The notes beneath the pieces were generated by a model. That model had not been told where the DNA came from and ran no database searches. It saw nothing but the letters and a program-made list of their open reading frames with translations. DNA of 64,000 nt from Mytilus edulis (lineage: Eukaryota), in contig NC_092355.1 of assembly GCF_963676685.1 (NCBI RefSeq), positions 48,360,001 to 48,424,000 of the forward strand, given 5' to 3'. Positions 1 through 64,000 of the stretch are shown here, piece after piece. Made by a program: the position numbers and the translations under genes. Numbering within the stretch: position 1 is the first letter of the stretch; every line of letters starts with the position of its first letter.

Positions 1-301
1 TAACATTTTTAAGTAATTGTTTCAATCATATGAAAGACAATTTTATTAAACTTTTTCTATCATTGCATGTTTTGTATCTATAGATTTAAAATAATATGGC
101 CATTTTAATTATCAAAATGTTTTAGTAAAAAGAAATAATAGATATACTCCCTTAAGGTGGTAACTTACACTACAGGGAGATAATTCTGTAAGAATCAGCT
201 GACCATTTAAATCAAGTGGAATTGTTAAGGAAATATAAAATTAACAAGCCAAATTAATATTAGTAAAGGTGTCAGGTACCACTTTATGTCTTGAAACTTA
301 C

Positions 302-3300
302 TTTGAAGATAAAATAATCCAGTCAATTATACATTGGCTTCTCTCAGATTTTGTTTTTTCTTGGAAAAGGTTTCTTGCCATTGCTAGATCTTCAACTTTC
401 ACACCTGACAGGCAAAATACAGAACAACAAAATACTACTTGGAGTGTGTCTAATGCAAGAATCTTCATTTTTCCTGTAAAATAAAATGTATTTTAGCCAT
501 AAATATTTAAAATCCTAAAACACATTTTACACAATCTTGGATGCTGTATGGGTTTTACTCAATGTTGATGGCCTATATTTCAATGGCAGTCAGCAGGGTT
601 TAGGAACATCAGTTGTTTAATCTGCTAGTCAAATGCGTTTTGTTAAAATATATTTTTTCACTATTTTGTATGTGCTGTATTTAGACCATTCTACAGTGAA
701 ATTTGTTACATGCACACGTATAAAGTTTTCATCTGACAAATTCATAGGTTGAACATTGTTTTCACTGCTCACTGATGATACCCCCGCCGCAAGTGGATAC
801 AATATTAATAGTGTAAAAATATGCAAGTGTTCGGTAAACAGGAAGTTGTCGAGTGATAAATCTGAAAACGCATCACACTGTATAGCTGACTTATATAAAT
901 CCTGAAACCAAATTTCAGAAATCCTTGTCAGGCGCGTAGCAACCCGTACGCAAAAACGCAGTTGCGTACACATCGAAAATTTGACAAAAATAAAAATATG
1001 GTAAATCTAGTTAGAATAAAACTTAAGTAATATAATTAATTATAAAGTGTTATAAAAATATGTTAATAGTCACTTTGTAACTATATTCCGTTCCGGAAAC
1101 TAGTTGACAAAAATAAAAATATGGTAAATCTAGTTAGAATAAAACTTAAGTAATAGAATTAATTATAAAGTGTTATAAAATATTCCGTTCCGGTACCTAG
1201 TTTTCTCGTTACATTTTCGGGACCAGCATCGTGATTGTGCAGCTGATGCAAACAATTAAAATAGCCAAGTCCTCGGTGTTTCAGAATACAAAAAGTGCGT
1301 TTATAATGCCTCCTTATTTGCAACTTATTCGCCGTTTTTGTTTTACTTTCGGTCTTGCAAGATGGGTGCCTCGTTTATTTAATTATTCCGTTCCGGAAAC
1401 TAGTATACGTGTCTCGAGATTAAAAGTGTTTAATCTCCATGTGCAAAATTTAAAGTGCTTGTTTTCCTTGCTTTGTAAAAATAAAAGACTCATTTTTGGA
1501 AGTTGATAAAAAGAACTCAGATTTAATTTGAAGCTTTTCCTTGCAGATTTTGGGACTTCAAAAGTATTTATATACAAATGTATAGTTAAAAGTTTCCAAG
1601 GATTTATACCCGGGAATCTTTAAAATACTTAACATATATGCATGTATGTCGGTCTAGACGGCAACGATAGAACAATCTTTCAGTACCATGAGACGACTAA
1701 AGAAATACAATGAAATCCATCCGTTTATCTGGGCTTGTTCTATTGAACAAAATCACGAAAAACAAATTTCAACAGACACGGTTTTGGATAACTGGAAAGG
1801 AAATGGTCATTGACTTTCAGAACTAACTTTGAGAATTAAAAGCTAAAAGAAAGACTGCTTGTTCTCTTATAAAATAAAACATAGAGAAATGTGATTCGAT
1901 TTATTTATGTATTTTCTCAATAAAAAAAAAATACCCTTTAAGGCTTAGAAATTTGGATTTTCTCAGTGAATGTATAGTGGGTTGAGACTGATTATAGGTA
2001 GCAATTGAAATATATGGTGGTGGCACTATATATATTTTAATTGTTACGTAATATATAAATAAGCTCTACCCACTACACATAAGTTTTTTGTTCTCTATTT
2101 GTTTTTTCAAATTTAATTATTTTCAAAAGTTGTCTTGTTACTCATGAAAATAAGATTTCTATGAGGTCATTTTCAGTCCCAGGAAATCGCGAGAATGCAG
2201 GATATTGCACCATTTACTCTAGAGCTTCTGTCGGCCTTGAGCGGCCCCCAGACCCCTCGCCGTATGACTTCTTTCCCCGGCATTGCGTACACATCATTTT
2301 GGCCTAGCTACGCCCCTGCTTGTATTGTAGTTCCTAAGAAAAATGTGTCGAAAATTTTTAACTTGGCTATCATGTGTAAAATCATACAAGTGTTCGGTAA
2401 ACAGGAAGTTGTCGAGTGATCAATCTGAAAACGCATCACACGGTATAGCTGACTTAGATAAACCCTGAAACCAAATTTCAGAAATCCTTGTATTGTTGTT
2501 CTTGAGAAAAATGCGACAAAAATATTCATGGGACGGACGGACTGACTGACGGACTGACAGACGGACGGTACGACAGACTGACGGAAGGACAGACAGAGGT
2601 AAAACAGTATACCCCCCTTTTTTAATTATTAGAAAATGGACAGACATATTGACAGAAAATTCTTATGAACTATTCCATATTTACCTTTCCTCTCTGAATG
2701 CCTGTCATCCATTGTTCTTTTTTTGGGTAATGTTTCAACAGAACCTATAATTCATGGAGAAAAAAAAATGTGTATAACTGATAAGCTGCCTCAAGTTGTT
2801 GTATGGGTAATAGTTTTACATAGGAATATTTGTGACATTATTTTAGACGTGAATTTCCATGAGAATTAGTCTAGGACCCTAAACTTATGATATCAGAATA
2901 AATTTACAGTAATTGTTTTAAAATTATGAACTTAAATTTTTGTATTTGATGCGACTGACATACAAGTGAGAGGTTTAGCTAGCTTTAAAACCAGGTTTAA
3001 TCCACAATTTTCTAGATAAGAAAATGCCTGTACCAAGTCCGGAATATGACAGTTGTTATCCATTCGGTTGCTGTGTTTGAACTTTTGATTTTGCCATTTG
3101 ATTGGGGACTTTCCTTTTTGAATTTTCCTTGGAGTTCAGTATTTTTGTGATTTTACTTTTTATACTTGTAATACTTGTTCATCTTGTAAATTTAAACCAG
3201 GACAAATTTACTACTTACACAGGAACACTGATGATAAGTAGGGAGATTTTAAATCTTATCTATGTTGCATGTAATATATTACAAAACATAATATCTTATA

Positions 3301-3360
3301 TTAAATTTTCTTTCTTCTTCATTTGAACATTAAAAATATTATTAAAGAAATTCTATTTTC

Positions 3361-3396
<36 letters not shown>

Positions 3397-6300
3397 TATA
3401 CCATGTTCTTCAAAGTATGAGAAATCTTCTTCCGTATCACTCTCCTCATCAATGTCTTCATACTGGTATGGATCTAGTAAACATTTATAATCATTTATCA
3501 TATGTTTAGTAGTAAATGCAGTAGTTTTACATATTTGATAAATAGCCTGCTGTTTAATCCATATTGCGCAACTTTGATGCACACCCTTTATAGCATACCC
3601 TTTATCACACCCCTACTTTTTTTTCTACATAGTCAGTTTTGTTTAATATAAGCAAACTAGGGATGCCACATGTAGTGAAGGATCTGAGTTGTCTGATTCA
3701 TATGAAAATTTCATGGCAGATAGATCACAGAATTATATTTTAATATCATGTTAGAATTGCTTTAAATGCTTTTAAAAAGATTTTAGCCGAAAAATGCATT
3801 TTGCTCCATTGTTATGTTTTTTGCTATGTCGTGGAACGACTACTAGTATCTTAATTGGTTGGCGGGCTGCCGTCATGGAAACATTTTTTGAACAAGAGAC
3901 CCGAGTGATGAGTGTGTCCATGTAGTTTCAGAAAAGATTTATGTAACAGTTTACGGACGACAAATGACGAAAATCTCACTTTTGGCCAGGTTAAGTAAAA
4001 AAGGCTATGTTTATTGGTACGGCATAAGTCATAAGCCATCAAGTATCTTCATATACTTGCTAGGCTTATCCATAGATGTTATACCCATATGCATACAGAA
4101 TTTATTTTTTCGAATTTCATGATGTCCAGATCAAAAATTTCTTAAACAGCTTTTATTTTTAACACATAACTGATCTTAACTGTATGAAGATTGTTGGTTT
4201 ATTTTGTCACTTTTTTATGTGAACTTTTATTTTATGTTAAAAAGTAATGCTTATATTATATTAATATCTATAAAGTTATATTAAGTATCATTTTGCTACA
4301 AGCTTGGACTATTATACCAACGGCCCGAATTTCATCAAGAAATATCAGTTATTTCCCCTTAGTTTACGTTTTCAAATAAATCAAATTTTACTGTTTTTAT
4401 TTATTAAATTTATTTTAACCATTAACGTATTGTGTATGTTATCAAACATTGTCATACATCAGTTTTTTATATCAAAATAAAAGCAATAATTAGAAGACAA
4501 ATATGCAAAGCTTGTTTTTAGATTGCACCCAACCATTTAATATCGACATGTCTATATACTCCAACTCAAACATACAATTCCAAATAGCGACCGTGCAAGG
4601 GCTATATAGCCAGTCAAGATCGATAAACACTTCCATATTTAAACACTCTGAAGGCTGAAAAGCCAGTAAAGGCCGTTAACAAATCTCACTAACAATATTA
4701 ACCTCTCCGCATTTTTTGCGCCTGTCCCAATTAAGCAGCCTTTAGCCGTTGTTAGACTTATTTTATTTTAATTTTAGGTTATAGTATATTAATTTAATTC
4801 TAGTGTCTTGTGTACAATTTGGAAAATAATATGGCGTTCATTATCACTGAACTAGTATATATTTGTTTAGGGGCCAGCTAAAGGACGCCTTTTGTTTGCA
4901 AAATTTGTTTACTACATTAAAGACTTGTTGGTGACCTTCTGCTGTTGTTTTTTTTTCTATGGTCGGGTTGTTGTCTCTTTAACACATTCCCCAATTCCAT
5001 TCTCAATTTTACTTCCATATATATACCGACCGTGCAAGGGCTGAAAAGCCAGTCCAGGTCGTTAAACACTTCCATATATATATACCGACCTTTAAGGGCT
5101 GAAAACTATTTTAAATAGTTTTAAATCGTTTAATCTTAACCCAATGCATCTAGTCCCAAAAAATACTACCATTAGTTTATAAAACTACCTAGATAATGTT
5201 GAAGTTTGTAATGCAATTTATCAGGTAATTACAGATTTTAATATTGAAACTGCATCATATTACCTAAATATAATGCACACGATCTATTTGAGTAGTCTAA
5301 ATGCGTTGACTGTAAATTTCTATGTCATATACAGTCACTGAGCTGATATCACTTTTCCTCATGAATATTTATTTTAAATAGAAATTGCCGAAATTGTAAT
5401 TAATTATTCATACGATCTTTTCAACATGTACGTATGTGCTTGTGTCAAGTCAGGAGCCTGTAATTCAGTGGTTGTTGCTTGTTTATGTGTTTCATATTTG
5501 TTTTTCGTTCATTTTTTTACATAAATAAGGCCGTTAGTTTTCTCGTTTGAATTGTTTTACATTGTCTTATCGGGGCCTTTTATAGCTGACTATATGCGGT
5601 AGGCCGTACGGTGACCTATAATTGCTAATGTTTGTGTCATTTTGGTCTTTTGTGGATAGTTGTCTCATTGGCAATCATACCACATCTTCTTTTTATATTT
5701 TGTTTCCAATGTATACAAAGACTCGAAATTATTTCCGTTTAAAATAAATTAATGTCATAACGCAATGTGAAATAAACCTGGAAATGATCGCAATTACTGA
5801 TTACAACTGACTACTCGCAGAGTGATACTTAGATTTGAAACACCAAATGACTTTGAAAGAAAGAAGTTCCAGGCATATATTTTTCTTACTTTTAACTATA
5901 TATGTTACGCTTTCGTATAAATATAACCGACTTTACGGAATGGGATATTGAAGTCAGTTGGGGCTTTCGTCCCGGGATTTCGACAAATTCTTTAGCTAGA
6001 TGTTTAAGGATAATTGTTTCATTAGCAATGACAAAACCCATCTATATGTTACATAGAGGAAAAACTATTTTGGCGCAAATGAAACGGAAATGCCAATTGG
6101 CGCAAAAGAAAAACATCGAATGTAAATAACTGTGTTCATGGGATGAAAAATTTAAGTATGAATATAAAAAGCACAATATGAATAGTAATGATTAAAATTT
6201 TAATTTGAAGTTCAGTAGAAAGAAGTTAAATAACTTAAAATTTCAGACCACATACGGGCCTAGGAAAACAGCACTTGTCTTTGAAAAAAAAAACCGCCAG

Positions 6301-6407
6301 AGAAATACGGAAATGATAAAATATATTCAATAACAACATTAAGAATTGCAGTAACACAGTAAATCAATAAAAATTAATGTACCTTTGTATTCTAAATCTT
6401 CTTCCAT
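302..6407 (-). CDS. Spliced ORF, 5' part of a probable DNA-transposase-like protein; exons 6407-6383, 3473-3402, 2744-2685, 473-302; continues beyond the left edge
   Basis: Four exons with GT-AG introns and matching phases (1,1,1; last donor phase 2) give MEEDLEYKDPYQYEDIDEESDTEEDFSYFEEHGSVETLPKKRTMDDRHSERKGKMKILALDTLQVVFCCSVFCLSGVKVEDLAMARNLFQEKTKSERSQCIIDWIILSS. The CC-x3-CL...R-x2-F...E-x4-I-x2-W pattern resembles, from memory, N-termini of Sola-like/DUF7869-type transposases; no catalytic domain is in the window. Confidence 0.6.
929..2318. mobile_element. Non-autonomous TIR DNA transposon (CAG termini, 5-bp TSD) inserted into another repeat
   Basis: TIRs caggcgcgtagc / gctacgcccctg; TSD cttgt at 924-928 and 2319-2323; host repeat continues on both sides (about 781-928 and 2319-2620). 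Confidence 0.8.
4705..5010 (+). mobile_element. 3'-end fragment of the Naiad-type Penelope-like family present at 54929-61668
   Basis: Diverged reverse complement of about 54930-55190 (atggcgttcattatcactgaactagtatatatttgtttaggggccag ... ccattctcaatttt). Confidence 0.75.
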
Positions 6408-6587
6408 CTTTAAATGCTGAAATAATGGTATGTTGTTTTCTTAAAACCAACTGTCAAACTTATTCCGCAATTGAATATCAGTCACAACGTCAATTTTTTT
6501 CGCGGAAAATTCGGATCGACGAATCAACGTTCGAGTTAATTGTTGACGTTTAAACGGGTTCGGGAAAGCAACGTCACATAGCTTGAA

Positions 6588-9500
6588 ATGGAGACGGCGA
6601 CGTGGGATTGTACTGTCGAAGACAAGAAGTTATATATCTGTGTGAATGGAAGAAAGATGGTTGGCGACGACGGGGAGTGTCTAGTATTGGAGGAAATTGG
6701 ACATGGAAAGTCAGGTGTAGAGTTATGGGTAAGATTTGATCTTTTGTTTTCAAGTACAGACTGACTAACGGCACATTACATATTTAGGCCAATAATGAAA
6801 AAAATATATATATATAGGACAAAATTGATACTCGAGTGATAAATAATGGCCTGTAAATAATTCCCTTTACCACCTTCCCTTTTAAATTAATGTTTAATGA
6901 CTGAAAATGTATTTCACTACCGTGTGACACGGCTGCTGCATTGCGGAGGAATATACGAAGAAAAGAAAATGCTCAAAGGATTTTTTTTCGAGATTTTCAG
7001 CTATGTCGTAGATGTAAATTGGTAAATAGGAAAAATTCCGAATTGACTGACATACCTGATTTTAATTTATAGAAATACTGTGGTGCCGATTTTTGTGTCA
7101 TGACCGGGAAATTAGATTTGAAAAAATCGCTAAGATGACCGTTAATCATTATCAAAATATAATGAAGAAATCCCAGAAATAATAAAAAAAACTTTTGACT
7201 TGTAGTTGGAGGCTGTACATCGCATTTTTTTAATTTTACTTGTAAGGTGTCATTTAATTTGCTTTTTTTGTTCCATGTTTTCTTCACTTGTTCATGTGCT
7301 TGTCTTGTTGCAAATTCAGTTTAAAAATTAAACCCTCGACTGTAAAATAAAATACATATAGTGAACTATGTATTTGAAGCACGTCTTATTTTCTTTTACC
7401 TATAGGATAATACTCTCATATAAATACGTTCATACCAACACGATTAATCATTTGATAAAAGAAGTAGTAATATAAATACGGATATTTCTTAGAATTGACG
7501 GTCATTCTGTGAATGCAGTTACGGTCATCGGTCATCGATTTTTAGTTGAAATGATACTGGGACATTTTTTGAGTGTGAACTCACCTTTGTCCAACGACTG
7601 TGTACACGTTATCGTTTTTATGAATTGTTTTAGCGTGAACACTTTTTTGTGTAGTCATTACACAAAAATCGGAACCACAGTATTTCTATAAATTAAAATG
7701 TTTTATAAAATCGCTCATGGCTTTACTTGGTAATATTTTTTTTGAAAAATATCGCCTGATTTTAGTTGAAATGAAAGGACATTTCTTTAGTGAGAACTTA
7801 CTTTTGATTGCTTGATTGTCGGTTGCTTAACGTCCAGTGGCAAATATTTCATGCATATTAAGGACGAGAACAAGTTCACGATAAATACGATAGGTAGGTC
7901 TTGTCATAATCTGATAATAGAGGCAATTTGGGATGATGGTCGGGGAAATTTGGACTGCCACTGGAAAATAAGGGTAAGTTGGATAGGGATAGAAATCTTG
8001 CCTTGCAACAGGCAACCTACGGACCCTCATTGAGTTGTTGCAAGGGTTCTTAACGTGCAAAGAGCGTGGCACTCTCTTTACACGAGACAATGGATTTAAC
8101 GTCCCCATTCTAACCGGACGTGGCTGCGAACTAATACATCCCGCACAACCAAACGGACACTCCACTTCAGCAAGCGTTTTACTGCCGGTCGGGAGAAGAC
8201 CGAGTGACCATATTTCTCTTCCCCAGTCACCCTTGGGGGAACTTACTTTTCTCCTATGACTGTAATGATGTTAGAAGAAACGATAGTCCATAAGAAGGCA
8301 TTATTTTTAGAGGGTTAACATAATTCACATGCATGTAACACGGTTGATGTGTGTGATGCCCGAAAAGTCCGAGGTATAAAAAGACAGTAGACCAATAGAG
8401 ATGTAGAAAATCTTCACGATGCGAAAAATATCAATATAAGGAGATGTGGTATGATTGCAAAGGAGACAGCTATCAACCCAAAGTTCAAATAAAGTTGATG
8501 GAAAGACCAGTTTACTAACGGAGATTTATATAGATCTTTGACATAAATATCTACAGTTGTTTCCCTTGATTTCTCTTGAAATGCAGATTACACTTTAAAA
8601 TAATAATTTATATCGATAAAAATATAAATCTATAGAAATTTCACTGCTTACTATTATTCAATTGTTCCAGTAAAGTTTGAAATCTTCTCAACTACATCAT
8701 AAAAAAATTATTTTGAAACTTATTTCAGACATCTGTACCTTTTACACAACCGCACAATAACTTTAAATAAGTAAATTTAAACACAAGATTTAGAATAAAG
8801 ATAAAAAAAAAAAAAAGAAAGGTTGGGATTGCTTTTGGGAGTTAAGATTCGAACAGTTGAGGAATTGGGGGCTAAAAAGGGGGCCAAATAAGCATTTTTC
8901 TTGGTTTTCGCAACATAACTTAAGTACAACTTAATAGAAATCTATGAAATTTAAACACAAGGTTTATGACATTATTAAGAAAAGACTACATTTGAACCGT
9001 CCTGGGATTAAGATTAAATGGGTATTAAGCCTCACATGTTACCTTTGAGCTCTTCAACAATGAGAAAAAACAGATCCATACAGAATGTTTAAGAAATCCC
9101 AAAATGACTAATGATAAAACATTAAGAATAAGAAAACGTGTGTCACCTGCAGTTTTATAGAATTAAGTTAATGTTATTAATTTAATTTAGATGAGTATGT
9201 GTAAATGAATTTTACTTTTATTATTGCTGAACTATTGTTTGAATGTAAGTTTCATACATTTCATGACATATACTCATATTTCAGTTGTTTAAGGAGTTGC
9301 AAGGAATTAAAGACTTGAAAAGAACAAGCTTTTTACAAGAGGCATTGGAAACCTCACTTAAAGATTCTACCGCAAAAGTCAAAACTGCAAAAAAAAAGAA
9401 GAAATTGGAAGAGTGCATGCTAACCATAACAAAAAGCAAAACAATGGACCAGTGCAGAGAAACATATCCAGATCACTGTGATGGGATAGACAAATTTTTA

Positions 9501-11927
9501 GGTACAATTTGCTATTTATTTATATTCAAGAGATACCAATCTTCATTAAAAATGGTTAATAGGTGTGATGGATACTTTTTAAACTGTATCCTAAAAATAA
9601 TTTGGTGACTGGATTATATGGTTTTCTGTTTAGAATGGATATAATTAAAATAGCAGCACACATTTTTGTAAGAGTAAATGTAGAGTATTGGTTTGTACAA
9701 ATATGAAACTGATAAGCTGCTTTAGGCGAAAATATAGTTTGTTATATAATATGAACTTTATCGGGGGCCTTTTATAGCTGACTATGCGGTATGGGCTTTG
9801 CTCATTGTTGAAGGCAGTACGGTGACCTATAGTTGTTAATGTTTGTGTCATTTTGGTCTTTTGTGGATAGTTGTCTCATTGGCAATCATACCACATCTTC
9901 TTTTTTATATTTGTCTTTTGTTGAATACCATACATTCACTTTGTATCTCTGGTTGAGTTTTGTTTTGTTGTTTTGCTGTCTGATTTATCAGTATCAGCAG
10001 CCTCATTAAGGATGTTTGCTTGTAATATTTTGGATTTTTTGTCAGTTTTTTGAAATCCTTAAAAAAAATTGCCCATGAACCCCCATTTTTCTTTTCATAA
10101 ATCTTTTACATGTATAATTATATGCCATTTGTAAAAGTTTTATAAAATTTTATTTATTTTTTAATAGTTTTTGAGAACTTTAACAGGTCAATGATAAGGC
10201 TAAGAAAAATCAAGAGAAAACATTTTCCCGCCAAAATTTAAACGACTCTTATCTCAAAAACAAGCACATGACCCCTATTTTTTTTTTGCTTCTTCAATTT
10301 ATCCCCTATCAATATATACTAGTTTTAAGAAAAGTTATTTATTTTGAAACTGAGCAGCAAACTTCCTTAAATCTCATCTTACTTTAAATTAACACATCAT
10401 AGATACTAGGATTTAATTTTGTATTTAAGCCAGATGTAGTTTTTTCTTCAAAAGACTCTCAATTTTCGTATTCACATGTTTATATTGAAACATTATGTGA
10501 TTTAGGGAGCTACCATTTGATTTTTATGGGGTCTAGGATGAAATTTGAAAAAAATAGGCAGGACAGGAGTTTTGAGTAAAAAAAAAGGCAAGATGAGACA
10601 CTTGCAAAAAAAAAAAAAGGCAGGACGACAATTTAGGTAAAAAAAGTCAGGATAAACTAAAAAAAAAAAAAGGCAGGACTGAATAGAGTGAAAAATAAAA
10701 AGGCAGGACAGAGATTACAGCTAAAAAAAAGGCAGGACAAAATTTTTCATCCTAGCCCCCCCATAAAAATCAAATGGTAGCTCATTTACAAATCAAGATC
10801 AGAATTGATATTGACTGAATTTTAATTGATCCTTTTAAGTTTATGTGATACTTGGAGTAAAGCTTTAGATTTAGGACTATTAAAATAATATCAATGATTA
10901 GTAAATAAGAAAAGACATTTCAGCGTGTACACTCTTGTTTTCTACAAATCAAAGTGGTGATAGGATTTTCCAAACTGGTTTATTATAGAAGTATAATACA
11001 TAGGAATCATGATGCATAAATATAGGAAGATGTGGTGTGAGTGCCAATGAGACAACTCTCCATACAAATAACAATTTAAAAAGTAAACCATTATAGGTTA
11101 AAGTACGGCCTTCAACACGGAGCCTTGGCTCACACCGAACAACAAGCTATAAAGGGCCCCAAAATTACTAGTGTAAAACCATTCAAACCGGAAAACCAAC
11201 GGTCTAATCTATATAAACAAAACGAGAAACGAGAAACACGTATATATTACATAAACAAACGACAACTACTGTACATCAGATTCTTGACTTAGGACAGGTG
11301 CAAACATTTGCAGCGGGATTAAACATGATGCAGACTGATTGAAGGTTAAGAGCCTCTAAAATATAAGGTATTTTATAATAAGTTAATTGATGTTGTACAC
11401 AGTCATGACCAACTGTTTTAATAATTTTTTTTTTTTCAGATTTAGATATTACAAAAAATTGCATTCCATCATCTTTTGTTAGTTACTGCCAAGAAGCCGT
11501 GGACACAGCGGATCTGGACAACACCATTCCTGAAGATTTCAGTCCAGATATTAACATTAACATTAATCTAAATGGAACCAATATTTCAAACAATACAATT
11601 GTAAATAATATCATCAATCATATAAAGAAACATACACTTAAAAAATTATTGAGTAAAAAAAAATATATTTTGGAATCCATTGTTGATAAAAATGATATAT
11701 GTGATAGTGATAATAATGATATTTGTGATAGTGATAATAATGATATTTGTGATAGTGATAATCATGATAATACTGCAGATGATTCTGGATTCCCAGATAC
11801 CTCTGAAATGAATATTAGCAGTTTTGATACTGAAATTGATTTGAATAGTATATGCACAGAAAGTAATGCTGAAACCCAGCAACCTGAAACCTCAAGTATT
11901 GTGTCTCAGGACCTATTTGTTGATTGA
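6588..11927 (+). CDS. Uncharacterised 281-aa three-exon protein; exons 6588-6728, 9285-9501, 11440-11927
   Basis: ATG 6588, donor GTAAGA (phase 0), acceptor tttcag 9284, donor GTACAA (phase 1), acceptor ttttttcag 11439; 846 nt open to TGA. METATWDCTVEDKKLYICVNGRKMV...ELW/LFKELQGIKDLKR...KKKKKLEEC...DKFL/DLDITKNC...; acidic tail with three DICDSDN repeats. Confidence 0.7.
7805..8240 (-). mobile_element. SINE-like element with a Nin/Deu-like central domain
   Basis: GC-richer island; minus strand has ggggacgttaaa...gtctcgtgt...gcacgttaagaaccc, which resembles the Nin/Deu SINE core, and an (AATC)-like tail near 7805-7815. Confidence 0.5.
10010..10366. mobile_element. Kolobok-like MITE (GG termini, TTAA TSD)
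   Basis: ttaa|ggatgtttgct ... agcaaacttcc|ttaa. Confidence 0.7.
10505..10783. mobile_element. MITE with TIRs and internal aaaaggcaggac repeats
   Basis: gagctaccatttgatttttatgggg ... ccccataaaaatcaaatggtagctc inverted repeat. Confidence 0.7.
11020..11325. repeat. Abundant dispersed repeat; related fragments at about 5430-5697, 9760-9905, 28915-29080, 31735-32120
   Basis: Shared motifs agatgtggtatga.tgccaatgagacaact and cttgacttaggacagg recur in both orientations; similar in style to the Penelope-like 3' end. Confidence 0.6.
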
Positions 11928-11943
11928 TATTTTTAACCTTTAA

Positions 11944-12346
11944 GGATGTACTTAGGTGAGGTATTTGAATAAGTGTTCAGACTCCTTGATGTTTTGCCAT
12001 ATGATACAAGGTAAAATGTTTTGCCCCATAACACCTACATGACCTATTATCTTTTTTCATAAGACTTTATAGCTCATAAAAGATCATTTGACAAAATTTG
12101 AGCAGATTCTTGATTTTCTTTCTTTTGATTTGAGACCAAAACAATACCAATGCAAACATGAGGTAAAAGTCCAATTCAGCCTTTTCCCGCAAATTTTATA
12201 AATCAAATATTTTGAAAAAAAATCTCCATGACCTATCAATATTTTTAGCTTATTTTGATCCTGAACTATAATACTCTTCCAGCTTAAAGTATCAATTTTG
12301 AAATCTTGATTTATTTAACTATACATAAGATTGCCTAAGTACATCC
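11944..12346. mobile_element. Kolobok-like MITE (TIR GGATGTACTTAGG, TTAA TSD)
   Basis: ttaa|ggatgtacttagg ... cctaagtacatcc|ttaa; perfect 13-bp TIR. Confidence 0.8.
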
Positions 12347-13202
12347 TTAACAAAATTATTATTCAATTAATTGAATCATGAATAAGACTTATAAGTTAAT
12401 TGAAGTACAATATGTGTAATAGTCATATAGAATATATCAAATGAATAAATTATTATCAAATTCATACATGTGATTTTATCGATAACAACAGATGAGAATA
12501 TGCTCAACAGAATAAAAGAGCATTTCAAATTAAAAATGTATATAATGTAGACATTAATAATCAAAGGTTCAGGTATTGTGCTGTATAATAACTGGGATAT
12601 TTAACTCTTGTTTAGTAGCTATAAGCACATATTGGTATGTGATTCTTGTTATGTGGCTCTTCTGTGTTGTTCAAAGTGTAGATCTGTAATGTAATCTCAT
12701 CTCATTTGGGACCTAGTTAATTCTTGGCTTCTGAACTGAATGCATTCTTGGATACATTTTTGCAAAGGCTACACTGTAAAATGGGATTTGTTTAAAATGC
12801 TCTTCATTATGGAATTCCAAGGAATGATGTGACATTTTTTCTCATTTAATGGTTTGATAAGTGAAATAGTAAAAGACTTCATCATACACAGACAATTTTG
12901 GTATGCCTTCAAATTAAAATAGAACTAAAAAAGGTGTATCAACATTTACATGGACATGTAGGTAGATATACTATATAAATCATCAGACATGTATGAAAAC
13001 AAACCAATGCACATTATGATTATATTGATGTGTACAGTTAATTACACATACTTTCCTAGTTTGTGTTCCAAGAAATTATTGGAAATTGCATACCATCTAC
13101 AGAAAAGACAGTGATATTCAGCTTGTTTAAATTACCCTAAATACTGTTTCCAAATACAGTTAATATAGCATCAAAGAATTATCAATGTGGTAGCAGTGTT
13201 TG

Positions 13203-13507
13203 ACCATTCCAGAAAAGTCAATGTGCTGTTACCATGGTCGATGTAGTGTTACCATTCCAGAATGGTCGATGTAGTGTTACCATTCCAGAATGGTCAATGT
13301 AGTATTACCATTCCAGAATGGTCGATGTAGTGTTACCATTCCAGAATGGTCGATGTAGTGTTACCATTCCAGAATGGTCGATGTAGTGTTACCATTCCAG
13401 AATGGTGGATGTAGTGTAGTGTTACCATTCCAGAATGGTCAATGTAGTGTTACCATTCCAGAATGGTCGATGTAGTGTTACCATTCCAGAATGGTAAATG
13501 TAGTGTT
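13203..13507. repeat. 28-bp minisatellite (ccattccagaatggtcgatgtagtgtta), about 10 copies
   Basis: Directly visible tandem array; each unit contains the inverted repeat accattc-ca-gaatggt. Confidence 0.9.
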
Positions 13508-13669
13508 AATTATCATTTAATTGATCTTTCAAAAGTATCCTTAGATTGACTATTCCAGAATGGTAACACAACATTGATAATTATAAAATGACAACAATAA
13601 TTTAACTTTTCCAGAATGGTAACAGCACATTGACCATTACATAAACAAGTTTGAAAACCACAATGCTTG

Positions 13670-13900
13670 AGTGTTGTAACCATACATACATGATCACAGT
13701 GTTGTGACCATACATACATGATCACGGGTTTAATCACACATACATAACATGATCACAGTGGTGTGACCATACATACATGATCACAGGTGTGTAACCATAC
13801 ATACATAATCACAGTGTTGTGACAAATAAATACATGATCACGGGTTTAACCACACATACATAACATGATCACAGTGGTGTGACTATACATACATAATCAC
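13670..13900. repeat. About 29-33-bp minisatellite (catacatacatgatcacagtgttgtgac)
   Basis: About 7 degenerate tandem copies. Confidence 0.85.
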
Positions 13901-15147
13901 AAAATAGTTTTTGGCCAATGGAAAGCCTTTTTTTAAGAAGAAAACTAATGACAACACTGGAGTAACATCCCATGGTCTAAACCTTTCCATTTTCTAGAAT
14001 TCTTAATAAACTCTTAATTTAAATAATTTAATGTTACAGGTATCCTTATTAATCAGTCCACCACTAAGGGTCACTTATACATGGTCCCTCAAAATATGAC
14101 GTCATAGAAAAAAACTGTTGATTGCACCCTAAGAAGTGTAAGGTGTTAAGCAATAATCATAAATCCTTTTTGAGATACGGCGGTACATGTGAGAACCCTC
14201 GCCCCCCCCCCTCTTTTCTTTTTTTACAAAAACTCAATAACTCAAAAATAAAATTTTGAATTGTAACCAAAAAGTATACAGATCTTTAGATTAATATAAC
14301 TAAGAAATGTTTTAGCGATAATCATAAATGGCTATTGAGATACGGCGTGACATGTGAAAAAAACACCCCCTTTTTCAGTTACAAAGTCCCGTAATTTTTA
14401 TTTTCACCAAAAAGTATACAGATCGTTTGACCATCATAAAAAACAACTATATTAGGTTTCATGCAATTTGTATAAGTCGTTCTCAGGTTACGGTGTGACA
14501 TGATTACGCCGGACAGACAGATGGACAGACAGACTGACAGATGGTAATTTGTATACCATAATAAATGTAAGTCCCGTCATAGTTTTGACCGGCATATGAA
14601 AACAAACACGTCAGAATTGCCATAACATTCAAGTTACTCCAAAAATTAAACCTGCATTTATTTTGTTGATATTTTAATACCTGGCCTAGCTATAGATGCT
14701 TTTTTGTGATAATATACATGTACATGGTTCTTTTTCCTGGTTTCGTGAAACTACTATTGCACATTCGAATACCGGTAACAAGTAAGAATATACCGATCTT
14801 CTTATGGGACTTTCTTTGTAGTGTTGTTTATATCCTTCCAGATGAACTAGTTACATTGCAGGTTGTGAGTCGGAGTTTTTGTTTTGAACAACTTTTATTT
14901 TTCTTAATTGTCAAATTGAGCAAGAGACAACCCGACCAAAGAACAGACAGCAGCCGAAGGCCACTTATGGGTTTTCAATGCAGCGATAAACTCCTGCACC
15001 CGGATGCGTGCCTCAGCTGGCTCCTTAACAAAAATATATAGTGATTGTTTTACTTGAACATTTGTAATGTCATTTTTTCTTGTATACTTACAGGTCGATT
15101 TTTTATTTTGCCTTTAATAGAGATACTCTAGGGGTATCCCTCGATCT

Positions 15148-15675
15148 CATCTTCGCTAGCCAAGGGTTACGATCCACTCCCGCTCTCTTCACCCTTGGCG
15201 GATTGAGATAAAATTTCGGAGACACAGGGTAAGGATTTTTATTGGTTGCAGTCGAAACTTGCTGCATCCAATCAAAAAGCGCCTTTAACATGATCACCTG
15301 TAAATGTGGAAAGTGTTTGTAAACAATTGCCACGTGTTTATTGTGCTACAAGTCTTTACATCCCTAAAAATACGACTATATTTAGTGACAACTTGAATGT
15401 TTTTAATCAACTAATAGAAGTTCCTGTGTATGTTTCATGCACAAATGCATGAATGTTGACGTATATTTTCGTTTCCGGCTTTACCAAGTGTGTAGAATCT
15501 GGACACTACCGTCTTTTTACCTTCGAATTGAAGAGTTCAAGTGCTACCATTGGTCAAGAATAATGTATTTGGAATGGGCGTGACTTAAATCTTCCGGCAG
15601 GTGGCGAAACATTGTTTTCACAAATGTTGGCTCAATCCGCCAAGGGTGGATCGTAACCCTTGGCTAGCGAAGATG
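15148..15675. mobile_element. 528-bp MITE with long TIRs and a 10-bp TSD
   Basis: TIR catcttcgctagccaagggttacgatccac at both ends; ccctcgatct at 15138-15147 and 15676-15685. Confidence 0.85.
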
Positions 15676-15764
15676 CCCTCGATCTAAGTTGCAAAATTCC
15701 TGAATTTGTGTTTATTTCAAATACAATATAGAGATCTATATAATAGGACAAACAATATACAATC

Positions 15765-15892
15765 AATGGGGCGTCGGACTAATGGGGTGTCGGACAAATG
15801 GGGAGTCGGACCAGTGGGGTGTCGGACCAATGGGGTGTCGGACTAGTGGGGTGTCGGACCAATGGCGTGTCGGACTAACGGGGTGTTGGAAC
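15765..15892. repeat. 16-bp G-rich minisatellite (aatggggtgtcggacc) x8
   Basis: Eight consecutive units visible. Confidence 0.9.
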
Positions 15893-16197
15893 ATCGAGGC
15901 TGCCCCTTATTTAGACTATAATTAACTTCTATTGCATGCTTTGTCCATTGATCATGACAGATGTCTTTCAGTTTCAGTCCGAGTTTGAGTGATCTACTGA
16001 AGTAAATAACTCGTTCACCGATGAAAGGAATCAAACGATTCATGGTTTTTGTATCCTTTTACTGATATTACTGAGTGATGTCTGATGTCAGTGATAATCA
16101 ATGAAAAGTAAAATGCTGAACTAAATATTAGTCAGTGATTGACAAATAATAAGTTATTTTTCAGGAAAGTTACAGCATCGTTTTTTAATATACTTAC

Positions 16198-16266
16198 TCC
16201 ATCATCAAGGAAATCAAGATATTCTCTCTGTATTTCTATTATTCGCTGATCTATTTCTGCTGCCAT
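16198..16266 (-). CDS. MCM3: DNA replication licensing factor MCM3, first coding exon only; remainder apparently beyond the left edge
   Basis: MAAEIDQRIIEIQREYLDFLDDG followed by a GTAAGT donor matches the MCM3 N-terminal motif QR(D/E)YLDFLDD; E2F site upstream. No exon 2 found by eye in 1-16197. Confidence 0.85.
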
Positions 16267-16462
16267 TTTCCTCGACAATGTTATTTTCCTAGGTTCTTGT
16301 TTCTTTGTGGAGGTAATGCTGTAATTTCCCGCCGTTCATGTCACATGGGAGTTATTTTTAGTATATTTATTCCACGTGGTTTCCGTTCGTAACTTCTCTA
16401 TCTTTTTGTGAAACTGAAAGTAGATTTTTCTGTCTTTCTTTTAAAAATCGTTGGAAAATGTA
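16267..16462. promoter_or_regulatory. Bidirectional promoter MCM3/TSEN34 with E2F site (TTTCCCGCC 16325-16333) and E-box (CCACGTGG 16372-16379)
   Basis: Divergent ATGs at 16266 and 16463 are 196 bp apart; motifs read directly. Confidence 0.7.
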
Positions 16463-19400
16463 ATGTCTGATCGTTGCAGAATCAAAATATATTTACAGAA
16501 CCAAAATGTATTTGTATGGAGTGCTAAAGGTATTGAAATAACATCGTGAAAAGTGAAATTAAAAAAAAAACCCACCAAAACACCATAGGCATAGGTGCCA
16601 AAAAAGTATAAATTATTTTGTAGTCTTGCACTATAAAATAATGGTATACAAATCCTTGCTATAATTAAATTGAAAGTAAGGACTGGAACCAATAAATCTA
16701 TCATGCATTAGAACTCAGCTATTAAGATTGCAGAGGAAATATGTAAAATTCCAAGAAGATAAGCCAAAAGTGAACAAGACACCAACACAACAAAAACAAC
16801 AAAAACAAGGCAAACTTTTCATGTTTGTTTCCCCCCAAATGAGTCTCTAACGCCTCTAGAAGTATGGGGCATTTCATTTATACAAATTTTGCTGTTGGCA
16901 ATAACAAGTTTGGAAAAGAAATACCACTATATTAGCTGCGGAACCGTAGCTCTTAGGTCCTTATGTTATTTTTCGACTATTTGCGGACATGCGGAACCAT
17001 AGCTTCCGCAGCTACCACTATATCAGCTAGTCTATATCTTTTCTGGTTGAGTCTTAGTCCAAATAATAATGAGGGGGGGATAGGGGGTCTGTTAACATGT
17101 TAACAAATTACCTCAATTTTGGCAAAAACAGTTAACAAAAATTGCAAAAATGCTGATAACAGTTAACAAAGTGGGTTGAAAACAGTTAACAGCTTAAATT
17201 GATCTCAGATAACAGTTAACAACACCTTTAAAAGTGCCATAACACGTTAACACAAAAAGGTATTTCCCAAAATATTTTATAGATTCTTGTACATCACAGC
17301 TTGACCTCCAAAACTGTGTCTCAGATTTCCAAAATCATCAATAGAACAAATTTTATATCCAATTGAATTTAGTGATCTCTTATGAATTGATGTTGCAAAC
17401 TTCATTGAAGATTTATGAGAGAATGAAATACAATAGGAAAAATCTGAGACATAGTTTTGGAGGTCAAACTGTGTTGTGCAAGAATCTATAAAATATTTTG
17501 GGATGCAATATAACAAAGAAGCTAAATTCATTCAAGTATGGACATCACAATATAGCAACTAATTACATAACAATTAATTATGTACGGTAATAATTATGTC
17601 ATAATGAAATTATCACAATTTGAAAGATTAATCATTCTTCTTTCTTTTGGTACCTCATTTATAAAATTTAAAGAAGGATCAGGGGTTAAAAATTTTTGTT
17701 ACAGCTAACTAGCCCAGGACTTATTGGCAGCAGGATTTTACTAGCTCTGTTGGAAGAACTGCTAGTCCATCAAAACTGACCTGCTAGCCCTAGTATGCCT
17801 TAAAAATCAAGAGTTTGCTGCAAAATACAAAGTGGGTGTCCTTTGTTTTGAAGGAGACATTATACACTGTATTTAATCATTTTTGTTGATCTGTTGTTTA
17901 TTCTTTTGGTGCTTAACCTAACTCAGTTGTTCCCATATTCAAAGCAGACTTTTTTTTTGCATGTTTGGCGCAACTAACGGCAATATTCACAGAGCATTGT
18001 CTGTCTTTTCATCAGCAACAGCCAACCTTGCCAGGGGAATCATTGTGTCCCAGTTCTGCCAACTTTTCAGGAAGTGAATGCGTGATTTTTTGGCCAAATT
18101 GTAAAGATGAAAGAGAAAAAACAATAGTTCAAAGGAAAATGCCGCCAAATAAGCATGAACATGTTTGAGTCTCGCGCTAAAGACTTGGCAGCCCTTCTGT
18201 CCTGGACACCATTAATTTTTTTCCGCGGCTTTTCCCTGTCGTATTTAGCATTTTTGTGGGATGAATTTTCAGCCTCGTTACTCCTTTCATCTACCGTTTT
18301 TCGTTTTGAAACTGACGAAGTTCCTTGGGTTCCCGTACTAAAATATTAAGAAATATTTTGTTGCATGGTTTCGTGCTCAAGAGCTGTGCAACAAAACAGG
18401 TCAATACCAATCAATACATCATACCCCCAAATACCGTTAATTGAAAATATCGGCACGATAAGCAATGTACAATACCCCAAGCCATGGTATGAGAAATCGA
18501 TATTTAAAGTACGAGAATTGCGATCAACACATGATACCAGGCCACCCAGACATGCCAGAGTTATTTGTTCTATTTTTAAAATATGTACAACAGGACCTGT
18601 ACAAACCAGTTCAATTCTTGGAATCCCAGAGGATTTAATTTAATCGAATTGGCTAACAGAGAATAGTGATGAAGGGATTTTTTTTTTATTTTGGAAACGT
18701 CAAGAAGTATTTTTTTACTAGTCCGTCGGGCATATCAGATTACACATTTTAATTGCCCGAGGTGTAAATGATCTAGTCCCGGGCGTCGGGCTAGTGGATT
18801 TTTTAACCCCTGAAGGATGAGTGGAATTACATCAGTTTAAAGATGTCTGATTGCAGGGATGATTCCAGGTGTTTTTAAATGGGTCCCTTGAATATCAAAT
18901 TGGGAATTTTTATCCCAATTGGGATTTTTTTATGCATACAATCTAAGACGAAATAATATCATTTTCCTGTAAAAACGGAAAATGAATATTAAGTTAATTT
19001 CACCTGTATACTGATTGAAGAAATTATTGGATTCAGACTAGGGAAGTTGTAATACATGAATATCATTGCATATGATGCACTATCATCTTAACTTTGGTAA
19101 ACGAGGCCTATTACAAAAACATATATACCACAACTCGAGTACCAGCTGACATAAACCTATGGCAAGCCGTTTAGCTATTTATTCGAATTTCAAATTATCT
19201 CATAATATATAAGATATCTTATGTAATATATAAGATATCTCATATAATATATAAGATATATTGAAGATATCTTGAAGTATATGAAATATCTTACAAATAT
19301 GTTTTGTATAAGATATCTTCATGATCTTATATAATTTGGATATCATATTAAGAAAATCATATGAAATATCGTATAATTTATATACGATATCTTTAATAAT

Positions 19401-22400
19401 ATAGAAGATATCAAATATCGATTTTAAAATATATATCTTACATATACATTATATAAGATATCTTACAAATATACTTTATATAAGATATCTTACAAATATA
19501 CTTTATATAAGATATCTTACAAATTTACTTTATATAAGATATCTTATATAGTTTATAAGATATCTAATATAATTTATAAGATATCTGATAAAGAAAATTA
19601 TATGAGATATCTTATAAACTATAAGATATCTCATAAATTATTTAAGATATATCGTGAACTATATAAGATATCTTATAAACTTTATAAGATATATTTCAAA
19701 CTATATCAAATATCTGATGAACTATTATATAAGATATCTGATAAAGTTTATGAGATATCTTGAAATTAGATTAAATAGCAAAACGGCTTGCCATATTAAC
19801 CACTGAAATAAATCACCCATTGGGTAATTTTTCAACAGATCATCTTTATAAACTTACCTTGATTTAAATGTACTATTTCAAATAGAACTGGCCAACTGTC
19901 GAATTTAGAAAAGCAATTACAAAAGTATATATATTTAATTGATAAGATATTTAAAGCAATTGAACCAGTGAACTTTAAAATTATTTGGATTATTTACATA
20001 TCTTTTGCAACAGTTCCAAAATGATGACATCGTATTTCAGGGGGGTCTCATTTCACGAATGGTCTATCATCAACAATATTTTCAAAAACGCTCAAACTTT
20101 TGTCTTTTGCGGAAAAAAGAGCAAAATATAAAAAAAAATCTTTTACAAAACAAGTTTTAACCACATTACATAACCGGCTCTTCTGGGTAATCTGCTTTTA
20201 CCATTAAAATTCATTCATCAATGTTCTATCAAAATTTGAATTTGCTCTTTGCCAAGGTCTGTTTTGACACCCATTTTGACAAAAAGCATATTTTTGATCA
20301 ACGTGCTGAGCAATCTACTTTTACGAAACCAAATTCTCCCATAACATTTTAACTTCAATTGAATCCGGCCGCCAAAATTGTTTACCTAATGTTGACATAA
20401 TTAAATTAAATCGTTGTTAATAAAATGCGATCATAGTCAGCATTCTTATCCGGATTTTACAACATTTTGACGACAAATTATGAAAAATTATAGTTGCCGT
20501 AATCGGTGAATTACCGATTTTTGTTTTATTTTCCTGAATTGGGAATTAATATTTACAAACAATTTTTGGGGGCCGCTGGCCAATTTAAGGGCCGTTAAGC
20601 GGCCCTAAACTATATAGTGGAATCATCCCTGGATTGGGGATGAAAAATATTTGTATTGTGCTAATTGTTGACACTTCCTCACTAAAAGTACCAGAAACAA
20701 TTATGATTGAACAACAACAGTATCATGAATATCTATTCTTGGAAACTGTAATAAAGATGGTAATTAAACTACATTGTGGCTATGTGAATCACTAAATAAA
20801 ATGTTTAATGGAAGAATGTCATAAGAGGTATTTCTTCAAATAAGAATTGTGTTTTTAAACTATATATATATACCCTTCAGACACCTTGATTTTGTTTAAT
20901 GAAATGATTTTTCAGTTATTTGTATATAGAGACTTTAGGCTTTGAAGAATTTTTCATTTTTTTTTCACATTTAATGATATTGTTATCCCTTGACGTTTTA
21001 TAGTTTTCGTATAGATACTATATGGAATGGGCATAATGATTTTGACTTTTCACAGATTGATATGAATTGGTGCATGATATTATTTCCATATACATGAGAA
21101 ACACATATATGCCATCAATTTATTATGTGTGATAACGTTAACATCTTATCTCAAAATAAGTTTTTAACCAGATGAAGACACCATTTCCAACTTATAAATA
21201 ATAAAATTAAGCAGTAATAACTTGACAATTTACTGAAAAAAAAATCTTGGTGTTATTGTTAAAAGCATTTATTTCAGTGTCATAGTACATTCAGCAGCTC
21301 TATTATTGTATAAATTTAAACTGATTTGAGACAAATGTAACATTGATTGACCCTTGTCATTTCACATTTGATTGGGTTGATGATTTATAACATTTTGTAC
21401 CTTGATAGATTCTGTGACATTGAGGGAGGAATGGAGAATTGTTGGATCATTGGTGGGATGTCTTCCACGTTTACCTCGACAGAACAACCAACTTGGGCTA
21501 CCTTTACAGTTACTTCCAGAGGAAACCACAATGTTACTACAAAAAGGTATTACATTAAGCAAATAAACCCCACGATAGTTCAGAGTTCTTATTCAGTGAT
21601 TTGAAAAATTTATTCTCATTGAATGATTTTATAGGTTTTGAATAGTAAAATTCATGTTTCTACATCTTGGAGTCTGGTTAGTATTCCAGTGATTTTACAA
21701 CCCTCTTATTTGGGTCCGAATATGGGCCCCTGTCTCAATGAGAAATATGTTCTTTTTTCCAATTTTCAGCTCTAAAATTCTCAATTGTATATAGACATCA
21801 TTGTAAGGTTTTGTTGGTGTCTTAATGTGGTATTTTGTTTAAAAATCTCTTGAAATTGTCCACAATTTATGCAATTAAAACTTATTCCTTCTCAGAATGC
21901 AGAATTTTGCTCTTAATTTTTCAAAATTTTCTTTGGGACCAAATTGCACGTGGCTGGTGCGAACTAATATATTTTCCGCAAATCCAACATTTCACGAACT
22001 TATATTCCCAATTCCATGGGCCCTGGGCCCCTTCCCTTAAACATAAGGAAAATCACTGTATTCAGTTTGTCAAGCTCTGTTCAATTTTAAAGTAATATAC
22101 AACTGATGACATTATACCTTTTGACTCAAAGCAGTTGTAATGTCATGACTGCATTTGAAAATATATTATCATGAACAATGAGCTGTATAGAAATGTTTAT
22201 CAATCTAATACATATAGAATAAAGACATTTTTGTTTTTGTAACTGACTTTATTAACAAGAATATCAAGCAAGCCAGCTAGGGTATAACTGTATTTATTTT
22301 GGGTTGAAATAAAATGAAATAGTTAGTAAAACTACTGTAACACGTACAAAATGTGGGGATAGTTGTTTGATTGTATGATTGTATGAATGATGAATGAAGT

Positions 22401-25400
22401 CGCATGCATTTCATTGATAAATTTACGCAGATGGCCTTGAACACAGGACATTGCAGCACTTATACATGACATCAGTATCAAATCCTGTCCATGATCTGAA
22501 AAACATTAGGCAGTATGATCAAAGGGAAAATGTACAAATTACTGATAAAATGTTTAATAACAGCAAATGTGCATGCATTTTTATTTGATCATTGAAGGTG
22601 TGTGTCTGTTGGTAAAACCAAAAGAAAACTTACTGGAGTCAACACCTGAACAGGTCAAAGAGCATGAAAAACTAAGATCAGATTTGTACAAGGAGCAGGT
22701 AACCATATAAATGGAAAATTGATACATTGTAATCTATGAAAACTGGAACTTTTTTTTCAGGGCATACTGTTTGAAAACATTTAGTTCAAAACATGAAATG
22801 CTTTCATTTTTAACCATAAATCTTTGACAGCATGAAAAAAACCATGTCTAATTTTTATACACCTCTCTACAAGACATATTATGTTATGCTGTCAGTCAGG
22901 GGTACTACTTATATAAGTAATTTTTATGCTCCACCTATGATAGTAGAGGGGCATTATGTTTTCTGGTCTGTGCGTCTGTTGGTCCGTCCGTTCGTTCGTC
23001 CGTCTGTCCCGCTTCAGGTTAAAGTTTTTGGTCAAGGTAGTTTTTGATGAAGTTGAAGTCCAATCAACTTGAAACCTAGTACACATGTTCCTTATGATAT
23101 GATCTTTCTAATTTTAAAGCCAAATTAAACTTTTGAGCCCAATTTCACGGTCCACTGAACATAGAAAATGAAAGTGCATGTTTCAGGTTAAAGTTTTTGG
23201 TCAAGGTAGTTTTTGATGAAGTTGAAGTCCATTCAACTTGAAACTTAGTACACATGTTCCTTATGATATGATCTTTCTAATTTTCAAGCCAAATTAAACT
23301 TTTGACCCCAATTTCACAGTCCACTGAACATAGAAAATGAAAGTGCATGTTTCAGGTTAAAGTTTTTGGTCAAGGTAGTTTTTGATGAAGTTGAAGTCCA
23401 ATCAACTTGAAACTTAGTACACATGTTCCCTATGATATTATCTTTCTAATTTTAATGCCTAATTATATTTTTTATCCAATTTCGCGGTCCATTGAACATG
23501 GAAAATGATAGTGCCAGTGGGGCATCCGTGTACTTTGGACACATTCTTGTTTTCATAAATTTCTGTTATGTGTGGAACTTTACATTTTTAACCAGATTTT
23601 TGTGACAAAAATGTCGCTTATTGATTTGGGGATGTACGGCGGGTGGCTGGGCGGTCGGTCGGGCGGCGGCAACCAAATGTTGTCTGTGCATTTACTCATG
23701 ATCCGTTCAACCAAAGCTTTTCAAATTTAAATATGTTGTTACTGATGACAAAATGGAGGTCAAGTTCAATAATGTAGATTTTGACTTTTACCATTCAGGA
23801 GTTATGGTTCTTGAAAGATTGAAAAATGGCATTTCCATTCATGTTGTTGCATTTACCCATGAACCATTCAACCTAAGCTTTTCAAATTTTAATATGTTGA
23901 TACTGATGACAAAATGGAGGTCAAATTTGATATTGACGATTTTCACTTTCACCATTCATCAGTTATGGTTCTTGTGATTTGGCAGGACACAAATAAATGT
24001 TAATAAATCCGATAGCTGTCGTTGTGACAGCCTCTTGTTTGTATATAGTCTGACAACAGACCTCTGCAGTTGTATCAAGCTGCGCTCAGCGAAGCGGTTT
24101 ATTTGTTGTAGGAGTACTTGTAATACTAGAGATTTTGTAAAAGTATTACAATAAATCTATGAAATTTAAAAACAAGGTTTATAACCACAAAAAGGGAGGT
24201 TGGGATTGAATTTTGGGGGTTATGGTCCTATAAGAATAACGAATAAGTAGCCAAAAAAGTCCCAAATAAGCATTTTTCTTGTTTTCATATAATAACTTTT
24301 GGAACTTCCGAACAGTGTATGGATCTCCCTGAAATAATACCATAAGTTTCCATACCAGAAAGGGATGGCTAGGATTGGCTTCAGGGGGTTATGGCTCAAA
24401 CTGTTAAGGAAATTCAGTAAAAAAAAAGGGTGCTCTGGTTAATAAACAATTACTTGAGTACAATATCATGTTTGAACTACCTGCCTTACACTGCTTTTAA
24501 ATTATGTATAAAGAAATGTATTGTTTTGAGGTTATTAGCTGTCAATTTATTTTTAGTTAGTTACTAATATTTAAGCCTTCAGTCATGTTTAAACAGTTTG
24601 GTGATCGAATTCCTAAACCATCTAATGTTTTACACCAAATTAATACTCCATCTTGGCTTAAATGATGAATAGCATGATTTGTCCCATCAGAAACTAGAAT
24701 AGAGCCAGTTGAAGTTATTTCAACATCCCTTGGAAAAATATTTTCAAAAATTTCATTTCCAGCATAGATCCAATTAAGATTTCCTGTCCAGTTAATTGAT
24801 ACTAATCTCCCTTCTGATGAAATGCTTACTAAATCAACAATGTAAATATTTTTTTCACTATCGGTCTTGATTCGTATTGGCCGAGTAAAAAGCTTTTTAT
24901 TGTCTGTATCTAATTCATGCACATTTTCAACTTTCCCCCTGGTACTAAGAACTATAATTCTACTAACACTGTTAACTTTTGAAGTTATAAAAGACTCTGA
25001 CTCTACTATCCCAACTAAAACATAATTATTCTTGCTTACATGGACACCTAATGTTATAAACGGTGAAAAGGAATAAAATGTTTTAATATCACTGAGGTCA
25101 CTAAGTTGTAATATTTTCAAATCAAATCCCTTCTCTGAGACAATTATGTTTGTGCCATTTTGCATCATAGCCATGTCATACACTGTTTTGCTGGTCTCAG
25201 TATCAACGCTTATACAGTCATCTGATATCCTTACTTTCTGCAGTTTATCTTCAACCAATCTTGCCATGACAGCAGAACTATTATCCACTAACAAAATTTA
25301 TGATGTCCAGGAGGTTGTGCTGGTTTCATAAGTATTCATCAGTTCAAATTTTGGACCTGAGTAGATATGACCAAAAATACTATAAATAGCACTATCTGAA

Positions 25401-28400
25401 AAGTTTCCTTTTATGAATTCATAGTTTTTTAAATCAGTTGATGAAATGCGAGCCTTTTCCAACGGTTGTTCATTAACTTGAATATTTGCTGTTAGGACTT
25501 TTGATACATCAAAGGAATCCAGAGCCTCACTGAATTCCTTTTTTGTCAACTCTAACTCCTTTTTGGTTTGGCTAAAAGCTGCTAATTGTTTTTGCAAAAA
25601 TTCCTTGTTTGGCTCCCAATGGAAATCTACTTCACTTAACAGCTTTTTGAAATGAATTTGTACAGCATTTTTTATTTGGTTTTCTTGATTGGTTATATTT
25701 TCCTTTATTTCCTTATAATATTTTTGTCCAGTTGACATCTGTTGTTGCAGTCTTTCTTCCTCCTGTGAATAAAATTCTATGTTTGATTCAACTTTATTCT
25801 TATAGCTCTTCATTTTTAATAGTTTTTCTTCATACACTTCACTTATATCGCAAAAGTCATGGTCTTTATGCAATTCCTTTATACATTTAGTACATATTGT
25901 TACGAAACAGTCTTTGCAAAAAACAGAGCATTTTTTACCTGTGTGTAATTGGCAGTGTATTCTCTTTAGATCAGTTTGGTGAATTGCGTTCATTGCAGCT
26001 TCAGTTCCACATTCTTTTATATCGAATACATGATGTTCACTGAGAGTTTTGCTTTTTGAATGAAACTTTGCGTTACAATTGTTGCAAAATAGTAATTCAC
26101 ATTCTATACACTTCCATTTTAGATATGGCGACGCCTCACAAATTTGACACACTGTAAAAGATTGTGCTATGTGTGCAGGTTGAGAATAAGCCATTGTCTT
26201 CAACAAATGTTCAATATACAGGTTGAGAATAAGCTTTTTTCCTCAGTGTACAGGTTGAGAGTAAGCCATTTTCTTCAGTATACAGGTTGAGAGTAAGCCA
26301 TTTTCTTCAGTGACAGCTGTTCAGGTTGAGAATAAGCTGTTATTATACTTCATGCAGTGAATAGATTAAAATTTTGTGACTTGCGCATTGCTTTATCTAA
26401 ACATTATTTATAGTGCATTTTTAAATAACTCATTATCTTTTACTTACCTGACGTAATTATGACTTTGCACTTAAATACTTTAGATATAGGGGGTAGATAA
26501 AATTAAATACTTTAGATATATTTAAATAGACATTTTCTTCCTATGATCTATTGATTTTATATTTTAAAGTTAAAATATGAATAAAAGGAGATATTGGGCA
26601 TTTGACATTGACATATTTTAAATTGCCAAAAATAGAAGACTGAAATTTTGGAATGTTATTATTGTTCTTTTTATATAATGATTTGATTTCTTTTTTTATA
26701 ATGATTTGATTTCTATTTTTATAATGATTTGATTTCTATTTTTTATCAATCTAATTAAAATTAAATCTCTCACTCGCTCATTTTTTAATTAGATTGATTT
26801 TTTATATAATGTTTTGAATCATGTATTCCATCAGTTAGCATCAATTTAAGTATGGTATTATAGTGGCAAATCAAGGGGTTTAGGGGAGAGGGTTTGAAAC
26901 CCTCCATTTTTTTGACAATCAATACTTTAGAATGGTGATTAATGGTTGGAACCCCCTTTTAAAAGGGGCTGAATATGTCCCTGTATTATTACTAGAAAAG
27001 AGAAAAAAATCAGTTAAAGTTTTATTATCTTTAGAGCCAGAGATTAGATCATTACCAAACTAACATTATACGGCAGTTAGTATGACCTGTTTACATACAG
27101 ATATATACCGAAAAAAAGGTGTTTCTTCTTCTATAAATCTAAATAGCTTTGATCATATATATATCCATGGTGCCACTATAACATTTTTATCTATAAATGA
27201 CTAGTAACAATTTATTTATTCATTGGGATAGAGGAACAGAATTTTAGCAATTTATTTTCACAGACCCAAGATATTATCTTTCAAAACCCCCCTTTGTCCA
27301 TTTTAAATACAAATTCTGATTGCCATTTAAAATAAACAATGTCAATGAGTCAATGACACTTTTTCAAAGTATATTTAATAAAACATGTCTGATCTTTATT
27401 TAGAGGTATACATTACAATATGGTTAGTAAATACATCATCTGTACAATAAATAGAATAAAAAGAAATAGGCAATCTTAGATACCAAAGAGATATTCAAAG
27501 TAATGGGTCAAAAAGAAACTGACAATGCCATGGCTAAAAATGGAAAACCACACAAAAGACAATATAGAAAACTTAAGACTGATCTTGAGCAATAGAAACA
27601 CAACCAATAACCTGGGATCATCTAAGGTCTTCAGTAGGGTAAGCAGATCCTACTCCATATGTGACTCTCTTTTTGCTTGTGTGAGTAGAAACCCAGTGAT
27701 AATGATAATTAGAAGGTCACTATCAAAATTAAAACTGTCATTGTAATTTTCAGATTGAACTTTTTAAAGATGAAAGAAGGAAAGAAATGATGCACAATCT
27801 TCATCAGATCAAAGAAGGAAAGAGAAAAAAGCTAAAGGAAGAAATAGAGAGAAAGAAAGAGGCAGGAGAAACAGTCAATGAAACAGATTTAGATGTAGAA
27901 ATAGATATAGACACTATACAGATACCTCCAGTTGCTCTGAAAAATTCTCTAGTACAACTTTATACTGGTTAGTTAATATGTCATTCATTCAATGAGGTTA
28001 CCATTGGCTTGAAGGGGATGGCTACCTTTGATTTAATGCTTATTAAGATTTTTTGTGCATGAAGTATTTACAGCTAACAATTTAATATATTTTTTTCCAA
28101 ATCTGTTGTATTGAACAAGGCTTTCAGTAAAACATCAAGGAAGACTTTTGCTTGAACTTTCTTTATTTCTTAGTTAAACATTAAAACTAATTCTTTGTAT
28201 TACATGTTTCATATTTATCAGATTGTGTTTTATTACCAACTCCTGTACTTGTTCTTCCTTAGCTCCATATTATTTCCAATTTTCTAAATGAGAACATTCT
28301 GCAATGAAAATATTGAGTTGTCTCCCTTTCTACATGTAATTTTTAATTTCAGCAATATAATGTACCATTATGTTGAAATTTTGAATTACATTTTTGAAGT

Positions 28401-30295
28401 ACATGTAACATTATTGTTTTTGTAATTAATATGATGTTAATTAATTTTTGTACTTCATACTGCCCAATTAAGTATACTTTGCCTTAAGAAATATTACAAG
28501 AAAATTGTCTAGATTTGATTTCTATCTCCTTGTAGTGGAGACCTATGCATTAAAAATTAAAAGTTAATTGATGATTCACTTCTGAAAAGATGAGTTTTTT
28601 TTAATCAACTTTCTCTTTGTTTAACTTTGATGAATAAATACATGGTATATGATGGTCTAATAAGTCTTTCATTATTTGTAGAAAGTCCATATAATGAAGC
28701 TTTAGATGAATGTGCCTCTGAATGGAGTTATCCTACCAGTGACAAAGAGACTACGAGATACAAAGTATTTACAGATTTATGGATGAAAGGGCATTATCTA
28801 ACCTCAGGAAGTAAATTTGGTGGAGATTTCTTGGTTTATCCAGGTGAGATTTACTAGATAATTTATAAATTGTGCTCTAAAATTTCTTAACCAAATAAAA
28901 GTACCTCGATAAAAGAAGGTGTGGTATGAGTGCCAATTTGACAACTGTCCATCCTGGTCAGAATTTATAAAAGAAAACCATTATAGGTCAAAATATGGTC
29001 TTACCTTGTCTTGGCTCGCAACACACAGCAAGCTATAAAGGGCCCTACAAATTACTAGTGTAAAACTATTTAAACGGGAAAACATGAATATATGTGGTTC
29101 AAGTTACACAATCAACCCAAGTTAAATCCATGACCCTACATTTTTTTTTCCATTTCTGAGAAATCATTTGTTGAAGATTTTTGTTGAGAAGATTTTTGTT
29201 GTGAAATTTTAATTTCAATTATTAAATTCAGACTTCTGTCATCTGAATTTCCATTAATAGAAATATCTTCTACAGCTAAAATTGTTTAAACTTCTTTTAT
29301 TAATTTTTCTCTAATTATTTGGCAATTTTTATATCGTTTCTAGACACATTGTTTAAAAAAATTTAATCAACATGTGGTTTGCTATGATCTCTAAAGATGA
29401 TAGACTACTTTATAAGGTAACATACCTTTATCAGCTATTTGGATGAATTTAATTGTGCTTACAGGTGTTATAAAAGAGAAATCAAGGATTTGTATAGGGA
29501 CTATACTATACAAATCCTTGCTAAAATAGACAACTTTGTATTCATATTGGGAAGAATTGAATAATGAGAAATGCACTTTAAGGGGATTTTCTTTTATCAA
29601 AAATGAAAAGTTACCTGGTATTTGATAATCATTTTAGAAACAGAATCTTAGATAGTTTCTCAAGAATTATAGGAATTATCCAATCATTTTCTTAAGTCCT
29701 GCCCATGGTCTCACTTTAAAATTGTTAATTTAGCTATTTTATCTGTAAATTCCCATAACCTACTGGTACCAAATGATGTAATCGACTTTGTTTAAAAACA
29801 AGCCTTGTATTTCTAGATCTGGCATGCAAGCTTGTTCTGCATGTCAACAAGTTTTGTAGTATCATGCTTTGCTGGCAGGGAATGTGTATATTGATCAATT
29901 TCACATGGGGAAGATGTTTAAGGAATAGCTTATTTCTTCTTTTTATGCATTAGATCTATACTGTTGAAAGAAAGACAACTCTTAATTTGTTTGAGGAGGT
30001 GTCTATTTTAAAATTTAAATACTTTTGCTAGAATATTATAATTAATTAATATTATAGTATGTGAGTTCTCACTTTGGATGTCATCAATACATACTTGTTC
30101 TTTGTAGGAGATCCTGCCAAATTCCATTCATTTTACATAGCTGTGTGTCGGCCATACAAACAACAGATATCCATGTCAGACTTTATATCATTGGCAAGAA
30201 TGGGATCGAATGTTCGTAAAACTGTGATATTGTGTTCTGTTGATGACAATGATCAGGTTGTTTACACCTCGATACAATGGACAGGAATAGCTTAA
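16463..30295 (+). CDS. TSEN34: tRNA-splicing endonuclease subunit Sen34, 289 aa; exons 16463-16529, 21409-21546, 22598-22698, 27754-27967, 28682-28843, 30108-30295
   Basis: All introns GT-AG with consistent phases (870 nt). Motifs VFVWSAKD, LREEWRIVGSLVGCLPRLPRQNNQLGLPLQLLPEE, VFTDLWMKGHYLTSGSKFGGDFLVYPGDPAKFHS, ARMGSNVRK (catalytic Tyr/His/Lys). Confidence 0.95.
16933..17014. mobile_element. 82-bp miniature TIR element (TAGCTGCGGAA termini, 9-bp TSD)
   Basis: TSD ccactatat at 16924-16932 and 17015-17023; sibling at 42673-42777. Confidence 0.8.
17680..18812. mobile_element. 1.1-kb non-autonomous TIR element (CAGGGGTTAAAA), copy 1
   Basis: TIR caggggttaaaa/ttttaacccctg; flanking aaggat duplicated (6 bp); highly similar to 30522-31614. 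Confidence 0.9.
18854..20631. mobile_element. Non-autonomous TIR element (CAGGGATGATTCCA), 5-bp TSD, with a nested insertion
   Basis: cagggatgattcca ... tggaatcatccctg; gattg on both flanks. Confidence 0.85.
19158..19795. mobile_element. Nested TA-flanked MITE filled with palindromic ataagatatcttat repeats
   Basis: tatggcaagccgtttagctattta ... taaatagcaaaacggcttgccata inverted termini. Confidence 0.8.
21687..22058. mobile_element. MITE (CAGTGATTTT termini, 5-bp TSD tattc)
   Basis: tattc|cagtgatttt ... aaaatcactg|tattc. Confidence 0.75.
22921..23552 (+). mobile_element. Non-autonomous Helentron/HINE-like element with three internal tandem repeats of about 170 bp
   Basis: T-rich flanks, 5' hairpin, (gtcc)n-like microsatellite, repeated ttcaggttaaagtttttggtcaaggtag units, 3' hairpin gtgtac-ttt-ggacac before cttgtttt. 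Confidence 0.65.
24557..26194 (-). pseudogene. Intronless RING-less TRIM-like gene (B-box1, B-box2, coiled coil, NHL/beta-propeller) with an in-frame TAA; nested antisense in TSEN34 intron 3
   Basis: CQIC..WKCIECELLFCNNCNAKFH..H and CQLHTGKKCSVFCKDCFVTICTKCIKELHKDH B-boxes; both ORFs are in one frame separated by TAA at 25300-25298; NHL-like repeats FTRPIRIKTDSEKNIYIVD and PRDVEITSTGSILVSDGTNHAIH. Confidence 0.8.
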
Positions 30296-30521
30296 CAGGG
30301 TAATGTACCTGCTGGTTTATAGATGTATTCTCTGTTAGCAAATAGGCAAGCAATACATGGATACATTGGATAATGCTGTGAAGTTAGGGACAGAGAGAGA
30401 GAGAGATGTGTACAATTGGAAAATGTAGATTGAAAATATAAGAATAGAAGGAAATATCTAAATTGTTTTTAAAGTTTAATGCATGACAATTGTGTCAGGC
30501 TGTTGATTCTTCTTAAATATT

Positions 30522-31614
30522 CAGGGGTTAAAATTTTTTGTTACAGCTAACTAGCCCAGGACTTATTGGCAGCAGGATTTTACTAGCTCTGTTGGAAGAA
30601 CTGCTAGTCCATCAAAACTGACCTGCTAGCCCTAGCATGCCTTAAAAATCAAGAGTTTGCTGCAAAATACAAAGTGGGTGTCCTTTGTTTTGTTTTGAAG
30701 GAGACATTATACACTGTATTTAATAATTTTTGTTGATCTGTTATTTATTCTTTTGGTGCTTAACCTAACTTATTTGTCCCCATATTTTTTGCGTGTTTGG
30801 GGCAACTAACGGTAATATTGATTCACAGAGCATTGTCTGTTTTTTTTTTCATCAGCAACAGCCAACCTTGCCAGGGGAATCATTGTGTCCCAGTTCTGCC
30901 AATTTTTCAGGAAGTGAATTCGTGATTTTTTGGCCAAATTGTAAAGATCAAAGAGAAAAAACAATAGTTTAAAGACTAAAGACTTGGCAGCCCTTCTGTC
31001 CTGGACACTATTAATTTTTTTCCGCGGCTTTTCCATGTCGTATTTAGCATTTTTGAGGGGTGAATTTTCAGCCTCGTTACTCCTTTCATCTACCGTTTTT
31101 CGTTTTGAAACTGACGAAGTTCCTGGGGTTCCCGTACTAAAATATTAAGAAATATTTTGTTGCATGGTTTCGTGCTCAAGAGTTGTGCAACAAGACAGGT
31201 CAATACCAATCAATACATCATACCCCCAAATACCGTTAATTGAAAATCTCGGCACGATAAGCAATGTACAATAACCCAAGCCATGATATGAGAAATCGAT
31301 ATTTAAAGTACGAGAATTGCGATCAACACATGATACTAGACAACCTAGACATGCCAGAGTTATTTGTTCTATTTTTAAAATATGTACAACAGGACCTGTA
31401 CAAACCAGTTCTAATTCTTGGAATCCCAGATGATTTGATTGAATCGAATTGGCTAACATAGAATAGTGATGAAGGGATTTTTCACTTTCTATTTTGGAAA
31501 CGTCAAGAATTTTTTCTTACTAGTCCGTCGGGCATATCGGATTACACATTTTAATTGCCCGAGGCGTAAATTATCTAGTCCCGGGCGTCGGGCTAGTGGA
31601 TTTTTTAACCCCTG
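30522..31614. mobile_element. 1.1-kb non-autonomous TIR element (CAGGGGTTAAAA), copy 2, just 3' of the TSEN34 stop
   Basis: Same TIR and body as 17680-18812; atatt duplicated (5 bp). Confidence 0.9.
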
Positions 31615-32142
31615 ATATTATTAATTTTGAGAAAGTGTCAAAGTGAGTTTATATTGCCTATTTGTTTTTACACACACTAAGTTTGAAATATTCTATACAT
31701 ACTCTGTGCCATCCTCTATGAGTATAAAAAAAAATAAGGAGATGTGGTATTGATTTCAATGAGACAACTGTCAATTAAAACATAAGGACAAAGATGTAAA
31801 CATTTACTGTTACAGGTGACCATACAGACTTCAACAATGAGCAAATAGATATAAGAAGATGTGGTATGAGTGCCAATGAGACAACTCTTCATAATAGTTA
31901 CAAGTAGTAAAAATTTAACCATCATAGGTCTAAGTATTGCCTTCAACAGCAAGCTTTAAAACCCATAAAGAATAGAAAACTGTAAAAGGTAAGTTGGGAA
32001 ACAGTTTAAATATGAAAACCAATGGCCTGATATATAATCAAATTTATAACAAACAATGCAAAACAAATATGGCAGACAGCAACCAACAACAACTGGATTA
32101 CAGGCTCCTTTCTTGGGACAGACATATAGAGAATGATGTGGT

Positions 32143-32926
32143 TTTTTGTTGAGCCTGCAACTTTTCTCGCCAAAAGCTTGACATATGGATAGTGATCCGG
32201 AAGTGGTGGCGGCGGTGACGTCCTTAGCTAACTCCTTTTAAAAGCTTTATATTTTAGAAGGTGGAAGACCTGGATGCTTCATTCTTTGTATATGGATGCT
32301 TCATGTAACGAAGTTTCCATCAGTCACATGTCCAATGTCCTTGACCTCATTTTCATGGTTCAGTGACTACTTGAAAAAAAAGTTAAGATTTTTTGTAATG
32401 TTAAATTCTCTTTTATTATAAGTAATAGGATAACTATATTTGGTATGTGCATACCATGCAAGGTCCTCATGCCCGTCAGACAGTTTTCACTTGACCTCGA
32501 CCTCATTTCATGGATCACTGAACAAGGTTAAGTTTTGGTGGTCTCAGATACTTTAAGCAACAGGTCAAGTATATTCGGTGTATGGAAGGACTGTAAGGTG
32601 CCCAACTGGCAGGTGTCATCTGACCTTGACCTCATTTTCATGGTTCAGTTATAGTTAAGTGTTTGTGTTTTGGTGTGTTTTTCTTATACTGTATGCAATA
32701 GGTCAACTATATTTGTTGTATTGAAGAATTGTTAGCTGTACATGCCTGCCTGGTGTGGTTCATCTGACCTTGACCTCCTTTTCATGGTTCATTGGTCAAT
32801 GTTTAGTTTTCTTGGTTAATGTGAAGTTTATGTGACAGTTGTAATAAAGCTTTATATTTTGGACTATCAACATAATATCAATGATAAGTAAAGAAGGCGA
32901 GACATTTCAGTGTGTGCACTCTTGTT
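32143..32926 (+). mobile_element. Helentron/HINE-like repeat with internal tgaccttgacctcattttcatggttca repeats; degenerate relative at about 53430-54650
   Basis: Subterminal inverted repeat tctcgcc/ggcgaga, terminal hairpin agtgtgtgcact before cttgtt. Confidence 0.55.
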
Positions 32927-35900
32927 ACATGAATGTAAACAATAACCTGTCTTCTAACCTTTGACAGTGAGGTTACAAACCAACTTATTTCAACTGTTGT
33001 AATCAGCTTGAAGGATCTCATCTCATCAAATCAACACCAAGCATGAAAAAACAAATAACAAAAAGTACAGATCTAAGAGTACTAACAATAGTGAAAGTTA
33101 TTCAAGGCCCAATTTGACCTAAAATATAAACAGTCTAGTCTTAGCCTAAAATGTCTATCAGAACACCTCGATCAAATATAGTCAGTGTAAAGGCTTCTAA
33201 TCCAATTTGAATGAGAAAATGACAAAATATGTACTTGTACTGACAGGATATAGGACTGCAAGTGTTTATACATGTAGTAATATCTGTGTTAATTTATACC
33301 TATATTAAAACTAAAATTAATCATACCAAAAATAATAATTTCTTTCTGAAATCAAATTCGGGAAGCAAAAGCAATAAATAAGAATGTGTTGAACTAGGTT
33401 GTGTTTTGAATAGCTGTTTCTTTTTCATTACATTATATAGTAAATGTTTGCATCAATTGTGTTTTGTTAACCCATTCATTCATCTTCTTGCTCTTATACA
33501 TAACCGTAGTCAAAATACAACAGATAAATCCATGGTTAACTAGCTAACTAAGTACCACAGTATATATTTTCTCCCGATTATTGATAACATTGTAGTGATG
33601 AACCTGAATAACTTATTAGCTTATATTCACTTCATTTGAACTTTGGTGGATAGATGTCTCATTGGTAATTATACCAGATCTTCTCATTTTCATAATAATA
33701 GCCAGTCATTTTTATAAGTCCAAAAAGCTATAGGTTCTACTTTTCAAGTGTCAGCTAGCATAGTTCATGTAATGATTTTTTGCTTGAAAACAATTTTGAT
33801 AGAACATTTGTTTTCATTTAATTTTTACCTCAATGTGCACCTTCTTCCATATCTTATTGTTAATTACCAGATTTAAAATTTGATGGTCTATAATTTCTTC
33901 TTTTTTTGACAAGAAAAAAAGAGCTGGACATTTTGTTTTGTTTATTGTATTGGTTAACTTAATAGTCATGTTGTTTCCAGTTATTTTGTTTTTGATCTCA
34001 AGGATGTATGTTCCAATTCCAAATCGACTTTTAGTCATTAATTAAAGGCACAACCTTTTCAATCTGATTCCACAGATTGTGCAGTTTCTTGTTTGTTTAT
34101 GTCAGAGGTAGATATGGTAGGTTGCTGATATTTAGTAATTTCATATGCAGTACATGTATGTAATGTAATTTTGTATGCTGTTACAAGTAGATCAGATTTT
34201 TTCTACTAAACATTGTGAGAACTAGTCATGCTTCTATCAATTTGGAGTAATCAGGTTGTTTAATGTTATTTTTTCAGATAAAGGGAGTTTAAAAGTATAT
34301 TGTATGTAAAGTCTATTTGTTTTACATGATCATACATGCAGTAATATGGTAGTCCATCAATTATCTGTTTTGTATGTGCTTTATTTTGCCCCAGTGCCTT
34401 TTTTATGGATAGTAAAACTTTGGTTCTCGGGATGTACTAGTGTATTTTCCATCATGTATTAGAATGTAAAAAATCAAAGGTAAAATTTTACTTCTTGTGG
34501 CTTAACCATTCTGCTGATAGGTAAAAAGTTCTAACACTTTGTATTTCAAGATGAATACCGGGGTATCTGTAATCTGTATTCACCTTGTAGATTTGCTTTT
34601 TAGATCATGTAGATATTGCATGACTATTTTTGGCTGCCATAGACATAAATTTCTATACCCAGTTGCAACATGGCTGCCAAAGACTAAAATGGTTGCATGT
34701 CAATGGCAAAATGGAACACTTTTACATAAACATACTTATATGTATATCTTATTATCTATATAATCAAAACAAGGTGTAAATAAAATAATTTTATTCAGTA
34801 ACAAGAGATTCAAGGAACACAATCTATGGTGGATATCATTTTGAACACATTTGTGGCAGATATTATTTATGAACACATGTCTGGTCATTATAAATTGAAC
34901 ACATTGGTGTTCCCGTCATTAAATAATAGCTTACTCACTTAATCTGCGGACACATACACAACTACTCCATCAGATACATTTCCATCTTTTTTACACATGC
35001 ACACTACTATATATACACTCAATTTATTGATTCACTCATGCAATCCAATGACGGTATCATTCATGTTTTCTCTTTCACAATTTCATATTTCTGAAACACA
35101 TTCTATACCCCTCTTGATTTCTGTCATAGTGATGAGCACTATAATTTTTCACAACCCTGTAATTTCATTTAATTTCTGAATATCTTCTCCAAAAAATCAA
35201 CAAGTCATATAAAAATGCCCTTTCTGATTGTTGATTTTAATGAATGTATATTCTGTTGTCAGCTTTTTCAAATATCAAAATTTTTAATTTTCCAATTTGG
35301 AGAATACCTCTGATTAGTACGTTCTTTTCAAATCTATTCTTTAATACATGTACATCAAAATCTGTTATCTCTATATATGTAATCTACTCTTGCATCAAGT
35401 CATTTCTCCTTCTCATTCATACAATACATTCAAATAAAAGTGAAATAAAAAATAACAAATAAAAATAATATGAAAAAAACATTGTATAAAATATTTACTA
35501 GAACAAAGTTTGCAATACATGCAAATGTAAAAATAAGTGTATAAAAATTAGAAACATAAAAAGTTTACATATATTGTGCATACATGCATATTTTCTTAAT
35601 TTCCCTTTTTGCCTGATTTATGATATATATGTTAATAATATATATCAGACAACATATCTAAGCTTTAATGCTACTATCTTTTAAATTTCTATAAGAAAAA
35701 TTGACTTAATAAGTCTTTAAAGCACAATTGAATTGCCAAAAGTTTTGGTCATTGTGAAAGTATTAAATAGCATAGAAAGAAAAAAAACTTTTAAAGTGAT
35801 TATTCTAAAAATCATTGACTAGAAATAAATATCTAAAAATGTGTGCTTTTTAAAGGCTCTTTCAATTCACCGGCTAGCCCATCTTGGACTTTTTGTTGCT

Positions 35901-36161
35901 GAATCTTGTCAGCTCATCAAAGAGCTATTCCTCCATATGTGCCCATCATGGAAAATGGCCAACCTTTTTTTCCCCAGCTGCTCAATAGCAAACTGATTTT
36001 CTATCACAAAGTCATCTCCAGTGTAAAGGGAAATAACTTCATTTTCTCTTGGTCTCCTAATTGGAGACAACTCTACCTGGCCATTCCTTCAGCTAACTCC
36101 ACAGCATTGCTTGCTGGGATATATTGCACTTTTAACCTGCAACCAAGAGTTGCCTTATGAG

Positions 36162-38993
36162 CTACAGTCTTCTTAGATTCTTTTTACTCTTTTTACCTCC
36201 TATAGACGTGGTCTTTGCCTTCTTAGGTGACATTGGTACACACGGTTTTGAGCCATGAAAATTGTAAAAGCATTTGGTACAAAAGTCAAACAAACAATCC
36301 ATGTTTTGACACTGTCCTCTTTCCTGGACCGGTAATACTTTGGACACTTTGGAACATTTCGGACACTTTCTTAATTTTTCATCATTCTTCAGAGAACTGG
36401 CAGCCTGCAAATAAAAGACACTATGAAAAGCAAGAAAACTATTTTATATTCATAATGAATTTGTAGGAATACCATAACTGAATATCAATGTATAAATATT
36501 TGATATACATGTATGTTTCTTTTTTTATCATTCTGTGCTAAACTGTTTTATGTCAGCTTTAAATGCAAAGAACATTAATTTTATACTTTGTTTTTATAAT
36601 TTGAATTTCTTGACTAATCACAACCTTTCACAATTTTTGATACCTTTTCTAACATTTAGAAAAGCTGATGTACATTAATTTGAAGAAGAACTTAGCTGAT
36701 TTATCTTTGTGCAAAATTTTTGGAACAATTTTCTGGCAACAACTTTTCAATATCCCATGGCCAGCACCCCTGTGTATGTTGACATTTACAAAATGTCTGT
36801 CTTGACTTTTGGGTTGTGGTCTTGGGTTGCTGTCTCAATGACATATTCCACATTTTTTTTAAAATATATACATTTTGATTTATAATCCTTATTTAACATA
36901 CCTTTTGAAATAGATTAACTTTAATAGAACATGGAGTCAGTTGTTTGGTTAGTTTTCCTACAAGCTGTAGTGGTGCCAATGTGGTCTGACTATTCGTTAA
37001 CCCTCGGAACTGCTTTGGTGGAGATCTTTTTCCTGCATTCTCCTAAAATCAACAAAAGAAATGGTAAATTTGTTTGAAAATGAAGTTTCCCTGAAACAGA
37101 CCTATGTCCATCATTATTATTAAGAAAATGTATTGTCTGAAAGGTAATCATGGTAATGGGTACAAATGCTTAGAAGATTTCTAAAAGCAACAAAATAAAA
37201 TAAAATATACAAGGTCACAACCATATGTATGGATTGCTTTATTAAAAAAACAAATGAAACTTTCATTGGTAGGAGAAAAAAATGGGTCATCTGTTAATAT
37301 TAAACAAAATGAAATCTGAATGCGCAGAAGTACATGTAAGTAAATGTGTTCCAAACCATTTTACTTGCCATCAAACATCATGGCATATCTATAGTGTGGC
37401 CACATTTTGTTTGTATTTTGAATTGCTTCATCATTATCAGTTTTTTTTTAAACTCATTATAGAAATATTTTCTCTTTGAGTGTGAGACTGAATTTGAAAG
37501 AAAAAAAGAACTTTTAATTTGCATTATAAAAGGATAATATTGTTTTTTGTTGCTTCTCTTCTTTACAATATGATCTTAACATGCTTTATAAAGCTTGTTT
37601 TACAACATCCTATCAAAATGTATTTGTTTTCCATAATTAAAATATAGTGCAGTTTACAAAATCTTATCATTATTGAAGGGATTTTACCTTGCCAATGATC
37701 AGTCTGTCTGTGATGGATCTCTTTCTTTTCCGACTGACTGGATCACCATTACATACTGTCTGCCATCTTCTGCTCACCTCACACATACTGAAAAGGGATA
37801 TGGCCATTAGATCAGCTGTATATATATGTATACAATTAAAGATATACTAGTATTACTACAACATTTTTTTAGGGGTCTATGTACACATATACATGTACGT
37901 TTAGACACAGATTACACTCTTATATTTAACAATCATTGTGCATGTATATTACATGTACTTCACTTGTACATGTTGTAACTACATAATTCACAAAGATGTT
38001 AAAAGCACTTTTAGCCATTTCCATAATTTTCTCTCTTGACAAAGTGTTTTTACAAAAGAATTTATTTTCTTCAGTTTTATGTATATATTCATATTTGTCA
38101 ACCAGTGTCTTTTTTTTAATGTTGAGATGAGTTTTCTACAGTTTTCTTGTTGTTGAAAAATTTCATATAACTTTCATAACTTGATGAAGTATATTTTATG
38201 GCCTAATCATGCTAATAAAAGAAAATGTATTACTAGCTCATGACCAATAGTTAGATGTATACCTGCATAAATCTTTTGGATCTAAGTACTGAAGTATTGC
38301 AGAACAACTTATGTTTCTATCCGCTAGTTCTGAGATGATGTCCACATGATCAAGGCCCATCTTCCTTCCAATCACTTTTTCAGGATATATGGGTGAAAAT
38401 TTAAGCATAACTTCATCAAATCTTTCCACTAAACTTGAAGTGTAATCGTCTGTACCAAGTTCCATGGGACAAGGTTCAAGGTCGAGGTTTAAACTGTAGG
38501 ATGGAATGCTAACGGACTGCCTCTTACTTCTTTTACTTTCCCTGATGTCATCACAATCGTCTATTGAGTCAGCGAAAAATGTGGAACCTGGTGTTTCAAA
38601 GAAACGATTGACTTTGACATTAAAAGCACATGTGTAACTATCATCCAAACCACTATCACCTCTGTACTTGTACATATCATTAAAGTTTGTAACAGGAGTA
38701 CATTTATCATTTCTACAAACTGTACTTGGAGTACTCATACACATTGTTTCGTCACCACAGCATGAGTCTGTGAAGGATTCATCAAATCCTGAATCATTGA
38801 CTTGACCTGTTGACATTGATCTTGTGACCTTGGGCGTCTTCTGGTCAACCATCTCTCGTGTTAGAATTGGAGTAGATGTGCTGACAGACCTCATCTTTGC
38901 TGGATTGAAAGGTTCCATACATGTATCTGAACGGAAATCTGTTGACATGAGCGGTCTCAGGAATGGTAACGGTCTGTGTAACAGGTCATCCAT
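36162..38993 (-). CDS. FBXO5: Emi1/Emi2 (Rca1)-family APC/C inhibitor, F-box only protein 5/43, 404 aa; coding exons 38993-38263, 37787-37688, 37042-36902, 36404-36162
   Basis: Consistent GT-AG phases (2,0,0); DSGFDES and DSGLDDS degron-like motifs; IGRKMGLDHVDIISEL plus F-box; zinc-binding region CPKC..CQNMDCLFDFCTKCFYNFHGSKPC; C-terminal KKSKKNLRRL tail. Likely the single pro-orthologue of FBXO5 and FBXO43. Confidence 0.95.
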
Positions 38994-39556
38994 TCTTCAA
39001 ACTAAAAGAGAACAAGTATATATCATAATTTAAGTTACTACCATGATTACCCTTATGAAGGTACATTTCATGTTTATTTGTACATCCTGTACAATATAAG
39101 AAAGTTTTTTTACTATGACTTATAAGAGTGGGTTACATGTATGTGTGCAAGTACAGTAGCTTAATAATGCTTAAACAGACAGCAAAACTTAATTTAAAAT
39201 AGTTTGTTAGCTTTGATTTAAAGCCACCAAAATTAAACCACACAGCTAGCTTTTTTGATGTGAGAAGTTTCTGACTTGTAAGACTTAATGATAAATCATT
39301 AGAGCACATGATTGCAAAATGTTTCCATGATTGAATTATACAATTATACATTACACTGTGTATGCATAACAAAAATAAACATGCTAACAAAAGTTTTCAA
39401 GTTTTCAGGTTTGTCTCCCTTTAATACAATGGAATCTATCACAAGCACTTACAAAAAATGTATATATATATATATAATAATATTTTTAAATTTGCATTCT
39501 GTACACCGTGTTTATTTACTTTTGCTATATATATATATATATACAAAATTGACTTA

Positions 39557-39746
39557 GGGCTATTCCAGAAAAAAATGTATGGGGGGGTTGGAAGGCACAT
39601 TATATTAATAATACATGGGTGATGGGTATTAGAGCAAATTTTCACACTATAGCGCACTATAATTCTAAATTACAATTGTCTGGGTGGCGGGTGCTGACAA
39701 AAACTGCCTTCCAACCCCCCCCATACATTTTTTTCTGGAATAGCCC
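39557..39746. mobile_element. Fold-back MITE with about 40-bp TIRs
   Basis: gggctattccagaaaaaaatgtatggggggggttggaaggca ... tgccttccaacccccccatacattttttctggaatagccc. Confidence 0.85.
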
Positions 39747-42672
39747 TTACATGAAAATGAATAAGGTTTTCCATCATTTAAAAGTTTTAGAGAACAAATG
39801 TACATATGCAAACATATATATAGCTGTGGGTTGGTAAAGTGCCAGATAGAGAACTTCTCAATTCTTGATTAAGTTATTGTTTTAATTCATTCCAGTTGTG
39901 TTAATTGAATTGACACATATATTGCAACTTAAATATGAAGCATTTGATATATACTCATAATGGGCAGAAAATACCTATAAACTGTCAAAGTATTAAATTT
40001 TAAGTATAAGTACAAAAATGAAACACATGATGTGACAGCTTGGACAAACAAATGCTTATATATACAATGACAGCTTGGGGTACACAACATTGGTAGAGCT
40101 TGGACAGACAAATGCTTATTATTGACAGCTTGGGACAAAAAACAGGTGTGTACTCAGAAGATTTAGTTCTATGTCTGAGAGCCATAATAAAAAAAATATA
40201 CTTATAATTCCTTAAAAGGGAAGACAACACAAGTTTCAAAATGTCTAGTTTTTTTTTAATTAATGGGGGGACACATGATTAATATGATGATAAAAATAAA
40301 ATATTTTACATCTATCCTTCTGTCTAAGATAAGAAGATTACACATCCTTAAGAAACAAGAATAGTTTTACATTGTAAATTAGTTAAAGCTGATTTAAAAG
40401 AATATACAAGCATGACAGGTAAGATAAAGCAAAGTGTTTATCTGAACAATGTCAGATTCCATTTTTTACATTTTAAATAATGTAGCATGTGCACTACACA
40501 GTACTTAAATAATGTATTGAATGGTTAATTTGACCCATGTCTTCTTGGTTCTTTCCAAATTCTTAAATATCACCATTGCATGTTTAGATCATTATAATAG
40601 CATAATTAGGGGTATCTTTCTGACAATTATTGATGTAAATTCAAACCTAAACTAGTAATTTTTCACACAAAAGACCCTCATCATCTACCTTGAACAAGTC
40701 GATTATCACTTTTAACATATATATATTGTAACCTACATTTAATTTCATTTTTTAAACACATTCATAGAAAAAAGTGAATAGGGAAATGCACATGTAATTT
40801 ACATTATGTACAGTATGTGGTAAACCCTAAAAATTAAAAATAACATTTACTTTCATCAGCAAGTTTCTTACCTTATTTAAAAATATTACTATATATTATA
40901 GAATAAAAACTCAACAGAGGTCAGTACTTCCTCCTTTACCAATTTTTTTTTTATGGTCAATCTTCTCTTAGACATTTTAGAAAATAATAATCCCTGATGA
41001 TATCATAAATGAAGATTAAGTCTTGACAAAAATCTAAGTAATAAAATTCATAATCACAGACCTTATCAGTTGCTTATCAGGATATATCAGTTCACCTTGT
41101 AAAAAAATCCTTTGAAAATGTAATACAACTTTTTTCTTGATCAAAGGTCTTTTTCACATTTGATTACAAGATAGCAGATTTCTACAATTTTTTAACAACT
41201 ATATAGCTATTAAACTAAAGATTGACAATGAAATGTAGGACAATATGCAAATGACCTGAGGTGATTAAAGGTAATTATGACACTTGCATTCCTCAGGTAA
41301 TGCAGATCAAATATTTTGTCATTAACTAATGAACTTTCAAATAACTGATTGACACTGGTCAATTATATAATTACTTTCATATCTTTGAATTCATAACATG
41401 TGTATATGCTGTTTTCTCATTTTAACATTGGTATTTATGTTCTGTGTTTCATGCTTGCATACATTTATAAGTAAACTAAAAAATAAATCAAATATGACTA
41501 AATTGAATCATGGTACTACCTTAAAATGATTATTAACTAAAATCTAAATATTTACTTCAATAGGTTTAAAAAAGTTTATCATTTCTTGTTTTAATTTATA
41601 ATTTTATTATCAGTTTTTGAAATATTAATATATGGAAGACTAATTCATTGATAAACTAAAGTCAATTTATAAACAGTTTATCAAAACTTCACAATGCCTA
41701 GGCCTGGCCTGGTAAAATATATTGCCTCAATACATCATTAACTATGATTAAGATTAAGAAAAGATAATGCAATTTTAATATGGATTCTTTTGCATCGTTT
41801 AATCTTCCATTTGTTATCATGCAAAAAATTGCATGTTCTAACCCTGTACTCAGATATTATTTGAAATGACTTCATACAAGTATGTCATAGATAACAAATA
41901 TATAGTGAAAATACATGTTGGTATCCAAATGGGTTTATTTCAGGGAACAGAAAGTTATGAGGAAGACCTTTAACCAATTTTGAAATTAGACAGGGAGAAT
42001 ATTTATTTTTACCATGTTTACTCTGCATTGTTTGTGCAAATTTTTAAAGCCAGTTATTTTCAGTTCTTACCACCCACTACATTTAAAAGGGGGGTTCCTA
42101 GCCCAGGACAAAACGGGGGGGGGGGGGGGGGGTTCCAACTACATGTTCCCATAAACTAAATGGGTATTTTTAATTATATATAAGAGGTATTGGATATTTT
42201 TAATGCATTTTTTAACCAGTTGAACATTTTACAGGATTGTTGGTTTAATACTGTTTAAACTTTTCTGAAAAAAACCTTTATCTGCTAATTATTTTGCCTA
42301 AAAGTTTGAATTTTTGAAAGGGACTCATACATTTAGTTTTTCATTTTATTGCTTCTAATTGTCTCATTGTTAAAAAAAACAGCTTGGGTAAGGGCTTCAT
42401 TGTTTCTTATGAAGTTTTTGAAGTAACTATCTGTATGTGATTAATTAATTGAAAAGAAAAATTATAAAAAAACGTCAGTCATAGAATGTTGGGAAAGCAG
42501 AGGCGGATTTAGGGGGGCCTGGGCCCCCTTAATGGGAAAAAAATTGGTTGCTTATATAGGGAATCATTGAAGCGTGACTGGAGCGGGCCCCCACTTATGA
42601 AAAATTCTGGATCCGCCACTGGAAAACTTTTGTATTCTAACTGCTTGATACGTTTTAATGCATGCTAAAATC

Positions 42673-42777
42673 TAGCTGCGGAACCGTAGCTCTTAGGTCC
42701 TTATGTTATTTTTTGACTATTTGCGGACCATAGTAAAAAAATAACATAAGGACCTAAGAGCTACGGTTCCGCAGCTA
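42673..42777. mobile_element. 105-bp near-perfect palindromic miniature element, 9-bp TSD
   Basis: tagctgcggaaccgtagctcttaggtccttatgttatttttt ... aaaaaataacataaggacctaagagctacggttccgcagcta; gctaaaatc on both flanks. Confidence 0.85.
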
Positions 42778-43269
42778 GCTAAAATCCAACCCCCAAAATA
42801 GATCATGAATTTATATTTTTAGTAATATTTATATTTATTATATCAAATATTATTGGATGCAGAATTGACTTTAAATAGGTGCCCATTTGACTTTTTCTAT
42901 ATGAGGGGGGATAGGAGGGGTCATGGTCCCCAAATCCAGGGCTTAAAAACACGAAATCCCGAGGTCCAAATTTGAAGAATAAAAATCCCAGATCCCGAAA
43001 TTCGAAATAAAGAATTCCCGGATCCCGCAATCCCGAGCTTAAAAACACCCGATCCCAGAGTCCCGATAAAGGTCCTATCCCCCCCTGGATGCAGATTTGA
43101 CTTGTATCCGTTAAACCTAGGGTATAGTCTCAGGTTACACTTAAGAACTCACTATACAGTTTATAGAGGTGTATAAACAAAATCTGCAGATGTTATGATA
43201 TAAATCAATGATTTACAGGTATCCCTTCCTGACTTTGCCAAATATTCTTTCAAATCATACAAGATGTGA

Positions 43270-43880
43270 CTTACTCACAGTCTCACGTTTATTCAAAATT
43301 TTTAAAGAATCTTAAACAATATTAAAAGGATTAAGGCATAAATTAAACTCGTTGATTCATATCTCATATCAAAACACCATTCTTTCTGTAAAAATTATGC
43401 AATTTTAATTTTGTAAACAAGTGGGCTTGGTAGTGTCAAAGCGGGAAGGTTGGGACTTTGGGACACGCAATCAGTGCAACCAAAAATGACTTACCATTCA
43501 AAATTGATATAAGAATCGTCGAAATCAATACGCTAGGTAGTGAAATGAGTGTGTAAAAATATAGATTCAACAGTTAAAATGTTAAAATATATGCACAAAT
43601 GTCTGTTTTCAAATATTTTTCTTCAGATAAAAATTGATACTTTCAAAATATTCGCCAAGTAAATTTGACCAATCAAATCGTTCTTCTTTCGAGTCACTCC
43701 GAATAAAGAATTGTCATAAGGATAAGTCTCGAGAAAACCGAAAACTATATACTCTCGCGAGATATTATTTGTTTACAATTTTAGAACTTCCTGTTTCGGA
43801 GAAGCAAAAACGAAACAACGTGCAAGTTGACAAATTTGCATTATTTCTCCTAATTATTTAAGGAAGACAACAAGTAAAGA
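43270..43880. promoter_or_regulatory. Probable bidirectional promoter and non-coding first exons of FBXO5/43 (-) and POLR2K (+)
   Basis: Minus-strand donor GTGAGTAAGT near 43270-43279; E2F-like GCGGGAA 43441-43447; CCAAT near 43669; TCTCGCGAGA 43753-43762; ETS-like ACTTCCTG near 43786; plus-strand donor GTAAAG near 43873. Both first coding exons begin with splice acceptors (39003 and 50436). TSSs are inferred. Confidence 0.55.
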
Positions 43881-45349
43881 CACAAACTGCAGTATGTTTC
43901 AAATTCATTGATTTATCTTACAATGTAGGGAAATATTTGAAGGAAATGTCATCTGATATACAAAATTTGGAAAAATATACAAAATCCAGAAAAACACCAT
44001 ACAAGATCATACAATGATTAATAATAAAAAGTCAAATCTTGAAACATAAGCATTTAAAGATAACATTTTTTGTAATATAAATGATTTATTTACAATGAAG
44101 CATACAGACGCATTTATACCAAAAAAGCACAAACAAATCAAATATATATATATATATATTGCATGGGAGATAACTCCAGTTTATAGGCAGTAGGTCTTTT
44201 CATCATTCCAGTGATCAGGTAGGGCGTGCACCAAGTGCCAATTGCGCTTTTGGACCAGAAACGGCGCAAAGAGTGACATTTGTAAGCGCCCACTTGGTGC
44301 ACAATATTTTCCTCTCTATTTTATGTTTAAATATGGTAAAATGGATTTCTGATTGTGGTTTCGTGTCAGTACTGTCACCTTGTTAATATACAAAACTGTG
44401 TAGAATTCCCGCCAATGATTGGCGCATCACCTGTCTGTGCGTACCCATGCAGGTAGGAATAGTCAACACGCTAGGCAAATACCCAAAAGCCTTTGTTCGA
44501 ATGTAATATTTGTTTACATGAAAGGCACTCAGTCAGGATTCTACTTCATCAAAATTATCTCCCCATTACGCCAGTTCATTTTCACAATCATAGAAATGGA
44601 AGCCATTGTAGGGATGGCACGCTACTAATTTTGCTCTTGGAAACCGATAAATATATCCGCATTGCACCATTACGATCCTTATATATGTCAGTTGTATTTA
44701 AAAAGACAAATGTATCAATTAGCTAATGAGCATCAGTTACATTGTAATAATCTTGTCTGCATTGATTTAACTTAAAATTATTGTCTGATCAGTTGCCAAG
44801 TGGAATTTTTGAAAATTCATAAACATTTAAAAAAATTCTAATTAAATTTTTCATGGAAGGGCAGACTAGATTTTTTTAGTGGTTGAAGACTATAAACCCT
44901 AGTTATCACACACACAAAATTCTAATTTTTGAAGATATGCATTTTCATCATCCAATTTGAAAGACTGTCGTCAAGTACTTTCAGTAAAAACATAGCTTTT
45001 CGAACACACCTACTCTGTTTTTGTGATTCATTAGATAGGTATTTCACTTGACCCATATATTTCATCTTATAGTACTGTGATTGTTTTATTTTATAAAGTC
45101 AACCTTTAGCTTTGGTTTATAAAAATGATAAAAGTTGAAGCGAGACAATGTATGAAATATTCTTGCTTTGTACGATATCAAAACAAAATATTCAACTCAA
45201 ACACGCCCTAATATAGAAAGGTGCACTCGATTTTCTTTTTTCTATACAATTGTTACCCATTTGTTGGAATTTTTTCATGAGTTACATAATAGAAGGGCTG
45301 ACACGAAAATTACTGAACAAATAGATTGAAATGTTTTCCATCCATGGTA

Positions 45350-48300
45350 ATTTTTAGCTCACCTGGCCGAAAGGCCAAGTGAGCTTTTCTCATCACTTGG
45401 CGTCCGTCGTCGTCGTCCGGCGTCGTTCGTCGTCGTCCTGCCTTAACTTTTACAAAAATCTTCTCCTCTGAAACTACTGGGCCAAATTTAACCAAACTTG
45501 GCCACAATCATCATGGGGGTATCAAGTTTAAAAAATGTGTCCGGTGACCCCGCCAACCAACCAAGATGGCCACCATGGCTAAAAATAAAACATAGGGGTA
45601 AAATGCAGTTTTTGGCTTATAACTCAAAAACCAAAGCATTTAGAGGAAATCTGACATGGGGTAAAATTGTATATCAGGTCAAGATCTATCTGCCCTGAGA
45701 TTTTCAGATGAATCAGACAACCCGTTGTTGGGTTGCTGTCCCTAAATTGGTAATTTTAAGGAAATTTTACTGTTTTTGGTTATTATCTTGAATATTATTA
45801 TAGATAGAGATAAACTGTAAACAGCAATAATGTTCAGCAAAGTAAGATTTACTTATAAGTCAACATGATCGAAATGGTCAGTTGACCCCTTTAGGAGTTA
45901 TTGCCCTTTATAGTCCATTTTTAACCATTATACGTAAATCTTAGTAATCTTTTACAAAAATCTTCTCCTCTGAAACTACTGGGCCAAATTAAACCAAACT
46001 TGGCCACAATTATCATTTGGGTATCTAGTTTGAAAAATGTGTCTGCTGACCCCGCCAACCAACCAAGATGGCCGCCACAGCTAAAAATAGAACATGGGGG
46101 TAAAATGCAGTTTTTGGCTTATAACTCAAAAACCAAAGCATTTAGAGCAAACCTGACATGGGGTAAAATTGTATATTAGGTCAAGATCTATCTGCCCTAT
46201 AATTTTCAGATGAATCGAACAACCCATTGTTTGGTTGCTGCCCCTGAATTGGTAATTTTAAGGAAATTTTACTGTTTTTATACGATTCAAATTTTTCGTC
46301 GTATATAATTTATTGCTATCACGTTGGCGTTGGCGTCGTCGTCGTCGTCGTCCGAATACTTTTAGTTTTCGCACTCTAACTTTAGTAAAAGGGAATGGAA
46401 ATCTATGAAATTTTAACACAAGGTTTATGACCACAAAAGGAAGGTTGGTATTGATTTTGGGAGTTTTGGTCCCAACATTTTAGGAATAAGGGGCCAAAAA
46501 GGGCCCAAATAAGCATTTTCTTGGTTTTCGCACTATAACTTTAGTTTAGATTAATAGAAATCTATGAAATTTTGATTCAAGGTTTATGACCACAAAAGAA
46601 CGGTTGGGATTGATTTTGGGAGTTTTGGTTTCAACAGTTTAGGAATTAGGGGCCAAAAAAGGGCCCAAATAAGCATTATTCTTGGTTTTCGCACAATAAC
46701 TTTAGTTGAGGTAAATAGAAATCAATTAAATTTAAACACAATGTTAATGACTACAAAAGAAAGGTTGGTATTGATTTTGGGAGTTTAGGTCCCAACAGTT
46801 TAGGAATTAGGGGCCAAAAAGGGACCCAAATAAGCATTTTTCTTGGTTTTCGCACCATAACGTTAGTATAAGTAAATAGAAATCTATGAAATTTAAACAC
46901 AAGGTTTATGACCATAAAAGGAAGGTTGGTATTGATTTTGGGAGTTTTGGTCCCAACAGAATAAGGGGCCCAAAGGGTCCAAAATTAAACTTTGTTTGAT
47001 TTCATCAAAATTGAATAATTGGGGTTCTTTGATATGCCGAATCTAACTGTCATGACTGTGTATGTAGATTCTTAACTTTTGGTCCCGTTTTCAAATTGGT
47101 CTACATTAAGGTCCAAAGGGTCCAAAATTAAACTTAGTTTGATTTTGACAAAAAATGAATCAGTTAGGTTCTTTGATATGCTGAATCTAAAAATGTACTT
47201 AGATTCTTGATTATTGGCCCAGTTTTCAAGTTGGTCCAAATCGGGGTCCAAAATTAAACTTTGTTTGATTTCATCAAAAATTGAATAAATGGGGTTCTTT
47301 GATATACCAAATCTAACTGTGTATGTAGATTCTTCATTTTTGGTCCTGTTTTCAAATTGGTCTACACTTAAGTCCAAAGGGTCCAAAATTAAACTTAGTC
47401 TGATTTTAACAAAAATTGAAATCTTGGGGTTCTTTGATATGCTGAATCCAAAAATGTACTTAGATTTTTTATTATGGACCCAGTTTTCAAGTTGGTCCAA
47501 ATCAGGATCTAAAATTATTATATTAAGTTTTGTGCAATAGCAAGTCTTTTCAATTGCACAGTATTGCGCAATGGCAAGAAATATCTAATTGCACAATATT
47601 GTGAAATAGCAAATTTTTTTTTAATTAGAGTTATCTTTCTTTGTCCAGAATAGTAAGCAAGAAATATCTAATTGCAAAATATTGTGCAATAGCAAGATTT
47701 TTTTTTAATTGGAGTTATCTTTCTTTGTCCAGAATCAACTTAAATCTTTGTTATATACAATATACAATGTATATTCACTTTTTACTACCAACTGATAAAT
47801 TAAAATAATCTTTACCATTCAGTGATAACAAGCAGTTTTTTTACATCTTAATATTTTATGATGTATTTAAATGAGTAGTTATTGTTGCAAACTCCATTAG
47901 AAATTTTAATTGAGATTAGTTTTGGAATAAGGGAAAGGGGGATGTGATTAAAAAAATTGGGTTCAATTTTTCTCATTTGAAATTTCATAAATAAAAAAGA
48001 AAATTTCTACAAACATTTTTTTGTGAGGATTAATATTCAACAGCATAGTAAATTGCTCTAAGAGAAAACAAAAAATTTAAGTTCATTAGAACACATTCAT
48101 TCTGTGTCAGAAACCTATGCTGTGTCAACTATTTAATCACAATCCAAATTTAGAGCTGAATCCAGCTTGAATGTTGTGTCCATACTTGCCCCAACCGTTC
48201 AGGGTTCAACCTCTGCGGTCGTATAAAGCTACGCCCTGCGGAGCATCTGGTTGGTTATTATCTTGAATATTATTATAGATAGAGATAAACTGTAAACAGC

Positions 48301-49133
48301 AATAATGTGCAGCAAAGTAAGATTTACAAATAAGTCAGCATGACCGAAATGGTCAGTTTACCCCTTTAGGAGTTATTGCCCTTTATAGTCAATTTTTAAC
48401 CATTTTTGGTAAATCTTAGTAATTTTTTACAAAAATCTTCTTCTCTGAAACTACTGTGCCAAATTAATCCACACTCGGCAACAATCATCTTTGGTGTATT
48501 TTGTTTAAAAAATGTGTCATGTGACCCGGCCATCCAACCAAGATGGCCGCCATGGCAAAAAAAGAACATAGGGGTCAAATGCAGTTTTTGGCTTATAATT
48601 CAAAAACCAAAGCATTTAAAGCAAATCTGATGGGGTGAAATTGTTTATTAGGTCAAGATCTATCTGCCCTGAAATTTTCAGATTAATCGGACAACCCATT
48701 GCTGGGTTGCTGCCCCTGACCTGAATTGGTAATTTTAAGGATATTTTGCTGTTTTTGGTTATTATCTTGAATATTATTATAGATAGAGATAAACTGTAAA
48801 CAGCAATAATTTACAGCAAAGTAAGACCTTAAAATAAGTCAACATGACCCAAATGGTCAACTGACCCCCTAAGGAGTTATTGTCCTTTATAGTCAATTTT
48901 TAATAATTTTCATAAAATTTGTAAACTTTTACTAACATTTTCCACTGAAACTACTGGGCCAAGTTTATTATAGATAGAGATAATTGTAAGCAGCAAGACT
49001 TTTCAGTAAAGTAAGATGTACAAACACATCCCCATCACCAAAACACAATTTTGTCATGAATCCATCTGCTTCCTTTGTTTAATATTCACATATACCAAGG
49101 TGAGCGACACAGGCTCTTTAGAGCCTCTAGTTT
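45350..49133 (+). mobile_element. Helentron/HINE-like element with about 510-bp internal tandem repeats, interrupted by a second such element
   Basis: 5' ttttagctcacctggccgaaaggcca; 3' aggtgagc plus hairpin aggctct-tt-agagcct then T run; repeated aaaatcttctcctctgaaactactgggccaaat units. Confidence 0.75.
46275..48252 (+). mobile_element. Nested Helentron/HINE-like element with two internal tandem arrays
   Basis: tttatacga ... tcgtataaa subterminal inverted repeat, (gtc)n tract, repeated ggggccaaaaagggcccaaataagcatt and ggtccaaaattaaact units; host resumes at ggttattatcttg. Confidence 0.75.
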
Positions 49134-50093
49134 TTAGAATCGGAGGTTATGCATTTTCTACATCCAACTTGAAAGATACCCATGTCGTCGACTTGATATC
49201 TAATTGTTCTGCTTAACTATGTACTAGATAAATTGACAACTTATGCAAATGGTGTTTTTAAAATAAAACACTTCTTAATTGAGAAGAAAATTGTAATTTT
49301 GTTTGTTTCTATTAACTTTTAAAATTTTTGTCACTATAGTAAACATTACCGTAAGCATTTATCGCCTTCTCTAACAAAGAGCTTCGATTCTTTTGTTCTA
49401 TGTCAACCGGGTTTCCGACTGCACTTAAGTGTCCTTGGCAATTTTTGGGTGTTTGACACGTTTGAATATTTTGAAACATGCCTTTGGCGAATTGTTGCTG
49501 TGTCAATTAATGTCACTCTCTACTGTCATGACTGTTATTCTTTTTAATGTACAGAAGTAATATTAAAACAAGAAGTGCAGAGGAAATGCCTGAAAAGTCC
49601 TCTAATAGGGAACGTCTGGAATATAGTATGTCAATCGAAGAAGACCCAAATTTTATTAAAAAAAACATGAATATGAACACCGCAACAGTACCAGTTTTAA
49701 CATTGTAAATAAAGGTTATCATAAATGTTGGCCTGTTTGGATGTTTGGACAAAGTTATTCATTGGAATTGAAATTATAAAAGCACAGGAACAATATCCAT
49801 AATATCAATTAGAATCATACCAGTAACCACTACCTCTTATTGTAAACAAACGACCCACTCATTTGACAATATGGCCATTTAATTAAAAAAAAATGGCCCA
49901 TTGAATTAATTTTTATATTTTTAGGGGGCCTTGTGCCCATAGAGAAAAAATCCTTGAAGATCACTGCATTCATGATCACACATAAATTGATTAATGAATT
50001 TCTGTTGTTTAAACGCCAAAAAAAAACGAGAAAACCATGGACCTTCGAAAGTAAAACTGACAATCCTAGTCAATTAAGATTTGAGTTGAATGC

Positions 50094-50150
50094 ACCCACA
50101 CGAGCCGAGTTCAATCTCACAACCTAAGACCACTTGGCCACCGAGGCCCC
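50094..50150 (-). mobile_element. Degenerate tRNA-derived SINE head
   Basis: ggggcctcggtggccaagtggtcttagg with an A-box-like TGGCCAAGTGG and a degenerate B box; no full cloverleaf. Confidence 0.4.
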
Positions 50151-50442
50151 TCATACATAAATAGTAATACCACCAAACGCATTAACATGCATACATGTTC
50201 TGATCTTTTTGATCTTTGTTTTGATCTTTGTTATATATATTTCCCTTCTCATCCATGTGATCAAAGACAAGAACAATAGATACAGAACTTCTCATTTGTC
50301 AATGAGACATACATGAGTTCCATCTCAACAATGTTGATAACAAGACAGAATTGAAGGAAATGCATTGTCAAGTTTTGCTCTTGTGAAAATTGGAATGGCT
50401 TATTATCTCAATAAATGATTTTTTGTTTATTTTCAGGTAATC

Positions 50443-52628
50443 ATGGAGCAAGCAAAAGAAGGATCAGCTCCTGCCAAACAGCAGACAATGATTTATATAT
50501 GTGGGGGTAAGAAAAAATTACAGAAAACAATTATATATATATTAAAGTTTTTAATCTGGGAGGACTAAATATTTAACTGAATGCCAGTTATGTTCTGAAT
50601 AAAAAATATTTTGCTTATCAATTGTAATTAAAACAAAAACAATAATTAACAGAAAAGTATGGTTAAATCATCTATTTTTTTTCTAAAGATTTTCTGGAGT
50701 TTATCTTCCTTTCTATGTTTACGTATGGTTGTTGATATGTCCTCTCACTGGGGGGCCCTTGATTGGAATATTAAAAAAAATGAACTTTATACATATATTT
50801 GATTTATACAAAATGCTAACTTTAAATTTACAGAGTGTCACCAAGAAAATGAGATAAAAGCAAGAGATCCTATCAGATGTCGTGAGTGTGGTTACAGAAT
50901 TATGTACAAGAAAAGAACAAAAAGAAGTATCCTTTGATGTATAATCATTAATATGAACACAATTACTCAAAAATAATTACTCAAGAACACAGTTACTTAA
51001 AATGATCAATGGTATGCATTAATACACTTAACTTAAAAAATTATTATGATCACACAAAACTTGCATTGATTACTCATGAACACAGTAAATCTGAATGATT
51101 CGTGGGATTCATGAAAACACAGAAACTTAAAATGATTACTCATGAAAAAACTAACTAAAAATGATTACTCATTAAAACACAGTAACTTAAAATGAGTACT
51201 CATGAAAACACAGTAACTTAAAATAATTACTCATTAAAACACAGAAACTTAAAATGATTACTCATAAAAAAAACAGTAACTTAAAATGATAATCATGAAA
51301 GCACAGTTACTTGAAATGATAACTCATGAAAACACAGTAACTTAAAGTGATTACTCATGAAAACACAGTAACTTGAAATAATAATCATGAAAGCACAGAA
51401 ACTTAAAACGATTGTCATGAAAACACAGTATCTTAAAATGATTACTCATGAAAACACAGTAACTTAAAATGATTACTCATGAAAACACAGTAACTGAATT
51501 TTAAAATGTATTCGATAAAAATAAATGGATGACATGGGGTACTTGCAACAAAGTAATGAAACATTGACCCTTATTTTGCGAAATCCACTTTGCGAAATGA
51601 TCTTTTCCAGCAAAGAAATGAAACACTTCAGTAAGTAAAGAATAGAGTTATGACATAAAGCACATTTCAAATAATATCTAATATGTTCATAACATCAACA
51701 AAACTAAAGTTTACAATTATAATGTGAAGTAATAGAGTTCATTTATAGAATAAGGGTAATATTCTGATGATGAAGTATTTTGTTACTTTTGTACCAAAAC
51801 TTTTTGTGATTGATTGATGTGGGCTAAATTCTTCAATAAAGGGGAGATAACTTTGTTCCTTAAAATCAGCAATCTGTGGTTTTGACTTTAGAATTTTCCT
51901 TTTTATTTTTGCTTTCATTTAGAGGATTTTTCTTTCTAGTTTTATGCTTGAAAATTCATACATTTTTTTTTAATATGGTCAGAGCAACTTATGGTTGAAT
52001 TTTGATTTCTTTGCCGTACATTATATGATTATTTTTTACACAACATGTAAAAGAGTGTTTATGCCTAATTTCACTAAAAAATAACATGAATTGCAAATCA
52101 CTACAAAAATTATGTAGAAATACAACTTACCAGAAATAAAAAAAATCTTATAAAGATTGATGAAAAAATAAATAACCCACTGTGCATCAATGACAAGCAA
52201 TGAATATTTCATTATTAAAATTTTTTGTATTTTAAAGTTTTCAAAATTCAAATTTAAATATGAAAATAAGCTAAAGTTCATGGATAACCATGAATGTATA
52301 CTGGGGCAGCCCCTCTTCCTACAGTGGTAAGTCTAGAAGTTAAACTTTTATCATATATATCTGCATTGTCCTTTCTATAGAGGTAGATGGGGAATGCACC
52401 TCAGATAAAATTAGTGTTTCTTTAGAGATTCCATACTAGTTTATAGATGTATAATTATATGGAATGTTTTATTTACATGATTTATAGGATGATTGAGTTA
52501 AAAGTGAAATATACTAAAATGCTCTTACACCAGATTCTAACTGATGTGGAGAAGTTTCATGTTAAGATGTGAAGAGTTGTTTTAATATCCTTAACTTATT
52601 GACAGTGATAGTGTTTGATGCCAGGTGA
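50443..52628 (+). CDS. POLR2K: RNA polymerases I/II/III subunit RPABC4 (RPB12), 59 aa; coding exons 50443-50506, 50834-50926, 52606-52628
   Basis: [59 protein letters not shown]; zinc ribbon and FDAR end; AATAAA near 52791. Confidence 0.97.
50927..52605 (+). other. U12-type (minor spliceosome) GT-AG intron of POLR2K
   Basis: 5' splice site GTATCCTTT; branch point TCCTTAAC at 52588-52595, 10 nt before the intron end; no polypyrimidine tract. Confidence 0.95.
50975..51495. repeat. About 31-32-bp minisatellite (aaaacacagtaacttaaaatgattactcatg) inside the U12 intron
   Basis: More than 12 degenerate tandem units. Confidence 0.9.
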
Positions 52629-55424
52629 AGATATATACAAACACAGAACCTTTTAGAAATACAGACACAAGTGCAATTTGAGCAGGAGCTCTTGACAATT
52701 CAACAATCCTATTGGCTATGTGAAACATAACATTTGAATGAATATCAATGATTACATGTTTGTTTTATTGTTGAATGGAAACTTATAGTCAATAAATATA
52801 AAATAATGTATTATTACTTTAAAATATATTTGAGATCTTGCCTGTTGAGTGTGGACCATGAATGTGACCTGAACACATTTAATAAATAAATACTGGGTGT
52901 ATACACAAGAACAACTGACCACATTAACTTTCAATCATATTTTTACTCTTATAATATTTATGAAAAATTACTTTCATTTGATTAATTTCTGGAGAAATTT
53001 GGTGTGGATTTAAGTGGAGTAGGGGGTGTTTTAGAAATATTCCATTTCACTTTAAAATCTTTTTAGAAACTCCACCACTTTTATAGATATTTTAACCATG
53101 CATGTTTCTATTAACCATTTAACTATAATAACATGTAATATAGACATGAATAAGAGTTCCTCATACAGTCTTTAACAAATATGAATACATCATGTACATT
53201 ATGTCAAGCTCATATCATATTGAGCAGGAGTCTCTTGAAGTTGTGAATAGAACAAAAATAATCAAAGATCTGTTATATTTGGAAGTGCCTGCAGAGAGCA
53301 TTTATGCAATTTTTTTATTCTGGCAAAACCTGGTTAATCTATTAAAATTCTTGATGGTTAACAATCATGTAGATTGGACTTTTGATGGATATTTATAGTT
53401 GTCATGTAAGCTATCATACCACATCTCTGCATTTTTTTCCTCACCTGAAAAGAAAGTTGAGTCCAGAGTAACTACCTGGTGGCGCTATAAATCATTTGTA
53501 TAAAGCTTTAAATTTCAGAAGGCAGAAGACCAGAATACATCATAGCTTGGAAGCATACGCCTTATGATACAAAGTTTCCGTCTGTCATGTATGTCCATTG
53601 TTCTTCTTGACCTCATTTTCATGGTTCACTGCTTGAAAAAAGTATAGATTTTGGTCATGTGAATTATCATACTCACTTATTATGTGTAATAGTATAACTA
53701 TATTTGATAATTTTGGATCCTTGCAAGGTTGTCAGGTCTGTCAGTGAGGTTTAGACCATTTCATGGGTCAGTGATTGAGGTTATGGTAGATTTCTTCAAA
53801 GATACTACATGTATAATTAATAGTTTAACTTTATATGGTTTGCAAAACAATTTGAAGGTTTACACATTTATCTGACCTTGATCTCACTTCAATGTCCATT
53901 AGTATCAAGTTTTGGTGGTTTTGTATGTTTCTTAGATAATATTAGAAATAAATCAGTTGAATTTGGTTGATGACCTGTCTGGCAGGTTTCATCTGACCTT
54001 AAGCTTTTTCCATGGTTCATTGGACAATAGTTTTAAGTTGTGGTGGTCTGGTCAATTCTCAGATACTAAATGAAGTACAGACACTGACTATATTTGGTGT
54101 ATGGAATGAATGAAAGGTTTCATGTTATCTATCAGCATGATCAGGTTTTATGTGGCCTTGACCCAATTTTCTTGGTATTATACACATGTTAGTTTTCATG
54201 GTTGGTCAGTTTATCAGATGAAACAAGTATTCTTTTGGGTATTTCATGGCAAAACATAGTTCCCTACCAGTTAAAAATTCATTGTATGTGTATATAGTTC
54301 AACTTGATATATAACTTGTCATGGTGTTAATTATACAACAAGTATCAGGTCAATATCTTTAACAAAAAGCCGGAAAAAAATTCGAAATTAATCTGTAACT
54401 TGTCATGATAAAACCATACATCAAATATCAAATCAATATCTGGAAACAAATAGAAAAAAGTGTGGAAATCTGATTTGCTAACTGACAGATGGACAGACGA
54501 ACAGACAGTCAGAGTGCAAACCTTAGGTCCATTTTGACTTCGTCGTTAGGGGGACTAACTATATTTGGTGTATTGATTGAGGTAAGGTGTATATGCCTGG
54601 TTTGGTAGACCTTGACCTCATGTATTTGGTAATGTAAAATTTGTGATACATGTACAAAGACTTAAGTTAAATATAAGTTCAATCAAAGGCACAAGGGGAG
54701 GAAACTCTGGATCATTTTGAAATAAGGCCTAACAGTTAGTAGTTAGAAAGGTCACTTTGACTTTTGTAAAGCTCTAGTTATCAATTGTCAACTTCCTTTC
54801 GGACTAATATTATGGCCCTTAATTGCCTCAGTTGGTGTTTAGCATGTGCATATTAAAATTATACAGGTATGCACTCATTTCACTTTCCATGCTCATAAAA
54901 CACAATCTTACCTCACTGAGAATGAGATAATAAAATTGAGAATGGAAATGGGGAATGTGCCAAAGAGACAACAACCTGACCATAGAAAAAAACAACAGTA
55001 GAAGGTCACCAATAGGTCTTCAATGTAGCGAGAAATTCCCGCACCCGGAGGCGTCCTTCAACTGGCCCCTAAACAAATATATACTAGTTCAGTGATAATG
55101 AACGCCATACTAATTTCCAAATTGTACACAATTAAAATAATACAAGACTAACAAAGGCCAGAGGCTCCTGACTTGGGACAGGCGGGGTTAAACATGTTTG
55201 TGAGATCTCAACCCTCCCCCTATACCTCTAGCCAATGTAGAAAAGTAAACGCATAACAATACGCACATTAAAATTCAGTTCAAGAGAAGTCCGAGTCTGA
55301 TATCAGAAGATGTAACCAAAGAAAATAAACAAAATGACAATAATACATAAATAACAACAGACTACTAGCAGTTAACTGACATGCCAGCTCTAGACTTCAA
55401 TTAAACTGACTGAAAGATTAAGAT

Positions 55425-55490
55425 TTCATCATATGAACATCAGGCACAATCCTTCCCGTTAGGGGTTTAGTATCATACCATCATAATATA
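55425..55490 (-). promoter_or_regulatory. Type II SECIS element of the Naiad 3' UTR; 5' arm of helix I displaced to about 57956-57968 by the LTR insertion
   Basis: Minus strand: ATGAT-GGTATGATACT-AAA-CCC(CTAAC)GGG-A-AGGATTGTGCC-TGAT. AUGA/UGA core, 11-bp helix II (10 of 11 pair, 3 G-U), apical AAA with mini-stem; helix I TCATAT/ATATGA is restored when the insertion is removed. Confidence 0.88.
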
Positions 55491-57955
55491 TGTAACCGAA
55501 GGGGCGTGGTTACGGGGTCATGATTTTATTCGTAAAATCATTAGAAAAACTATTACGCTATGAAAGTCACCAATATCAGGAACTAGTTGTTGCAGTTCAC
55601 AAAAATCCAACACATTCAAGTCATATAATTTAATTCCAAGCCAAAAATCTAGTATAACATATACAAAGGATAACGTCAACACAATATGACTCCTACTGTA
55701 TCTAATGGATCTTACTATTTCTCAGTATATTCTTTTTCAACTAAATTTACAAAGTTTACAATAAGTATTTATACTAGATATCAAAAATAGACAATACTCA
55801 ATTAACATGACAATACTCAAATTAAAAATGACATTTCAAAACTTTAATCTATAAGTGACAGCATTCACATTAATTAATACAAAAGATAATTATAATTTAT
55901 AATACTCATATAATCTCATTCTTTCAATAATTTTCACACCTTTAGTATGAATTAATGTCTTTCATATTAATTTCTGTAACTCAATAAATCTGTCTCAAAT
56001 ATTTGAAAATCATATGTCACTAATTAAGATTAACACATTATTTGTCTATACATGTAAATATTTAAATTTGTAAAATAATATCTTTTCTAAAAGTTCAATT
56101 TCTAAATAAATAATAAAATAAAAATTAAGTCCAAATTAGCCTGGTGACAAATGGCTCCTCCTCAACAAATAACACGTCCTCGTGTTAATAAAAGTTAATA
56201 AAAACGTCCTCTATTGTTCCTACTGTTATAATTAGAATTAAAAGATTGTCTTTGATTGTAACCATTCACTGGTTGATGCCACATCTGCTGTTGCGGTTGT
56301 TGTTGGTTTTGTTGTTGCTGTTGTTGTTGGTTTTGAAATTGTCTTATCTGCATTTCAAGCTGTACTATTTTTATTTCATATTTTTCTCTTTCTTCTTTTC
56401 TGCCCATTGTTGAATCTTTAAATAAATCTAATGTTTTTTGTAGTTGATCATAATCTAGTTGAAGTTCTAAATATATCGGATGTCTTTTCACTATTTCATT
56501 GTACTCTACATCAATTTTGCTTTTCTCCAAATATTGTTGTTTCTTAAAATCATTACTCACTGTAATTATCCTTAAATTTTCAGTCCTTAAGAATTCATTT
56601 TGCCAATAAAGATCATTAATATTTAGGTTGTCTGGTGTTGATTTAAATTTATCCAATTCTTCTCGAAATTCCTCATTTTGTTTAACATAAAGTTGAGCTC
56701 TTTCCCACATTGTATGCAATTGTTCTTTTAGGTTGCTTATTTCCTCATCTTTCATATTATGTTGATCCTTAATTTTTTCACCATTGATATTTTTCTCCTT
56801 TAATTTTTCTTTTACCCTTTTTAGTTCCACTTTAACTGAATGATTTGTTTGTAAAACACTTACGAAGGCTGCATTTCTGATATTAGAAAATGGCAATTCA
56901 AACATTGGCTGTTTTCTGTCCATATGTTGAATCCATCTTGATCTATCCCGTTCTGTTCTTCTTTTACTTTTCACTTTGGTTTTCTTTATTGTTGTTTGTT
57001 GTTCTTTTGCTTTCAAAGACGGTATACGAGCAAAACACATTCTTGCATAATGTCCCTTTTTTCCACATTTGAAACACATTTTAGAATTAGCAAAACAAAT
57101 TCTGTTATGTAATATTCCACATTTGCCACACACGCGTCTTTGACTAGGAAAGTTCCAGAGTCTCCATTGAGGTCTTAAATTAATATCCATGTTGTTAGAT
57201 TTGTTGATGAAACTGGGAACACTCACTTGCTGCTATTAAAGGTACTGGAATCGTTGTTGAGCATAGAAGTCAACGTGCCCGGGTCCTCCACCATAATGTA
57301 ACCGAAGGGGCGTGGTTACGGGGTCATGATTTTATTCGTAAAATCATTAGAAAAACTATTACGCTATGAAAGTCACCAATATCAGGAACTAGTTGTTGCA
57401 GTTCACAAAAATCCAACACATTCAAGTCATATAATTTAATTCCAAGCCAAAAATCTAGTATAACATATACAAAGGATAACGTCAACACAATATGACTCCT
57501 ACTGTATCTAATGGATCTTACTATTTCTCAGTATATTCTTTTTCAACTAAATTTACAAAGTTTACAATAAGTATTTATACTAGATATCAAAAATAGACAA
57601 TACTCAATTAACATGACAATACTCAAATTAAAAATGACATTTCAAAACTTTAATCTATAAGTGACAGCATTCACATTAATTAATACATAAGATAATTATA
57701 ATTTATAATACTCATATAATCTCATTCTTTCAATAATTTTCACACCTTTAGTATGAATTAATGTCTTTCATATTAATTTCTGTAACTCAATAAATCTGTC
57801 TCAAATATTTGAAAATCATATGTCACTAATTAAGATTAACACATTATTTGTCTATACATGTAAATATTTAAATTTGTAAAATAATATCTTTTCTAAAAGT
57901 TCAATTTCTAAATAAATAATAAAATAAAAATTAAGTCCAAATTAGCCTGGTGACA
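55491..57955 (-). mobile_element. 2465-bp non-autonomous LTR retrotransposon (Gypsy-like); LTRs 55491-56149 and 57297-57955
   Basis: Two 659-bp TG..CA LTRs with one difference seen by eye; TATA TSD; PBS TGGTGGAGGACCCGGGCA (57293-57276, tRNA-Ala-like); purine tract GAGGAGGAG (56163-56155); AATAAA about 35 nt from the LTR 3' end; no pol. Confidence 0.95.
56195..57190 (-). CDS. Zinc-knuckle / coiled-coil / Q-N-rich protein (331 aa from the first ATG), sole ORF of the LTR element
   Basis: Intact ORF filling almost the whole internal region; CGKCGILHNRIC-x6-CFKCGKKGHYARMC near the N-terminus, basic patch, long E/K/Q-rich helical region, tail QNQQQQQQQNQQQPQQQ..NSNYNSRNNRGRFY. Confidence 0.85.
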   Translation of the reverse strand: MDINLRPQWRLWNFPSQRRVCGKCGILHNRICFANSKMCFKCGKKGHYARMCFARIPSLKAKEQQTTIKKTKVKSKRRTERDRSRWIQHMDRKQPMFELPFSNIRNAAFVSVLQTNHSVKVELKRVKEKLKEKNINGEKIKDQHNMKDEEISNLKEQLHTMWERAQLYVKQNEEFREELDKFKSTPDNLNINDLYWQNEFLRTENLRIITVSNDFKKQQYLEKSKIDVEYNEIVKRHPIYLELQLDYDQLQKTLDLFKDSTMGRKEEREKYEIKIVQLEMQIRQFQNQQQQQQQNQQQPQQQMWHQPVNGYNQRQSFNSNYNSRNNRGRFY

Positions 57956-58014
57956 TATATATGAGAAGAACATAACCCGTGTCATGCCAACAACTGGTTT
58001 TTGAATAAATGTGT

Positions 58015-61000
58015 TTAGTTCCGATGCAAAGACCCTATAAGTGAATCAATATTAACGCCAAAATATGCAATCTTTAATGACCTGACAACAGTATCGTAAC
58101 TATATCCCTTCTTAATAAGTCTATTCAAAGGTTTTGTTAGTTTTTGAGGTGAATACTGTCACCTTTGTGCTTTATAAAGAATATTTCCATAAAAAATTGG
58201 ATGTGAAATACCTGAACGTATAAGAAGTCTGCATGTTGAGCTATATTTACGAATGATGTCCTTATACTGATGATAAAATTTAGTAAATGTTTTGACTAGT
58301 TTGTGATATCGAAAACCCTGGTGTAATAATTTTTCAGTAATACATAAATTTCTCTCGTTAAAATCTAAAACATTGTTACATACACGAGCGAATCGTACAA
58401 GTTGAGATATATAAACACCGTAAGATGGTGACAAGGGAACGTCACCATCTAAAAATGGATAATTAACGATAGGAAATGAAAAATCATCTCTTTTATCATA
58501 AATTTTAGTATTCAGCTTTCCGTTAGTAATATAGATATCAAGTTCGAGGAAAGGGCAGTGGTCATTGTTAGTATTAGCTTTATTTAAAGTAAGTTCAACA
58601 GGATAACTTTCTTTAATATACATACTGAAGTCGTCATTATTGAGAGCCAAAATATCATCCAAATATCTAAAAGTATTATTAAATTTGTTTATCAGATGTT
58701 GTTTCGATGGGTCTTTGCTTATTTTTGTCATAAATTGTAACTCATAGCAATACAAAAACAGGTCCGCAATAAGTGGTGCACAGTTAGTCCCCATTGGAAT
58801 TCCGATAATCTGACGATATACGAAATCCCCAAAGCGAACAAAAATGTTATCTAGTAAAAATTCAAGGGCATATATAGTATCAAAGCATGTCCAATTGACA
58901 TAGTTTTTTTGTTTATTGCTACTAAAAAATGACCTAAAAGAGTTTGAACATATATATTCACATTCTGACTTTTTAAATGCCCATTTAATTAGGTGTGTGA
59001 ATTTTTTCTTAATGAGAATGTGAGGCAATGTGGTATACAGGGTAGAAAAATCAAAACTTTGAACAGATTTAAAATCACCAATATATAAGCATGCAATTTA
59101 TCAAGTACTTCCAACGAGTTCTTGACACTCCAAAAGTAATTAATTCCACTATTTTCGAAGGCCTTATTTGAACAATTTATTATCAGGTTTTTAATTGTAC
59201 CAAGTGTGCTGGTAAGAAGAATAGACAATTTAGTAGTGGAACAATGGCTTGAAGACGAAATAAATCTATATTTGTAAGGTGTTTTGTGTAGCTTCGGAAG
59301 CCAGGACATAGTTGGGACTTTCATTGTATTTGGCTCTGCTTGTAAAGCGGTAGCTAAAAGTTTATGTATGTTACAGATGTCGTTTTCTGAAAATGGAGTC
59401 AGTTGGAATGTTGGTGAATTGGTGATTTCTTTTTTCAGAACCTCAATGTAAAATTTACGTCAAACAATAATAATATTAATAGCAGCTTTATCGGCCAGGA
59501 CAAAAACAAATTTCTTGGCTAGTTCTTTTAGTTTATGTTTGAAACAAGAAATAGGTTTTTTGTGGTTATTGTTAATAGTAAAATGTTCTTTAAAATGTTG
59601 AATACGTATATCAACTATCTTCATTACTGAAATAAAAAAAGAGTCCAAAGATTTTTTGTCAGCTTTTTCCCGTTTTATCCATTTTATACAGTAAGTATGG
59701 AGTGAGTCGACTTAGAAATGGATGAAAATAAATATAAATACAAATCAAAACATCGGTATTCAGATGTGATCAAAACAAGATCTTCATCTGGTGCAAGAAA
59801 TGTTTTACTTAAAAATGGAAATAACACTTTATAAATTTCGAACGTCCGGAACGCTTTTCTAAATTTAATCTCATCGGGGACGCTCACATCTAAACATTAG
59901 AGATCCAGTGATTAATAGATACGTAGAAACGTTACTGTAGAGGCGGATTAAGAGAGTGCGCCCCCCCCTTTTCTAGGAAAAATTTGGTTGATTGTATAGG
60001 AAATCACGGAAGCGTGAACGGAGCGGGTCCCCTCTTAGACAGTAAGTGGACCCCCATTTCTGGAATCGCCACTTCAACTTAGGACCTACATTACAATTGA
60101 AACAGAAAAAGACGAGTTTGATATGGAAACTAAATGTCAGAAAAAATTGTCCAGAAAAAAAACCCATAGCCCCCCCCCCCCCCCCCCCCCAGGAAATCAA
60201 ATGGTTGCTGCCTAAGACAATCTTTTGTTTCATTTTTTTTTTTTTTTTTAATTTCTAGCATGAGGCATTTGCCTCAATGTAGTTACGGCCCTGGTCGTGG
60301 ATGATATCACGACAATCATTCCAATTAATAATTCACGGGGGATGATATTTAGGTCCTTTACTGAGGAATGATTTTAACTCTCGGTCTTGAACGATGTTAT
60401 TAAGATCTCCTGTTATAACATGGGAAATGGGTCCATTAAATATATTCGGAGGTACTACAATTACATGAAGTAGGTGTATTTTCACTGATATTAACATCTT
60501 TACACAGTTGACTATAATTAAACACAAATTTTCGGGTAGATTTCTTGTAAATGTGACAAATAAGAGGTAGCTCAGTATTGTCAAAATATCCAGGAATTTG
60601 TTCTTTAACAGAATGGTCGTTAAATATACTGGCAATATTTACAAAATCAAAACCTTTATTGACATACTTTATTTTAATAAAATGTTTTTTATGATCTTCA
60701 GGGCGATCAATTTTGGGAAATAGTTTAGAATAACAATATGCCATAATAATTTGAACAATTTCATACTTAGGACTGCTATATGAAATTGTGTTGCAATCCT
60801 CCAAAATTTTATTTAACTTATTAACCGGTAATGAACAGAGTTTTGTTAACAGATAATGTCTGCCGTTGTTTTTTGAAATAGAAATTAGGTCAGAAATATT
60901 GGTATGATTGGTCCGAAATTTTCTTTGATTGCCATTTGTCCTACGACCGTGAGAACGGTTTTTACGAACAGTTTTAGAAACTATATCCAAAATGTTAACG

Positions 61001-61520
61001 GAATCGGTTCTAGATATATTACAAATTCCCATGATATTATTATTAAGACCGAGAGGGTAGACTGTCTGTAATTTTTTAATCCAATTTAATTCAATTATTT
61101 TCCGTGATCGTACAAACTTTGAATGAGATTCACCAGGCTGCTTATTTACTACTTCTAAAGGTTGAACTGCTAAATATTTAAAAGGATGGTTGTGCTTCTT
61201 AAGGTGTTGGTAAATGATACTTTTGAATTTATTGGGTCTTTTAAAACGATACAGATGTTCTTGAGTGCGTTTAGATAAATATCCTCCAGTTTCTCCTACG
61301 TACTGAATACCACATCCCGGTTTGTTTCATGTGAGTAAATAAATAATACTGTTTGTTTTTCAAGTTATATCAGTTTCAAAATTCAAAGAAAATGTGCGAC
61401 CATTAAACGTGGACCTAACTGTATTGTTGGTGGAAAGACGGGGACATGTAAGTCATTTTTTGGCATGACACTTATCGATAGAAGGGTAACCAGGATTTTT
61501 ATTGTTAAAAATGTTAGTGA
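58015..61520 (-). pseudogene. Naiad EN-RT ORF, predicted selenoprotein; TGA at 61455-61453, 61362-61360, 61329-61327, 59462-59460, 58161-58159; terminal TAA 58017-58015
   Basis: Frame continues through each TGA: KCHAKK*LTCP, DIT*KTNSIIYLLT*NKPGCG, DKAAINIIIV*RKFY, YKAQR*QYSPQKLTKPLNRLIKKGY. Also frameshifts near 60438 and 59085, one TGA at a non-Cys site (60335-60333) and an insertion at 59710-60293. Start codon not resolved. Confidence 0.85.
59710..60293. mobile_element. Composite repeat insertion interrupting the Naiad ORF
   Basis: ORF reads ..CRDIIHD/SLHTYCIKW.. across it; gtcg is repeated at 59706-59709 and 60294-60297; one end is a CAGGGCCGTAAC-type terminus. Confidence 0.7.
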
Positions 61521-61967
61521 TAAACCTTTTTTTTAAACAAAGCAAACAAATAAAATTGAGAATGGAAATGGGGAATGTGCCAAAGAGACAACAACCCGAC
61601 CATAGAAAAAAACAACAGCAGAAGGTCACCAGCAGTCTTCAATGTAGCGAGAAATTCCTGCACCCGGAATAGTCCACCTTTAAAATTTCCAACCCAAGCA
61701 TAAATACAAAGAAAACATATGCATATAATATTTGATTTTATTCAAAATAAGAATACCTATATATTCTTTAACACAACAAATTATCATTCAAACTTGTAAG
61801 GAACATCTTATTATACATGTATGTGCATGTACTTTTACAACCAATTTGAGTAACATTAATATAAATAAATCTAATTAAAACATTCAATCATTCAGTAGAA
61901 GTCTGTTCACATAATCCTTTTATCAACAATGAAATTAATGTAAAATTTCTAAAGGACAATAGTATTA

Positions 61968-64000
61968 GGGTGCAATCAACAGTTTTTTACGTGACGTCAT
62001 TCTGTAACAGGGCATGTAATAGTGGACCCATCATGCAGAAGTCAGATATTCAAAGTTATATAGATATCTATACATCAATGGAAAGATAATTCTATGAACT
62101 TTCTGATTAAATAAAAAAAAATCCAACATCTCTTGTTTAAACATGCAAATTGGTACAAGTTATCAGCTGGAAATTAGGCATTTTCCCCCTAAAAAAACTT
62201 AAAAACAGACCACCTTTGGACACACGGATCAGTAACCTGTGCATATATTTGAGATTTCTTATAATATGTATTTCGAAGAGCTTATCCGGCTGATTTAAGA
62301 AAATGTAGTTTCAGCCTACGTTCGCCTGCTCCGAAAGGAGCTATCTTACCTGACAAATCAAAGTGCTTTTTGCAACAGGTGAAAATCAGCTGTTTATGGA
62401 GTTGCCTCCCATATAGTAGGAAGTCACAAAAACATTTTTTTTTTTTTAAATCTTGACAAAAGTGGCATTTTAATTGAACTTCAATATATGTTTTTCACAT
62501 TGAACATAAAAAACAATCAACTTTTTCATTTAGTGGTATATAAATAGCAGGGAATTCCATCAGTATGTAAATCTCACTGGGGAAATACCCCTAGTTTTTA
62601 GTACGAAACTGTTTATAGCACCCTTAAGCAAAACCTTGTATGCGATATATAAAAAATTCTCAGCTTTTCTGAATCTGTACACTATACCGATTAAAATGAT
62701 GTCTTACTTTAAGGATTGTGACCACAAATAGTGAAACTACAGCTCTTTTTTTATGTCGCGCGGTAGAGGCATATTGGCCAGTGGCAAACAGTTTAACTGG
62801 CAAATCCCAAACATTTCCTGTATCACATTTTCATCAGTTTTACAAAGAAAATAAATCATAAAATAGGGTTTCTTTTAAATAAATAGAATAAAAACTATGA
62901 AATAGGCATGAATAAAGTTACTTTAAATAGATTTTGTTCCTAGTACTATATGAACTAAGTTATAGCTGAGTTGAGAAAATATTGAAATAGTGTTTTTCTT
63001 AGGAATGGCATGTGTACCTTTTTGACTATAAAAAGTACCAAATATATATTATAATGAATAAAACTTTATGTAACACTGATCAGGAGTAAAGGTCAAAGTA
63101 GAAAAAATCTACACTTTTCATATGCAACTTTTGGTTCCAAATATATGAGGGATTGAATAAAAATATCATGACGTCGCAAAAAATTAAAAAACTTCAATAT
63201 TCGCACAGAGTCTGGTTTTCTTATATCTGGTTGCTATGTACAAATCTGTAATATTTGCATTAAATATACCAAACTGATGCTTTTAAATTAATGTATACAT
63301 GCCGTACAATATTTTTCAGAATTATTTTACTCCATTCGCAAACACATGTCTATGCTAAAACATCACTAATATTTTGTATTTGTCCCTTAAGGGTGCAATC
63401 AACAGTTTTTTACGTGACGTCATTCTGTAACAGGGCATGTAATAGTGGACCCATCATGCAGAAGTCAGATATTCATAGTTATATAGATATCTATACATCA
63501 ATGGAAAGATAATTCTATGAACTTTCTGATTAAATAAAAAAAAATCCAACATCTCTTGTTTAAACATGCAAATTGGTACAAGTTATCAGCTGGAAATTAG
63601 GCATTTTCCCCCTAAAAAAACATAAAAACAGACCACCTTTGGACACACGGATCAGTAACCTGTGCATATATTTGAGATTTCTTATAATATGTATTTCGAA
63701 GAGCTTATCCGGCTGATTTAAGAAAATGTAGTTTCAGCCTACGTTCGCCTGCTCCGAAAGGAGCTATCTTACCTGACAAATCAAAGTGCTTTTTGCAACA
63801 GGTGAAAATCAGCTGTTTATGGAGTTGCCTCCCATATAGTAGGAAGTCACAAAAACATTTTTTTTTTTTTAAATCTTGACAAAAGTGGCATTTTAATTGA
63901 ACTTCAATATATGTTTTTCACATTGAACATAAAAAACAATCAACTTTTTCATTTAGTGGTATATAAATAGCAGGGAATTCCATCAGTATGTAAATCTCAC
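61968..64000. mobile_element. KolobokP-like non-autonomous DNA transposon: 656-bp long direct repeat (61968-62623), TTAA, internal region, TTAA, second repeat from 63391 past the window edge
   Basis: Copies differ at about 2 positions seen in 610 bp; the first has its own TIRs gggtgcaatcaacagttt / aaactgtttatagcaccc; TTAA at 62624-62627 and 63387-63390. Confidence 0.75.

Follow-up and report, generated by a model that had tools for sequence, protein, structure and literature searches.

The window analysed here, a stretch of 64,000 nucleotides of Mytilus edulis DNA (NC_092355.1, positions 48,360,001 to 48,424,000), holds an LTR element with one open reading frame (ORF) and no enzymes of its own. 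This raises the question of what its protein does and which enzymes copy and integrate it. The element spans 2,465 bp (55491-57955) on the minus strand, and its features are arranged from the 5' to the 3' side as follows.

57956..57959, no strand: TATA target site duplication (TSD), 5' side of the element (sequence and empty-site joints)
57297..57955, minus: 5' LTR, 659 bp, TG...CA (LTR alignment)
57574-57579, minus: TATAAA, candidate promoter box in the 5' LTR (sequence)
57276..57293, minus: primer-binding site (PBS), separated from the LTR by 3 nt, pairing with host tRNA-Ala(AGC) at 18/18 positions (genomic tRNA comparison)
56195..57190, minus: the one ORF, encoding 331 aa, coordinates with stop codon (the subfamilies share the start Met)
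57035..57130, minus: double zinc knuckle, aa 21-52, C-x2-C-x3-H-x3-C then CCHC, Gag nucleocapsid-like (Pfam, profiles)
56888..56971, minus: family signature, aa 74-101, basic helix KS...RD..R, then LPF (alignment, AlphaFold model)
56291..56848, minus: long helices, aa 115-300, predicted coiled coil (AlphaFold models)
56198..56335, minus: disordered Q/N-rich tail ending with an Arg/Gly/aromatic motif (Q+N count, AlphaFold model)
56150..56163, minus: short polypurine tract region preceding the 3' LTR (sequence)
55491..56149, minus: 3' LTR, 659 bp (LTR alignment)
55629-55634, minus: ATTAAA, candidate polyadenylation signal in the 3' LTR (sequence)
55487..55490, no strand: TATA TSD, 3' side of the element (sequence and empty-site joints)

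A very young element without pol

The two LTRs (55491-56149 and 57297-57955), which enclose an interior of 1,147 bp, differ at 1 of 659 aligned positions, and the very young age proposed in the earlier note is borne out. The 4-bp TSD (55487-55490 and 57956-57959) flanks the element, and the empty site, with 55487 joined to 57957, appears in three of four runs, in contigs that come from further copies of the host repeat. The PBS (57276-57293) matches the 3' end plus CCA of the genomic tRNA-Ala(AGC) at 18 of 18 positions; the perfect 18-nt pattern has 34 matches in the genome, against 0 for a backward-read control pattern. The purine tract is short, with 9 purines (56155-56163) lying five bases off the LTR. 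All the parts that the earlier note had listed, near-identical LTRs, a TSD, a PBS, a purine tract and a single intact ORF without pol, were found. No tRNA gene of the Helenus type was found within the LTR. Four runs, one of them RNA according to its record, yield contigs that cover the ORF thinly; two contigs start inside the 5' LTR, at 57501 and 57511, and hint weakly at an ordinary LTR transcript.

The surroundings of the element (55000-55490 and 57956-59459) are a very high-copy repeat that hosts it. At 58159-59459, two overlapping minus-strand frames carry an RT-like YLDD motif with no Pfam RT match; we take these frames to be Penelope-like.

A knuckle and coiled-coil protein family

The ORF runs from the Met at 57190 to 56198 on the minus strand, and zf-CCHC is its sole Pfam match above the cut-off. 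In two AlphaFold models (pLDDT 72 and 81), the knuckles lead into a basic helix and a short LPF turn; long helices then run for ~185 residues, and the tail is disordered. The helices of the pLDDT 81 model span residues 76-97, 116-184, 191-236, and 238-304. These predictions agree with the order read earlier from the sequence, N-terminal knuckles (aa 21-52) followed by a putative long coiled coil (aa 115-300). The trimer-type motif [RK]hxxhE was counted 26 times against a shuffle mean of 6.4 (maximum 16), and the strict RhxxhE 9 times against a mean of 2.4 (maximum 9), a weak test in both cases, since shuffling destroys the heptads. Foldseek searches against the PDB and viral sets gave no match at E 0.001 or better, returning weak knuckle-sized rows only, and the best score in a protein atlas search (0.79) is a lead only. 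Xretpos, which reportedly has a CCHC knuckle and a leucine zipper, would be the nearest architecture to the mussel protein.

We measured the tail by a Q+N window count. The Q/N-rich tail of the earlier note is real in the window copy, which reaches 62% Q+N across 40 aa, but Q/N-richness is not a family trait: among the 10 subfamilies, only the tails of A and B reach 40% Q+N or more, as do those of 3 of 61 database relatives. What recurs in the tail is a net basic charge, present in 44 of the 61 relatives.

In profile comparisons, the protein is related to Gag at the knuckles. The 12 Gags used for one profile came from related complete elements; this profile matches the family proteins at the knuckles only, and it gives a broken-gag control 50 bits across the capsid region. 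Neither this profile nor the two AlphaFold models revealed a capsid, in agreement with the earlier reading. The N-terminal profile of the family scores best (50 bits) on the Gag of the complete family L217, at 19-34 bits on the other Gags of the tRNA-Ala-primed clade described below, and at 31 and 25 bits on the Gags of loci L045 and L053, which we presume to be Mag-like. The knuckles are therefore Gag nucleocapsid-like, as had been proposed, but the L217 type fits them better than the proposed Mag type. Mag elements have a 5-bp TSD; the duplication here is 4 bp, and a 5-bp match was found in 0 of 73 elements. The post-knuckle signature gave nothing significant among the 1,070 ORFs of Pol-bearing loci tested. 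Derivation of the coiled coil and tail from a Gag spacer was considered and rejected, the scores in the genome being sub-threshold, with one 12-bit match among 86 relatives.

A protein search of the genome returned 96 matches out of 121 scored candidates. These loci fall into nine subfamilies, A to I, whose LTRs are distinct and measure ~360-730 bp, with interiors of ~1.0-1.2 kb between them; the window element belongs to subfamily A. A tenth subfamily, J, with a single knuckle, was found through the primer-site search. Over the aligned parts, the other subfamilies are 21-54% identical to the window protein. Subfamily A has 51 DNA matches; two copies are full-length, and in one of these the ORF is interrupted. 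It also includes a copy truncated at its 5' end and solo LTRs. Among 15 LTR-only regions read, seven are full-length subfamily A solo LTRs without a PBS, five of these with an exact TSD; the others align in part, belong to other subfamilies, or are the truncated copy. Loci L007/L008, L048, and L273 hold tandem copies with a common LTR.

Full-length ORFs follow from 58 of the 70 starts examined, a set chosen by protein search and biased upward, and an exact 4-bp TSD flanks 42 of 55 two-LTR copies by automatic boundary call. With a counting script of our own, we obtained pairwise dN/dS values of 0.17-0.55 inside seven subfamilies, and A compared with B gave 0.25-0.27; the window copy and locus L002 differ by 21 replacement and 22 silent changes (pN/pS 0.21). 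The ORF is conserved among copies, with dN/dS not near 1, and with ten subfamilies, mostly young and intact, the element is no one-off deletion derivative; on both points the earlier note had left the outcome to such counts.

A profile search of 1.84 billion database representatives found the post-knuckle signature in 86 of the best 150 proteins; none of the 86 is longer than 376 aa, and a CCHC precedes the signature in 79. Two relatives carry oyster names (Magallana gigas and Saccostrea cucullata), the first being the only name that taxon look-ups of 30 distant proteins yielded, and the named homologues of the window protein come from four Mytilus species. In four relatives (P0066, P0133, P0135, and P0139), a further pair of knuckles lies at the C-terminal end, behind the coiled coil, a placement like that in Gag; these proteins are possible intermediates in the origin of the family. 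The gene models P0005, P0008, P0126, and P0151 join pieces of the ORF to other proteins, among them one under the name Rotatin, which reflects either mis-annotation or exon capture.

Comparisons with described elements place the family beside several groups. TR-GAG and gag-retaining plant LTR elements, as the cited passages present them, are alike in LTRs, PBS, PPT, TSD, and one ORF with no enzymes, whereas the mussel ORF lacks a capsid domain, places its knuckles first, continues with a family-specific helix and coiled coil, and resides in an animal host (PMC13570524). Pol-less single-ORF LTR elements also occur in animals, such as MaLR (PMC3769647) and Xenopus 1A11 and Xretpos (PMC4585706); likened by description only, these share the multi-copy LTR-ORF-LTR arrangement without pol. 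The passages on MaLR describe it without a PBS (PMC3769647), in contrast to the 18/18 site of the mussel element, and 1A11 is described there as Gag-like (PMC4585706). Assignment to TRIM elements was rejected, as the element has 2,465 bp and a selected ORF and TRIMs are characterized in the cited part as <1 kb and non-coding (PMC10886601). In the full-text literature, we found neither the element family nor a gag-less mollusc lineage described; Repbase and subscription journals, outside this search, may hold unnamed entries.

The tRNA-Ala-primed Gypsy clade and its gag-less lineage

By following the 34 perfect primer sites and their relatives, we reached a Gypsy clade with tRNA-Ala-type, often mismatched, primer sites (99/97 support in a 32-row RT tree). 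The clade includes complete gag-pol and gag-pol-third-ORF families, in most of which the LTRs are 99.6-100% alike; the third ORF has no Pfam match. Its Pol-bearing families share the primer and the TSD length with the window element's family. Regarding the autonomous Gypsy with the same LTR ends and PBS that the earlier note had sought, the primer type is indeed common to this clade, but no helper with the element's LTR was found among the 15 LTR-only regions read. The complete families resemble, by description, the "ancient errantiviruses" in their gag-pol-third-ORF order and mismatched tRNA-Ala-type PBS (PMC13524379). In the cited portion of that source, the latter are complete elements with an F-type env and tRNA-Ala primer sites, and its supplementary table 1 has 8 mytilid elements, all F-type (PMC13524379).

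Within the clade, four families, P1-P4, have the protease 340-875 nt past the primer site, without gag, and the 12-Gag profile finds nothing in the seven P leaders tested. P1-P4 are monophyletic (100/99 in the 32-row RT tree and 99 in a 19-row tree). Their Pol is intact, with 1,566-1,652 aa in the order PR-RT-RH-IN and its own start codon, and the LTRs of intact copies are 99.6-100% alike. The primer type and the 4-bp TSD are those of the window element's family. Of 33 P1/P2 5' junctions, 23 are followed directly by a protease match, and a further one carries an insertion; the rest belong to a non-coding derivative family, truncations, and one chimera. A total of 51 database proteins group with P: the protease lies within 200 residues in 42, an N-terminal W-x-C..C peptide is common to 37, and a knuckle before the RT occurs in 0 of the 51. 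With these proteins added, the P1-P4 node has a support of 0.33 in FastTree, which counts against a partnership. Because of this support, and because the database proteins come without DNA context, we only infer that P-like elements outside this genome lack gag.

BARE-2 is said to be another gag-less LTR element. The P lineage differs from Tos17 and BARE-2 in being Gypsy, in retaining the protease, in its four deep families and conserved start peptide, and in the complementary nucleocapsid-only lineage alongside. With Tos17, as far as the cited passages describe it, the P lineage shares youth, its own enzymes, and a clean absence of gag (PMC3977881).

Several further observations concern the clade. 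In P-type Pol (L199:1962-6755, L204-L208), the W-x-C..C peptide is basic and lies ~53 residues ahead of the protease motif, and the C-terminus is longer, with several chromo-like repeats by eye; both are candidate docking parts. A non-coding family (L152, L272-L275; five loci, one tandem) has a ~1.9 kb interior with P2's leader and LTR end. Primer sites throughout the clade are mismatched or gapped versions of tRNA-Ala(AGC), in complete and defective elements alike (L199-L238, L017, L037, L047, and others), and some copies carry the perfect 18-mer, as copying off the primer would give; our guess is that the kept mismatches may evade tRNA-fragment silencing. A second Ala isoacceptor behind these variants was rejected after reading four tRNA loci, the tRNA with a similar 5' end being tRNA-Cys. 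L139 and L147 consist of an LTR end, the exact 18-nt primer site, and then unrelated DNA, and look like integrated plus-strand strong-stop DNA. The LTRs of several families (L037, L043, L047, L240, L241, and L244) are TA...TA, not TG...CA, with exact 4-bp TSDs. In L213, L214, L219, L221, L222, L225, L227, and L229-L231, gag and pol are in-frame with a single stop codon between them, which suggests readthrough.

Two lineages with complementary gene content

Two co-resident young lineages have complementary gene content, knuckles and coiled coil in one and PR-RT-RH-IN in P1-P4, and they likely work as halves of one split retrotransposon. The window element would be transcribed from LTR to LTR. 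The knuckles and basic ends would bind RNA and, nucleocapsid-like, chaperone primer annealing and strand transfer; the coiled coil would oligomerise the protein into a ribonucleoprotein in the manner of LINE ORF1p; and P-type Pol, made from its own start codon, would be recruited through RNA and would copy and integrate both RNAs, each half-element providing what the other lacks. The RNA binding, the oligomerisation, and the contact with Pol we infer. In foamy viruses, Pol is made separately from Gag and packaged through RNA, according to the cited section (PMC7828637). LINE-1 ORF1p, as presented in the part cited, combines a coiled coil with an RNA-binding module, basic ends, and capsid-free packaging; the mussel protein might work similarly, but it has no RRM and sits in an LTR context, an analogy and not homology (PMC5940361).

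That the protein is a capsid-free Gag substitute for the P enzymes, with or without a borrowed capsid also involved, is the reading we tentatively prefer, at slightly less than an even chance. Its bolder form seems unlikely: an old bivalve Gypsy lineage would have split into Pol-only and nucleocapsid-coiled-coil elements, each with its own LTRs and mutually dependent, to give a segmented, capsid-free LTR retrotransposon in which an ORF1p-like oligomer replaces the capsid. We know of no LTR reverse transcription without a capsid. Moreover, capsids are available in this genome, since the complete families of the same clade and primer type are young and intact, which weighs against the partnership.

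This availability is also the ground of the strongest rival, in which the family and P each parasitise the complete tRNA-Ala-primed Gypsy families on their own: in line with the adaptor inferred in the earlier note, the protein would coat its own RNA and dock it into helper capsid particles, and P would borrow Gag, as gag-less Tos17 is thought, in the cited passages, to borrow it from a complete relative (PMC3977881). It is a possible explanation that comes close to the preferred one because the helpers are young here and because such gag-less passengers have, in the same passages, this plant precedent (PMC3977881). The helpers share the primer type and 4-bp TSD, and the best knuckle match is to the Gag of a complete family, L217. 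It requires, however, that two old parasite lineages, independent of each other, kept genes that complement each other exactly.

The most direct link between the two lineages is a chimera. At locus L218, a P1 LTR and spacer are followed by a perfect 18-nt primer site and then by the interior and 3' LTR of subfamily B, and the switch falls exactly across the primer site. Annealing of plus-strand strong-stop DNA through the primer site is an established retroviral mechanism, and L218 would be the expected product of P1 plus-strand strong-stop DNA annealing to B minus-strand DNA via the common primer site. It is a single event, and since its P1 LTR is 5'-truncated and without a TSD, a DNA-level rearrangement is possible. 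The other 32 of the 33 P1/P2 5' junctions contain no further chimera, the P3, P4, and complete-family junctions being outside this screen. Among the nine family members with a perfect primer site, the only chimera has a P1 LTR and none has a complete-family LTR, which speaks against two parasites of complete helpers; two passengers co-packaged in one helper particle would, however, yield such a chimera too.

The LTR ends give a divided picture. The mean match is 12.5/20 for P against 11.5 and 9.7 for the complete families, and the lowest value, that of the env-bearing families, argues against those as helpers. The four best matches of the window copy are P4, P3, P2, and P1. For subfamilies D, G, I, and J, the best end matches are to complete families, which counts against the partnership and favors the two-parasite explanation. 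Two further points weigh against the partnership: no long sequence common to the family and P was found, and non-coding P2 derivatives also multiply in the same genome, so that some passengers can do without encoding the protein in cis.

An improbable third explanation is that the protein competes or defends, either as a dominant-negative or decoy nucleocapsid against rival elements or by suppressing host silencing to shield its own RNA. The coiled coil diverges fast and the predicted RNA-binding head is fixed, as conflict would produce, and Ty1 p22, a truncated Gag form, reportedly restricts its own family. Against conflict, dN/dS between A and B is 0.19-0.27 in both protein halves, and positive selection was not seen in the pairwise means. 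Finally, a recent deletion derivative or host-domesticated gene with the ORF as a passenger, which the two full-length copies of subfamily A, one of them interrupted, might suggest, is refuted for the family by purifying selection, by the TSDs at many unrelated insertion sites, and by a signature absent from the Pol-bearing loci, with relatives in oysters besides, and is almost certainly wrong.

The element family is a real protein-coding non-autonomous LTR family under selection, and apparently undescribed. On a cautious reading, an old and active protein-coding passenger family lives beside an equally old gag-less Pol lineage. Its protein matches no curated family except at the zinc knuckle, and RT-based surveys would miss the knuckle-coiled-coil family and misfile the gag-less Pol lineage. 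If the two are partners, they form a genome-segmented retrotransposon, in which it would be testable whether LTR-type reverse transcription needs a capsid or runs in a LINE-like ribonucleoprotein, and which would show Pol recruitment without Gag fusion beyond foamy viruses.
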